DNA from: Pseudomonadota bacterium | Lineage (GTDB): Bacteria; Pseudomonadota; Gammaproteobacteria; JAKBBU01 | Assembly: GCA_021808365.1 (NCBI GenBank) | Contig: JAKBBU010000002.1 | Location: 13,703-77,702 of the forward strand | Direction of reading: 5' to 3' | DNA: 64,000 nucleotides | Shown: positions 1 to 64,000 of the stretch, piece after piece | How the letters are laid out: each line of letters starts with the position of its first letter | Numbering within the stretch: the first letter of the stretch is position 1 | Made by a program: the position numbers and the translations under genes | Notes under the pieces: generated by a model | What the model was told of the DNA's origin: nothing | Databases searched by the model: none | What the model saw: only the letters and a program-made list of their open reading frames with translations

Positions 1-367
1 TATTAAAATCACAACTTAAAAAAGAATCTCCATAAATGACAAAAAAATTATCGCTTAACTGATCCAATGTTTTTTTAATCGCTCCAGCCGTGCCCAATAA
101 TTTTTCCCCATCATAGGAAAACTGAACATCTAAATTAAAACAATGCTGCTTTTCTTCAACATAGCTTTGTATTTGCTCACCTAGAAACCCAGTACAAATA
201 ACAACCTGCTCTATACCCTGCCGCTCGAAACATTTTAATTGATGATGGATAAACGGCTTTCCTGCAATTTCAATCATTGATTTTGGCAATGTTGCTGTCA
301 TCGGCCGCAACCGGGTTGCTAAACCGCCAGCCAAAACAACAATCGATAAAGGCTGCTTTTCTTTCAT
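1..367 (-). CDS. Sugar-phosphate nucleotidyltransferase (NTP_transferase domain), partial; the CDS continues beyond the window start
   Basis: Own reverse-strand translation from the ATG at 367..365 gives MKEKQPLSIVVLAGGLATRLRPMTATLPKSMIEIAGKPFIHH..., a classic G-x-G-x-R nucleotidyltransferase N-terminus. The ATG overlaps the TGA of the upstream GHMP kinase (ATGA). It is absent from the ORF track because it runs off the edge. Confidence 0.55.
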   Translation of the reverse strand, partial: MKEKQPLSIVVLAGGLATRLRPMTATLPKSMIEIAGKPFIHHQLKCFERQGIEQVVICTGFLGEQIQSYVEEKQHCFNLDVQFSYDGEKLLGTAGAIKKTLDQLSDNFFVIYGDSFLSCDFN

Positions 368-1344
368 TGAACCAACACCTGCGTACCCCCAAAGTCAAAT
401 TGGAAACGGACTTCCTTCATCCCTGCTCGGCTCATCGCATGACGCAAGCAGGTTTTATCTTCTGTATAAAACATTAAAAATCCGCCACCACCTGCACCAA
501 TCATTTTCCCACCTAGCGCGCCATTTTTTAGCGCCACATCATATAATTCATTGATGTGATGGTTTGACATATTGTTAGAACGTTGCTTTTTATACTCCCA
601 ATGCATATTCATTAAATCAGCAAACTCGTGCAAATTATCATGCTCTAAAGCTGTTTTAATGTTCAAACCCAATTCTTTAACAAAATGCAGATTATCGATC
701 ATGGATTGATTTCTCTGCTTACTTTGATCATCTTGTTCTTTTAAAATAGCAGAAGCAGAGCGAGTATACCCAGTAAAGAATAACATCAAATTTTCTTCTA
801 AATTATGCAGAGTCTCTTCAGAAACTTTCAAAGGATAGGCCTGTACAGCACCCGTTTTATCAAATTCAAAGCAAGTTAGACCACCATAAGCGGCAATAAA
901 TTGATCTTGTTTTCCGATAGGTTCTTTTAGAATATTTAATTCAATATGACAAGCTTCCTCTGCTAAACGGTGAGGGTGGATAATTTGTTTTTTCAACGTG
1001 TGCAAAGTCTGTAATAAGGCTGTCGTAAAACTGCCCGATGAACCTAACCCCGTACCCGCTGGTATATCAGCCATACTCGCTAATTCAAGGTAAGAAGGTT
1101 CTACACCCACGTGGCGTAGCGTTTCTCTAATGATAGGATGTTTAATATCATCAATTTGATTGACTCGTTCTAATTGCGAATATTTAACAATCAAATCATC
1201 CATAAATGTTTGGTGTGCCGTGATATACACATATTTATTAATAGCTGCCGCAATTAAAAATCCACCATGCTCTTGGTAATAAGAAGGCAGATCCGTACCG
1301 CCACCACCAATGGATATACGCAAAGGACTACGCGTAATGATCAT
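364..1344 (-). CDS. GHMP-family sugar kinase (D-glycero-D-manno-heptose 7-phosphate kinase HddA-like)
   Basis: ORF track protein; the likely true start is MIITRSPLRISIGGGGTDLPSYY (GHMP N-terminal motif). It also has the PAGTGLGSSGS and GAGGGGF motifs. Confidence 0.8.
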   Translation of the reverse strand: MIITRSPLRISIGGGGTDLPSYYQEHGGFLIAAAINKYVYITAHQTFMDDLIVKYSQLERVNQIDDIKHPIIRETLRHVGVEPSYLELASMADIPAGTGLGSSGSFTTALLQTLHTLKKQIIHPHRLAEEACHIELNILKEPIGKQDQFIAAYGGLTCFEFDKTGAVQAYPLKVSEETLHNLEENLMLFFTGYTRSASAILKEQDDQSKQRNQSMIDNLHFVKELGLNIKTALEHDNLHEFADLMNMHWEYKKQRSNNMSNHHINELYDVALKNGALGGKMIGAGGGGFLMFYTEDKTCLRHAMSRAGMKEVRFQFDFGGTQVLVQ

Positions 1345-2317
1345 AACCCGAACTCCTGTATATCTTCTCAACGATCTTTAAGGCCTGTTGTGCATCGTGC
1401 AACCCCGCATCAGGCACACGGTGCTCCTGAATATCTAACATAAAACGATCCCACTCTTGCTGCCAAGAATGATCCGCCATCGGATATTCCCAGGCATAAG
1501 TCTCTGGCGGCCCCATTTCAGGTAACATTTTGTAGAATATGATTTTTTCCACACCATAGCTTCCGCCTAAGCCACTGAGTTCAATTTTACCTTTTTTACC
1601 GTAAATTTCCAAAGAAAATGTATTTTTCCATTCCGTACAGCTCACATGAATGTGAGCTGCTTGCTGCGTTGAGGTGCGCAACAAAAGAAAAGCATTGTCA
1701 TCCACAGGCATATCCCAATAATACGTATGGGCAAACCCTTCAATCTGTTCAAATTCCCCAAAAAACCAACGAGCTAAATCAATCAAGTGCACCCCTTGAT
1801 CAATCAATTCACCACCGCCAGAAAGCACAGGATCAGCCCGCCATTCACGGTCGTAACCCAAACGACCTCCATGACCATAGCGGCCACGTAAAAACATGAG
1901 CTCACCTAACTCGCCAGCCTCTATAAGCTGCTTCGCTTTTTGCAATGATCGATGATAACGATGATTAAAACCCACACGCGCACAAAGTTTTTTCGTCGTA
2001 GCAACTTGCAATAAAGGCGTTAATTCGTGCGCAAAACGCGCTCCCGGTTTTTCAATTAAAATATGTTTACCGGATTGCAAAGCGGCCAATCCGATTTCAG
2101 CTAACAAATGATGCGACACTGAAATGATCACGACATTAATGGCTGGATCATTCACTAAATCTTGCCAATCACCATAAGATTTTGCACCAGGATACACTGC
2201 GGCTAACTGTTCAGCCCGTTTAATATCAAGATCGCAGCAAGCCCGCAATTGGCCACTGGCTAATGTTTTTGCCCGTTTTTCACCAATGAATCCACAACCA
2301 ATGATACCCACTTTCAT
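1328..2317 (-). CDS. Gfo/Idh/MocA family NAD(P)-dependent oxidoreductase
   Basis: MKVGIIGCGFIGEKRAKTL Rossmann N-terminus. The ATG at 2317 overlaps the stop of the upstream SDR gene (ATGA). Confidence 0.8.
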   Translation of the reverse strand: MKVGIIGCGFIGEKRAKTLASGQLRACCDLDIKRAEQLAAVYPGAKSYGDWQDLVNDPAINVVIISVSHHLLAEIGLAALQSGKHILIEKPGARFAHELTPLLQVATTKKLCARVGFNHRYHRSLQKAKQLIEAGELGELMFLRGRYGHGGRLGYDREWRADPVLSGGGELIDQGVHLIDLARWFFGEFEQIEGFAHTYYWDMPVDDNAFLLLRTSTQQAAHIHVSCTEWKNTFSLEIYGKKGKIELSGLGGSYGVEKIIFYKMLPEMGPPETYAWEYPMADHSWQQEWDRFMLDIQEHRVPDAGLHDAQQALKIVEKIYRSSGYDHYA

Positions 2318-3192
2318 ACGTTTTGACCCCAAGTCTTCCCTCGCTCAGTCGGAACAATACGTCGTAAGGTATAAATATCGGTCTGCCTCAATTCAGTTTT
2401 ATACGTTTGCAAATCTTGCCATGGATCCCATATTGCACTAATGAGTTTACCTGTAATTCCATCGCTGGCGGCGGAGCCTAAATAACAACATAGGGCAGCT
2501 CCTTTTTCCAAAGGTGCTCCACCCGATGCTTTTTGCTGCAAGGATTGCTTATAAAATTGAGCACCTACTTTTTCAGGACCTGCTTCTAAAATTTCATCCA
2601 ACAAACGCGTATTTAAGGCACCCGGCGCAATGGTATTCACATCAATATGATGTTCAACCAATTCTTCTGCAAGCGTTTCCGCAAAACGAACCACGGCTGC
2701 TTTTGAAGTTGCATAAGCACTTAAATTAGGCATGGGTTTTGTCGCACCACCACCTGAAAGAATAATAATTTTTCCATATTTTTTTTGCTTAAAATAAGGT
2801 AATACTTCACGACATTGTAAAACCACACCTTTAACATTAATGTCAATTGCGGCAGACCATTCATCCCAATCAACCTCTTCAATCGGCCCTTTAGGTCCAT
2901 AAATGCCCGCATTCGCAACTAAGATATCCAGTGTTCCAAAATGCTTGTGTGTTGCTTGAACCCAGTTTTTGACAGAAATCGGATTGGCAATATCAGCTGT
3001 TTGAGAAAAAATTGCTTCTTCGCTTTTATTAAATTTTCGCTTTAATTCTGCTGTTGCGGCTATTAATTTTTCTTGGTTTCGCGCACATAAAGAAACTTTT
3101 GCCCCTTGAGCCAAAAACGCTTCGGCAACCGCCAAACCAAATCCTTGATTAGCCCCGCTAATCAGCACGACTTTATTCTTAAGCGACATCAT
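2314..3192 (-). CDS. Short-chain dehydrogenase/reductase (SDR) family oxidoreductase
   Basis: KVVLISGANQGFGLAVAEAF glycine-rich NAD(P)-binding motif, SDR length, operon context. Confidence 0.8.
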   Translation of the reverse strand: MMSLKNKVVLISGANQGFGLAVAEAFLAQGAKVSLCARNQEKLIAATAELKRKFNKSEEAIFSQTADIANPISVKNWVQATHKHFGTLDILVANAGIYGPKGPIEEVDWDEWSAAIDINVKGVVLQCREVLPYFKQKKYGKIIILSGGGATKPMPNLSAYATSKAAVVRFAETLAEELVEHHIDVNTIAPGALNTRLLDEILEAGPEKVGAQFYKQSLQQKASGGAPLEKGAALCCYLGSAASDGITGKLISAIWDPWQDLQTYKTELRQTDIYTLRRIVPTERGKTWGQNV

Positions 3193-4480
3193 GACACCCC
3201 ACTTTGTAATAAATACAGCCCTTTTGCTGCTTGATAAGCGGCTCTAAAAAACCCGTTGCATCAATAAAAACACAATCTTCTGAAATTTGCGCTAAATGTG
3301 TCTGTGTTAAATCCTTAAATTGTGGCCACCGTGTACCTAATATAACAACGTTCTGATTCACAAGTGCTCCATGATAATGATCCGATAAAGTCACTGACAA
3401 ATTTAAGCCTTCTGGAAGTTGCCGAACCCATGGATCATAAGCAGTTACAATCGCTTCATGCTTATTCAACCAATCAATCAGCTCAACCATTTCTGAACGC
3501 CTTAATGTATCGGTATCGGGCTTATAGGTTAAACCTAGAATAGCAATTTTTTTGCCTGCTAATTTTTGTAAAAAATGATTTAAAAGGGTCGATTTGATCC
3601 AATGTTTATGTTCCTGATTACTGGCCAAAATAGCAGGAAAAATATGTGATGGAAATTGAAACTGCTGACTTAATTCACATAAAAAATTGACATCGCGTGC
3701 CAGAGTACCGCCTGCAAACGCTTCACCCGGTCTTAAATACGCCCCTGGACCAATCCGCGCTTCTGATTTTAACCCTTGTTCAACTTCAAATGCATCCGCA
3801 CCTGTAAATTCACAAATCCTAGCCATTTCATTCGCAAAAGTAACCGATACCGCTAAAAAAGCATTTAAAGCATGTTTGGTCATTTCAGCTGAAGTAACGC
3901 GCATCCAAATTAACTGACTCGAAAATTGGTTTAAAAACTTTTCAAGCCTTGGCTTAGCTTCAACTTGATCAAGACCAATAACAATGCGTTCTGGATTTAA
4001 AAAATAATTAATCGATTTTCCTAAACGCAAATTTTCGGGTGAGTAAGCAAAACAGACTTGTTTTTGCGGAGAATGCTCTTGAAAAAGCCGTTGTAGTTTA
4101 TGCGTTGTTCCAACGGGAAGTTGAGAAGAAATTAAGACGATGCTACCTGTATTTAAATAGGGAAACAAATCCATAACTTGCTTTTCTACATAGGCCACAT
4201 CTGCTTGATCCTGATCATTAACGGGTGTGTCAAATGTGATCCAAATTAAATCAGCATCTTGCAGCGCTTTAAAATCATGACTAAAGCTTAAACGTCCTTG
4301 TTGCTGTTGCTGAGCCATTAACTCACTTAAACCAGGCTCAGAAACAGGCGGGCAATTATTTTCTAGTTGCCCAATCAAATGAACATCTGGATCGATGCCG
4401 ATCACTGAATATCCTTTTTCAGCGACACACGCTGCTGTCACGCAGCCTAAGTGCCATAGTCCAACAACAGCAACCTTCAT
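3179..4480 (-). CDS. UDP-glucose/GDP-mannose dehydrogenase family nucleotide-sugar dehydrogenase
   Basis: MKVAVVGLWHLGCVTAACVAEKGYSVIGID N-terminus and about 430 aa length typical of the UDPG/MGDP dehydrogenase family. Confidence 0.85.
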   Translation of the reverse strand: MKVAVVGLWHLGCVTAACVAEKGYSVIGIDPDVHLIGQLENNCPPVSEPGLSELMAQQQQQGRLSFSHDFKALQDADLIWITFDTPVNDQDQADVAYVEKQVMDLFPYLNTGSIVLISSQLPVGTTHKLQRLFQEHSPQKQVCFAYSPENLRLGKSINYFLNPERIVIGLDQVEAKPRLEKFLNQFSSQLIWMRVTSAEMTKHALNAFLAVSVTFANEMARICEFTGADAFEVEQGLKSEARIGPGAYLRPGEAFAGGTLARDVNFLCELSQQFQFPSHIFPAILASNQEHKHWIKSTLLNHFLQKLAGKKIAILGLTYKPDTDTLRRSEMVELIDWLNKHEAIVTAYDPWVRQLPEGLNLSVTLSDHYHGALVNQNVVILGTRWPQFKDLTQTHLAQISEDCVFIDATGFLEPLIKQQKGCIYYKVGCHDVA

Positions 4481-4481
4481 A

Positions 4482-5444
4482 TTAACGTTCCTCTAAAACC
4501 CATTGGTTATTTCGTAGATATTGCAAGGTTCTTAAAATGCCTTGTTTGATGGTTAATTGAGGTTTCCAACCTAATTTTCTAATTTTACTACAATCTAAAA
4601 ATATAAAAGGATTATCACCAATCCAACCACGCTCACCGCCTGAATAAGTTTTTTCAGGTGTTAGTCCTAAACCTTCACAGATCCAATCGATAGAATTATT
4701 CACTTCACAATATTCATCGGTCCCCAAATTGAAAATATTCACTTTATCTTGTGCATGTTCGATCGCAAATTGCATCGCGCTGATACAATCTTGTATATAG
4801 AGATATGATTTACGTTGTTTACCATTGCCTAAAATATGTAATTTTTTCGGATCGTTTAATAATTGTTTATAAAAATCAAACACATGCCCATGAGTGTATC
4901 GCTCACCTAAAATAGAAACAAAGCGGAAAATATAGCCTTGAAAGCCAAAACCTTCACAATAAGCTGAAATAAGACCTTCGCCAGCTAATTTTGAAGCCCC
5001 ATAAAGAGATGTTTGAATAGGAAACGGGGCCCTTTCAGGAGTTGGAAATGTTTCTGCTTCACCATACACAGAACCCGTTGAAGAAAACGCTATGCGTTTA
5101 ACACCATTTGCACGCATCGCTTCTAATACATTAAATGTCGCTATTGTATTTTGTTGCAAATCCTTCGCAGGATGTTCGATACCAAAACGAACATCCGCGT
5201 TCGCCGCCAAGTGAAAAACAAAATCTATATCCTTCATCGATTTTTTTAAATTTTCGGCATCCAGGAGGTCACCTTGGATCAAGGTAAAATGGGTATGCTC
5301 TTGGGCTTGCTCTAGAAAACGGTTAAATCCTGTCGAAAAATTATCGTAAACAATAACTTTATGGCCTTGGTTTAGAAGAGCATCCACTAAATTACTACCA
5401 ATAAATCCGGCACCACCGGTTACAAAATAAACACTATTTGTCAT
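4482..5444 (-). CDS. NAD-dependent nucleotide-sugar epimerase/dehydratase
   Basis: VYFVTGGAGFIGSNLVDALL Rossmann motif and a YGASK catalytic YxxxK. Confidence 0.85.
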   Translation of the reverse strand: MTNSVYFVTGGAGFIGSNLVDALLNQGHKVIVYDNFSTGFNRFLEQAQEHTHFTLIQGDLLDAENLKKSMKDIDFVFHLAANADVRFGIEHPAKDLQQNTIATFNVLEAMRANGVKRIAFSSTGSVYGEAETFPTPERAPFPIQTSLYGASKLAGEGLISAYCEGFGFQGYIFRFVSILGERYTHGHVFDFYKQLLNDPKKLHILGNGKQRKSYLYIQDCISAMQFAIEHAQDKVNIFNLGTDEYCEVNNSIDWICEGLGLTPEKTYSGGERGWIGDNPFIFLDCSKIRKLGWKPQLTIKQGILRTLQYLRNNQWVLEER

Positions 5445-5466
5445 AAAAAAAATCTCCTTCCATACT

Positions 5467-5624
5467 TAGAGCCTGTTTAAAATCTTCCTATCTTGGCCAT
5501 AAGTCGTTGTTTTTCTGTGCTCCGTTGCTCTTTACCTCAAGTAAACTCCGCTACGGTGCTCGAAAAATCAACGCCCTTGGAATAGGATAGGCTGTCACAA
5601 GCTAGTTGATTTTAAACAGGCTCT
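5467..5624. repeat. Palindromic intergenic element: 17-18 bp inverted repeats (tagagcctgtttaaaatc / gattttaaacaggctctg) separated by about 125 bp, lying between the epimerase and GT2 genes
   Basis: Read directly in the sequence at 5467-5484 and 5608-5625; 17 of 18 positions are complementary. Confidence 0.5.
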
Positions 5625-6587
5625 GGACCATCCCAAACTGAAATAACGTCTACAGAGTGAAAACTCTCTGCGGCTTCTAATAAAAAGAACCCTTAGAAAA
5701 ATAAGAAAAAATTTAACTCCATAACGAGAATAAGCTTGTTTGAAACAATCTTTAGATAAAAAAGATTGGTCAGAAAACAAACTTAGTACGATAATGTAAA
5801 CATAGTTTCGTTGCAATGCGTTTTCAACAACCATAGTTTCTTTTTGGCTTAACGTCTTACTCGTTAAAAATTCTTTTAAAATTTGTGTTTTTTGTGAAAG
5901 CCCCATCAATTTATTTTTTAAATTATTGCCTGAGGTCAAAGAATTTGAATGCACTAAAAAATTGTACCCTACTGTTTCATCAATGCTATTTTTTAAATTT
6001 TTACTTGATAGCCGTAACATGAGCTCAAGATCTGCACTTAAAGAATAATTTTTCATGTTTTCTCCTTCTTGGAAAAAACCATGTTGCTGATAAATGACTT
6101 TTTTGACAAATCGGCTATTAGGTAAAGGTAATTCACAAATTGCTTTTAAATTTAAAGTGTAATATCGTTTGTGAAAAATTTCCCCTGGCGTAATCACACC
6201 ATCTTTCTCAGAAAGAAAATGCAATTGCGTACCGACTGTAACCACATCAACATCGGGTTGTTCTACAAAAATCTGCCCTACTCGAGATAATATCCCTGCG
6301 CTCAACCAATCATCCGCACTCAACATACCAATGATGTCGCCTTGAGCAATCTTAAGCGCTTTATTATAAGCATCATAAGCACCTTTATCTTTGACGCCTG
6401 AAATGAGTTTAATCTTATTACCATATTTTTTAAGTATCTCTAAAGTGCCATCGGTAGAACCCGCATCCATAACAATATATTCTAGAACAGGATAATTTTG
6501 GGCTAACACACTATCTACTGCTTTCTCAATAAAGCGTGCTCCATTAAGTACAGGTGTGATGAGTGTAATCATAGGAAAATCACTCAT
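5595..6587 (-). CDS. Family 2 glycosyltransferase
   Basis: ITLITPVLNGARFIEKAVDSVLAQNYPVLEYIVMDAGSTDGT is a GT2 N-terminal motif. The C-terminal tail reads into the palindromic element, so the exact 3' end is uncertain. Confidence 0.8.
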   Translation of the reverse strand: MSDFPMITLITPVLNGARFIEKAVDSVLAQNYPVLEYIVMDAGSTDGTLEILKKYGNKIKLISGVKDKGAYDAYNKALKIAQGDIIGMLSADDWLSAGILSRVGQIFVEQPDVDVVTVGTQLHFLSEKDGVITPGEIFHKRYYTLNLKAICELPLPNSRFVKKVIYQQHGFFQEGENMKNYSLSADLELMLRLSSKNLKNSIDETVGYNFLVHSNSLTSGNNLKNKLMGLSQKTQILKEFLTSKTLSQKETMVVENALQRNYVYIIVLSLFSDQSFLSKDCFKQAYSRYGVKFFLIFLRVLFIRSRREFSLCRRYFSLGWSRACLKSTSL

Positions 6588-7369
6588 GATTCAACCTTTG
6601 CTTGATTCATATTTTTTATAAATTCTTGAATTACTTGTGCCGATGTTTTTAAGCACTCGGGTATTAGTACATTTATTTTATCACTATTGATATTTTGCGT
6701 TTGATATTCATACTCACCAAAGCTTGCGATTTTTTGATGGTGATCAGCAACCTCTTGCAACGTGATATTATCTTTGGCAACAAAGTTATAAATTCCCGTT
6801 AGCTCACGCTCCAAAGCATATTGAATAAATTTGACTAAATCTGCGTGTAATACATAATTAAATGTTGATTGACTTGCCAAACTCAAAACAGGCTGTTCAT
6901 AGGTCAATAGCTTAATGAGACTATTAGGTCGTGAATAAGGACCCAATAACGCTGAGGGTCTGATAATCAAAGATTGCGGGATTTTACTTTGAATATATTG
7001 TTCTGTAAGGTATTTAATTTGGCCATAAACTGTTTTTATTTGACTGATATCGATAATATCATCTTCTTTATATACTGTTGTATGATCTTGTGGATAAACA
7101 TCAATGGTTGAAATAAACACAAAACGGTGTGCTGGCAATGCTAATAATTTCTCTGTCAATATCAGGGTATCTGCTAAATATTGCTGGAAATTATTCTTCA
7201 TCGTGTTGGTATCTGTATTCCAAGCACAATGAACAATGGCATCTAAAACCTTGCCATCCCGGCCCATGTCTTGCCAATGGCTGCCACGATGCAACCCCTG
7301 TGCTTGCAATTTTTCACAGCAATATCGACCAAGGCCGCTTTTCGATCCACTGACAAGGATATTTTGCAT
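6584..7369 (-). CDS. NAD(P)-binding sugar epimerase/reductase-like protein (short extended-SDR)
   Basis: N-terminal VSGSKSGLG glycine-rich motif and YGQIK (YxxxK). ATGA overlap with the GT2 gene. Confidence 0.6.
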   Translation of the reverse strand: MQNILVSGSKSGLGRYCCEKLQAQGLHRGSHWQDMGRDGKVLDAIVHCAWNTDTNTMKNNFQQYLADTLILTEKLLALPAHRFVFISTIDVYPQDHTTVYKEDDIIDISQIKTVYGQIKYLTEQYIQSKIPQSLIIRPSALLGPYSRPNSLIKLLTYEQPVLSLASQSTFNYVLHADLVKFIQYALERELTGIYNFVAKDNITLQEVADHHQKIASFGEYEYQTQNINSDKINVLIPECLKTSAQVIQEFIKNMNQAKVES

Positions 7370-7380
7370 TATAAAACCTT

Positions 7381-8706
7381 TTATACTTTTTCCACGATCT
7401 TTTCTGTTCGATTTTTTGCTGATGGATGTCTTTGTGTTTCCATAAACTGATGGATGATATCCACAACAAATTGGGCAGCAGTTTGATCAAGCTCATGATG
7501 GCAGCCGATACCAAAACCACGCTGCATAATGCGATCAGAAACACTCATATCTCCAGCAGTTCTATGTTGATACATGGTTAAAGCTGGATGTCTAGCCATA
7601 TTACCGGCGATAATAGGGCGTGTTTCAACTTTATTGGTTTGTAAATATTGCGTAATGTCTTTAACCGTAAAAGGCGCATTTTCTTTAACCACAATAGGAA
7701 ACCCGAACCAAACGTGCTTACCTTTTGGTGTTTCAGATTGAAACTCAAATACATCACTGTATTGATGTAATTCACGCAAGAAAAAAGAGGCTGCCTTTCG
7801 CCTGACGTCAATCAGGCTTGCTAATTTAGGTAATTGAACTTGACCGATTGCACCCTGTACTTCAGTGGGTCGCAAATTATAGCCCAAATTGATAAAAATA
7901 AAGCGTGGATCAATATTTGGATATTTTTCAACATATTTTTTATGCTCATCAGCTTCTCTTGACCAACCGTGCGCCCTCAATATACGCAGCGTTTCAGCGA
8001 TATCGAAATCATTGGTGACCGTAATTCCACCTTCCAATGTTGTAATATGATGAGAAAAGAAAAAACTTAAATTACCCATGATCCCAAATGTGCCAACAGC
8101 TCTACCATCAAATTCAGCACCCATTGCTTCACAACAATCTTCAATAACGAATAAATTGTATTTTTTAGCCAAACTCATAATGGCATCCATGTCACATGGA
8201 TTACCATAGACATGCACTAACATGATCGCTCGTGTCTTGGGTGTAATGGCCGCTTCTAATTTAGCCAAATCAAAATTAAATGTTTTTGGATCACAATCTA
8301 CAAAAACCGGCGTTAATTGATGCTGAATAATTGGCCAAACCGTTGTCGACCAGGATAAACAAGGCACAATCACTTCATCGCCAGGTTTCAAGTAATTGGG
8401 CGTAACAGGATTACTTAAGGCGGCAATCGCTAGTAAATTTGCCGAAGAACCCGAATTAGACATCACCCCATATTGATGGCCAAAATGTCTGGCATACTGT
8501 TCTTCAAAAGCACGCACTTTCTTGCCCATTGTTGTATAGGTCGACAGCATTGTTTCGGTTGCGACATAAATTTCTTCGGCTCCAAAGGTAGGTTCTTGCA
8601 AGCGTACTGTTGGATGTTCGCTGTTAAATTTAAAATCATGGTTGGCATCACAATAGGCTTTAATGCTATTGTAAATGTTTTTTAATAAGTCGTCTTTATC
8701 ACTCAT
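7381..8706 (-). CDS. DegT/DnrJ/EryC1 family PMP-dependent sugar 3-dehydratase (ColD-like GDP-4-keto-6-deoxy-D-mannose 3-dehydratase)
   Basis: SNSGSSANLLAIAAL and a SFFFSHHITTLEGG segment. The position normally holding the Schiff-base Lys (SF..TK..) is His-His here, as in ColD/E1 dehydratases. AHGW motif present. Confidence 0.7.
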   Translation of the reverse strand: MSDKDDLLKNIYNSIKAYCDANHDFKFNSEHPTVRLQEPTFGAEEIYVATETMLSTYTTMGKKVRAFEEQYARHFGHQYGVMSNSGSSANLLAIAALSNPVTPNYLKPGDEVIVPCLSWSTTVWPIIQHQLTPVFVDCDPKTFNFDLAKLEAAITPKTRAIMLVHVYGNPCDMDAIMSLAKKYNLFVIEDCCEAMGAEFDGRAVGTFGIMGNLSFFFSHHITTLEGGITVTNDFDIAETLRILRAHGWSREADEHKKYVEKYPNIDPRFIFINLGYNLRPTEVQGAIGQVQLPKLASLIDVRRKAASFFLRELHQYSDVFEFQSETPKGKHVWFGFPIVVKENAPFTVKDITQYLQTNKVETRPIIAGNMARHPALTMYQHRTAGDMSVSDRIMQRGFGIGCHHELDQTAAQFVVDIIHQFMETQRHPSAKNRTEKIVEKV

Positions 8707-8755
8707 GTTTTTTCCTCAGTACGTTGTATGATATGGATAAGTTAAATTTAAAATA

Positions 8756-9862
8756 TTATTCTACAGGAACCCAAGCAATGCGATCACGCGGTTTATTATG
8801 CACAGGTTGCTTCATATCTGGCGCAGATGAATTTAAGTGGTGATAATTGCGATTTGCCAGCTCAGAAGGTATATATCGCGGCGAATCATAAAATATAATT
8901 TGTGATCCACTGTTCTCAAACTGAAATGGCACGTGCAATAAATGAGGTAAGGCAGCTTTAATTGCAGTATGCTGTTCTGGTTTGGCGAAAAATAATATAA
9001 ATCCACCACCGCCTGCACCTAAAATTTTTCCGCCCAACGCTCCTGCACTTATAGCTTTTTTATAAACTTCATCAATAAAGCTAGTACTAATTTTATCAGT
9101 TAAACTCCGTTTTAATTGCCACGCTTCATGTAATAAATGCCCAAAGTCGGCAATGTCATTTTGTTTCGTGACAATATCAATTCCTATATCAACCATAGCT
9201 TGCATTTGATGTAGTTCTTGCTCTTTTTTTGCAATGGCTTTGATTTTTTCCCCAGCAATTTCAGAAGCTGTTCGCGATAACCCCGTAAAAAATAAAAGCA
9301 AATGATCTTGAAAATTTTTTAACCGTGCTGGCGGTAAAATCAGAGGGTTTACGGTAAATTCGCCATTTTTATGAATATCAATTTTGTTGAGGCCTCCATG
9401 GGCCGTTTGGATCTGATCTTGAACGCCAACATTTTCTTTCAAAAGATCTCGCTCAATGTGTACTGCTTCACAAGCTAACTCTCGCTTACCGATCATCCGA
9501 CCCTGCGCGGCATAGAGTGCGTGTAACAACCCTACTGTGAATGCAGAGCTCGATCCCAACCCTGAACGGGCAGGCAAATCACCCTGATGGGAAATTTCAA
9601 CCCCATGACCGATTTTTAAGTATTCTAATGTGGCACGTACAGAGGGATGTTCAATCAAGTGGTGCGCTGTAACTTCTTCAACTTTAGACCAAACAATACG
9701 TGACGTGTGTTTGAAAAATGGTGGTAAAGTTCTGACGGTAATATAACAATAATGGTTAATGCTGGTTGCAAATACGGCTGCGCCGTGTTGCTGATACCAA
9801 GGATGATAATCTGTACCGCCACCTAAAAATGAAATACGGTATGGTGTACGGCTAATAATCAT
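8756..9862 (-). CDS. GHMP-family sugar kinase (second copy, about 368 aa)
   Basis: MIISRTPYRISFLGGGTDYHPWY GHMP N-terminus. The ATG at 9862 is preceded by a perfect AAGGAG RBS. The longer ORF track start (10027) is rejected. Confidence 0.8.
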   Translation of the reverse strand: MIISRTPYRISFLGGGTDYHPWYQQHGAAVFATSINHYCYITVRTLPPFFKHTSRIVWSKVEEVTAHHLIEHPSVRATLEYLKIGHGVEISHQGDLPARSGLGSSSAFTVGLLHALYAAQGRMIGKRELACEAVHIERDLLKENVGVQDQIQTAHGGLNKIDIHKNGEFTVNPLILPPARLKNFQDHLLLFFTGLSRTASEIAGEKIKAIAKKEQELHQMQAMVDIGIDIVTKQNDIADFGHLLHEAWQLKRSLTDKISTSFIDEVYKKAISAGALGGKILGAGGGGFILFFAKPEQHTAIKAALPHLLHVPFQFENSGSQIIFYDSPRYIPSELANRNYHHLNSSAPDMKQPVHNKPRDRIAWVPVE

Positions 9863-10184
9863 ACTTGCTCCTTGGAAGTAAGTTAATCCTGCATCTTCAG
9901 CTGATAAAACTTCGCCTAAAATGAATGGATAAAAAGCTTCGCTCAAGTTCTCAGCTTTATTTTTATTGAGCATGTTGGCGAAGTACCTTTGACCACTTTC
10001 TTTAAAGACTCGCAGGCAATTTTCCATAAATTTTAGTGGTTAACACCCGCCGATAGCCTAGAATACTACAAAATTTTACTAGCATCTGTCAATAAAACTT
10101 CCATTAGTATATAGTTGAGAATCCTGCTTGGGTTATGCTATTGTAACTCTTTTATATTAAAATTAATACGACGTTTAATCAAAA

Positions 10185-19509: not shown

Positions 19510-20388
19510 TTATGTAATGACTCTATGTTCTAACATAGATATTAAATACTGTGCATAATCGCTATTTTTATATTCAACTATAATTTTATTCACTTGTTCT
19601 GCGGTAATATATCCCTTACGCCAAGCCACTTCAATTGGACATCCTACTTTCAATCCTTGGCGCTTTTCAATTGTATGAATATATTCAGCAGCTTCCAATA
19701 AGGAGGTATGAGTACCTGTATCCAGCCAAGCATAACCGCGACCTAAGATTTCAACACTTAATTGTTTATTTTTTAAATAAGTATTATTCACATCTGTAAT
19801 TTCTAATTCGCCGCGTTGTGAAGGTTTCAATGATTTTGCAATGTCAATCACTTGATTGTCATAAAAATAAAGGCCTGTCACCGCGTAATTTGATTTAGGC
19901 TGACTTGGTTTTTCTTCGATGCTTAATGCACGAAAATCTTTATCAAATTCAACCACACCATAACGTTCTGGATCCCGCACATAATATGCAAAGATAGTCG
20001 CTCCTTGCGTTAATTGCGCGTCTTTCTCAAGAATCTGTGGCAACCCATGGCCATAAAATATATTGTCGCCTAACACGAGGCATACTTGATCGTTGCCAAT
20101 AAAGTTTTCACCTAAAATAAACGCTTGAGCCAATCCTTCTGGTTTAGGCTGCACAGCATAATCAATTGTGATGCCCCATTGCGCTCCTGTACCGAGCAAC
20201 TGTTTATACAAGGCTAAATCATGAGGTGTTGTAATAACGAGAATTTCACGGATCCCTGCAAACATGAGCGTCGTAAGCGGATAGTAAATCATCGGCTTAT
20301 CATAGACCGGTAATAATTGTTTGCTTAGACAGTGCGTGAGTGGATATAACCGTGTTCCTGAGCCGCCAGCCAGAATAATGCCTTTCAT
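19510..20388 (-). CDS. rmlA: Glucose-1-phosphate thymidylyltransferase
   Basis: [18 protein letters not shown], about 292 aa. Confidence 0.9.
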
Positions 20389-20453
20389 TTAAAGCTCGCC
20401 GCTTTTTATCCACTCAATAAAATGGTCTTGTAAAATAGGAGGTAAGGAATTTT

Positions 20454-22283
20454 TCATTCTACTGTCACTGATTTAGCTAAATTTCGAGGCTGATCCACAT
20501 CAGTTCCCCTTCCAACGGCGACATAATATGCCAGCAATTGTAAGGGGATGACATAGATAATAGGGGCAATCAAGTCATCAACATGCGCCATCTTAATCAC
20601 ACGAATGTCGGATTCAACTTCTAAGGACGCTTCCTTATCAGCGAACAAATAAAGTTTACCTCCGCGCGTACGCACTTCTTGTAAATTTGATTTTAATTTT
20701 TCAAGTAATTCATTGTTGGGCACAACAGCTATCACTGGCATCGTCGCATCAACCAAGGCGAGGGGGCCGTGCTTTAATTCACCAGCGGGATACGCTTCCG
20801 CCTGGATATAAGAGAGCTCTTTCATCTTTAAAGCGCCTTCCTTTGCAATAGGATATTGTGTTCCCCGCCCAAGATAGAGCATGTGTTCCTTATCAATAAG
20901 ATCATATACCCAATTTTTTATTTCTGAATCCAACGTCAAAATATGATTCATTGCTTTCGGAATTTGAAGCAATTGTTCAACGATATAATTTTCATGTTCG
21001 GGCACACCATTAAAACGACTCAGCACGGCCGTGAGCATCAAGAGCACCACTAATTGCGTTGTAAAAGCCTTTGTTGAAGCCACACCAATTTCAGGGCCTG
21101 CGCGCGTCATGAGCGATAATTCGGACTCACGAACTAAGGAACTTTCTGGTACATTACAGATTGCCAACGTCGTTAAATAATTTTTATTTTCACGGGCTTT
21201 TCGCAACGCTGCCAATGTATCTGCTGTTTCCCCAGATTGTGAAATAGAGATAAATAAAGTATCTGGCTCAACTACATTTTCTCGATAACGAAATTCACTC
21301 GCAATTTCAACATGTGTGGGCAATTTAGCAAAAGATTCAAGCCAATACTGCGCAAGAAGCGCTGCATGATAGCTCGTACCACACGCTGTAATATGGATAC
21401 GTTTCACTTTTTCAAACCGTTCACGAGAACCCGTACCAAAAATAGCATCCAGTACGTGATTTTTTCCTAAGCGCCCTTCCAAAGTTTTAGCAACGGCATC
21501 GGCTTGTTCAAAAATTTCTTTCTTCATGTAATGCCGATACCCAGCTTTATTGGCCGCATCGTAGTTTGCATCAAATTCGCGCACCACCCGCTCAACATGC
21601 TGGCCTTGATTGTAAATTCTCACGGATTCACGGCGAATATCGGCAATATCACCTTCTTCTAAATAAATAAAACGCTGCGTCACTGGTAAAAGAGCAAGAT
21701 AATCTGAAGCAAGAAAATTTTCACCAATTCCAAGGCCAATCACCAGCGGGCAACCTGAACGTACAGCAATAAGGCGATCGGGATCAGCTGAATTGATGAT
21801 GGCAAGTGAGTAAGCACCTTCTAACTCTGAAGTACAGCGCTGAACAGCTTCTAAAAATTCTTGACCTGTTTTTATTTGAGAATGAATATTATGTACAATT
21901 GTTTCTGTATCTGTTTTTGAATCGAACACATAACCCTTGGCTTCAAGTTCACGACGTAACGTTTCATAGTTTTCAATAATGCCATTATGAACCAGAGCAA
22001 TGGAATTGCCCGAGATGTGAGGATGTGCATTTGCTTCGCTGGGAACACCATGCGTTGCCCAACGCGTATGGGCAATCCCAACAGTACCCGTAAGAGGAGA
22101 CGCCGCAAGAGAAGCTGCCAATTCAGCGACTTTACCCTGCGTGCGACGACGATTCAGCTGATGTTGGGCATCCAGCAGGGCTATCCCCGCAGAGTCATAG
22201 CCACGGTACTCTAGACGGCGTAATCCTTCAAGAAGGATCGCAGCAACATCTCTTTGTGCAATAGCACCTACAATTCCGCACAT
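20454..22283 (-). CDS. glmS: Glutamine--fructose-6-phosphate aminotransferase
   Basis: MCGIVGAI N-terminal nucleophile, two SIS domains, 609 aa. Confidence 0.95.
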   Translation of the reverse strand: MCGIVGAIAQRDVAAILLEGLRRLEYRGYDSAGIALLDAQHQLNRRRTQGKVAELAASLAASPLTGTVGIAHTRWATHGVPSEANAHPHISGNSIALVHNGIIENYETLRRELEAKGYVFDSKTDTETIVHNIHSQIKTGQEFLEAVQRCTSELEGAYSLAIINSADPDRLIAVRSGCPLVIGLGIGENFLASDYLALLPVTQRFIYLEEGDIADIRRESVRIYNQGQHVERVVREFDANYDAANKAGYRHYMKKEIFEQADAVAKTLEGRLGKNHVLDAIFGTGSRERFEKVKRIHITACGTSYHAALLAQYWLESFAKLPTHVEIASEFRYRENVVEPDTLFISISQSGETADTLAALRKARENKNYLTTLAICNVPESSLVRESELSLMTRAGPEIGVASTKAFTTQLVVLLMLTAVLSRFNGVPEHENYIVEQLLQIPKAMNHILTLDSEIKNWVYDLIDKEHMLYLGRGTQYPIAKEGALKMKELSYIQAEAYPAGELKHGPLALVDATMPVIAVVPNNELLEKLKSNLQEVRTRGGKLYLFADKEASLEVESDIRVIKMAHVDDLIAPIIYVIPLQLLAYYVAVGRGTDVDQPRNLAKSVTVE

Positions 22284-22383
22284 GCTTTGGACGCCTCATG
22301 GATTCTTGGCTCATTTAGCCAGAAGTTGGATCATAGGTTGTCAAACCTTGTTTTGCAAGGGCAACCGCATCTTGGGAAAAGGC

Positions 22384-22419
22384 GGTCTGTTGACATCCAA
22401 GAGAACTTTTAGCTACATT
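22384..22419 (+). promoter_or_regulatory. Candidate sigma70-type promoter for the large NACHT gene (perfect TTGACA -35 at 22390-22395 inside a ggtctgTTGACA repeat copy; possible -10 TACATT about 18 nt downstream)
   Basis: Motif reading only; about 75 bp upstream of the RBS GAGGAG. Confidence 0.3.
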
Positions 22420-22491
22420 GTCAATGAAGCTGAATGACCGGCCGGAACTGCAATTTTGCTGGAAAGTCAAACAAATGTTGAGGAGAGTTTC

Positions 22492-25400
22492 ATGGAACAA
22501 GAAGAATTAGAATCAAATGAGGGTCCAAATATTATTGACCCAGAAAAGCCAGTTAAACAAGCACCTTCCCAAATTATCTTTTTTGATCTCCCTCCTTTCT
22601 CGAGTTACGAGAGTTTTGCAACCTATTTTAAAAACCGAGTCCATAAGCAAAAAGAAGTTGCTAACCCAGAAGAACTTGAGCTGTTGTGTGGATTTGCATT
22701 GCATCATCTGTCAAAAAACAAGCGCACGGATAATATTCTCGTATCTATTGTTCAACTCATCGGTTGTGGAAATGAAGAAATAACAAAAGCGGTTGTGACT
22801 CACCTGCAAACTATTACAAAAATCCCCCATGAAGGCCTTGCTTTGTTCCGTGCTTTGCGAACATTCACCAAAAATTTAGAAAAAACAAACCAACACGCTG
22901 ATCGAGTTTCATTAATACAACTATTTTTAGAGGTTATGAATGCTATTTCAGAATCAGGAAAACTCACAGGGACACTCTCTTCAAAAACCATATTGAATGC
23001 CTTAAACACTGTGAATGTACTGTTGAGCCATATGCTGAAGGAAAACATAACACTTAATGCTCATCAACGAAAAGCTCTATTAGAAACGAGTGAGAAGTTT
23101 GTTGTGAATCTGAAAAAAGACGCTGCTCGTTTTCCAAACCATTATTTTTTAGCATATCAAACAACAGAAAGGCTATCAGCTATTATAGCAATGGAATTGG
23201 AAAAAGATAAGAAAGATAGAGTCCAGAAACAACACGATGAAAAAATAGACATCGTATTTGACATCGTGGGCGCAGGAGGATCTTTTATAGCTGGAAGTGC
23301 TGGATTAGCCCTGGCCATAGGACTCTCTGCAGCCTCGCATGGTGCCCTTGCTCCTGTCCTGATCTTTCCAGCATGTGTCGGGTTTGGAGCTGGCATTTTT
23401 GGTGTTATAGTGTGCATCAAAAATATTAAAGGTCATTACAACACTTTAGAAAGCTTGAAAGTTTCGACAAATGTTCAAGCTTTAAAACTTCCTCTCAAAA
23501 CTGCCGAGGTACCGGATGATATACCTTTGAGATCTGAAAAACTCCATTTAACATCTCCATTACCCGACTTTGAGGATATGAAAGTTGGTACACTTTATAT
23601 TGAAAAAATCGAAAAAAATAAGAACAAAGAACTAGAGAAAGGAAAGCCTTATTTAGCCTATAAAGCAAAATCTGGCCAGAACAATGAAATTTTAATTTCA
23701 GGGACTATATCACGTGAAAAATTAGGTAATGACGCATTTAAAAATATCAAAGATAAACCATCATTAAACTCAATGAAGCAACAAATTCTTAATATTACCT
23801 TCGAAAGAGGCCACACCTGCTCTTGGGATCAAGTTTTAACAAACATTGAAAAAAAATTACACGACAGCTCCAGAAAAAATCAGCCTTCTTCTTGGGATAT
23901 GATGAATTTCGTGTATTGTTTGACACAACTAAGGCTCAGATCTAAAACAGCAACACAAAAAGTGGACCAAAGAATAAAAAATATTTTTAGCGAAATTTAT
24001 TCGAAATATATCACTTCAAAGAAAAACTCTCATATTAGTGCATTTATTCTTCACAATATTTTATTACTCCGTAATAAAAAGTTAAAAAACTATCCTTTAC
24101 GAGGCAAAATCACGCCGTTTCTTTTGGGAGATCCACCGCTGGAACCTGAGAAAAATGAACAAAAGTCAGTTTCTGAAACCCTTAATCGTTATAATGCTAG
24201 TCGTATTTTTGAGAAAAGTCTGGGTAAGCGAAAGCGTTTATATCAAGAGAGCGTTTTAAATCAAGATAATCAGAAAATTATTCCTGATATTAGTTTAAAA
24301 ACCCATTGGTTCAAACTATTCAAGTCGGATGAGTGGGTCGACAACGCTCTACAATTTTACGGATCGAATCAATTTGATTTAGCTGCTAGAGAGTTGTATA
24401 ATGTGAAACGTCGCATTTTATTGCCTAAACAAACTTCTCACTGGGCACGTGAGATTTATAATATTTTGATAAATACCCCTGAGATCAAGGGCCAGCATCC
24501 TCCAAAACTCTCTCATGAAGATAAAATTCATCAAATGCTATCAGAGATCGATGATACTTTGAGCCAATATTATCAAAAAGATATTGCCATCCCTTTGTTA
24601 CAAGGCTCAAGTAATAACACACTGGATAATTGCTACATTCACTTGACCTTAATCGACCGAAAAGAGCAAAAGCAGCATGAAGAAGTTCTTTCAAAAAGTG
24701 CAGTTGATGATGATAAAGAACAAGAGTATGTAAAAAATTACGAAGTATTGTACCAACAAGACTCTCCGATTGAATTAAATCAGCTATGGCAATCCGAATC
24801 CTATCACTTTCAAAAAATTGAGCACTCGCCTAAACATCTAGTGATTCGAGGACCTGCAGGGATAGGAAAAACCACGATGCTGCGCTGCCTTGCACTTCAT
24901 TGGGCAAGAACCTCTGAAAAGACACAAGAATCTTTTAAAGTTTGGCAGGTTCCACTGGATATTTCCAATTGGCGCGCACATTTTGCTCTCCTGCTTCATG
25001 TGCCTCTCCGAAAACTGTCAACATATACACCGCGTAATATGCATCTTCCTGCTTGGAATGATTTATCCCCAAATGGACGACGTCTTGCGGAGTTCTTTGA
25101 ATACCTTTATGGCAACTTACACCCCGAACACATCATATGGCTGGCACGTAGCTTATCGTCTAAACAAGAAAATGATCCTCGTATCCTTTTATTGTTAGAT
25201 GGCTTGGATGAAATTAGTGCTTTGTTAGAAGAAAATTTCGCCTCTGAATCAAACATAGTGGATGCCGTTAAGCAGCAACAACACGAAGACCGATATCATC
25301 TTCTGCAGAGTTTGTTAGATCATAAAAACTGGCTATTAACCACGCGCCCCCATCTCGCCGATCATCCTAAATTAAATCATCATGACACACATCATCTGGC

Positions 25401-27606
25401 ATTAACAGGGTTTAACTCGAACAGTAAGAAACACTATATTGAACAATATTTCCGTGCTTTCGAGGATGAGGAGAAAGAAAAGAAAATTGAACCTGTTTTA
25501 ACATGGCTCAATCAACCTCATTTGTACGAATTGACAGGAGTCCCGCTGCAACTTGAGCTCTTGTGTTATCTCGCCTCGAGAACAGATAACTTTCAAAGTT
25601 GGACTCAAGATCTTTCACTGACTGAACTTTATGCTGAGCTATTCACTGCACTCTCAAAACGATTTTTAGAGAAATATCCAAATTTTTTGGAAAATCATCC
25701 AAATTTGGGAAAGGCGAAACCCAATCCCAAAAAATTAAATAAAAAACAAATCTTCTCGCTTTGTCAAGAACCAATCATATGGTTATCTGAATTCGCCTTA
25801 GAAATGATGTTTGCAAAAGAAACGATTGGATCTTTTTCAAGTATGCTTTCGAAAACAATTTTTGAGGTAACCGTTAATCAGAACCTTGAACAAAAAGAGC
25901 GTATGTTTGAAGCTGCGTTTGAAAATTTTGGGGTGCTCACACCATATGATGCTGCAGCGGATGAACTTGACAATAAATTATATTATTTTCAACATTTGAC
26001 CTACCAAGAGTTTTTAGCAGCGTATGCCTTAGTACAACGGTTACTCGTGTGCTCAAAAAAAGAAAAAGATTTTTACATCAATAAAATTCAAAGTCCTTTT
26101 TATCATCGCATGCAGATTTTTATCGTCGGATTACTCAGTCAATCTGAAGTGACTGAAATTTTTTTACCGAAGTATGAATATCTTCAACGTCACAATATAG
26201 TGGATGCTTTACTAAAGGCGGCGATGAGACCGTTAGGAAATATAGAAGAATGGTCTTTCTTCAATGTATGTAGCATACTTCCACAACATCAAAAAGAAAA
26301 AGTTCATAAGCAGCACCTCTTCCATCTTTTAGATGCCAGTTTGCCCCTCGCTTTGGCGAAAGAGTCGTCCAGTAATGAAAAACTGATCTTGCCTCCCCAA
26401 AAAAACCTGATAGCGAAAGTGCTAATAGCATTCTCTACGAAAGAGATCTCAATTAAGGAGTCGCTGAATAATAAAAAAATACCGCTCTCGCTCCAAGAAA
26501 ATCTGCTGCGAAAAATAATAAGGGCGCTTGATACTGAATTGGAGAAAATAAGCTCTCTCCGTCTAAAGAATGAAAAATTCGCTAAGTCGCATGAGATGCA
26601 CCCTTATGGTATCTCCTTTCTGTCAAAACGCATTCTGCAAACAAATGAAGTTAAAATATCCCTAGAAAGGGCTTTGCGTTTAAATGCTGAAGATGCTTTG
26701 AAATTGATACAAAAGTTTGATTGTGCTTTGCCGGAATACCTGGAGAAATACTTATGCATCGCTACTGAATCCAACGACTTAAAGTTATGTGCACTTGCAG
26801 TACAGACCATTTTAAAACTTGGACGATACGCAAGTGAAGAAATTCAGCTCAAGTTGATAAATTACCTCCAGAACAAGGCATCTTATGTTCGCATATGTGA
26901 TGATGCCATCCTATGGTCGTGGTTTGCCCCTCACGCCAGTGACAAGTTTAAAACGGCATTAGGAAAATTTTGTAATGTGCAAGAACCCATCAACATCCAA
27001 ATAACCGCAGCCATGATCATCGGTGCGTTCGGCCGACACGCCAATGAAACGCTCCAATTCAAATTAGCAACGCTTTGTGAGGCGCCAGAACCTGATGTCA
27101 GAATCGCTGTCGCAAAGGCTATCGGAAACCTCGGCCAGTATTCCAGTGAAGAGCTCCAACTCAAATTAGTAGTATTGATGAAAGCTCAAGAGCCTAATGT
27201 TCAAAAAGCAGCTGCTAAAACTATCAAGCAATTTAAGGAAAAATGGCTTACCCAGACCACCAAACAAGCTCTTAAACAGCTGTACGAAGATGGGCTTCTT
27301 TCTAAAAATCTAGAATCTTCTGCTTTGCCGAAGGTTGGTTTATTTCCAAACCCTATTGTATTAAATACTCCTTCAAGGCCTCCCTCTGATAAAGCTGAGG
27401 ATGAGTCTTTTTTCCAAGAACTAACGTCTGATGCATTGACTTTATCATCGATTGGTTTAAATTCTGCACCAAAAACTTCCGCATCCTCTTCCTCTGATGA
27501 GGAAAAAGCAAAGGAATTTGAGCCTGACTTGAAAAAGTCATCGTCTTTTTCTGATGATGATGAAGATGAAGCCAGAAGAAAAGATCCTTCTTTTTATTTA
27601 TTATAA
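22492..27606 (+). CDS. Large STAND/NACHT-family NTPase with an N-terminal glycine-zipper transmembrane hairpin, C-terminal HEAT-like repeats and an acidic Ser/Asp/Glu-rich tail
   Basis: Start chosen at MEQEEL (GAGGAG RBS). Walker A RGPAGIGKTTML, Walker B ILLLLDGLDE and LLTTRP sensor motif define a NACHT domain. VGAGGSFIAGSAGLALAIGLSAAS...GFGAGIFGVIVCI is a two-helix TM segment. Repeated EELQLKL...(E/Q)EPNV(R/Q)...AAK(A/T)I motifs indicate HEAT/PBS-type repeats. Confidence 0.8.
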   Translation: MEQEELESNEGPNIIDPEKPVKQAPSQIIFFDLPPFSSYESFATYFKNRVHKQKEVANPEELELLCGFALHHLSKNKRTDNILVSIVQLIGCGNEEITKAVVTHLQTITKIPHEGLALFRALRTFTKNLEKTNQHADRVSLIQLFLEVMNAISESGKLTGTLSSKTILNALNTVNVLLSHMLKENITLNAHQRKALLETSEKFVVNLKKDAARFPNHYFLAYQTTERLSAIIAMELEKDKKDRVQKQHDEKIDIVFDIVGAGGSFIAGSAGLALAIGLSAASHGALAPVLIFPACVGFGAGIFGVIVCIKNIKGHYNTLESLKVSTNVQALKLPLKTAEVPDDIPLRSEKLHLTSPLPDFEDMKVGTLYIEKIEKNKNKELEKGKPYLAYKAKSGQNNEILISGTISREKLGNDAFKNIKDKPSLNSMKQQILNITFERGHTCSWDQVLTNIEKKLHDSSRKNQPSSWDMMNFVYCLTQLRLRSKTATQKVDQRIKNIFSEIYSKYITSKKNSHISAFILHNILLLRNKKLKNYPLRGKITPFLLGDPPLEPEKNEQKSVSETLNRYNASRIFEKSLGKRKRLYQESVLNQDNQKIIPDISLKTHWFKLFKSDEWVDNALQFYGSNQFDLAARELYNVKRRILLPKQTSHWAREIYNILINTPEIKGQHPPKLSHEDKIHQMLSEIDDTLSQYYQKDIAIPLLQGSSNNTLDNCYIHLTLIDRKEQKQHEEVLSKSAVDDDKEQEYVKNYEVLYQQDSPIELNQLWQSESYHFQKIEHSPKHLVIRGPAGIGKTTMLRCLALHWARTSEKTQESFKVWQVPLDISNWRAHFALLLHVPLRKLSTYTPRNMHLPAWNDLSPNGRRLAEFFEYLYGNLHPEHIIWLARSLSSKQENDPRILLLLDGLDEISALLEENFASESNIVDAVKQQQHEDRYHLLQSLLDHKNWLLTTRPHLADHPKLNHHDTHHLALTGFNSNSKKHYIEQYFRAFEDEEKEKKIEPVLTWLNQPHLYELTGVPLQLELLCYLASRTDNFQSWTQDLSLTELYAELFTALSKRFLEKYPNFLENHPNLGKAKPNPKKLNKKQIFSLCQEPIIWLSEFALEMMFAKETIGSFSSMLSKTIFEVTVNQNLEQKERMFEAAFENFGVLTPYDAAADELDNKLYYFQHLTYQEFLAAYALVQRLLVCSKKEKDFYINKIQSPFYHRMQIFIVGLLSQSEVTEIFLPKYEYLQRHNIVDALLKAAMRPLGNIEEWSFFNVCSILPQHQKEKVHKQHLFHLLDASLPLALAKESSSNEKLILPPQKNLIAKVLIAFSTKEISIKESLNNKKIPLSLQENLLRKIIRALDTELEKISSLRLKNEKFAKSHEMHPYGISFLSKRILQTNEVKISLERALRLNAEDALKLIQKFDCALPEYLEKYLCIATESNDLKLCALAVQTILKLGRYASEEIQLKLINYLQNKASYVRICDDAILWSWFAPHASDKFKTALGKFCNVQEPINIQITAAMIIGAFGRHANETLQFKLATLCEAPEPDVRIAVAKAIGNLGQYSSEELQLKLVVLMKAQEPNVQKAAAKTIKQFKEKWLTQTTKQALKQLYEDGLLSKNLESSALPKVGLFPNPIVLNTPSRPPSDKAEDESFFQELTSDALTLSSIGLNSAPKTSASSSSDEEKAKEFEPDLKKSSSFSDDDEDEARRKDPSFYLL

Positions 27607-27613
27607 TAGCGTT

Positions 27614-27636
27614 GTGGGTTAGCAAAGCTAACCCAC
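27614..27636. terminator. Hairpin (gtgggttagc-aaa-gctaacccac) between convergent genes; candidate bidirectional terminator
   Basis: 10-bp perfect stem with a 3-nt loop, located between the NACHT gene stop (27606) and the entericidin-like gene stop (27656). No strong U-tract. Confidence 0.4.
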
Positions 27637-27655
27637 GTAATCCAAATTTCTAATC

Positions 27656-27802
27656 TTAATCGTCGTATGCAGCGCCAGAAATAGCATGGCCGCCTGCTTG
27701 AACATCTTGTCCAACACCGTTGACAGTATGGCAAGCCGCTAAGCTGGCTACGAAGATGAGCAGAAGCCCGCATCCAAAGATTTTCCGTATTACCGTTTTC
27801 AT
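27656..27802 (-). CDS. Entericidin A/B-family small lipoprotein (48 aa); not in the supplied ORF track
   Basis: Own translation: MKTVIRKIFGCGLLLIFVASLAACHTVNGVGQDVQAGGHAISGAAYDD. GGAGGA RBS 6 nt upstream, signal peptide plus lipobox LAAC, and an entericidin-like glycine-rich tail. Confidence 0.65.
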   Translation of the reverse strand: MKTVIRKIFGCGLLLIFVASLAACHTVNGVGQDVQAGGHAISGAAYDD

Positions 27803-27973
27803 GGTTTCCTCCTGAAGTGAGATGTTTTTAACCTACATTCGACAGTTATACCTGAGCAAAAAGAGCTAAGGCACTGAAGATAGAGATCTTTTTGCCGAAT
27901 TAGGTTAAGTATAGACCAAAAATCTGAATTGTCATGGGAGGTTTTCTTATCGGTTGGCATAAATTGTTCATGA

Positions 27974-28010
27974 AAATTGGGAGGTAGCCTCCCAATTTTC
28001 ACGATTTTTT
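27974..28010 (+). terminator. Orphan rho-independent-terminator-like hairpin (aaaattgggagg-tag-cctcccaatttt followed by cacgatttttt)
   Basis: 12-bp perfect stem with a T-run on the plus strand, but no annotated plus-strand gene ends here. Confidence 0.35.
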
Positions 28011-28087
28011 GTCAGGCGTGAGGAATTTTATTTAAGCTATAAAATGTAGACCACAACCTTCAGGATAGGTATAGTGTTGGCACCAAA

Positions 28088-28374
28088 CAGGGCTATCGGG
28101 TTAAAAGTTAATCATTTTTGGTCTCGTCATCCCGGAATTTAGCGATTCTTCGTGCGTACTCGCACGTTAGAATCGCTTAATATCCGGGATCCAGTTATAA
28201 ATAAGATTTTTTCTTATGAAAAAATCCCTTTTTATTTTCCTGGATCCCGCCATAGGTATTATAAGTCTAAGTCGTTCTAAGCACGAGTACACGCAAGAAC
28301 GACTAAATTCCGGGATGACGAAGCCCAAAAATGTCATCTTTTCGAAAAATGATTAACTTTTAACCCGATAGCCC
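28088..28374. repeat. About 290-bp composite palindromic element (outer 32-bp inverted repeats cagggctatcgggttaaaagttaatcattttt plus two internal hairpins containing cccgg(g/a)at and gagtac(a)cgc cores)
   Basis: Read directly. Partial copy at 36980-37083; shared cores at 15199-15423 and 35719-35847. Confidence 0.6.
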
Positions 28375-28397
28375 TGGGCACCAAAAGGACAAAAGCA

Positions 28398-28796
28398 ATG
28401 AACCTTCAATTTCTTGAAAATGCCATTATCCGACTTGACGAGGGTCTAGCACGCTATCATCAAGATACCAACGATACACAAATTCGGGATGGACTTATTC
28501 AGCGTTTTGAATTTACTTATGATCTAGGCTACAAAACGCTCAAACGATATCTTGAGTCAGTATCAGCCACACCTTCTGAATACGATAGTATATCTTTTGC
28601 TGACCTTATTCGCAGTGCAAATGAGCAAGGTCTCTTGCTTGGAGATTGGCCAAAATGGCGGCAATATCGTCATCTGCGAAATCAAACCAGCCATACTTAT
28701 GATGAAACAATTGCACTTTCAGTAGTTAAGCATATTCCAGAATTTTTACAAGAAATTGTTTTTTTACAAAATAAATTGCGGGAGAATTTAACGTGA
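28398..28796 (+). CDS. HEPN-domain nucleotidyltransferase substrate-binding protein (HI0074 family; HepT-like toxin)
   Basis: QRFEFTYDLGYKTLKRYLE family signature and an RNQTSHTYDE HEPN R-x4-6-H motif. Confidence 0.8.
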   Translation: MNLQFLENAIIRLDEGLARYHQDTNDTQIRDGLIQRFEFTYDLGYKTLKRYLESVSATPSEYDSISFADLIRSANEQGLLLGDWPKWRQYRHLRNQTSHTYDETIALSVVKHIPEFLQEIVFLQNKLRENLT

Positions 28797-38222: not shown

Positions 38223-39206
38223 TTACCAATATTTCCCTGTTTGTTGCCAATACGTGTAGTCATAAATAGTATCACCGAGCGGTGGTGACTCTGTGATCAC
38301 TTGCTCGAAGATTTGACGAGTCTGCGTTTCATATTGCGTACGGATGGATCGAAAATCAGTCTCAGTGAGTAATTGCCGCTCTAATAATGTTTTTTCGAAC
38401 GTCACAATAGGATCTTCTTCATCAGCATTAAAATTAGCACCACTGGCTGAGCTATGATTATATAAACGTGAAACGCTTGCTTCGAGGAGGAAGGGCTTAC
38501 GTTCTTTGCGCACATAGTCCATCGCTTTGCCGATCGCAGCATAGGACGCTTCAACATCATTTCCATCGACAAGTGCGGTTTGCATGCCAAACGCTTTTCC
38601 ACGATTGGTAATATGCTTTTCACCATGTTGTGTATGCGCTGCGGTTGAAATTCCCCAACCATTATTTGTCACAATGATCAGGATAGGCAATTCTTGTTGA
38701 GGTCTCGCGCTCCAAATTAAACAAGAAGCAAAATCGCCTTCTGCTGTTCCTGCATCCCCGCCATTGACGATCGTGATGGCATCAGTCGGATGATCGCGCT
38801 GCGCAATCCCCGTACCAATCGCCGTTAAATATTGTGTTTCGATAGGTGAGGTGATGGGAACGAGATTAAATTCTGGAATGGCATAATGGCTTGAAAAATT
38901 ACGCCCACCTGAGAATGGATCTGAAGCTGTACTTTTCATCTGCTGGATAGGACCGACAGGTGACATTCCCATCGCTAATAAAATGGCAAGAGAACGGTAG
39001 TGAAAATGAAGAAAATCATAGTCGAGGCCCTGACCTTTTTTGATCTGCAAGCCAAGCGCGACATTGAATGCTTCTTCGCCTGGACCGCCAATCCAAAAAT
39101 AACCATGATGCTGTTTACACATGGTAATCAAGCGTTCCTCAAGTACTCTTGCTTCAACCATAAGATGGTAAATCGTCAACGATGTTTCTGCGATCAGCAT
39201 AATCAT
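38223..39206 (-). CDS. 2-oxoacid dehydrogenase E1 component, alpha subunit (TPP-binding)
   Basis: TPP-binding GDG...N motif region (GGDAGTAEGDFASCLIWSA). Start trimmed from the ORF track to MIM (39206 or 39200) on the basis of a GAGG RBS. Confidence 0.8.
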   Translation of the reverse strand: MIMLIAETSLTIYHLMVEARVLEERLITMCKQHHGYFWIGGPGEEAFNVALGLQIKKGQGLDYDFLHFHYRSLAILLAMGMSPVGPIQQMKSTASDPFSGGRNFSSHYAIPEFNLVPITSPIETQYLTAIGTGIAQRDHPTDAITIVNGGDAGTAEGDFASCLIWSARPQQELPILIIVTNNGWGISTAAHTQHGEKHITNRGKAFGMQTALVDGNDVEASYAAIGKAMDYVRKERKPFLLEASVSRLYNHSSASGANFNADEEDPIVTFEKTLLERQLLTETDFRSIRTQYETQTRQIFEQVITESPPLGDTIYDYTYWQQTGKYW

Positions 39207-39435
39207 CCTCGTTTTGGCAAACAAAGGCCATCCTACCATAGCCTAACGCTCATTTCACTACTCATACATCTCGCATTAATACGCATTGGTGCAGCCTTCC
39301 CTGTGCTGAGTCAATGCGAAAAATGATTAACTGTTCAGTTTTAACACAAAAACAGTCCGAACGATAATTTTATATGACTTTTGGTAAAAACTTATGTTAT
39401 CCTATTGCTATTGTAAGAATAAATGGGGAAACCTC

Positions 39436-40017
39436 ATGGGAACAAAAAAGATTGATAAAACCCGGTTGATCAAAATAGCCACCGATCTTTTCAATCTCGG
39501 TGGCTATTCTGATACTTCGATGGCCGATATTGCTGCCAAGTGTAACATTAATAAGGCGAGCCTCTATCACCATTTTGCAAGTAAACAAGATTTAACCATC
39601 GCCGTTTTAAAACACTGGCTACATTCTTTTCAGGAAGGTTTTCTGAAGATTGCTTATGAGGAAGGTGTTGATAAAAAAGCGCGACTCGGTCAATTGTTAG
39701 AGAAACTTGAGCATTTTTTTATGGATTCCGAAGGTGGCTGCCTCATGGCTAATTTAACTTTGGAAATCGGTACCACAATTCCCGAATTTACATCGATTTT
39801 TAAAGCTTATTTTGAAAGTTGGATCAATGCCATTGCTCATTTGCTTGAACCTTTTCAAGGAAAAGTCCGCGCTAAACAATCGGCTGAAGAAATTGTTGCC
39901 GAATTTGAAGGTATGCTAATGTTAACCAATTTATTTCAAGATTCAACCTTGCTTCGTCGTCAACGCGATCGTCTGCTGGCTTCACTCACTCAGGAACAAG
40001 AAGGCAGTATTGCGTAG
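39436..40017 (+). CDS. TetR/AcrR-family transcriptional regulator
   Basis: HTH signature GYSDTSMADIAAKCNINKASLYHHFASKQDL. Start chosen at MGTKK. Confidence 0.75.
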   Translation: MGTKKIDKTRLIKIATDLFNLGGYSDTSMADIAAKCNINKASLYHHFASKQDLTIAVLKHWLHSFQEGFLKIAYEEGVDKKARLGQLLEKLEHFFMDSEGGCLMANLTLEIGTTIPEFTSIFKAYFESWINAIAHLLEPFQGKVRAKQSAEEIVAEFEGMLMLTNLFQDSTLLRRQRDRLLASLTQEQEGSIA

Positions 40018-40034
40018 GGATTTCTTGAGCCCTT

Positions 40035-41192
40035 CTATATACTCGCGGCCAACAGTTTTAATACTAACTCAGCAGCATCATAAGTGGAAGGATTACTCAT
40101 CATCCTTTTTTTCATCGCCTGTAATTTTAATCTTGTTTGCGCACAATACGCAGGATCATCCAAATAACGTTGAATTTCTAGAGCAATTCGTTTCGGTGTC
40201 GCAAGATATTGCACAAGTTCTACTGCAATTTCCTCACCCGCCACAATGTTGCAAAGGCCATAATAAGGAGTATGAACCAATACGAGTAACAACAAGGCCG
40301 AAAACAAGGACATACGATATGCTAGAACGGCTGGAATCTCAAGTAAAGCCACTTCAAGCGTCACAGTTCCAAACACCGACATCACGGCATCACAACAAAT
40401 TAATACATCATAAAGCGATTGAGAAATAATCGTCACCGGTGCTTGGCTTGTCTTTAAATAAGATTCAACCCATTCTGATTTCAAAGTTGATGCGAGCGGC
40501 ATTATAAATTGTAGATTGGGATCGCGTGCATACAAACGATTAACTGCTTTCACAAATAAAGGTAATACACTTTTAACTTCGAACGGGCGACTACCTGGCA
40601 GAATACCAATCACGCGCCGCTTTGGATTTGGATCCAATTGAAATTTAGCCTTAGCTTCTGGAATGGATAAACTCGGCTGAACTTGAGCAGCCAGGGGATG
40701 CCCCACATAATAAGCTTCAACGCCGTGACGGCGATAAAAATCAGCTTCAAACGGCAATAAGACTGCCATCATATCCACATATTTTTTAACGATCTTCACA
40801 CGGCCTCGCCGCCAAGCCCAAAGCTGAGGGCTGATGTAATAAAAGACTTTAATGCCCGCCTGATGTGCTTTTTTTGCGAGCCGCAAATTGATTTCAGGGT
40901 AATCTACCAAAATTAATACTTCAGGCTGATGCTCAACTAAATAATGACATAATTTTTTATAAATTTTAAGAACACGCCAACCTTCAGTGATGATTTCATA
41001 AGGCCCTGTTAAACACATTTCTGAAATATCATGAAACGTCTGCACACCTGCAGCGCGCATGCACTCCCCACCGGTACCACAAAATTCAAGATGAGGATCT
41101 AATTGTTTTAGGCGTTCAACTAATCGAGCTGCATTTTTATCACCTGAGGCTTCGCCTGCAACAATGAGGATTTTTTTTGCAGAATTAACCAA
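40035..41192 (-). CDS. lpxB: Lipid-A-disaccharide synthase
   Basis: KILIVAGEASGDKNAARLVERLK N-terminus and GT-B fold length (385 aa). Confidence 0.9.
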   Translation of the reverse strand: MVNSAKKILIVAGEASGDKNAARLVERLKQLDPHLEFCGTGGECMRAAGVQTFHDISEMCLTGPYEIITEGWRVLKIYKKLCHYLVEHQPEVLILVDYPEINLRLAKKAHQAGIKVFYYISPQLWAWRRGRVKIVKKYVDMMAVLLPFEADFYRRHGVEAYYVGHPLAAQVQPSLSIPEAKAKFQLDPNPKRRVIGILPGSRPFEVKSVLPLFVKAVNRLYARDPNLQFIMPLASTLKSEWVESYLKTSQAPVTIISQSLYDVLICCDAVMSVFGTVTLEVALLEIPAVLAYRMSLFSALLLLVLVHTPYYGLCNIVAGEEIAVELVQYLATPKRIALEIQRYLDDPAYCAQTRLKLQAMKKRMMSNPSTYDAAELVLKLLAASI

Positions 41193-42282
41193 GCGTAACC
41201 TCTCGAATCACCTGTGCTACAGCACGTACTTGTTCATCCGTCATTTCCGGATAAATCGGCAGGGATAAACAACGCCGAGCAACATCCTCACTGTGTGGAA
41301 AATGAAGATGTGAATAAGTTTCCAAAAATACAGGCTGGCGATGAATGGGTTTTGGATAATGAATGGATGAAGCAATATTCATTTTGTTCAGGGCTTGCAT
41401 GATTTCACTGCGGCAATCGGTAAGAATCGTGTATTGATGATAAACATGCCCTCCTGCATAAATTTCAGTGGGCGTGACAACATTCGTATCAGACAATAAT
41501 TCGTTATATTGCGCAGCAATGCGGCGACGTGCCAAATTAAATTCGTCAAGGTATTTTAATTTAACTCTTAAAATAGCTGCTTGAATTTCATCAAGCCGAC
41601 TATTTAAACCAATTTCAGTATGCTCATAACGAATTTCACTGCCATGGGCGCGCAAGGAACGTACATGCCTCGCACGTTCATCAGACTGCATGGTGATCAA
41701 CCCACCATCACCAAAGCCACCTAAGGTTTTCGTAGGGTAAAAACTAAAGCATCCAAACTCCCCCATACTACCTGTCTGACGGCCTTGATAGAGTGCTCCA
41801 AACGACTGCGCACAATCTTCAATGACAATTAAATTGTGTTTTTTAGCCAAATTTAAAATCGGCTCTAGCTCAACCACTTGCCCATAGAGATGAACAGGAA
41901 TAATAGCGCGTGTTTTATCGGTGATTGCCGAGGCGATTTTATTAACATCAATGTTATATGTTTTTGGATCAATATCTATAAAAACCGGTTTTGCTCCCAA
42001 ATAACGAATGGCTTCGCAAGCTGCAATAAATGAAAATGGCGTGGTGATCACTTCATCACCTGCTTTGATTCCTTCAGCCATGAGCGCGAGGTAAATCGCA
42101 TCAGTCCCTGAAGCCACGCCGATTGCATGTTTAACACCTAAATAATGTGCCGCTTCTGCTTCAAAAGCCTGAACATGAGGCCCTAAAATATAATGTCCTT
42201 TTGCAAGCACATCCAATACATTGGCATCAATTTCAGCTTTTAATCGTTGGTATTGTATTTGTAAATCGACCATTGGGATCAT
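41185..42282 (-). CDS. DegT-family PLP-dependent sugar aminotransferase (GnnB-like UDP-3-keto-GlcNAc aminotransferase, inferred)
   Basis: Catalytic Lys retained (SFYPTKTLGGFGDGG). Positioned between a Gfo/Idh/MocA oxidoreductase and lpxB. Confidence 0.65.
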   Translation of the reverse strand: MIPMVDLQIQYQRLKAEIDANVLDVLAKGHYILGPHVQAFEAEAAHYLGVKHAIGVASGTDAIYLALMAEGIKAGDEVITTPFSFIAACEAIRYLGAKPVFIDIDPKTYNIDVNKIASAITDKTRAIIPVHLYGQVVELEPILNLAKKHNLIVIEDCAQSFGALYQGRQTGSMGEFGCFSFYPTKTLGGFGDGGLITMQSDERARHVRSLRAHGSEIRYEHTEIGLNSRLDEIQAAILRVKLKYLDEFNLARRRIAAQYNELLSDTNVVTPTEIYAGGHVYHQYTILTDCRSEIMQALNKMNIASSIHYPKPIHRQPVFLETYSHLHFPHSEDVARRCLSLPIYPEMTDEQVRAVAQVIREVTLG

Positions 42283-42299
42283 ATTTAAAACCCTCTTGT

Positions 42300-43295
42300 T
42301 TAAAAATAAAGTGGATGATTCTCTTTAATGTAGTCTAATTGCTGATGCAAAGATTCAGTGATTTTAATCGCAGTTTCTAACGCTGCACGACCCGCCTCAC
42401 CACTAACCATAGGCGGAATTCCTTCAGCAATGGATCTCAAAAAGGCAAAGATTTCACTTCGAATCGCATCGCTTTGTTCAAATTCGTGTTCTTCATAGGT
42501 AATTTCAGGAATGCCAGGAAACATTTCTTCTTCACCTTTACGGTGAACCACCACGCGACGATGTTGGAAATCAATGGAAAGATAAGCATCATGCTGGAAA
42601 ATCTTAAATTTCCGTTCTGTTTTAAGGCTAGCACGACTTGCCGTCACATTCGCAACGCAACCATTGGTGAATTTAATGCGTGCATTGGCAATATCTACAT
42701 CGTCAGATAATACTGGGCCGCCACAAGCATCGAGGCTTAAAATGGGCGAATAATTAACCATCGACAAAATAAGATCAATATCGTGGATCATAATATCCAA
42801 TACCACATTCACATCCGCACCGCGCGGATTGTAAGGTGCAAGCCGATGTGCCTCAATAAAAAGAGGTTCTTTTAAAACGCCTTCAAGAGCGTGATTGACG
42901 GCATTAAACCGCTCAAGATGACCAATTTGTAAAATCACATTTTGTTCTTTAGCAATTTTAATCAATTGGTCTGCTTCTTCTAAAGTGCTTGTAATCGGCT
43001 TTTCGAGTAAAACATGAACGCCATGCTCTAAAAAAAACTTTGCTACTTCATAATGTGCCTTCGTGGGCACCGCAATACTGACCGCATCGACCTTGCCAAT
43101 TAAATCGCGATAATTTGAAAAGATCTCGATGCCCTTATAACCGAGTTCAGACAAGCCACCAATCACGAGTTGTGCATGCTCTACATTGACATCGGCCAAG
43201 GCAACGAGTTTTGCTTGTGGAAGCATTGCAAATTTTTGAGCGTGGAATTTGCCAATATAGCCAATGCCCACGACGGCACATTTTATTATCTTCAT
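42300..43295 (-). CDS. Gfo/Idh/MocA oxidoreductase (GnnA-like UDP-GlcNAc 3-dehydrogenase, inferred)
   Basis: MKIIKCAVVGIGYIGKFH Rossmann N-terminus. The ORF track's N-terminal extension runs through the palindromic element and is rejected. Confidence 0.65.
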   Translation of the reverse strand: MKIIKCAVVGIGYIGKFHAQKFAMLPQAKLVALADVNVEHAQLVIGGLSELGYKGIEIFSNYRDLIGKVDAVSIAVPTKAHYEVAKFFLEHGVHVLLEKPITSTLEEADQLIKIAKEQNVILQIGHLERFNAVNHALEGVLKEPLFIEAHRLAPYNPRGADVNVVLDIMIHDIDLILSMVNYSPILSLDACGGPVLSDDVDIANARIKFTNGCVANVTASRASLKTERKFKIFQHDAYLSIDFQHRRVVVHRKGEEEMFPGIPEITYEEHEFEQSDAIRSEIFAFLRSIAEGIPPMVSGEAGRAALETAIKITESLHQQLDYIKENHPLYF

Positions 43296-43375
43296 TAAAA
43301 TACTCGCCAGTGGCTCCATAAGTACAGTACAATTTTCAGGGCGCATCCTGACATTTTTTGGGCTAAAAAGCAATT

Positions 43376-43459
43376 TTATAGCATTTCTCATAGAGGAAAG
43401 GCTGCGCCAATGCGTGTTGTGGCATTGGCGCAGCCTTTCCTCTATGAGAAATGCTATAA
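43376..43459. repeat. Perfect 38-bp-stem hairpin with loop GTGTTGTG (REP-like element, copy 1) in the gnnA/rnhB divergent region
   Basis: ttatagcatttctcatagaggaaaggctgcgccaatgc-gtgttgtg-gcattggcgcagcctttcctctatgagaaatgctataa, read directly. Confidence 0.6.
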
Positions 43460-43493
43460 AGCACGACAAAACTAACGACTGAAAGGAAAAACT

Positions 43494-44063
43494 ATGGAAA
43501 ATCTCTGTGTTGGTGTCGACGAAGCAGGCCGAGGGCCTCTTGCAGGGCCTGTCATCGCAGCTGCCGTGATTTTTAAAACAGCCTACAGAATAAAAGGGTT
43601 AGGAGACTCAAAAACCTTAAGCGCCGCTCAACGTGAAGATTTAGTTGAAGCGATTCAATCCCGAGCTGTGGCGTTTGCGATCGGGCGGGCTGAGGTTGAA
43701 GAAATCGACCGGCACAATATTTTACAAGCCAGCTTATTGGCCATGGAACGCGCTGTTGCCGCCCTACACACGAAGCCTGATCTAGCCCTGATCGATGGCT
43801 TGCATCTACCCAAACTCAGCATCCCTGCCGCAGCTATTGTCGGCGGAGATGCCCATGTGCCCGTCATTAGCGCCGCATCAATCTTAGCCAAAGTTGCCCG
43901 GGATCGGGAAATGGTTGAGTTAGATGCGCTTTATCCTCAGTATGGTTTTGCACAACATAAGGGTTACGGTACAGCGATCCACCTTGCTGCCTTGAAGCAA
44001 TACGGCCCCTGCCCTGCACATCGTTTGACGTTTGGGCCGGTTAGACACCTTTTACCCCCTTAA
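43494..44063 (+). CDS. rnhB: Ribonuclease HII
   Basis: [20 protein letters not shown] catalytic DEAGRG motif, 189 aa. Confidence 0.9.
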
Positions 44064-44071
44064 TTTAAGTT

Positions 44072-44154
44072 GATCTTTCATTCAGCAAAAAGAAGGCTTC
44101 GCAAATGCGTGTTGTGGCATTTGACGCAGCCTTCTTTTTGCTGAATGAAAGATC
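44072..44154. repeat. Nested hairpin (26-bp perfect outer stem, inner stem caaatgc/gcatttg, same GTGTTGTG loop), REP-like copy 2, between convergent rnhB and the GDSL lipase gene
   Basis: gatctttcattcagcaaaaagaaggc...gccttctttttgctgaatgaaagatc, read directly. May double as a bidirectional terminator. Confidence 0.6.
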
Positions 44155-44163
44155 ACGACGACC

Positions 44164-45069
44164 TCACCCCACCATCCCTGTATCTTCTAAATCTTCCTTC
44201 GCAATGACAGCAAAGTCATGATGAATTTTACGAGTAGGATGAATCATATCCCAAAAAAGATAATCATCTGGATCAGCACAAATCACTGGAGCATCCCCTT
44301 TGACAGCTTTCCCTCTAAAACTGCCTTGATAACAAGGTGTCGTAACATTATTCACGCCAAATTGCTTCGGATGCTCAATCGCAGCATCAAACAAGTGAGC
44401 AGCATCGATTTGAACAATATGCAAACTGGGTTGCTCGAGCCCCAATGTATTCAAGTCTTGAGCTAAATCTTGATTATGCGCCACAATCAAATCATGCAAA
44501 TGCGTAGCATAATCAGGATCTGTCGCATTTTTTCGCTGCCCCCAAGGGTTCTTACTTAAATCAGGCAAATTAATGACCAAGAAATTTTGCGCACCTCGCG
44601 CAGCCAAGGCACGGATCCCCCAAATAATATCAGACACATTTTTAGGCACCTGACTCAATGCTGCATAAGGATGGAAAAAATAATTATTTGCACCGATCCA
44701 AATTACATAGAGCCCATCAGGATCAAGAGCCGTCTGTGTTCTCAAATAATTTTTAATTTGTTTTTTATAATTAGGTACAAAACCCGTACTCGTTTGCGCA
44801 CCTCCATACGCAAAATCATGCAAGGCATTTGGTTTAAGCCCAATAAGCGGCACTAAATCTTCAACCCAGACAGGGCCATTACTAAAACGCCCGTCATAAT
44901 AAGGCGGAGAAAGCGGTGTTTTTGCATCTTTTAGCTTATAAAGATTACCATTATCAGATAGGCTATCGCCAAATACATATAAAGCATCAATTTGAGCATG
45001 TGCTGTTAACGAGCACATTAGAACCAACATCAATGCAACATATTTTAACCAAGATGTTCTTACTGCCAC
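44164..45069 (-). CDS. Secreted GDSL/SGNH-family lipase/phospholipase
   Basis: Signal peptide followed by the VFGDSLSDNGN block I motif. Confidence 0.8.
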   Translation of the reverse strand: MAVRTSWLKYVALMLVLMCSLTAHAQIDALYVFGDSLSDNGNLYKLKDAKTPLSPPYYDGRFSNGPVWVEDLVPLIGLKPNALHDFAYGGAQTSTGFVPNYKKQIKNYLRTQTALDPDGLYVIWIGANNYFFHPYAALSQVPKNVSDIIWGIRALAARGAQNFLVINLPDLSKNPWGQRKNATDPDYATHLHDLIVAHNQDLAQDLNTLGLEQPSLHIVQIDAAHLFDAAIEHPKQFGVNNVTTPCYQGSFRGKAVKGDAPVICADPDDYLFWDMIHPTRKIHHDFAVIAKEDLEDTGMVG

Positions 45070-47816
45070 CCATATCTCCTCTTATAAAAAACTTTCATCA
45101 ATTGCGCCGTGCCCATATAAGCCAATAAGATCACCACTAAGAAAGGATAGTATATTAACGGCAAAGCTTGCATCTTAAAATCATGTGCGAAGGGCCCCAT
45201 CACTAAAAAAATACCCAAGGCAATGATCGAGGTCGTTGCCGCAACTAATACCCATGAAGGACGACTCTGGATAAAGGGAATTTTTTTAGTACGAATCATA
45301 TGTACAATTAAGGTTTGAGAAATTAATCCTTCCACAAACCACCCCGATTGAAATAAGGTTTGATACGCAGGCACGTTTGCACCAAAGTAATACCACATCA
45401 AGGCAAATGTGGCCACATCAAAAATAGAACTCACAGGGCCGAAAAACGCCATGAATCGGCCAATGTCTGCAGAATTCCAACGCTGTGGTTTCTGTAATAA
45501 TTCAGAATCAACATTATCAAAAGGAATCGCAATTTGTGAAATATCATACAGTAAATTTTGAACTAAAATCTGCAAAGGTAACATCGGTAAGAAAGGCAAA
45601 AACACGCTGGCAATCAAGACTGAAAATACATTTCCAAAATTAGAACTTGCAGCCATTTTAATATATTTGAGCATATTCGAAAATGTTTTCCGCCCTTCAA
45701 TCACGCCGCGCTCCAACACCATCAAACTTTTTTCAAGCAAAATAATATCAGCTGCTTCCTTGGCAATATCTACGGCTGAATCTACAGAAATCCCAATATC
45801 CGCTGCACGCAGTGCTGGAGCATCATTAATGCCATCACCCATAAAACCCACCACATGCCCATTGGCACGCAGCGCATGCACAATCCGTTCCTTGTGCGAA
45901 GGAGTGAGTTTTGCAAACACATTGACGGTCTCAACCGCTTCAGATAAGGTCACATCATCCATCGCTTCAATGTCTGATCCTAATAAAAGAGCGCTGATTT
46001 TAATACCCACTTCGCGGCAAATTTTACCCGTCACCAATTCATTATCACCCGTTAAAATTTTAACCTCCACACCGTGGTGGTGCAGCGCTTCAAGCGCCGG
46101 TGCTGTTGATTCTTTCGGCGGATCAAGAAAGGCAATATATCCAAGGAGTGATAATTCACACTCATCTGCAATACTAAAATTCTCTTTATCTGCTGGAAAT
46201 TCACGCATTGCCACAGCCACTACGCGCAACCCTTCTGCATTTAACGTCGCGGTTACTTCGCGAATTTTATCGAGAATTTCAGAATTAACTTCCAACAGTG
46301 CATTGCGATGTCGAATCATCGTACATGCACTTAATACTTCTTCAACAGCACCCTTACAAATCAAAGTATGGCGATTATTTTTTTCGGAAACAATCACCGA
46401 CATCCGCCTACGTTGAAAATCAAAGGGAATTTCATCAATTTTTTGGTAATTCTCGCTGATCTTCGTTTCCTGCGCCACGCCCACATGCTCAAGCACTGTT
46501 CTGTCCAATAGGTTTTTCAACCCTGTTTGATAGAAGCTATTTAAATAAGCATAATCCAAAACTTCTTCGGATTCCTCGCCATACACATCGGTATAACGTT
46601 CCAGAAAAATTTTATCCTGGGTTAATGTACCCGTCTTATCCGTACACAACACATTCATTGCACCAAAGTTTTGAATCGCATCGAGTCGCTTGACGATCAC
46701 TTTCTTGCCAGACAATGCGATAGCACCCTTTGCAAGGGTTGATGTCACGATCATAGGAAGCATTTCGGGCGTTAAGCCTACAGCAATCGATAATGAGAAC
46801 AAAAATGCCTCAGTCCAATTTGACTTGGTCCACCCATTAAGCACAAATACAATCGGTGTCATGGCCAACATGAAGCGAATCAGCAACCAACTGATTTTAT
46901 TCACACCCATTTGAAAGGCCGTGGGAGCACGATCAACCTGCGTGACACGTTCAGCCAGAGCTCCAAAATACGTTTGACTGCCGGTACCCAAAACAATTGC
47001 CGTTGCTGATCCACTCACAATATTCGTCCCCATGAACAAGATATTATCAAGATCAAACAAATTGGCCTGTGAGGGATCATGCTGTATGGGAAATTTTTCA
47101 ACCGGCAAAGCTTCACCGGTCATACTCACTTGGCTGATGAACAGATCTTTTGCCGATAAAATACGCAGATCCGCGGGAATCATATCGCCCGCCGACAAAA
47201 TCAAGACATCCCCGGGCACCAATTCGTTGATCGGTAATTCTTCACGATGCAAGTATTGGTTATTTGTATGAGGATGTTCCATTTCACCCTGCGTTTCAGG
47301 GATCCGCCGCAAGACCGTCGCCGTATTGATCACCAAGGCTTTGAGTTTTTCTGCCGCTTGGTTCGAACGCCTTTCTTGCCAAAAGCGAATCAGCGTTGAT
47401 AACACCACCATACAAGAAATCACAACCGTGCCTTGCTTATCGCCCGTATACGCCGAAAGACAGGCCAGCGCTGTCAGTAATAAATTGAAGGGATTTTTAT
47501 AGCATAACCAAAGATGTGCCCACCAAGAAAGGGGTTTTTCATACTCAAATTCATTGGGCCCAAAAATGTCGTGGAGAGCTTCAGCTTCCTCGGCCGTCAA
47601 CCCATTGGCGTGTGAACCCAGCTTTTTTATGAGTTCCTCAGAATCAATCAGCGCAGCACTGAACAGGGCTTCAGTAAGCTTAGGCGGTAGATCCTTGGGT
47701 TTTGGCGCTCGTTTGAGCAAATCGAACAAGCCATAGCGGCGAAAATAGCGGCTGACATGCCGCGTCCGCAGAAAGCTTGCGAAAAAGTTTTTAAATAGAC
47801 TCATGGGAGGATCCAC
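45060..47816 (-). CDS. mgtA: Magnesium-importing P-type ATPase
   Basis: DKTGTLT phosphorylation site, GDGINDAPAL, TGES-like region, about 918 aa. The start may be GTG at 47816 or ATG at 47804. Confidence 0.9.
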   Translation of the reverse strand: MDPPMSLFKNFFASFLRTRHVSRYFRRYGLFDLLKRAPKPKDLPPKLTEALFSAALIDSEELIKKLGSHANGLTAEEAEALHDIFGPNEFEYEKPLSWWAHLWLCYKNPFNLLLTALACLSAYTGDKQGTVVISCMVVLSTLIRFWQERRSNQAAEKLKALVINTATVLRRIPETQGEMEHPHTNNQYLHREELPINELVPGDVLILSAGDMIPADLRILSAKDLFISQVSMTGEALPVEKFPIQHDPSQANLFDLDNILFMGTNIVSGSATAIVLGTGSQTYFGALAERVTQVDRAPTAFQMGVNKISWLLIRFMLAMTPIVFVLNGWTKSNWTEAFLFSLSIAVGLTPEMLPMIVTSTLAKGAIALSGKKVIVKRLDAIQNFGAMNVLCTDKTGTLTQDKIFLERYTDVYGEESEEVLDYAYLNSFYQTGLKNLLDRTVLEHVGVAQETKISENYQKIDEIPFDFQRRRMSVIVSEKNNRHTLICKGAVEEVLSACTMIRHRNALLEVNSEILDKIREVTATLNAEGLRVVAVAMREFPADKENFSIADECELSLLGYIAFLDPPKESTAPALEALHHHGVEVKILTGDNELVTGKICREVGIKISALLLGSDIEAMDDVTLSEAVETVNVFAKLTPSHKERIVHALRANGHVVGFMGDGINDAPALRAADIGISVDSAVDIAKEAADIILLEKSLMVLERGVIEGRKTFSNMLKYIKMAASSNFGNVFSVLIASVFLPFLPMLPLQILVQNLLYDISQIAIPFDNVDSELLQKPQRWNSADIGRFMAFFGPVSSIFDVATFALMWYYFGANVPAYQTLFQSGWFVEGLISQTLIVHMIRTKKIPFIQSRPSWVLVAATTSIIALGIFLVMGPFAHDFKMQALPLIYYPFLVVILLAYMGTAQLMKVFYKRRYGWQ

Positions 47817-47874
47817 CCTGCTGTGTACAGTCAGAGTTTATACAATCTACCGGTTTTTTGCGAGGGTTTCCGCC

Positions 47875-48621
47875 CTACACCCGATACGCCGTATGTAAGG
47901 CAACAATGCCGCCGGATAAATTGTGGTATTTACAGGTGTCGAAACCTGCATCGAGGACCATAGTTTTTAGGGTTTCTTGATCGGGGTGCATGCGGATAGA
48001 TTCCGCCAAGTAGCGGTAGCTTGCGGCGTCTTTGAGGAGAAGTTTTCCGAGCAAGGGAAGCACGCTGAAAGAATAGGCGTCATAAACAGGCTGAAGTAGC
48101 GGAAGTGTGGGTTTTGAAAATTCTAAGATGAGTAATTGTCCACCTGGTTTTAACACGCGGAACATAGATGTAAGCGCTTTAGATTTGTCGGTCACATTAC
48201 GCAATCCAAATGCAATGCTGACGACATCAAAATGTGAATCGGCAAAGGGAAGATATTCTGCATTCGCTTGAACATATTCGATCGGCTCTAATAAACCTTG
48301 ATCAATTAATCGATCTCGGCCTACATTTAACATATTGGCATTGATATCAGCCAAGATCACTTGGCCTTCTGGACCGACACGTTTTGCAAATTCGCGGGTT
48401 AAATCGCCTGTTCCCCCGGCGATGTCTAATACTTTTTGTCCGAGCCGTACATGGCTTTGCCCGAGTGTGAATCGTTTCCATAAACGATGCACGCCCAGGG
48501 ACATTAAATCATTCATGAGATCATATTTTCCAGCAACCGAATCAAATACTTCTTTGACCCGTGTTTCTTTTTGGTCTTCTGGAATTTGTTCATAACCAAA
48601 ATCAGTGGTTTTATTTGTCAT
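47875..48621 (-). CDS. ubiE: Ubiquinone/menaquinone biosynthesis C-methyltransferase
   Basis: [14 protein letters not shown] motif and a UbiE-like N-terminus. Confidence 0.9.
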
Positions 48622-48958
48622 TATGATCCCGTCGGTTAAGATAATCTTGCCAGTATTTTTCTTGATGGATGGCTAGATCGTAGAGGGTTTCCCAGCTGTA
48701 AATTCCCGTTGAATGACCATCATCAAAAATGAATTTCACCGCATAGTGGCCAACAGGATCAACGCCAATAATATTCACGTCTTTTTTATCAGAGTGTATT
48801 TTAGGCTTTCCTTGTTCACGCGCTTCGGCTGACGGTGAAAAAATTCGCAAATATTCGCAGGGCAAGCGATAAACATCGCCTGAATCGAAGGTGATTTCGA
48901 GTACTTTTTGCTTTTGGAGGAGCTTTAGGTCTCGAGGAGGGGGTTGTGTGGTAGTCAA
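48611..48958 (-). CDS. DUF971-family small protein
   Basis: 115 aa conserved hypothetical protein, commonly found near ubiE. Confidence 0.55.
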
Positions 48959-48968
48959 CGGTTTCTCC

Positions 48969-50336
48969 TCACAAAATAAACTGACTCAAATCCTGATTCG
49001 TCTTCAAATCCTTAAACCGCTGCGCCACATAGGCCGCATTAATCACGACTTTTTCATTGGCACGATCAGGCGCAGTAAAAGACAATTCTTCCAATAACCG
49101 CTCCATCACCGTTTGCAAACGACGTGCGCCAATATTTTCATTACGCTCATTGACTTCAAAGGCAATTTTAGCCAATTGTTTAATCGCGTCTTTTTTAAAT
49201 TCAATTTTGAAATTTTCTGTTGCTAATAAGGCGACAGATTGTTCTGTTAAAGAAGCATGAGGTTCGGTGAGGATCCGCACAAAATCATCTTCAGTCAATG
49301 AATTTAACTCAACACGAATCGGTAAACGACCTTGCAATTCAGGAATCAGATCCGAAGGTTTACTCAAATGGAATGCACCCGATGCAATAAATAAAATATG
49401 ATCAGTTTTGATCATGCCATATCGTGTTGACACGGTGCACCCTTCAATCAAGGGTAATAGATCACGTTGTACACCCTCACGCGACACACCGCCTGATTTA
49501 TGATCTTCTTGCGTGATCTTGTCAATTTCATCGATGAATACAATGCCATTTTGTTCAACCGCGATCACCGCCTGTGCTTTAACTTTATCATCATCGATCA
49601 GCTTTGCTGCTTCTTCTTCACGCACTTGTTTGAGCGCTTCTTTCACTTTTAATTTGCGCGTCTTTTTGCGATCACTGGCCATGCTCTGAAACAACGAAGA
49701 TAATTGATTGGTCATTTCTTCCATGCCAGGATGTGCAAGAATCTCCATCCCAAAACTGGGGCCACCCATATCAATTTCAACTTCACGATCATCTAATTCG
49801 CCATTGCGTAATTTTTTCAAAAACACTTGGCGGACCGCCAAAGCTTCTTTATCGTGCTCAAGTTCGCTTTCTGAAAGATGTGTGCTCGGGCGTCCTGGTG
49901 GAAGCAAGGCATCCAACAAACGCTCTTCAGCGGCTTCTTCAGCCTTCGCTTTGACTTTACCAACCTCTTCTTCACGCAACATTTTAACAGCCATGTCGAC
50001 AAGATCGCGGATGATGGATTCAACATCGCGGCCCACATAACCTACTTCAGTAAATTTTGTGGCTTCTACTTTGATAAAAGGCGCTCCGGCTAATGCTGCT
50101 AAACGGCGTGCAATTTCAGTCTTACCCACGCCTGTTGGGCCAATCATCAAAATATTTTTGGGTGTCACTTCATCACGCAGTTCAGCAGGCAATTGCATGC
50201 GACGCCAACGATTACGCAGTGCAATAGCAACCGCACGCTTCGCATCTGCTTGGCCAATAATATGTTTATCTAATTCAGACACAATCTCACGCGGTGTCAA
50301 ATCTTTGATTCGTGTTTCTTTAATTGCATTTGCCAT
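48969..50336 (-). CDS. hslU: ATP-dependent protease ATPase subunit HslU
   Basis: Walker [16 protein letters not shown], 455 aa, directly downstream of hslV. Confidence 0.95.
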
Positions 50337-50339
50337 AAT

Positions 50340-50906
50340 TTATTCGCCCTTTTCAGGTTTAGCATTTATGTCTAATTCTTCGATGACATGATTTTGATTT
50401 GTAAAGACACAAATATCACCCGCGATGGTCAAGCCTTCTTTTACAATGCTTTTTGCGTCTAATTTAGTATGTTTGAGCAAGGCACGTGCTGCAGAAAGTG
50501 CATAAGGCCCACCCGAACCAATGGCAACCACATCATCTTCAGGTTCAATGACATCACCTGTTCCTGCAATCACGAGAGTTGCCGTATGATCGGCCACGAT
50601 GATCATCGCTTCCAAACGTCGCAACATGCGATCCATCCGCCAATCTTTTGCAAGTTCAACGGCAGCACGTGTTAAATGCCCGTGGTACATTTCAAGTTTA
50701 CCTTCAAAGCGTTCAAAAAGCGTGAACGCATCCGCTGTTCCACCTGCAAACCCAGCAATGACTTGATTTTTGTAGATGCGCCTGACTTTACGCGCATTTG
50801 ATTTCATGACCATGGATTGGCCCATGGTGACTTGTCCGTCCCCACCGATGACGACTTTACCTTGTCGACGCACGGAAAGGATGGTTGTGCCTCTGAATTG
50901 TTCCAT
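50340..50906 (-). CDS. hslV: ATP-dependent protease peptidase subunit HslV
   Basis: N-terminal [19 protein letters not shown] (Thr nucleophile), 188 aa. Confidence 0.95.
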
Positions 50907-50959
50907 AAGTAACCTTTTTTTGATCTAGAGATATAAAATGGGGTCGCGATCAGAAGATT

Positions 50960-51679
50960 TCAAGGCACATTTGAATCTGAAATATCATTGGCTACAAATA
51001 CTGTCGAAATCCCTTTCGCATTCAATTGCTGGCGGGCAGTCTGAACTGCTTTGAGGGTTGTAAAAGGTCCTACATAGACACGATGCCAAGCCACACCCTT
51101 GATCATGACCGTTTCAATTTCCGCTGGAAAACCTAACTTGCTTAAATGGATTTGAACGCGTCTGGCATCAGCCCCTTCTTGAAACGAAGCGGCCTGCAAC
51201 AAATAAGTGATATGGGTAGGTGTTCCAACCGATGAAGTACTTTTTAGGGTAGTCAATGGTTCAGGCAATTGCACCGTGGATAATTCCGAGGGTTCTTTAT
51301 CAGTGGGCTGAACAGGTGTAGGTGCAGAATTGGCTACTGGCTTGGGCGTTATTTTTGCAGGGGCTTGCGCTGTGGGTGTATTTTTGGGTTGGCTCGCATC
51401 ATCAGGCACATCTACTTCCATTTGCGGCAACATCGTATAAAACTCAAATTGAGGTTCTTGTGGCACTGTTGGTGCACTCACTGTCGTTGCGGCTGCTTTT
51501 TTCGCAACTGTGTGTACCTTAAGCGAATGCCGATTCACAATCCAATTTTCCGCTTTCGGATTTTTAAGTAAAAACCAAGCTGCAAATACAGCAAGTAATA
51601 AAAATGCAGAAAAAAAACCAACAAGAGTTAATTTAAAGAGTGATGTTTTTTTTTGTGAGCGCTTATTTCTCTTAACCAT
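50960..51679 (-). CDS. SPOR-domain cell-division/peptidoglycan-binding protein (DedD/FtsN-like)
   Basis: N-terminal TM anchor, Pro/Thr-rich linker, C-terminal SPOR domain (YLLQAASFQEGADARRVQIHLSKLGF...AWHRVYVGPF). Start trimmed to MVKRNK. Confidence 0.7.
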   Translation of the reverse strand: MVKRNKRSQKKTSLFKLTLVGFFSAFLLLAVFAAWFLLKNPKAENWIVNRHSLKVHTVAKKAAATTVSAPTVPQEPQFEFYTMLPQMEVDVPDDASQPKNTPTAQAPAKITPKPVANSAPTPVQPTDKEPSELSTVQLPEPLTTLKSTSSVGTPTHITYLLQAASFQEGADARRVQIHLSKLGFPAEIETVMIKGVAWHRVYVGPFTTLKAVQTARQQLNAKGISTVFVANDISDSNVP

Positions 51680-51683
51680 GGTG

Positions 51684-53486
51684 TTACATACTCTCCGGCG
51701 CACTAACACCCAACAAGGCTAACCCATTAGATAAAACTTGTCGCGTGGCTTGAACAAGACACAGTCTTGCGCAACGCAGAAGATCATCTTCAACCAAGAA
51801 CGCATGGGCATTATAATAAGTATGCAATTCATTGGCTAAATCACGCAAATAATGGGCGATATGATGCGGTTCATCATGTCGTGCTGCCATTTCAATGATT
51901 TCAGAATAACGCCCCAATTGTGTGATCAAGGTTAATTCATGGGGTTCCACTAAACGTGAAAGATGGGCCAAGCCTATATCTTGATCAAAAGAAAGTTTAC
52001 GTTCAACAAGTTGACGCATCACACTGCAAATTCGTGCATGCGCATATTGAATGTAATACACTGGATTATCTTGCGATTGGGATTTCGCTAAATCTAAATC
52101 AAAATCCATGTGTTGTTCTGATTTACGCATCACATAGAAAAAACGCGCTGCATCATTGCCTACTTCTTCTCTTAATTCACGTAAGGTAACAAATGAACCA
52201 CTGCGCGTTGACATTTGCACACGCTCGTCGCCACGATACAAGGTTGCAAATTGCACCAATGGTGCTTTTAAGCGATCAGGATCAATACCAAGCGCCTGCA
52301 ATAAAGCCTTAATTCGCGGTACATAACCATGATGATCAGCACCTAAAATATCAATGACTTGATCAAAACCGCGATTAAATTTATTTAAATGATAGGCAAT
52401 ATCAGAAGCAAAATACGTAGGCTGCCCATTTTCACGCACAATCACGCGATCCTTTTCATCATCTAAATCCGTGGAACGAAACCACAATGCACCATTTTGT
52501 TCGTAACAATAGCCCGTTTTTTTAAGCCGTTCGATACCTTCAGCGAGCTCTGTTCCATCATGCAAACTACGTTCAGAAAACCATTCATCGAAAGTCACTC
52601 TAAATTCAGCCAGATCATCGCGAATATCGGATAAAATCGCATCCAGCCCAGCAGCATGTACAATTCGATAATCTGCTTCACCAAGAAGATTTTTAGCGCG
52701 CTCGATCAAGGCATCAATGTAGATTTCTTTATCACCGGTTCCATCTTCTTGTGCATCTAGAGGCAGATCGCTAAAAACATCAGCTATTTTTTTAACAAAC
52801 CGTGAGCCGGACTCTTTTAATAAATTGCGCGCGATATCGATTACATAAACGCCTTGATAGCCATTGCTCGGAAATGTCAGCTCACCCTGAGCTAACTCTA
52901 AGTAACGCAGCCACACACTGGTTGCAAGAATATCCATCTGCCGACCTGCATCGTTCACATAATATTCGCGATGCACGACAAAACCCGCCAAGGTTAATAA
53001 ATTAGCCAAACTTGCTCCATAGGCGGCTCCACGCCCATGACCTACATGTAGGGGACCTGTTGGATTTGCAGACACATATTCCATGTGGACACGCTGACCT
53101 TGGCCCACATTGCAAGCACCAAAGCGATCGCCTTCTTTAAAAATATCCGCAATCACGCGATACGCCGCATCTGATTTGAGGTAGAAATTAATAAATCCAG
53201 GTCCCGCAATTTCGACCTTTTGAACTTGATCCGACGATGGTAAATACGCAATCAATTGCGCAGCCAATTCTCGCGGCGCACAGGCAGCTTGTTTGCTGCC
53301 TAATAGCGCAAGATTGCTTGCAAAATCACCATGCTGTTTGTCCTTGGTTCGCTCAACTAAAATAGTTGGCAATGGACTTGCGGGGAATTTTCCCTGTTTA
53401 ACCAGCGCAGAAAGTGCTGTGGCTAATAATTGTTCAAGGTGTCTTTTCATGCTCTCATCGTACTTGAGGAGGGGCCTATAGGTCAA
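51684..53486 (-). CDS. argS: Arginine--tRNA ligase
   Basis: HVGH (HIGH-like) motif, 600 aa, class I architecture. Confidence 0.95.
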
Positions 53487-53493
53487 GGTAGAC

Positions 53494-55593
53494 TTACTCT
53501 TCTTCTGGCTCCGATTTTTTCCTTAACCGCGCATGTGCGTCGAGAAAGAGATTGGCTTCTTTGTAGAATGTATCGAGGAAGCTTTTAAGAGGCGTCACTT
53601 TAACTACATTCCGTGCTAAACCTTCTAACTCTGCCGTTGCAGTTTGAAGGCGTGGGACACCGCAATGCGAAAGACCGCCTTTAATTTTGTGGAGTTCTGC
53701 GCGGAGCCGTTCAATGTTATTGTGTTCAACAGCATCTTGAATAAGCAACATATCTTTCGGTAATTCTGCCGCTAACATATTCAGCAACTCTCGAGCTAAT
53801 CCATCACGATGGCCAATCAATTCTTCACCCAATTCGAGATCAATGATCTCATTGTCATCTTCTGAAGGCAGTATATTTTTAGCCGGTGTCTTCTTATAGA
53901 CATGCAGATCAATAAGAGATTTAATCCGAGCAGGTGCCAACGGTTTAGTCAACATGATAATAAACCCCGCCATTTCAGTTTCTTCTTTTTTACTGCGATC
54001 ACTGTGAGCGGTCAAGGCAAAAAAAGGCGTGTTATAATTTAATTCTGCGGGATCAGCTTTAACCAAACGAACTATATCGCAACCATCACCATCCGGTAAG
54101 CCCAAATCTGAAATAACCAAATCAAACCGTTTTTCACGCAGTAATTTCATCGCGTTTGTAAAACTCTCAGCCGTCGTCGGTTTCGAAGATATGCCAGCAT
54201 CCTTGAGTGCAATGAGTGTGGCAATCATCGTCATTTTGTGATCTTCAATAACGAGAATGTCGAGCTCACCAGGTTCTGCAACAGCAGGTCCATCGAGAAT
54301 CATCTGTGAATCAAGGGGTTCAACTTCTGTGACACCGTATTGAGAAATGATCATTTTATCACGGATTTTTTGATTCAAGGCTTTTTGAAGCGGTATCGTG
54401 ACATAGAAAGTTGTGCCTTTATTTAATTCACTTTCAACTTCAATTTCACCCTTCAAATCTTGAACATAATGTTTAACGATATTTAACCCCAACCCTGAAC
54501 CCGTGTAATAACCTTGATTTGCTGGATTTAAACGCGAAAATTGTTCGTAGATCAAATCTTTTTTATCTTCCGCGATCCCAATTCCCGTATCACTCACTTG
54601 AAATTCAAGCATCATTTTTTGCGAATGACTTAAATCAATTGGCTGAACCTCGAGTTTTACGCTACCTTTTTCGGTAAATTTGATCGCATTGCCGATTAAA
54701 TTAATGAGTAACCGGCTTAAGCGCTTAGGATCAGAAATCACAGCTTCGGGGATGTTGGGGTCGATGGAATAAGTTAGTTCCAGGCCGCGCATTTTAGCCG
54801 CAGGTTGGTTGAGTTCAATGACTTCTTGAATTAAATGAGACAGACTAAATTTTTTTGAAATCACTGGATTTTTATGTTTGGCAATTTGATCAAAATCGAT
54901 AATTTCATTGCAGATATTATAAATTCGTTTTGCGGCTTTATAGAGCATCACTAATTGTTGTTTTTTCTCTGGATCCGTTTCTCGTGCTGCTAAATGTTCC
55001 AGCATGACCATGGAACCCGATGTTGGCGTGCGTAAATCATGTTGCATGTTTTGAATAAATTGATTCTTTAATTCATTGGCAATCCTGAGTTGTTCCTCGA
55101 GTGCTTTTTTATCTGTTATATCGAGTGAGACACCGAGAATACCGATGACTTGGCCTTGTTCATTAAAAAGGGGTTTTTTCTCTGAAAAATAAACGCCCCC
55201 TTCAGGATGTTCACGCGTAATAGATGGTTCCTCTGCTCTTAATGTTGTTCTACTAGCGATCACTTCATTATTTAATTGATTTAATTTTTCAGCTTCTGCC
55301 GACCATGGCATATCAAAATTTGTTTTTCCTATAATCTCTTCTGGAGAAGATAAATGTGCATTTTGTGCTTGGACTTCGTTACAGCCTAAAAATACATTAT
55401 CCGTACTCTGCCAATAAACATGTCCAGGCATTTGATAAAGGAGATTCAAGAGAAAATCAAAACTCTTATCGAGCAAGAGGAGTAAAGACTCATTGCCTTG
55501 AGGCTGTTTCCCAGTAATCTTTTGATAACGCTGTAAGATGGCCTCACGTAGGTCTTCTGTTTCTTTAGGAGAGTGTACCCATTTGCCTAGCAT
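53494..55593 (-). CDS. Hybrid sensor histidine kinase/response regulator with an Hpt domain (PAS-HisKA-HATPase-REC-Hpt), apparently soluble
   Basis: H-box HDLRTP, G-box GSGLGL, receiver [14 protein letters not shown], Hpt [11 protein letters not shown]. No obvious TM segments. Confidence 0.8.
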
Positions 55594-55701
55594 CTCTAAA
55601 ACTCCTTTTCACAACTTCTCTTAGAATTTAAGCACAATGCAGTAGGAAGAACAAGAAAAAAACAAAAAGGAGATTAAATGGATGTATTTCTACTTTCTAC
55701 C

Positions 55702-57045
55702 TTAAAAAACAAACTGATTGGTTAGCTCTGAAAAATCTTTTTTATCGCCCGTTTTCTCTGGAAAGTCCAATAATAAACTCAATTCATTTGTATTTTTTAT
55801 AAGCATTTTTACATCTTCTTTGAAATTTGGATCAAGTTGCTCTGGGGGAGTGTCCTTAATTTTTTGCTTCACTCGTTCTATCAATATGCTCATTGTATTG
55901 AGATCTTGTGCTGTTGAAGAAGGTGGGGAATTTGGTGGTGATGGAAAATTTGATGGTAAAGAATATACGAATCTGTTTAAATTTTGACCAACAAAGGCTA
56001 GCTGAGTAGCAGGTGATATGTTATTATTATTTGCTCTAGAGCACCCAAGGTTAATGTTCTGAATCTCACTTTTCCTAACTGCAACTGCCGCCTCCAATTC
56101 CTGATGATTCCAAGAAACCCCCATATTCGACTTTATTGGGAAAAAGTTCTTTTTGTTTGCAATATCTTTAATATTTAGTCTTGATAACTTTATTTCGGAA
56201 CAATTTACTTCACACTCTTGCGGTCGTTTTTCAAGCTCATACATTCCTTTCACTATTGGTAAAGCTTGCGGATAAAGAATATCAATAGTCACTGATTTTT
56301 CTCGAGTTAACGCTAAAAGCCCGCCATATTCTTCACTAAGGTATTGTCTAACCAACTCATTGTCACGTTTGTTTTTAGTAGAGTCATCTTTTTCTGATAG
56401 TTTTATAATTGCTTCTTTTCTTGCCTCAAAAGGTACTGCAACTTCGGATCTTCCCTCATCAAGAAACCTCAAGAAATCTTCTTTTCCTTGTTTAAAACCG
56501 TCCAAGGCCATAATATCTTTCCAGGATAAAAAAACTAGTTCGACCTGTTCTAAATCTACGCCCCTATTTTTAAATATTTCTTTAATCAATGGAATATATT
56601 GTTCATCCCAATTATTTTCAAGATTATCTAATAATGCAAGCACTTCAGGATCATTAACATCTTTTTCTAGAGCCGCAGCAAGATTCCAACGTTGAAGTTG
56701 ACTTGTTTTAATAAAGACTATTTTTTTTATTTTTTTTGATAGATCTAATTCTTCAGAGTCTTCTGACTGTTGAGAAATAATAAGCGAAGCAAAAAGATCG
56801 GCAGTTGCGCGAATAAAGTTTTTATGTGAATGTGTTTTGCCACTTCCAACAGGCGGCGAGCCAAAGTCGTTTTGATATTTTGGTGTGAAATTCTCCATGC
56901 ATTCGCGCCATTCAAAACTAATAAGCGCGTGCAGTTCAGATGGACAATTGTGACGTTTTAAATTTGGGTGATTTTCTTTAGAAAACTCAGTAATCGTTGC
57001 AATAGTAACTTGTTGTTCTTGAATTGTAGTCAACTGCTCTTTCAT
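55702..57045 (-). CDS. Hypothetical protein (447 aa) with a Pro/Ser-rich segment; no recognisable domain
   Basis: Long intact ORF with a GGAGG RBS. Only a weak P-loop-like GSPPVGSGKT motif. Confidence 0.55.
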   Translation of the reverse strand: MKEQLTTIQEQQVTIATITEFSKENHPNLKRHNCPSELHALISFEWRECMENFTPKYQNDFGSPPVGSGKTHSHKNFIRATADLFASLIISQQSEDSEELDLSKKIKKIVFIKTSQLQRWNLAAALEKDVNDPEVLALLDNLENNWDEQYIPLIKEIFKNRGVDLEQVELVFLSWKDIMALDGFKQGKEDFLRFLDEGRSEVAVPFEARKEAIIKLSEKDDSTKNKRDNELVRQYLSEEYGGLLALTREKSVTIDILYPQALPIVKGMYELEKRPQECEVNCSEIKLSRLNIKDIANKKNFFPIKSNMGVSWNHQELEAAVAVRKSEIQNINLGCSRANNNNISPATQLAFVGQNLNRFVYSLPSNFPSPPNSPPSSTAQDLNTMSILIERVKQKIKDTPPEQLDPNFKEDVKMLIKNTNELSLLLDFPEKTGDKKDFSELTNQFVF

Positions 57046-57428
57046 TTTATTATGCCCTTTAAATTAAATAATTACGTTTTCACCTCCCTGTACTGGACAC
57101 TGAAAAGATTGCCCAAAACTTTATGTCTAATAAGACCAATTATGCAGAATACAGTGATTATAATGACCATCACTATAATACGCAACAAAAATCTATAATT
57201 ATCCGCTATCCAATTGTTTTCAAACAATCCTTTGATATTTTAATAACTCCGCACAGCTTCTCTAAAAAACCTTTTATTGCCAAAACAAAACCCACTAACT
57301 TGTTGTTTTCCTACTCTTGTTTGATTCAACCCTCATCAAAAAAATAGCTTGCAAAAAAAAGGGCAATTGGTTAATGTATGCTCGGCAATACGATTGGTAA
57401 CAGCGCATTATTCTAACAAGAGGTCGTT

Positions 57429-59123
57429 ATGATAGGAATCAAGAATAGTTTAGTCTCGGCTGTCCAACGCGTTTGCGGCTACCCTCCTGAGAGGGAAAAC
57501 CAGGATCATCCTCTAGCTGTCGCGCAACAAAACTCCAATTTTTTCTCAAAACTCATCTCTCTCTTTCTAAACTTCCTCCACATCTTTTGGACCATTTTCC
57601 GACAGGGCTCAATCGTCAGCCTCATGTACACTTTCAGTTTTATGCTGGTATCGATTGGTATTTTAATCAACCGAGATAGTACAGATGAAGCAGAAACTGC
57701 TGCCGTAGCCCCAATTACAACCATGCTAAGTCTCTTTTTTGGGCTTTTTCTCTCCCCACTTTTTGCAGTCTCCATATTGGTCAGTGGCTATCTGGGAGAA
57801 ATTCAGGAACTTAAGAATTCTGAAGCTATAGAACTACATCAAATAGCGGCATCTGAAGAAACAGAGAGCATCCAACCTGTAAAACTTTCTCAAAAAGAGG
57901 AATTTCAATTAAGGGTAGGAAACATGTTTAGAAAGAGCCTAGGCTTAAGTGCTGCACTGACTCCCTTCGTGATGCTGCCTCTACTACTTGCCAAGCCCTT
58001 GTTAGTTTTTCTTGGGCAAAGTATTGCCGTTGCAACATATGTTGCGCAGTTTACAATGATTTTTGCATTAGCCGCCCTTGCAATGTTCATTCGTGTGACT
58101 TCGGAACAAATAGCAATAGCCAATGATCGCGCGACACCTATGATGGGCATTGCGCTCTTTGATTTAGCATGGGGAACAGCGCTCGCGATTATCTTAGGCC
58201 GCATCATGGGGATCCCCGGCATTGCCATCGCCTGTACTGCCCAAATCTTTGCTGACGCTTTCTTCGATATATTGTATCTCTACAATAGCAAGGCATTCAA
58301 AGATTTTAAACTATTCAATTTTCGCCAAAAAATGAGCAATTCTTCTCAAGCATGGGGTAAAATAGGCTGGTTTGGAGGAGGTATCGCCGTCACTACGTTT
58401 AGCCAAACGCTGACAACATTTGTAACAAGCTTGGAGGCCGGCCTTTTGCCCGCCCCAGCTCAATCAATTTGGGGAGTTATATTAACTGTTCTGTTTTTTT
58501 TCTCTATTCCAACCTATGCATTTGGTGCAATCTGTGCTAAAGAAGTCAGCCACGATAGGAAAGCGAAGAATTATCAACATGCCAATCAAAAGGCAAAATA
58601 TGGCTTATTAACCGTATTACTTTGCATTCTCATCCCTTGTATTGCCCTTGGGTTATATCCACAAATTTTGACTGTTCTGCTTAGCCTTGATGAAACAATA
58701 AGTGCTAGCGTGAAGCAAATATTACCGATCATGCTACCCGCAATCACTGCTGATGCACTACGCTATAATTTATTTCAACAGTTAAGGGCTCTAGATTACG
58801 AAAAATTCCCAACGATTGTTTCTTTCCTAGGTATGTTGTTAAGTGTTGTAACTACAGGAGTAGGGTTTAAAACAGATGAGCTTAGTAATGTCGCATGGGG
58901 TTACCTAGTAGCCAGTCTCGCTCAATTATTTGTCTTACTCTTACGCTGGTTGCCTGAAATTCAACCTAGTCGAATACAGGAAGTTAGAGAGAATAAGAAT
59001 CCACCAGGCTATTTATCTGCTTTATCAAGCTGTGTAGCTACTTTATACCCATGTCGAAAAGGCCCGGAAGTTACTCCAGAGAACGCTTCGTCCAATACTC
59101 CATCAAACCACGTGGCACCTTAA
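57429..59123 (+). CDS. Polytopic inner-membrane protein (about 12 TM; MATE/MOP-flippase-like, uncertain)
   Basis: Hydrophobicity pattern with 12-14 predicted TM helices; 564 aa. Confidence 0.5.
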   Translation: MIGIKNSLVSAVQRVCGYPPERENQDHPLAVAQQNSNFFSKLISLFLNFLHIFWTIFRQGSIVSLMYTFSFMLVSIGILINRDSTDEAETAAVAPITTMLSLFFGLFLSPLFAVSILVSGYLGEIQELKNSEAIELHQIAASEETESIQPVKLSQKEEFQLRVGNMFRKSLGLSAALTPFVMLPLLLAKPLLVFLGQSIAVATYVAQFTMIFALAALAMFIRVTSEQIAIANDRATPMMGIALFDLAWGTALAIILGRIMGIPGIAIACTAQIFADAFFDILYLYNSKAFKDFKLFNFRQKMSNSSQAWGKIGWFGGGIAVTTFSQTLTTFVTSLEAGLLPAPAQSIWGVILTVLFFFSIPTYAFGAICAKEVSHDRKAKNYQHANQKAKYGLLTVLLCILIPCIALGLYPQILTVLLSLDETISASVKQILPIMLPAITADALRYNLFQQLRALDYEKFPTIVSFLGMLLSVVTTGVGFKTDELSNVAWGYLVASLAQLFVLLLRWLPEIQPSRIQEVRENKNPPGYLSALSSCVATLYPCRKGPEVTPENASSNTPSNHVAP

Positions 59124-59173
59124 AGTGCATTTATCTATACTTTCAGGTTTTAGGGAGGGGTTCTGGTCAAGAT

Positions 59174-60514
59174 TCAAAATCTAGGACTATATTCCAAACT
59201 AATGTGATCTTCGCCTCTACCAATTGCAATAGGATCTATCGTATCTTGAGATTGAGCATGCGGTTTAGCTTGGTAACAAAATGCTAAAAAATAATGGGCA
59301 GTTAACATAAATGCCATAAAACCCATCATCCAATTATAGGGTGAATCAAACCAACTATCTTCTGTCGTTTGAAACTCTTGAGCGGTACTTTTAAATAAAG
59401 TAGCCATCACAACAAAGAGAGGAAAGAAAAAAGAAATGATCTCCCCAAACGCAGCGCTCCATGATATTGATGTATTCCGTGATGGCTTTTCATAATATGA
59501 AGGTGGTGACCATAGGGATAAAGCCACTAATTCCTTCTGCACTAATTCTTCTTCTGGATCAGGAGGAGCAATCAGCTTTTTTTTCGCTTTTCCTTGATAA
59601 ACTTTGAAATTGAGCACAGTGTAAACCACGAGAAAGGGCATGGTGAACACACTGATGAGTCCAGTAAGCAAAGGATACCCTGACTCTAATAATGAGGTAA
59701 GAGGCGAAATTATATTTTTGCCATAGAGCACAAGGTTGGTTAATGTATAGAGACCAACAGCAAGATTGACTGTTTTTTTACCGACTTCATACCCAAAGAG
59801 TTTAAATGCACCTCCTTTTTTAGGATCACGATTTGAAAGAAAAGCATAGGTCGCAATCAGAACACCAAAAAGAGCAACTATAGCAAAGTTCAATGCAATG
59901 ACACTCGAAACAACTAATGTGCCTTTTGAGGCAGTTTCATCGTTGACAAAATCATCAATATCAATGTACTCAAAAAAAGCGTTTAAGCTTTTTTCTATAA
60001 CTTGCTGTGTAAAATCATAGAGCGATAAAACTTGGATCCCCGATTTGTAAAATGATCCCAAAGTTGAAACAATATTATAAACAAAAGTATCCATGAGCCA
60101 TTTTAAAAGAGGAGAAATTTTTCCTTTATAAAATATTTCTAAATCTTTTTGATAGGACCATGCTGTTGATGGAATAAACAAAAAAATAAGCAAAAATAAA
60201 TTAGTAATGAAAAAAACCTTTTGAAACCATTCAGGAGAAGTAAAATTCAATAATTCCTGCAAATTATCGGCGGCATTCTCTGCAGCGCTGTCAATACTGT
60301 CGAAATAAAGTCCGGCTTGAAAAATACCTAATAGCATACTCGTGACAAAATTGACAGGCGTTGAAACCAGCGGGGAAAGTACATGGGTGACTGATTTCTT
60401 GATTGTTTTTACCGAAGGTACAAAACCAAAAAAACCTGACATAAAAAATTCTTCTTTATTTTTGGGATCGCGTCTTACATCAAGATGCGTTATAGTTCGA
60501 TTTATGATTGGCAC
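59174..60514 (-). CDS. Hypothetical multi-pass membrane protein
   Basis: 446-aa ORF with several hydrophobic helices. Start uncertain (an alternative MSGFF start lies at about 60442). Confidence 0.45.
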   Translation of the reverse strand: MPIINRTITHLDVRRDPKNKEEFFMSGFFGFVPSVKTIKKSVTHVLSPLVSTPVNFVTSMLLGIFQAGLYFDSIDSAAENAADNLQELLNFTSPEWFQKVFFITNLFLLIFLFIPSTAWSYQKDLEIFYKGKISPLLKWLMDTFVYNIVSTLGSFYKSGIQVLSLYDFTQQVIEKSLNAFFEYIDIDDFVNDETASKGTLVVSSVIALNFAIVALFGVLIATYAFLSNRDPKKGGAFKLFGYEVGKKTVNLAVGLYTLTNLVLYGKNIISPLTSLLESGYPLLTGLISVFTMPFLVVYTVLNFKVYQGKAKKKLIAPPDPEEELVQKELVALSLWSPPSYYEKPSRNTSISWSAAFGEIISFFFPLFVVMATLFKSTAQEFQTTEDSWFDSPYNWMMGFMAFMLTAHYFLAFCYQAKPHAQSQDTIDPIAIGRGEDHISLEYSPRF

Positions 60515-60536
60515 ATCTTAGAGCAACACCTATTCA

Positions 60537-64000: not shown

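Follow-up and report, generated by a model that had tools for sequence, protein, structure and literature searches.

The 64-kb window (the whole stretch of DNA that was analyzed) contains a gene for a 1704-aa protein that is a bona fide NACHT-clade STAND NTPase, a relative of animal NOD-like receptors (NLRs). Ahead of the NACHT module lies a helical N-terminal module of ~670 aa (N-module) which, to judge from homologous sequences, moves between NACHT proteins as one unit, the way the effector modules of bacterial NLRs behave, and which is new, belonging to no named effector family. Within the tripartite layout, the NTPase and the HEAT repeats are present, and the N-module occupies the effector position but has no recognizable toxic domain.

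The 1704-aa protein was called identically on 13 contigs of independent assemblies; the fusion of N-module and NACHT is therefore no assembly artifact, and an assembly chimera was ruled out on the same grounds. A second possible start for the ORF is a TTG codon at 22456, and the count of sigma-70-like sites in the region was not above that in shuffled sequences. The features of the gene and its protein are as follows.

22390 to 22419, plus strand: sigma-70-like promoter match TTGACA-18-TACATT (10/12), ~70 nt before the start codon; a consensus match only
22492 to 27606 (end includes the stop codon), plus strand: complete ORF, 1704 aa, with ATG start and a GAGGAG Shine-Dalgarno sequence 6 nt upstream
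22540 to 23241, plus strand: N-module part A, aa 17-250, all-helical, solenoid-like
23245 to 23433, plus strand: Gly/Ala/Ser-rich hydrophobic helical hairpin, aa 252-314 (hydropathy, composition)
23434 to 23823, plus strand: variable Lys/Glu-rich insert, aa 315-444 (gaps in alignment A1; pLDDT 23-41, predicted disordered)
23824 to 24486, plus strand: N-module part B, aa 445-665, helical, ending in TS-W-R-IY (aa 648-656) (BLASTP, alignment A1)
24514 to 24837, plus strand: pre-NACHT region, aa 675-782, conserved in the family of relatives P0002-P0007 (PYLL...CYI-LTLI...PIE-S-LW)
24838 to 26256, plus strand: NACHT module, comprising nucleotide-binding, helical, and winged-helix domains (Pfam, PDB profile search, AlphaFold/Foldseek)
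24850 to 24876, plus strand: Walker A motif GPAGIGKTT, aa 787-795, key residue K793
25186 to 25212, plus strand: Walker B motif LLLLDGLDE, aa 899-907, key residue D903, with the DGLDE signature
25333 to 25350, plus strand: sensor-1 motif LLTTRP, aa 948-953, key residue R952
aa 1016-1025, plus strand: NACHT-module motif GVPLQLELLC
aa 1168, plus strand: winged-helix H1168 in YYFQHLTYQEF, a key residue of the NACHT module
26257 to 26697, plus strand: helical linker between NACHT and HEAT, aa ~1256-1402, poorly modeled (pLDDT <50 past model residue ~617)
26698 to 27291, plus strand: HEAT/PBS-lyase-type repeats, ~5 units of ~34 aa, aa ~1403-1600 (Pfam and repeat register)
27292 to 27603, plus strand: low-complexity C-terminal tail, aa 1601-1704 (Ser, 20; D+E, 20; net charge, -8)
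27487 to 27585, plus strand: acidic tail string, aa 1666-1698 (sequence)

A sequence-only reading had already placed a NACHT module here, together with its Walker A, Walker B, and LLTTRP motifs, and profile searches and an AlphaFold model recovered the NACHT/STAND fold with the motifs at those positions. Pfam NACHT (PF05729) matched aa 783-989 with 58.9 bits (gathering score used as cutoff, 26.7), and the family profile searched against the PDB found NLRP3 at 6e-18 and also matched NLRP14, NLRP1, and NOD2. With the AlphaFold model of the module (pTM, 0.70), the top 50 Foldseek matches were all animal NLRs (NLRP3, 2.7e-12), and those to NLRP3, NOD2, NLRC4, and NLRP1 extended across ~550 to 690 alignment columns. 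GPAGIGKTT and LLLLDGLDE agree with the Walker A pattern GxxxxGK[ST] and with the Walker B pattern D[GAS]hDE, the latter a NACHT-specific signature (Kibby et al., bioRxiv 10.1101/2022.07.19.500537). The nucleotide-binding domain is followed by helical and winged-helix domains, with the sensor-1 Arg and winged-helix His of a STAND fold. K793, D903, D906, E907, R952, and H1168 are invariant in all seven family members, and the NTPase module is, by these residues, intact, with every switch residue conserved.

The likeness to animal NLRP and NOD proteins lies in the NACHT fold and domain order (Foldseek E values to 2.7e-12; target-normalized TM score, 0.60) and in the conserved winged-helix His and sensor-1 Arg, but the animal proteins are only 15 to 20% identical to the 1704-aa protein, which has HEAT repeats in place of LRRs and neither PYD nor CARD. 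Its bacterial relatives, in contrast, are 23 to 42% identical. Recent transfer from a eukaryote was ruled out, as bacterial relatives are much nearer than any animal NLR and the GC content of the gene (0.38 to 0.40) equals that of the window.

A word-indexed homology search with the full-length protein returned only the query itself, which makes up one cluster at 90% identity; the nearest homologue shares ~41% identity, in the NACHT module only. The closest relatives, P0002-P0007, are 36 to 42% identical over aa 675-1200 (pre-NACHT, NACHT, and helical domains), with homology beginning in the pre-NACHT region (matches from query aa 675-706), and share GVPLQLELLC, YYFQHLTYQEFLAA, and PFYHRMQ-F with the 1704-aa protein. 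They come from uncultured Gammaproteobacteria MAGs; two examples, MBY0543937.1 and MBY0544530.1, are annotated as "HEAT repeat domain-containing protein." These relatives differ from the 1704-aa protein in lacking the N-module and the acidic tail and in having HEAT arrays that are much longer, though of the same repeat type; in P0006, TPR and an Ulp1/RickCE-like CE-clan peptidase are also present.

HEAT repeats occur in 21 and TIR domains in 7 of the 37 next relatives. NACHT plus HEAT is, by domain assignment, the dominant architecture of the clade, and the overall design is already a known one. P0012 is built of TIR/SEFIR, TM, NACHT, and HEAT, P0011 of TIR, AAA, NACHT, and HEAT, and P0010 of NACHT, Ank, and patatin (at the extreme C terminus), and many relatives have TM-like segments N terminal of NACHT. 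HEAT-type repeat sensors and TM regions are recurring classes among bacterial NACHT proteins (Kibby et al.), and with these classes, P0012, and the 21 HEAT-bearing relatives, the earlier view of TM plus NACHT plus HEAT as an undescribed family falls away.

The family proved rare in homology, GTDB (among the matches listed), and metagenome searches. The best match listed from the GTDB genome scan with the NACHT alignment was 25% identical, neither the source genome nor the close family being among the matches listed, and the relatives recovered from metagenomes with alignment A2 did not exceed 30% identity; nothing was found in metagenomes with alignment A3, nor were relatives found in viral contigs with A2 or A3. 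Among the matches listed from the plasmid and GTDB collections, the nearest named NACHT modules (23 to 25% identity) are from the endosymbionts Mycoavidus, a betaproteobacterium, and Ca. Megaera, an alphaproteobacterium. Those of a Ca. Megaera polyxenophila plasmid (WP_282487231.1) and a Mycoavidus cysteinexigens MAG are likewise very long single NACHT proteins, but they are distant relatives from other bacterial classes.

The gene appears to be monocistronic, flanked by a divergent glmS and a convergent entericidin-like gene, and has no obvious partner gene. Beside it lie a MITE-like element and a toxin-antitoxin pair of the HEPN/MNT type; Rfam matches of the element to plant miRNA hairpins scored far under gathering and were taken as chance. 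The remaining neighbors are housekeeping genes (LPS cluster, glmS, lysS, lpxB, and hslUV). A defense-island setting was raised earlier as a point to check: apart from the HEPN/MNT pair and MITE-like element here, and an Abi_2 gene adjoining the relative P0003, the neighbors are housekeeping, and no defense island was found around the gene. Several points mark the gene as accessory rather than core: the protein is alone in its 90%-identity cluster, its nearest homologue is distant, the nearest genomes have no NACHT gene beside lysS, the MITE-like element and the toxin-antitoxin pair are close by, and the relative P0003 has an Abi_2 neighbor.

These observations bear on the reading that the protein is a non-conflict STAND regulator, a housekeeping ATPase, or a decaying, functionless gene. 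Core genes do surround it, and defense-associated clades made up only 198 of 589 STAND clades in a recent survey, but the reading is very improbable: the family is rare, Pfam found no DNA-binding output domain in the 1704-aa protein, and the 5.1-kb ORF is intact and identical in independent assemblies, with all catalytic residues conserved. A syntenic housekeeping ATPase in particular was ruled out, in line with the sequence-only reading, as no orthologues occupy syntenic positions in the nearest genomes.

The N-module is made up of two helical parts. Conserved landmarks of part A are LPPFSSY (aa 33-39), CGN, LTG...S...N-LL, and FPNHYFLAY (aa 214-222); part B matched P0015 (4e-07) and P0020 (6e-11) by BLASTP, and the Lys/Glu-rich insert is missing from the homologous modules in alignment A1. 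Searches of the N-module against Pfam, NCBIfam, and PADLOC families gave no match, and no toxin or pore-former fold was found for it, only generic alpha-solenoid matches to a low-confidence model.

A Gly-rich TM hairpin with GxxxG repeats, a glycine zipper, had been reported within this module. A hydrophobic hairpin is indeed present at aa 252-314, with lobes at ~258-283 and 284-312, a turn of ~10 aa (SAASHGALAP), and basic residues on both flanks, but the zipper is not: the hairpin has one strict GxxxG (G297-G301) and 13 small-xxx-small pairs, lobe 1 contains an i+4 run of small residues (G263-A267-G271-A275-S279), a canonical GxxxGxxxG is absent, and the Gly-zipper Pfam profile did not match. 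G+A+S account for 43% of the hairpin versus 17% of the whole protein. Its hydrophobicity is marginal, with Kyte-Doolittle maxima of 1.76 and 2.39 for the two lobes (of which 2.39 passes the threshold) and Hessa-type dG values of ~+2.4 kcal/mol for lobe 1 and ~+0.7 kcal/mol for lobe 2, which indicate marginal insertion. AlphaFold modeled the hairpin with a pLDDT of ~30. A hydrophobic segment is present at the equivalent position in P0015, in P0020, and in the protein encoded upstream of P0003, but the P0015 equivalent is poorly hydrophobic (Hessa-type value, +4.6). The accurate label is therefore a small-residue-rich, marginally hydrophobic hairpin within a helical module, not a stand-alone TM anchor.

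The N-module is absent from P0002-P0007, in which NACHT begins at residue ~30 to 70 of each protein. It is found at the extreme C terminus in P0015/P0151 and P0033, which are only 22 to 34% identical to one another, and without a detectable NACHT in P0020, whose N terminus is uncertain. An 874-aa gene located 24 nt upstream of the NACHT-HEAT gene of P0003 (locus L044) encodes a protein with hhalign similarity to the N-module (probability, 71%; E value, 3.6e-5) and with the same YP-YYFL motif, followed by a basic linker and a hydrophobic segment; the N-module is thus probably also encoded as a separate gene upstream of P0003. ORFs upstream of the relative P0007 showed no homology to the N-module. 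Bacterial NLR effectors are mostly located at the extreme N terminus and less often at the extreme C terminus (Kibby et al.), and the N-module had been correctly recognized as sitting where bacterial NLRs carry effectors. Since it is fused at either end, missing in the closest relatives, and probably a separate gene, its behavior resembles that of an effector. That the N-module is a shuffled unit, with other positions in other NACHT proteins, is the most informative point missing from the earlier reading.

The protein might instead be an NLR-like sensor or scaffold tethered to the membrane, with the hairpin as a constitutive anchor or as an element that senses within the membrane or in the periplasm. 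Both solenoids (N-module part A and HEAT) would then bind partners, and the output would pass through a separate protein or be purely regulatory. TM regions of bacterial NACHT proteins have been classed as likely sensing elements (Kibby et al.), and the TM-like segments before NACHT in many relatives occur beside a separate effector (TIR in P0012). Basic residues on both sides of the hairpin would fit a stable N-in/C-in hairpin, and the N-module fold, as far as the model allows it to be judged, looks like a protein-binding alpha-solenoid, not a toxin. Nevertheless, we consider this role improbable: no obvious partner accompanies the gene, which appears to be monocistronic; the hairpin is barely hydrophobic enough to act as a constitutive anchor, all the more so in P0015 and P0020; and movement between N and C termini, as seen for this module, typifies effectors more than sensors.

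We tentatively favor, at a likelihood somewhat short of even, the reading that a single gene here encodes an NLR-like switch for conflict or abortive infection whose output is directed at the membrane. At rest, ADP would be bound and the protein autoinhibited, its winged-helix His1168 sitting on the nucleotide. The ligand of the HEAT solenoid would be a protein, most plausibly one made by a phage or otherwise derived from an invader or from stress. The C-terminal HEAT repeats (Pfam HEAT_2, 36.8 bits, with a cutoff of 27.7; HEAT, 23.3 bits) had been counted as about six; their presence holds, with about five recognizable units (aa ~1420-1600), and P0003, P0005, and P0007 have long arrays of this repeat type. 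Ligand binding would lead to nucleotide exchange, NACHT oligomerization, and clustering of the N-modules, whose hairpins, with basic flanks consistent with an N-in/C-in arrangement, would insert into or reorganize the cytoplasmic membrane, so that membrane integrity would be lost or the infected cell would stop growing. The hairpin module would be the output, at the place of TIR in relatives (patatin is C terminal in another relative), and the acidic tail would be an unstructured appendage, possibly regulatory. Membrane insertion is only putative, because the hairpin is marginally hydrophobic here and poorly so in P0015.

The conflict-switch reading draws on a likeness to bNACHT and Avs proteins, namely, a central NACHT with D[GAS]hDE, C-terminal repeats, an N-terminal region in the effector position, and relatives that carry TIR or patatin, and TM effectors fused to Avs/STAND proteins are a recognized class. 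Further points in its favor are the solid NACHT identity, the modular make-up of the clade, the effector-like behavior of the N-module, and the accessory character of the gene. On the other hand, the closest tested bNACHT/Avs systems are from unrelated clades, and the defense-island context is missing here. The bNACHT/Avs-type membership proposed earlier found no match in PADLOC: PADLOC-DB v2.0.0 yielded no defense model and only weak P-loop matches (E value of ~3e-3 to DinG and mad8). Also counting against a conflict switch are the housekeeping neighbors, the lack of relatives among viral contigs, the N-module without a toxin fold, and the acidic C-terminal block, which has no role in it.

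The Ser/Asp-rich acidic tail noted previously is present. The last 22 residues of the 1704-aa protein read SSSFS-DDDEDE-ARRKDPS-FYLL, with EDEDDD at positions -12 to -17, SSSFS at -18 to -22, and FYLL at -4 to -1. Six D/E fall within 7 residues inside the last 25 aa, which is the top value among the 50 ORFs of the window and 151 NACHT relatives. In Dot/Icm signals, an acidic E-block lies in the last ~30 aa, with small polar residues and hydrophobic residues near the end. The tail thus formally fits an E-block-type translocation signal, as had been suggested, this being a sequence pattern only and not specific. Other orphan ORFs of the window likewise end in acidic tails.

The tail raises the alternative of a translocated TM effector of a host-associated gammaproteobacterium, delivered through a Dot/Icm-type type IVB secretion system (T4BSS). 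The N-in/C-in hairpin would park the protein in the inner membrane, where the acidic C-terminal signal would be recognized, followed by extraction and injection; the protein would then insert into a host membrane, with the NACHT-HEAT part acting as an NLR mimic or scaffold. To our knowledge, a NACHT module is not a feature of characterized Legionella effectors. Most Legionella TM effectors have one or two TM segments arranged N-in/C-in, with short loops in the periplasm and a signal at the C terminus; 65% have an E-block, and hydrophobicity is moderate in a subset (PMC11602083). The 1704-aa protein formally matches each of these features, including the moderate hydrophobicity of its hairpin, whose topology is putative given the marginal insertion energy. 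It resembles SidF, LegC2, LegC3, and Ceg4 in its two-segment hairpin with a short loop, predicted N-in/C-in topology, and E-block-like C terminus, and Legionella T4bSS TM effectors in being a large orphan protein (PMC11602083), but it has no sequence homology to any known effector.

Delivery into a host is also favored by the strength of the acidic block relative to the ORFs and relatives compared, with its Ser-rich flanks and FYLL end, by the acidic tails of other orphan ORFs in the window, by the appearance of NACHT/NLR in the domain key of a figure on predicted effector candidates of a Legionellales-related symbiont, and by hints of association with eukaryotes (the Ulp1/RickCE-like peptidase of P0006, the Arf-like GTPase gene adjoining P0151, and the endosymbiont relatives). 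However, we rate it as unlikely. A link to Legionellales, suggested earlier, found no support: LysS places the organism only as a deep gammaproteobacterium (named matches, 66 to 69% identical), no Legionellales sequence was among the top 120 LysS matches, and no T4BSS (Dot/Icm) gene was found in the 64-kb window or in the few kilobases readable beyond each end. Moreover, the acidic block is not shared by the family, being missing in P0002-P0007; effector families of NCBIfam and Pfam gave no match; TIR/HEAT architectures, of the kind usual in intracellular conflict systems, prevail in the wider clade; and acidic Ser-rich tails are common low-complexity sequence. A more specific version is, taken as a whole, slightly more doubtful: the protein might be an injected bacterial NLR mimic, stored in the inner membrane and forming a NACHT oligomer on a host membrane, from a family of uncultured low-GC gammaproteobacterial symbionts that would also deploy CE-clan peptidase fusions.

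Even for a conflict switch, the CE-clan peptidase of P0006, the Arf-like GTPase neighbor of P0151, and the endosymbiont relatives hint at a host-directed rather than a phage-directed role.

Overall, the N-module adds a new output or partner module to the bacterial NLR-like repertoire, one that is fused to NACHT proteins at either end and probably also encoded next to them. If it is a membrane-directed killing device, STAND immunity would gain a new type of effector; if the protein is a translocated effector, delivery into a host would have been shown for an NLR-like protein for the first time. Eukaryotic NLRs have been proposed to have been acquired from a NACHT pool of intracellular bacteria (Kibby et al.), and an injected NLR mimic, if that is what the protein is, would be a living example of this pool. 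The family is confined, among the matches listed, to uncultured gammaproteobacterial lineages. Profiles of animal NLRs readily pick up its NACHT modules, a finding relevant to the bacterial origin that has been proposed for animal NLRs.

The NACHT gene encodes, in one reading frame, a 1704-aa protein in which a ~670-aa N-terminal helical module (the N-module) precedes the NACHT module, HEAT repeats, and an acidic tail (nucleotide positions are those of the window).

22492 (ATG) to stop codon 27604-27606, + strand: NACHT gene, uninterrupted, 1704 aa
aa 17-250: N-module part A, helical, landmarks LPPFSSY, CGN, and FPNHYFLAY
aa 252-314: N-module hairpin, a hydrophobic stretch
aa 315-444: N-module insert, variable and disordered
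aa 445-665: N-module part B, helical, landmark TS-W-R-IY
24850-24876, + strand: Walker A of the NACHT module
25186-25212, + strand: Walker B, reading DGLDE
25333-25350, + strand: LLTTRP motif of the NACHT module
aa 1666-1698: C-terminal acidic tail

The ATG lies 6 nt 3' of a GAGGAG Shine-Dalgarno sequence, with an in-frame TTG upstream at 22456. Because an identical 1704-aa protein is called on 13 contigs of NCBI, ENA, and Logan assemblies that are independent of one another, an assembly artefact was ruled out as the origin of the long fusion. The GC content of the gene (0.38 to 0.40) equals that of the window (0.40).

The sequence-only reading had located the three NACHT motifs, the hydrophobic stretch, and the acidic tail correctly, and its NACHT/STAND assignment was borne out by Pfam (NACHT, 58.9 bits; cutoff, 26.7), a PDB profile search, and AlphaFold/Foldseek. 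When the protein was combined with the six relatives closest to it into a profile, every PDB match was an NLR chain from an animal (first NLRP3, at 6e-18, then NLRP14, NLRP1, and NOD2). Likewise, the AlphaFold model of aa 675 to 1380 (pTM, 0.70; core pLDDT, 75 to 90) retrieved only NLR NACHT modules among the top 50 Foldseek matches (NLRP3, 2.7e-12; target-normalised TM, 0.60). The DGLDE motif is an instance of the D[GAS]hDE Walker B signature that is diagnostic of NACHT within STAND NTPases (Kibby et al., bioRxiv 10.1101/2022.07.19.500537). Throughout the family there is no variation at K793, D903, D906, E907, R952 (the sensor-1 arginine), or H1168 (the winged-helix histidine). In NLR structures, this histidine is the one in contact with ADP when the NLR is autoinhibited. 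The proposed HEAT repeats are present (HEAT_2, 36.8; threshold, 27.7), as approximately five readable units of ~34 aa at aa ~1420 to 1600 rather than about six.

An exhaustive HMMER search with aa 1 to 1200 against 1.84 billion representative proteins gave 524 matches at E ≤ 0.001. The closest relatives, P0002 to P0007 (36 to 42% identity), combine NACHT with long HEAT arrays that are nearly identical. Their alignments start only at query aa ~675, which corresponds to their own residues ~30 to 70, so that the first 675 aa of the query have no counterpart in them. P0006 also carries a C-terminal Ulp1/RickCE-like peptidase after TPR (L006, aa ~1658 to 1758; Peptidase_C48, 24.1 bits, above the cutoff). 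Further relatives combine NACHT with Ank and patatin (P0010), with TIR, AAA, and HEAT (P0011), with TIR/SEFIR, a strong TM segment, and HEAT (P0012), or with HEAT (P0013 and P0014), and among the next 37 matches, HEAT occurs in 21 and TIR in 7. This modular mix of predicted domains is the one seen in bacterial NLR-type conflict proteins. Kibby et al. count HEAT among repeat-type sensors, describe TM regions as a recurring class, and place effectors mostly at the extreme N terminus and less often at the extreme C terminus; a 2026 STAND survey lists TM among Avs-fused effectors. Given these clade architectures and both publications, the general TM + NACHT + HEAT design is already described. The sequence-only reading was sound in what it observed (NACHT, HEAT, and an N-terminal module) and is upheld in part in its interpretation; it overstated the architecture as an undescribed family, and its Legionellales premise is an assumption. 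What is new is the specific N-module.

The N-module matches a protein set other than P0002 to P0007. In P0015 and its cluster mate P0151, NACHT is N-terminal, and a homologue of query aa 17 to 305 and 449 to 662 occupies the extreme C terminus (BLASTP, 1e-15 and 4e-07). The partial protein P0033 is colinear with P0015 at just 22 to 34% identity, and the permuted order therefore exists in two divergent lineages. P0020 has the N-module (2e-23 and 6e-11) without a Pfam domain or Walker A motif; its alignment begins at query aa ~121, and its true N terminus is uncertain. An orphan gene adjoins the gene of P0003.

L044 224-2848 (JAIELR010000005.1, GCA_019752835.1), co-oriented with the P0003 NACHT-HEAT gene and ending 24 nt before it: 874-aa orphan gene

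Its product aligns with the N-module in profile comparison (probability, 71%; E, 3.6e-5; 158 columns). The landmarks also come in the same order: GN..ITKAV, YPGYYFL, a linker rich in Lys, and then a hydrophobic segment of 34 residues (KD, 2.07). This product is therefore probably the N-module in unfused form. Downstream of P0003 there is an Abi_2 (abortive infection) gene (L044 7867-8784). The N-module is an unnamed, rare, shuffled unit tied to NACHT proteins of uncultured gammaproteobacteria.

The hairpin had been described as having GxxxG repeats; "small-residue-rich" is the better label (G+A+S, 43% versus 17% protein-wide; 13 small-xxx-small pairs), with one strict GxxxG. Its membrane character is weaker than had been stated: its Kyte-Doolittle maximum of 2.39 clears the threshold and AlphaFold models two helices, but at a pLDDT of only ~30, and insertion is marginal on a Hessa-type scale (+2.4 kcal/mol for lobe 1 and +0.7 for lobe 2). 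Alternatively, the NLR would be tethered to the membrane, with the hairpin as its constitutive anchor or as a sensing element and with its output elsewhere; we consider this quite unlikely. No recognisable toxin fold was found in the N-module.

The acidic Ser/Asp tail is indeed present, and its block is unusual: in the final 25 aa, 6 of 7 residues are D/E, a value that tops those of 50 ORFs in the window and of 151 NACHT relatives. The second strongest block in the window (DMTDDDDQD...EFSRKY) ends a 442-aa coiled-coil-rich orphan ORF in the LPS/O-antigen cluster (11420-12748, +), which lacks a Pfam or NCBIfam match. Features reported for Legionella TM effectors (PMC11602083), 65% of them with an E-block, resemble those seen here: the tail has EDEDDD at −12 to −17, flanks rich in Ser, and a terminal FYLL, and the hairpin is predicted to be N-in/C-in, with two segments joined by a short loop. 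The main rival reading, a translocated TM effector, draws on this likeness and remains unlikely in our estimate: no effector family matches the protein, the tail is not common to close relatives, and no dot/icm gene was seen in the window or the few readable kb beyond each end.

The named LysS relatives (Sedimenticola, Thiohalophilus, Thiodiazotropha, and others) are all 66 to 69% identical, and no Legionellales sequence is among the top 120 LysS matches. Close NACHT-HEAT family members are annotated just as MAG "Gammaproteobacteria bacterium." Some features of relatives hint at an association with eukaryotes, including the CE-clan peptidase on P0006. A scan of 72,556 plasmids gave one match, to a giant NACHT protein (2536 aa) from "Ca. 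Megaera polyxenophila" (L050, NZ_CP104168.1, 7761-15371), flanked by IS5 and IS200/IS605 transposases, and a Mycoavidus MAG is the best GTDB species-representative match among the matches listed. Megaera and Mycoavidus both live in eukaryotes as endosymbionts; their proteins are distant from the 1704-aa protein (23 to 25% identity). The 12-kb, 37% GC contig encoding P0151 (L043; JGI 3300034910, Ga0392248_111) also carries a gene for an Arf-family small GTPase, a eukaryote-like domain (11570-12061, −); its other neighbours are orphans.

The neighbourhood is core chromosome (O-antigen/rml cluster, glmS, lysS, lpxB, rnhB, hslUV, argS, fmt, and rsmB), and the few kb readable beyond each window end are housekeeping too (parC and PBP1A among others). 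Directly 3' of the NACHT gene lie three elements.

27662-27802, − strand: entericidin EcnA/B-family lipoprotein gene, 47 aa (Pfam, 34.3 bits), convergent with the NACHT gene
28088-28376: MITE-like element, 289 bp, bounded by perfect terminal inverted repeats of 32 nt and enclosing an imperfect inverted repeat of 48 nt
28398-29125, + strand: HEPN/MNT toxin-antitoxin pair, ~0.8 kb downstream of the NACHT gene

In the pair, 4 nt are shared between the HEPN-type NTase_sub_bind gene (132 aa) and the MNT (nucleotidyltransferase) gene (110 aa). The MITE-like element is the sole copy in the window; Rfam plant miRNA hairpin matches to it were far below gathering scores and were dismissed as chance. A 10-bp stem-loop without a T-run (GTGGGTTAGC-AAA-GCTAACCCAC, 27612-27634) directly follows the NACHT stop codon, and a 14-bp terminator-like hairpin lies farther 3' (27971-28001). 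The NACHT gene looks monocistronic, since a sigma-70-like site lies ~70 nt upstream and no co-oriented partner gene adjoins it, glmS being divergent.

A syntenic housekeeping ATPase, the outcome against which the sequence-only reading had set its proposal, does not fit: the nearest available genomes (LysS, 69 to 72% identical) have prfB and then lysS, with no NACHT gene near lysS, and the gene is therefore accessory. That it is a housekeeping or decaying gene is very unlikely. In the window (29144-31368, −), an Asp/Asn beta-hydroxylase-family gene precedes lysS in place of the prfB of the two nearest available genomes (L046 and L047). Elsewhere are two ~446-aa ORFs with no Pfam/NCBIfam match (55702-57045, −, and 59174-60514, −, the second a multi-TM protein) and a gene for a 412-aa protein of the serine beta-lactamase family, after which comes a weak aminoglycoside-2''-adenylyltransferase-like gene (158 aa) (33917-35686, +).

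We tentatively favor, at somewhat less than even confidence, a one-gene NLR-like STAND switch with hairpin-driven membrane output. The placement and mobility of the N-module and the TIR-bearing relatives support this reading; the housekeeping context, the missing toxin fold, the unexplained acidic tail, and the lack of any defence-model match for the protein weaken it. The switch itself is intact and is joined to a repeat domain and a shuffled N-module. The HEAT solenoid would bind a trigger protein, ADP/ATP exchange would drive oligomerisation and cluster the N-modules, and their marginally hydrophobic hairpins would be pushed into the cytoplasmic membrane, with abortive infection or growth arrest as the presumed outcome for the cell.

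Follow-up and report, generated by a model that had tools for sequence, protein, structure and literature searches.

We present a small family of palindromic repeats from the genome of a deep uncultured gammaproteobacterium, in which two long hairpins flank the gene rnhB and have only a 40-nt core in common. The same core is found at other positions of the genome, next to unrelated genes, whereas the outer stems of the two hairpins differ from one locus to the other. Our explanation as a whole, to which we assign a probability of roughly one half, is that the core is a dispersed module and that the arms around it were made by intrastrand template switching. The analysis covers a stretch of 64,000 nucleotides, referred to as the window, together with overlapping and related contigs from other assemblies. 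The host is only distantly related to named organisms; its LysS protein is 67-69% identical to the best named matches, which come from Thiohalophilus and Sedimenticola.

The first hairpin, copy 1 (43375..43460, no strand assigned), is an 86-nt perfect palindrome with arms of 39 nt each (43375-43413 and 43422-43460), which are 100% complementary and form a 39-bp stem around the 8-nt loop GTGTTGTG, as read on the plus strand; both arms are confirmed on independent contigs. The second hairpin, copy 2 (44071..44155, no strand assigned), is 85 nt long and occupies the spacer between two convergent genes. Its outer stem consists of 28 perfect base pairs (44071-44098 with 44128-44155), followed on the inside by a T.C mismatch, 2 bp, a 1-nt bulge (A44124) and a 7-bp stem CAAATGC/GCATTTG, which encloses a loop identical to that of copy 1. 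The preliminary description of this DNA had already recognised the common 8-nt loop, the perfect stem of copy 1 and the inner stem of copy 2, but its measures need correction: copy 1, placed at 43376-43459 with a 38-bp stem, has one extra terminal T-A pair, and the outer stem of copy 2, placed at 44072-44154, is 28 bp long and not 26 bp. When folded as RNA, copy 1 reaches -74.7 kcal/mol (z = -16) and copy 2 reaches -58.8 kcal/mol (z = -12), and none of 200 shuffled sequences was as stable in either case. A pair of such hairpins around rnhB is far beyond chance. At both outer ends of copy 1 we also noticed the sequence TGcTATAAA, which faces outward and has the look of an extended -10 box; it was not called by the promoter scan.

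The gene between the hairpins, which lies outside of the element itself, encodes RNase HII (rnhB, 43494..44063, plus strand; Pfam RNase_HII, with homologues named ribonuclease HII). Upstream of it and divergent from it is a GnnA-like gene of the Gfo/Idh/MocA type (42300..43295, minus strand), for which the best NCBIfam match is UDP-GlcNAc 3-dehydrogenase, and copy 1 is located in the spacer between the start of this gene (43295, minus strand) and the start of rnhB (43494, plus strand). Downstream of rnhB is a convergent GDSL lipase gene (44164..45069, minus strand); copy 2 begins 7 nt past the rnhB stop codon and ends 8 nt before the lipase stop codon. A DegT aminotransferase gene and lpxB are found beyond the GnnA-like gene, and mgtA beyond the lipase gene. 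The annotation thus agrees with the earlier placement of copy 1 in a divergent region and of copy 2 between convergent genes, with rnhB between the two.

The part common to copies 1 and 2 is limited to the core, AAGGCTGCGCCAATGC-GTGTTGTG-GCATTGGCGCAGCCTT, which has a layout of 16-8-16 nucleotides. In copy 1 it occupies positions 43398..43437 (plus strand) and represents the unit common to all copies. The core of copy 2 (44093..44133, plus strand) has diverged from it by one compensated pair change (C:G to A:T), one uncompensated change (the T.C mismatch) and the 1-nt bulge, while its loop is identical. An 18-mer derived from the core has only 2 sites in the window, which are copies 1 and 2. 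The outer 22-23 bp of either stem are unique within the window, and their similarity between the two copies is not above that of shuffled sequences (p = 0.1-0.2); in ungapped register their identity is ~27%. The flanks beyond the arms of copies 1 and 2 also have no significant similarity, and the hexamer CACGAC directly to the right of both copies, which we considered as a shared motif, is probably there by chance. The long stems to which the preliminary description drew attention are therefore specific to their locus, and the common part is the 40-nt core. The two parts differ in composition as well, with a GC content of 60% in the core and of 30-32% in the outer arms, the latter being similar to the local intergenic DNA (the window as a whole has 40%). 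Moreover, all three differences between the two arms of copy 2 are located within the 32-nt core portion and none within the 44-46-nt outer arms, which fits with the outer arms being younger than the core or re-homogenised.

Further copies of the core exist in the same genome. In a contig from a metagenome-assembled genome (L020; DAIAOI010000047.1, GCA_027437335.1) the left flank of copy 1 leads into the core and from there into 94 nt of foreign sequence that includes a gene start; in the contig's own numbering, positions 1-94 are the reverse complement of the start of a pncC/cinA-like gene and its upstream flank, followed by the core and by the left flank of copy 1. A 16-residue peptide from this contig end matched a 161-aa PncC/CinA-like protein, and a six-frame peptide search for open reading frames crossing the cores gave the pncC/cinA-like protein as its sole match, which led us to copy 3. 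An independent contig of the same organism (L048) opens with GGCTGCGCCAATGC-GTGTTGTG-GCATTGGCGCAGCCTT-ccctgt, 46-48 nt before the start codon of the pncC/cinA-like gene, and the core of this third copy is identical to that of copy 1. The contig L020 itself could reflect either a misassembly at the repeat or a true recombination event; it is probably chimeric, as it extends only 94 nt past the 40-nt repeat and may have been joined through it.

The fourth copy was located with a 14-mer from the flank of copy 3. It is a half copy at 39278..39305 (minus strand), gcACAGGGAAGGCTGCaCCAATGCGTaT, which comprises the flank, the left arm (15/16 positions) and the first 4 bases of the loop (nhmmer E = 7e-5), the right half being missing. 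It lies in a divergent spacer, 38 nt upstream of the start of an E1-dehydrogenase alpha gene (39239, minus strand). Copy 3 and the half copy have 6 further bases in common directly next to the core (ACAGGG/CCCTGT), and in these two copies the unit therefore extends 6 nt beyond the 40-nt core on each side, which makes the copied unit ~52 nt long in that pair. At least four loci are thus known from ~75 kb of sampled genome. Three of the four lie within 5 kb of each other, and most of the copies could thus have arisen by local duplication instead of transposition; no further copies were found in 3.8 kb beyond the right end of the window and 4.6 kb beyond its left end. The preliminary description had proposed a repeat family and had named the lack of any other core in the genome as evidence against it; with one full copy and one half copy found elsewhere, the hairpins do belong to a repeat family.

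Comparison with related organisms indicates how the hairpins came to be next to rnhB. The closest relative (contig L045; RnhB 71% and GnnA-like protein 67% identical) has the same divergent gene pair, but the spacer between the two genes measures 97 nt and has no hairpin, compared to 198 nt in the window, of which the hairpin takes up 86 nt. Because this conserved spacer is free of the hairpin, copy 1 is an insertion with respect to the relative. On the other side, rnhB overlaps dnaE in the relative, whereas in the window it is followed by copy 2 and the convergent lipase gene, which places copy 2 at a synteny break. A second relative has the canonical order lpxB-rnhB, and 27 kb of sequence from relatives contains neither the core nor any perfect stem of at least 14 bp. 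A special tie of the hairpins to this gene is not borne out: the other copies adjoin the pncC/cinA-like and E1-dehydrogenase genes, the closest relative shares the rnhB neighbourhood but lacks the hairpins, and the association with rnhB is incidental. As a separate observation on this region (40035-44063), rnhB stands apart from its usual partners. The gene lpxB is 2.3 kb off on the opposite strand, downstream of gnnA/gnnB-like genes, and the window lacks dnaE, with which rnhB overlaps in the nearest relative. The gnnA/gnnB-like genes beside lpxB suggest a lipid A of the GlcN3N type.

The best reading of the core is that of a lineage-specific, REP-like dispersed hairpin module, which represents an undescribed family of an ordinary bacterial repeat kind. 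Searches for the exact 18-mer gave 15 matches in 185,579 reference genomes and 23 matches in JGI metagenomes, all of which are chance matches without the flanks of the core. A blastn search of the core against plasmids and phages gave no match, and Rfam gave nothing at the gathering score and, at E <= 10, generic noise of the miRNA-type long-hairpin sort, far below threshold.

The module resembles REP, BIME and REPIN sequences, which are short, GC-rich, dispersed extragenic palindromes, often located between convergent genes and specific to a lineage, and which can act as terminators or mRNA stabilisers. The 40-nt core with its 16-bp stem is likewise a short extragenic palindrome, as all copies are intergenic. 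The differences concern other properties. Classical REPs have imperfect stems, and REP families comprise tens to hundreds of copies per genome together with a single-copy RAYT gene flanked by repeats. Here the core stem is perfect in copies 1 and 3, the full stems greatly exceed those of a REP in length and are perfect, the ~75 kb of sampled genome have yielded four loci, and the genes of the window include no Y1 transposase, no RAYT and no other transposase or recombinase. A GTAG tetranucleotide at the 5' foot of the REP hairpin is needed for binding and cleavage by RAYT (PMC3479197), but none of the feet of the present hairpins (GGAAAGGCT, AGAAGGCT and GGGAAGGCT) contains GTAG; an unrelated repeat at 35718 begins with TGTAGG. 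The earlier characterisation as REP/BIME-like is thus appropriate for the kind of element, a dispersed GC-rich hairpin, but not for membership in that family, because the defining 5' GTAG tag is absent.

Similar considerations apply to other classes of elements. MITE, Correia/NEMIS, ERIC, RPE and SMAG elements are, like the module, small non-coding hairpin repeats inserted in intergenic DNA. In those families, however, the termini are conserved and the centre may vary. The present copies show the reverse, with a constant centre and with termini that have no relationship to each other in copies 1 and 2. Target-site duplications are also lacking, as GCAAT/GCACG and TAAGT/CGACG, which flank copies 1 and 2, do not form direct repeats. 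Integron attC sites are bounded by R''/R' motifs (RYYYAAC ... GTTRRRY) and have an integron integrase nearby; this class was rejected, given that both boundary motifs are missing from the ends of copies 1 and 2, that the window contains no integrase, and that rnhB is syntenic with its neighbour in the hairpin-free relative. A DNA uptake sequence (DUS/USS) was also rejected, because core 9-mers or longer words each have at most 2 occurrences in the window outside the copies when both strands are counted, and a single 11-mer match at 15052 is within chance expectation. Finally, a sigma-54-like pattern in the right arm (TGGCAT-N5-..GC) was discarded on account of a poor -12 element and of the orientation of copy 2, which would point into the 3' end of a gene.

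To account for a shared core within unrelated but perfect arms, we propose the following mechanism. The 40-nt GC-rich module (16-bp stem, loop GTGTTGTG) exists as copies at no fewer than four intergenic sites of this genome. As a REP-type or miniature non-autonomous element, it would land in intergenic DNA, where it could decay to half copies and come to mark a synteny break. The core hairpin would then form in nascent DNA, and the 3' end would fold back and copy the neighbouring flank, giving rise to a perfect inverted duplication; the same intrastrand template switching would subsequently keep the arms identical. Quasipalindrome template-switch mutation, reportedly described by Ripley in 1982, makes imperfect inverted repeats perfect, can extend them by copying an arm or a flank, and would give locus-specific perfect arms around a shared seed. 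The known events usually involve a few bases, whereas the present case would require 22-23 bp per arm at two loci and near-equal final lengths. Template switching is the established route by which inverted repeats are made perfect and kept perfect in proteobacteria (PMC5941160). The local composition of the arms, the lack of relationship between the arms of the two loci and the confinement of differences to the core all fit with a template-switch origin. An alignment with the relative gives a faint indication that, of the two arms of copy 1, the left one is native. The near-equal lengths of 86 and 85 nt are not predicted by independent template switches and fit better with a unit of fixed length. 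A palindrome at 62900-63043 was considered as proof that arms can copy native coding sequence, but it was set aside for this purpose, because its left arm starts right after the conserved end of RsmB (...GFFYAVLEK) and it may equally be an inserted element.

A unit of fixed length is the basis of an alternative that we regard as unlikely, in which the whole ~85-nt hairpin is a mobile or duplicated foldback or MITE-like unit with a fast but concerted evolution of the outer stem. The arms of different copies would then be diverged homologues instead of copies of the local flank, and would be kept paired by arm correction or by selection. In addition to the similar lengths, this explanation draws on the purine-rich left and pyrimidine-rich right positions next to the core in all copies, on the 6 bases that copy 3 and the half copy have in common past the core, and on a forced alignment of both hairpins, in which 16 stem pairs are changed on both sides with the pairing kept. 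It is difficult to reconcile with outer arms that are no more alike than shuffles and that have the composition of local intergenic DNA, or with the lack of target-site duplications and of terminal repeats conserved between copies.

Two bolder extensions, which together we consider rather unlikely, are that the core is a self-extending seed, priming fold-back copying of the flank at every landing site into a perfect palindrome of up to ~85 bp, or that it is the site of an undescribed hairpin-specific recombinase, which would produce inverted duplications of the flank with a fixed length. If true, the stop at ~85 bp could mark the tolerance limit of host hairpin nucleases, and either reading would mean that bacterial repeats can remodel promoters and terminators by a route not described before.

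It is still less probable that the cores are crossover sites of a tyrosine recombinase, comparable to lox or FRT, with direct sites bracketing rnhB; genome rearrangements would then result from recombination between cores. The loxP, FRT and dif sites have inverted arms of 11-16 bp around an asymmetric spacer of 6-8 bp that is identical between partners, and the 16-8-16 core has the same anatomy, its asymmetric spacer GTGTTGTG being invariant in all three full copies. Copies 1 and 2 are arranged as direct repeats, copy 2 is at the synteny breakpoint, and in contig DAIAOI010000047.1 the core forms the exact junction between the left flank of copy 1 and the right flank of copy 3. That contig, however, is the one which reaches only 94 nt past the core and may be chimeric, and there is no confirmed recombination product: rnhB is beside the lipase gene in 10 of 10 contigs with the lipase gene, and no excised form was found among them. 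No recombinase gene is present in the 64-kb window or in 8 kb beyond it, and the long palindromic outer stems, which have no counterpart in these sites, would be left unexplained.

The core could also be an operator, recognised by a regulator of rnhB and of the pncC/cinA-like and E1-dehydrogenase genes, but we find this very improbable. In three of the four copies, GTGTTGTG is indeed on the sense strand of a gene whose start codon lies 34-57 nt further downstream, although such an orientation bias (3/3) is not significant. Copy 2 is located between two stop codons, for which reason the earlier proposal of a protein-binding palindrome centred on the loop is also a poor fit. The 40-bp core is identical in two copies including its non-palindromic centre, which points to recent common descent, and the relative expresses the same gene pair without the core.

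Assembly data bear directly on whether the palindromes are real. Every short-read assembly of the organism breaks inside copy 1, and none spans it with both unique flanks; the Logan contigs (k = 31) end exactly 30 nt into copy 1 from each flank (L021 ends at 43404 and L019 starts at 43431), which is how a de Bruijn graph is expected to behave if the reads contain both arms. That the hairpins are artefacts of assembly or sequencing, such as fold-back chimeras, is hardly credible despite these breaks, as the ENA, NCBI and Logan assemblies each join either arm to its own flank with 100% identity, the contig ends fall where a true perfect palindrome forces them to be, copy 2 is crossed by at least four independent assemblies or contigs, and the gene order agrees with that of the relative.

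Copy 2 consists of an A5 tract, the stem and a T5 tract, and was flagged as terminator-like by the promoter/terminator scan. The stem is followed by CTTCTTTTTG on the plus strand, and the mirror-image A tract gives the same on the minus strand, so that a U tract would follow the hairpin in transcripts of either direction. Given this symmetric layout of a GC-rich stem between A and T tracts, at 7 and 8 nt from the two convergent stop codons, copy 2 most likely acts as a two-way intrinsic terminator for rnhB and the lipase gene, to judge from its sequence. Copy 1 has a weak tail (CTTTCCTCTA), and so has copy 3 (TTCCCTGTTGT). The divergent spacers that contain copy 1 and the half copy are not at the 3' end of a transcription unit, and since copies 1, 3 and the half copy are all upstream of genes, they have no obvious role as terminators. 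The family differs from intrinsic terminators also in that terminators at different loci are normally not homologous in sequence, and in that stems of 38-39 bp have several times the usual length.

Small repeats are unusually abundant in this genome, which tolerates palindromic and MITE-like elements. Between convergent genes at 35718-35848 there is a classical GTAG-tagged REP doublet of REPIN-like form, in which TGTAGGTTGGGTTAGCGTACTCGCGTAACCCAACA and its perfect inverse are 61 nt apart, and another copy of the same GTAG-REP (positions 9800-9835 of L056) forms the end of a Logan contig, ~4.6 kb to the left of the window; this doublet would imply a RAYT-type system elsewhere in the genome. Intergenic MITE-like elements are located at 11226-11389, 15199-15423 and 28088-28376, with terminal inverted repeats of 48 nt at 79%, 27 nt at 89% and 32 nt at 100% identity, and a dispersed 49-nt repeat occurs at 28213-28261 and 36972-37020 (82% identical).

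The palindrome at 62900-63043 is a 144-nt element with perfect arms of 46 nt and a 52-nt centre that contains a small hairpin (CGCCAGC-AGGGAA-GCTGGCG). Its left arm begins within rsmB, 15 nt ahead of the stop codon, so that the RsmB reading frame appears to run into the element; the short-read contig L054 breaks off precisely where this arm ends. A second peculiarity of the same gene is an extra stretch at 62663-62840 (rsmB codons ~397-455): the NCBIfam RsmB profiles stop at residue 396, and a conserved C-terminal motif resumes ~50 residues further on. This stretch coincides with an imperfect inverted repeat (62689-62716 and 62803-62830, 82%), and it looks like an in-frame palindromic insertion into a housekeeping gene, similar to the palindromic elements of Rickettsia.

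Elsewhere in the window, positions 22456-29125 encode a 1716-aa NACHT/STAND NTPase with HEAT repeats; after it come a 791-nt spacer rich in repeats and a HEPN-like and MNT-like gene pair (a nucleotidyltransferase substrate-binding domain and a Pol-beta nucleotidyltransferase domain, respectively). From its gene content, this region, which has glmS and lysS on its two sides, is a possible defence or toxin-antitoxin island. At 27968-28004, downstream of the NACHT gene, is an AT-rich hairpin with a 17-bp stem (94%; TCATGAAAATTGGGAGG/CCTCCCAATTTTCACGA) and a 3-nt loop, which is unrelated to the core.

In practical terms, perfect palindromes of this kind break all short-read assemblies of the organism, and at least one contig of a metagenome-assembled genome is probably chimeric as a result. 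For the biology of such repeats, the present family adds an undescribed group of small palindromic repeats without GTAG from a deep uncultured gammaproteobacterial lineage. It is also a natural example of a common seed hairpin whose perfect stem extensions vary from locus to locus. If the arms do owe their origin to template switching, long perfect hairpins, as well as a two-way terminator, could arise in one or a few steps.
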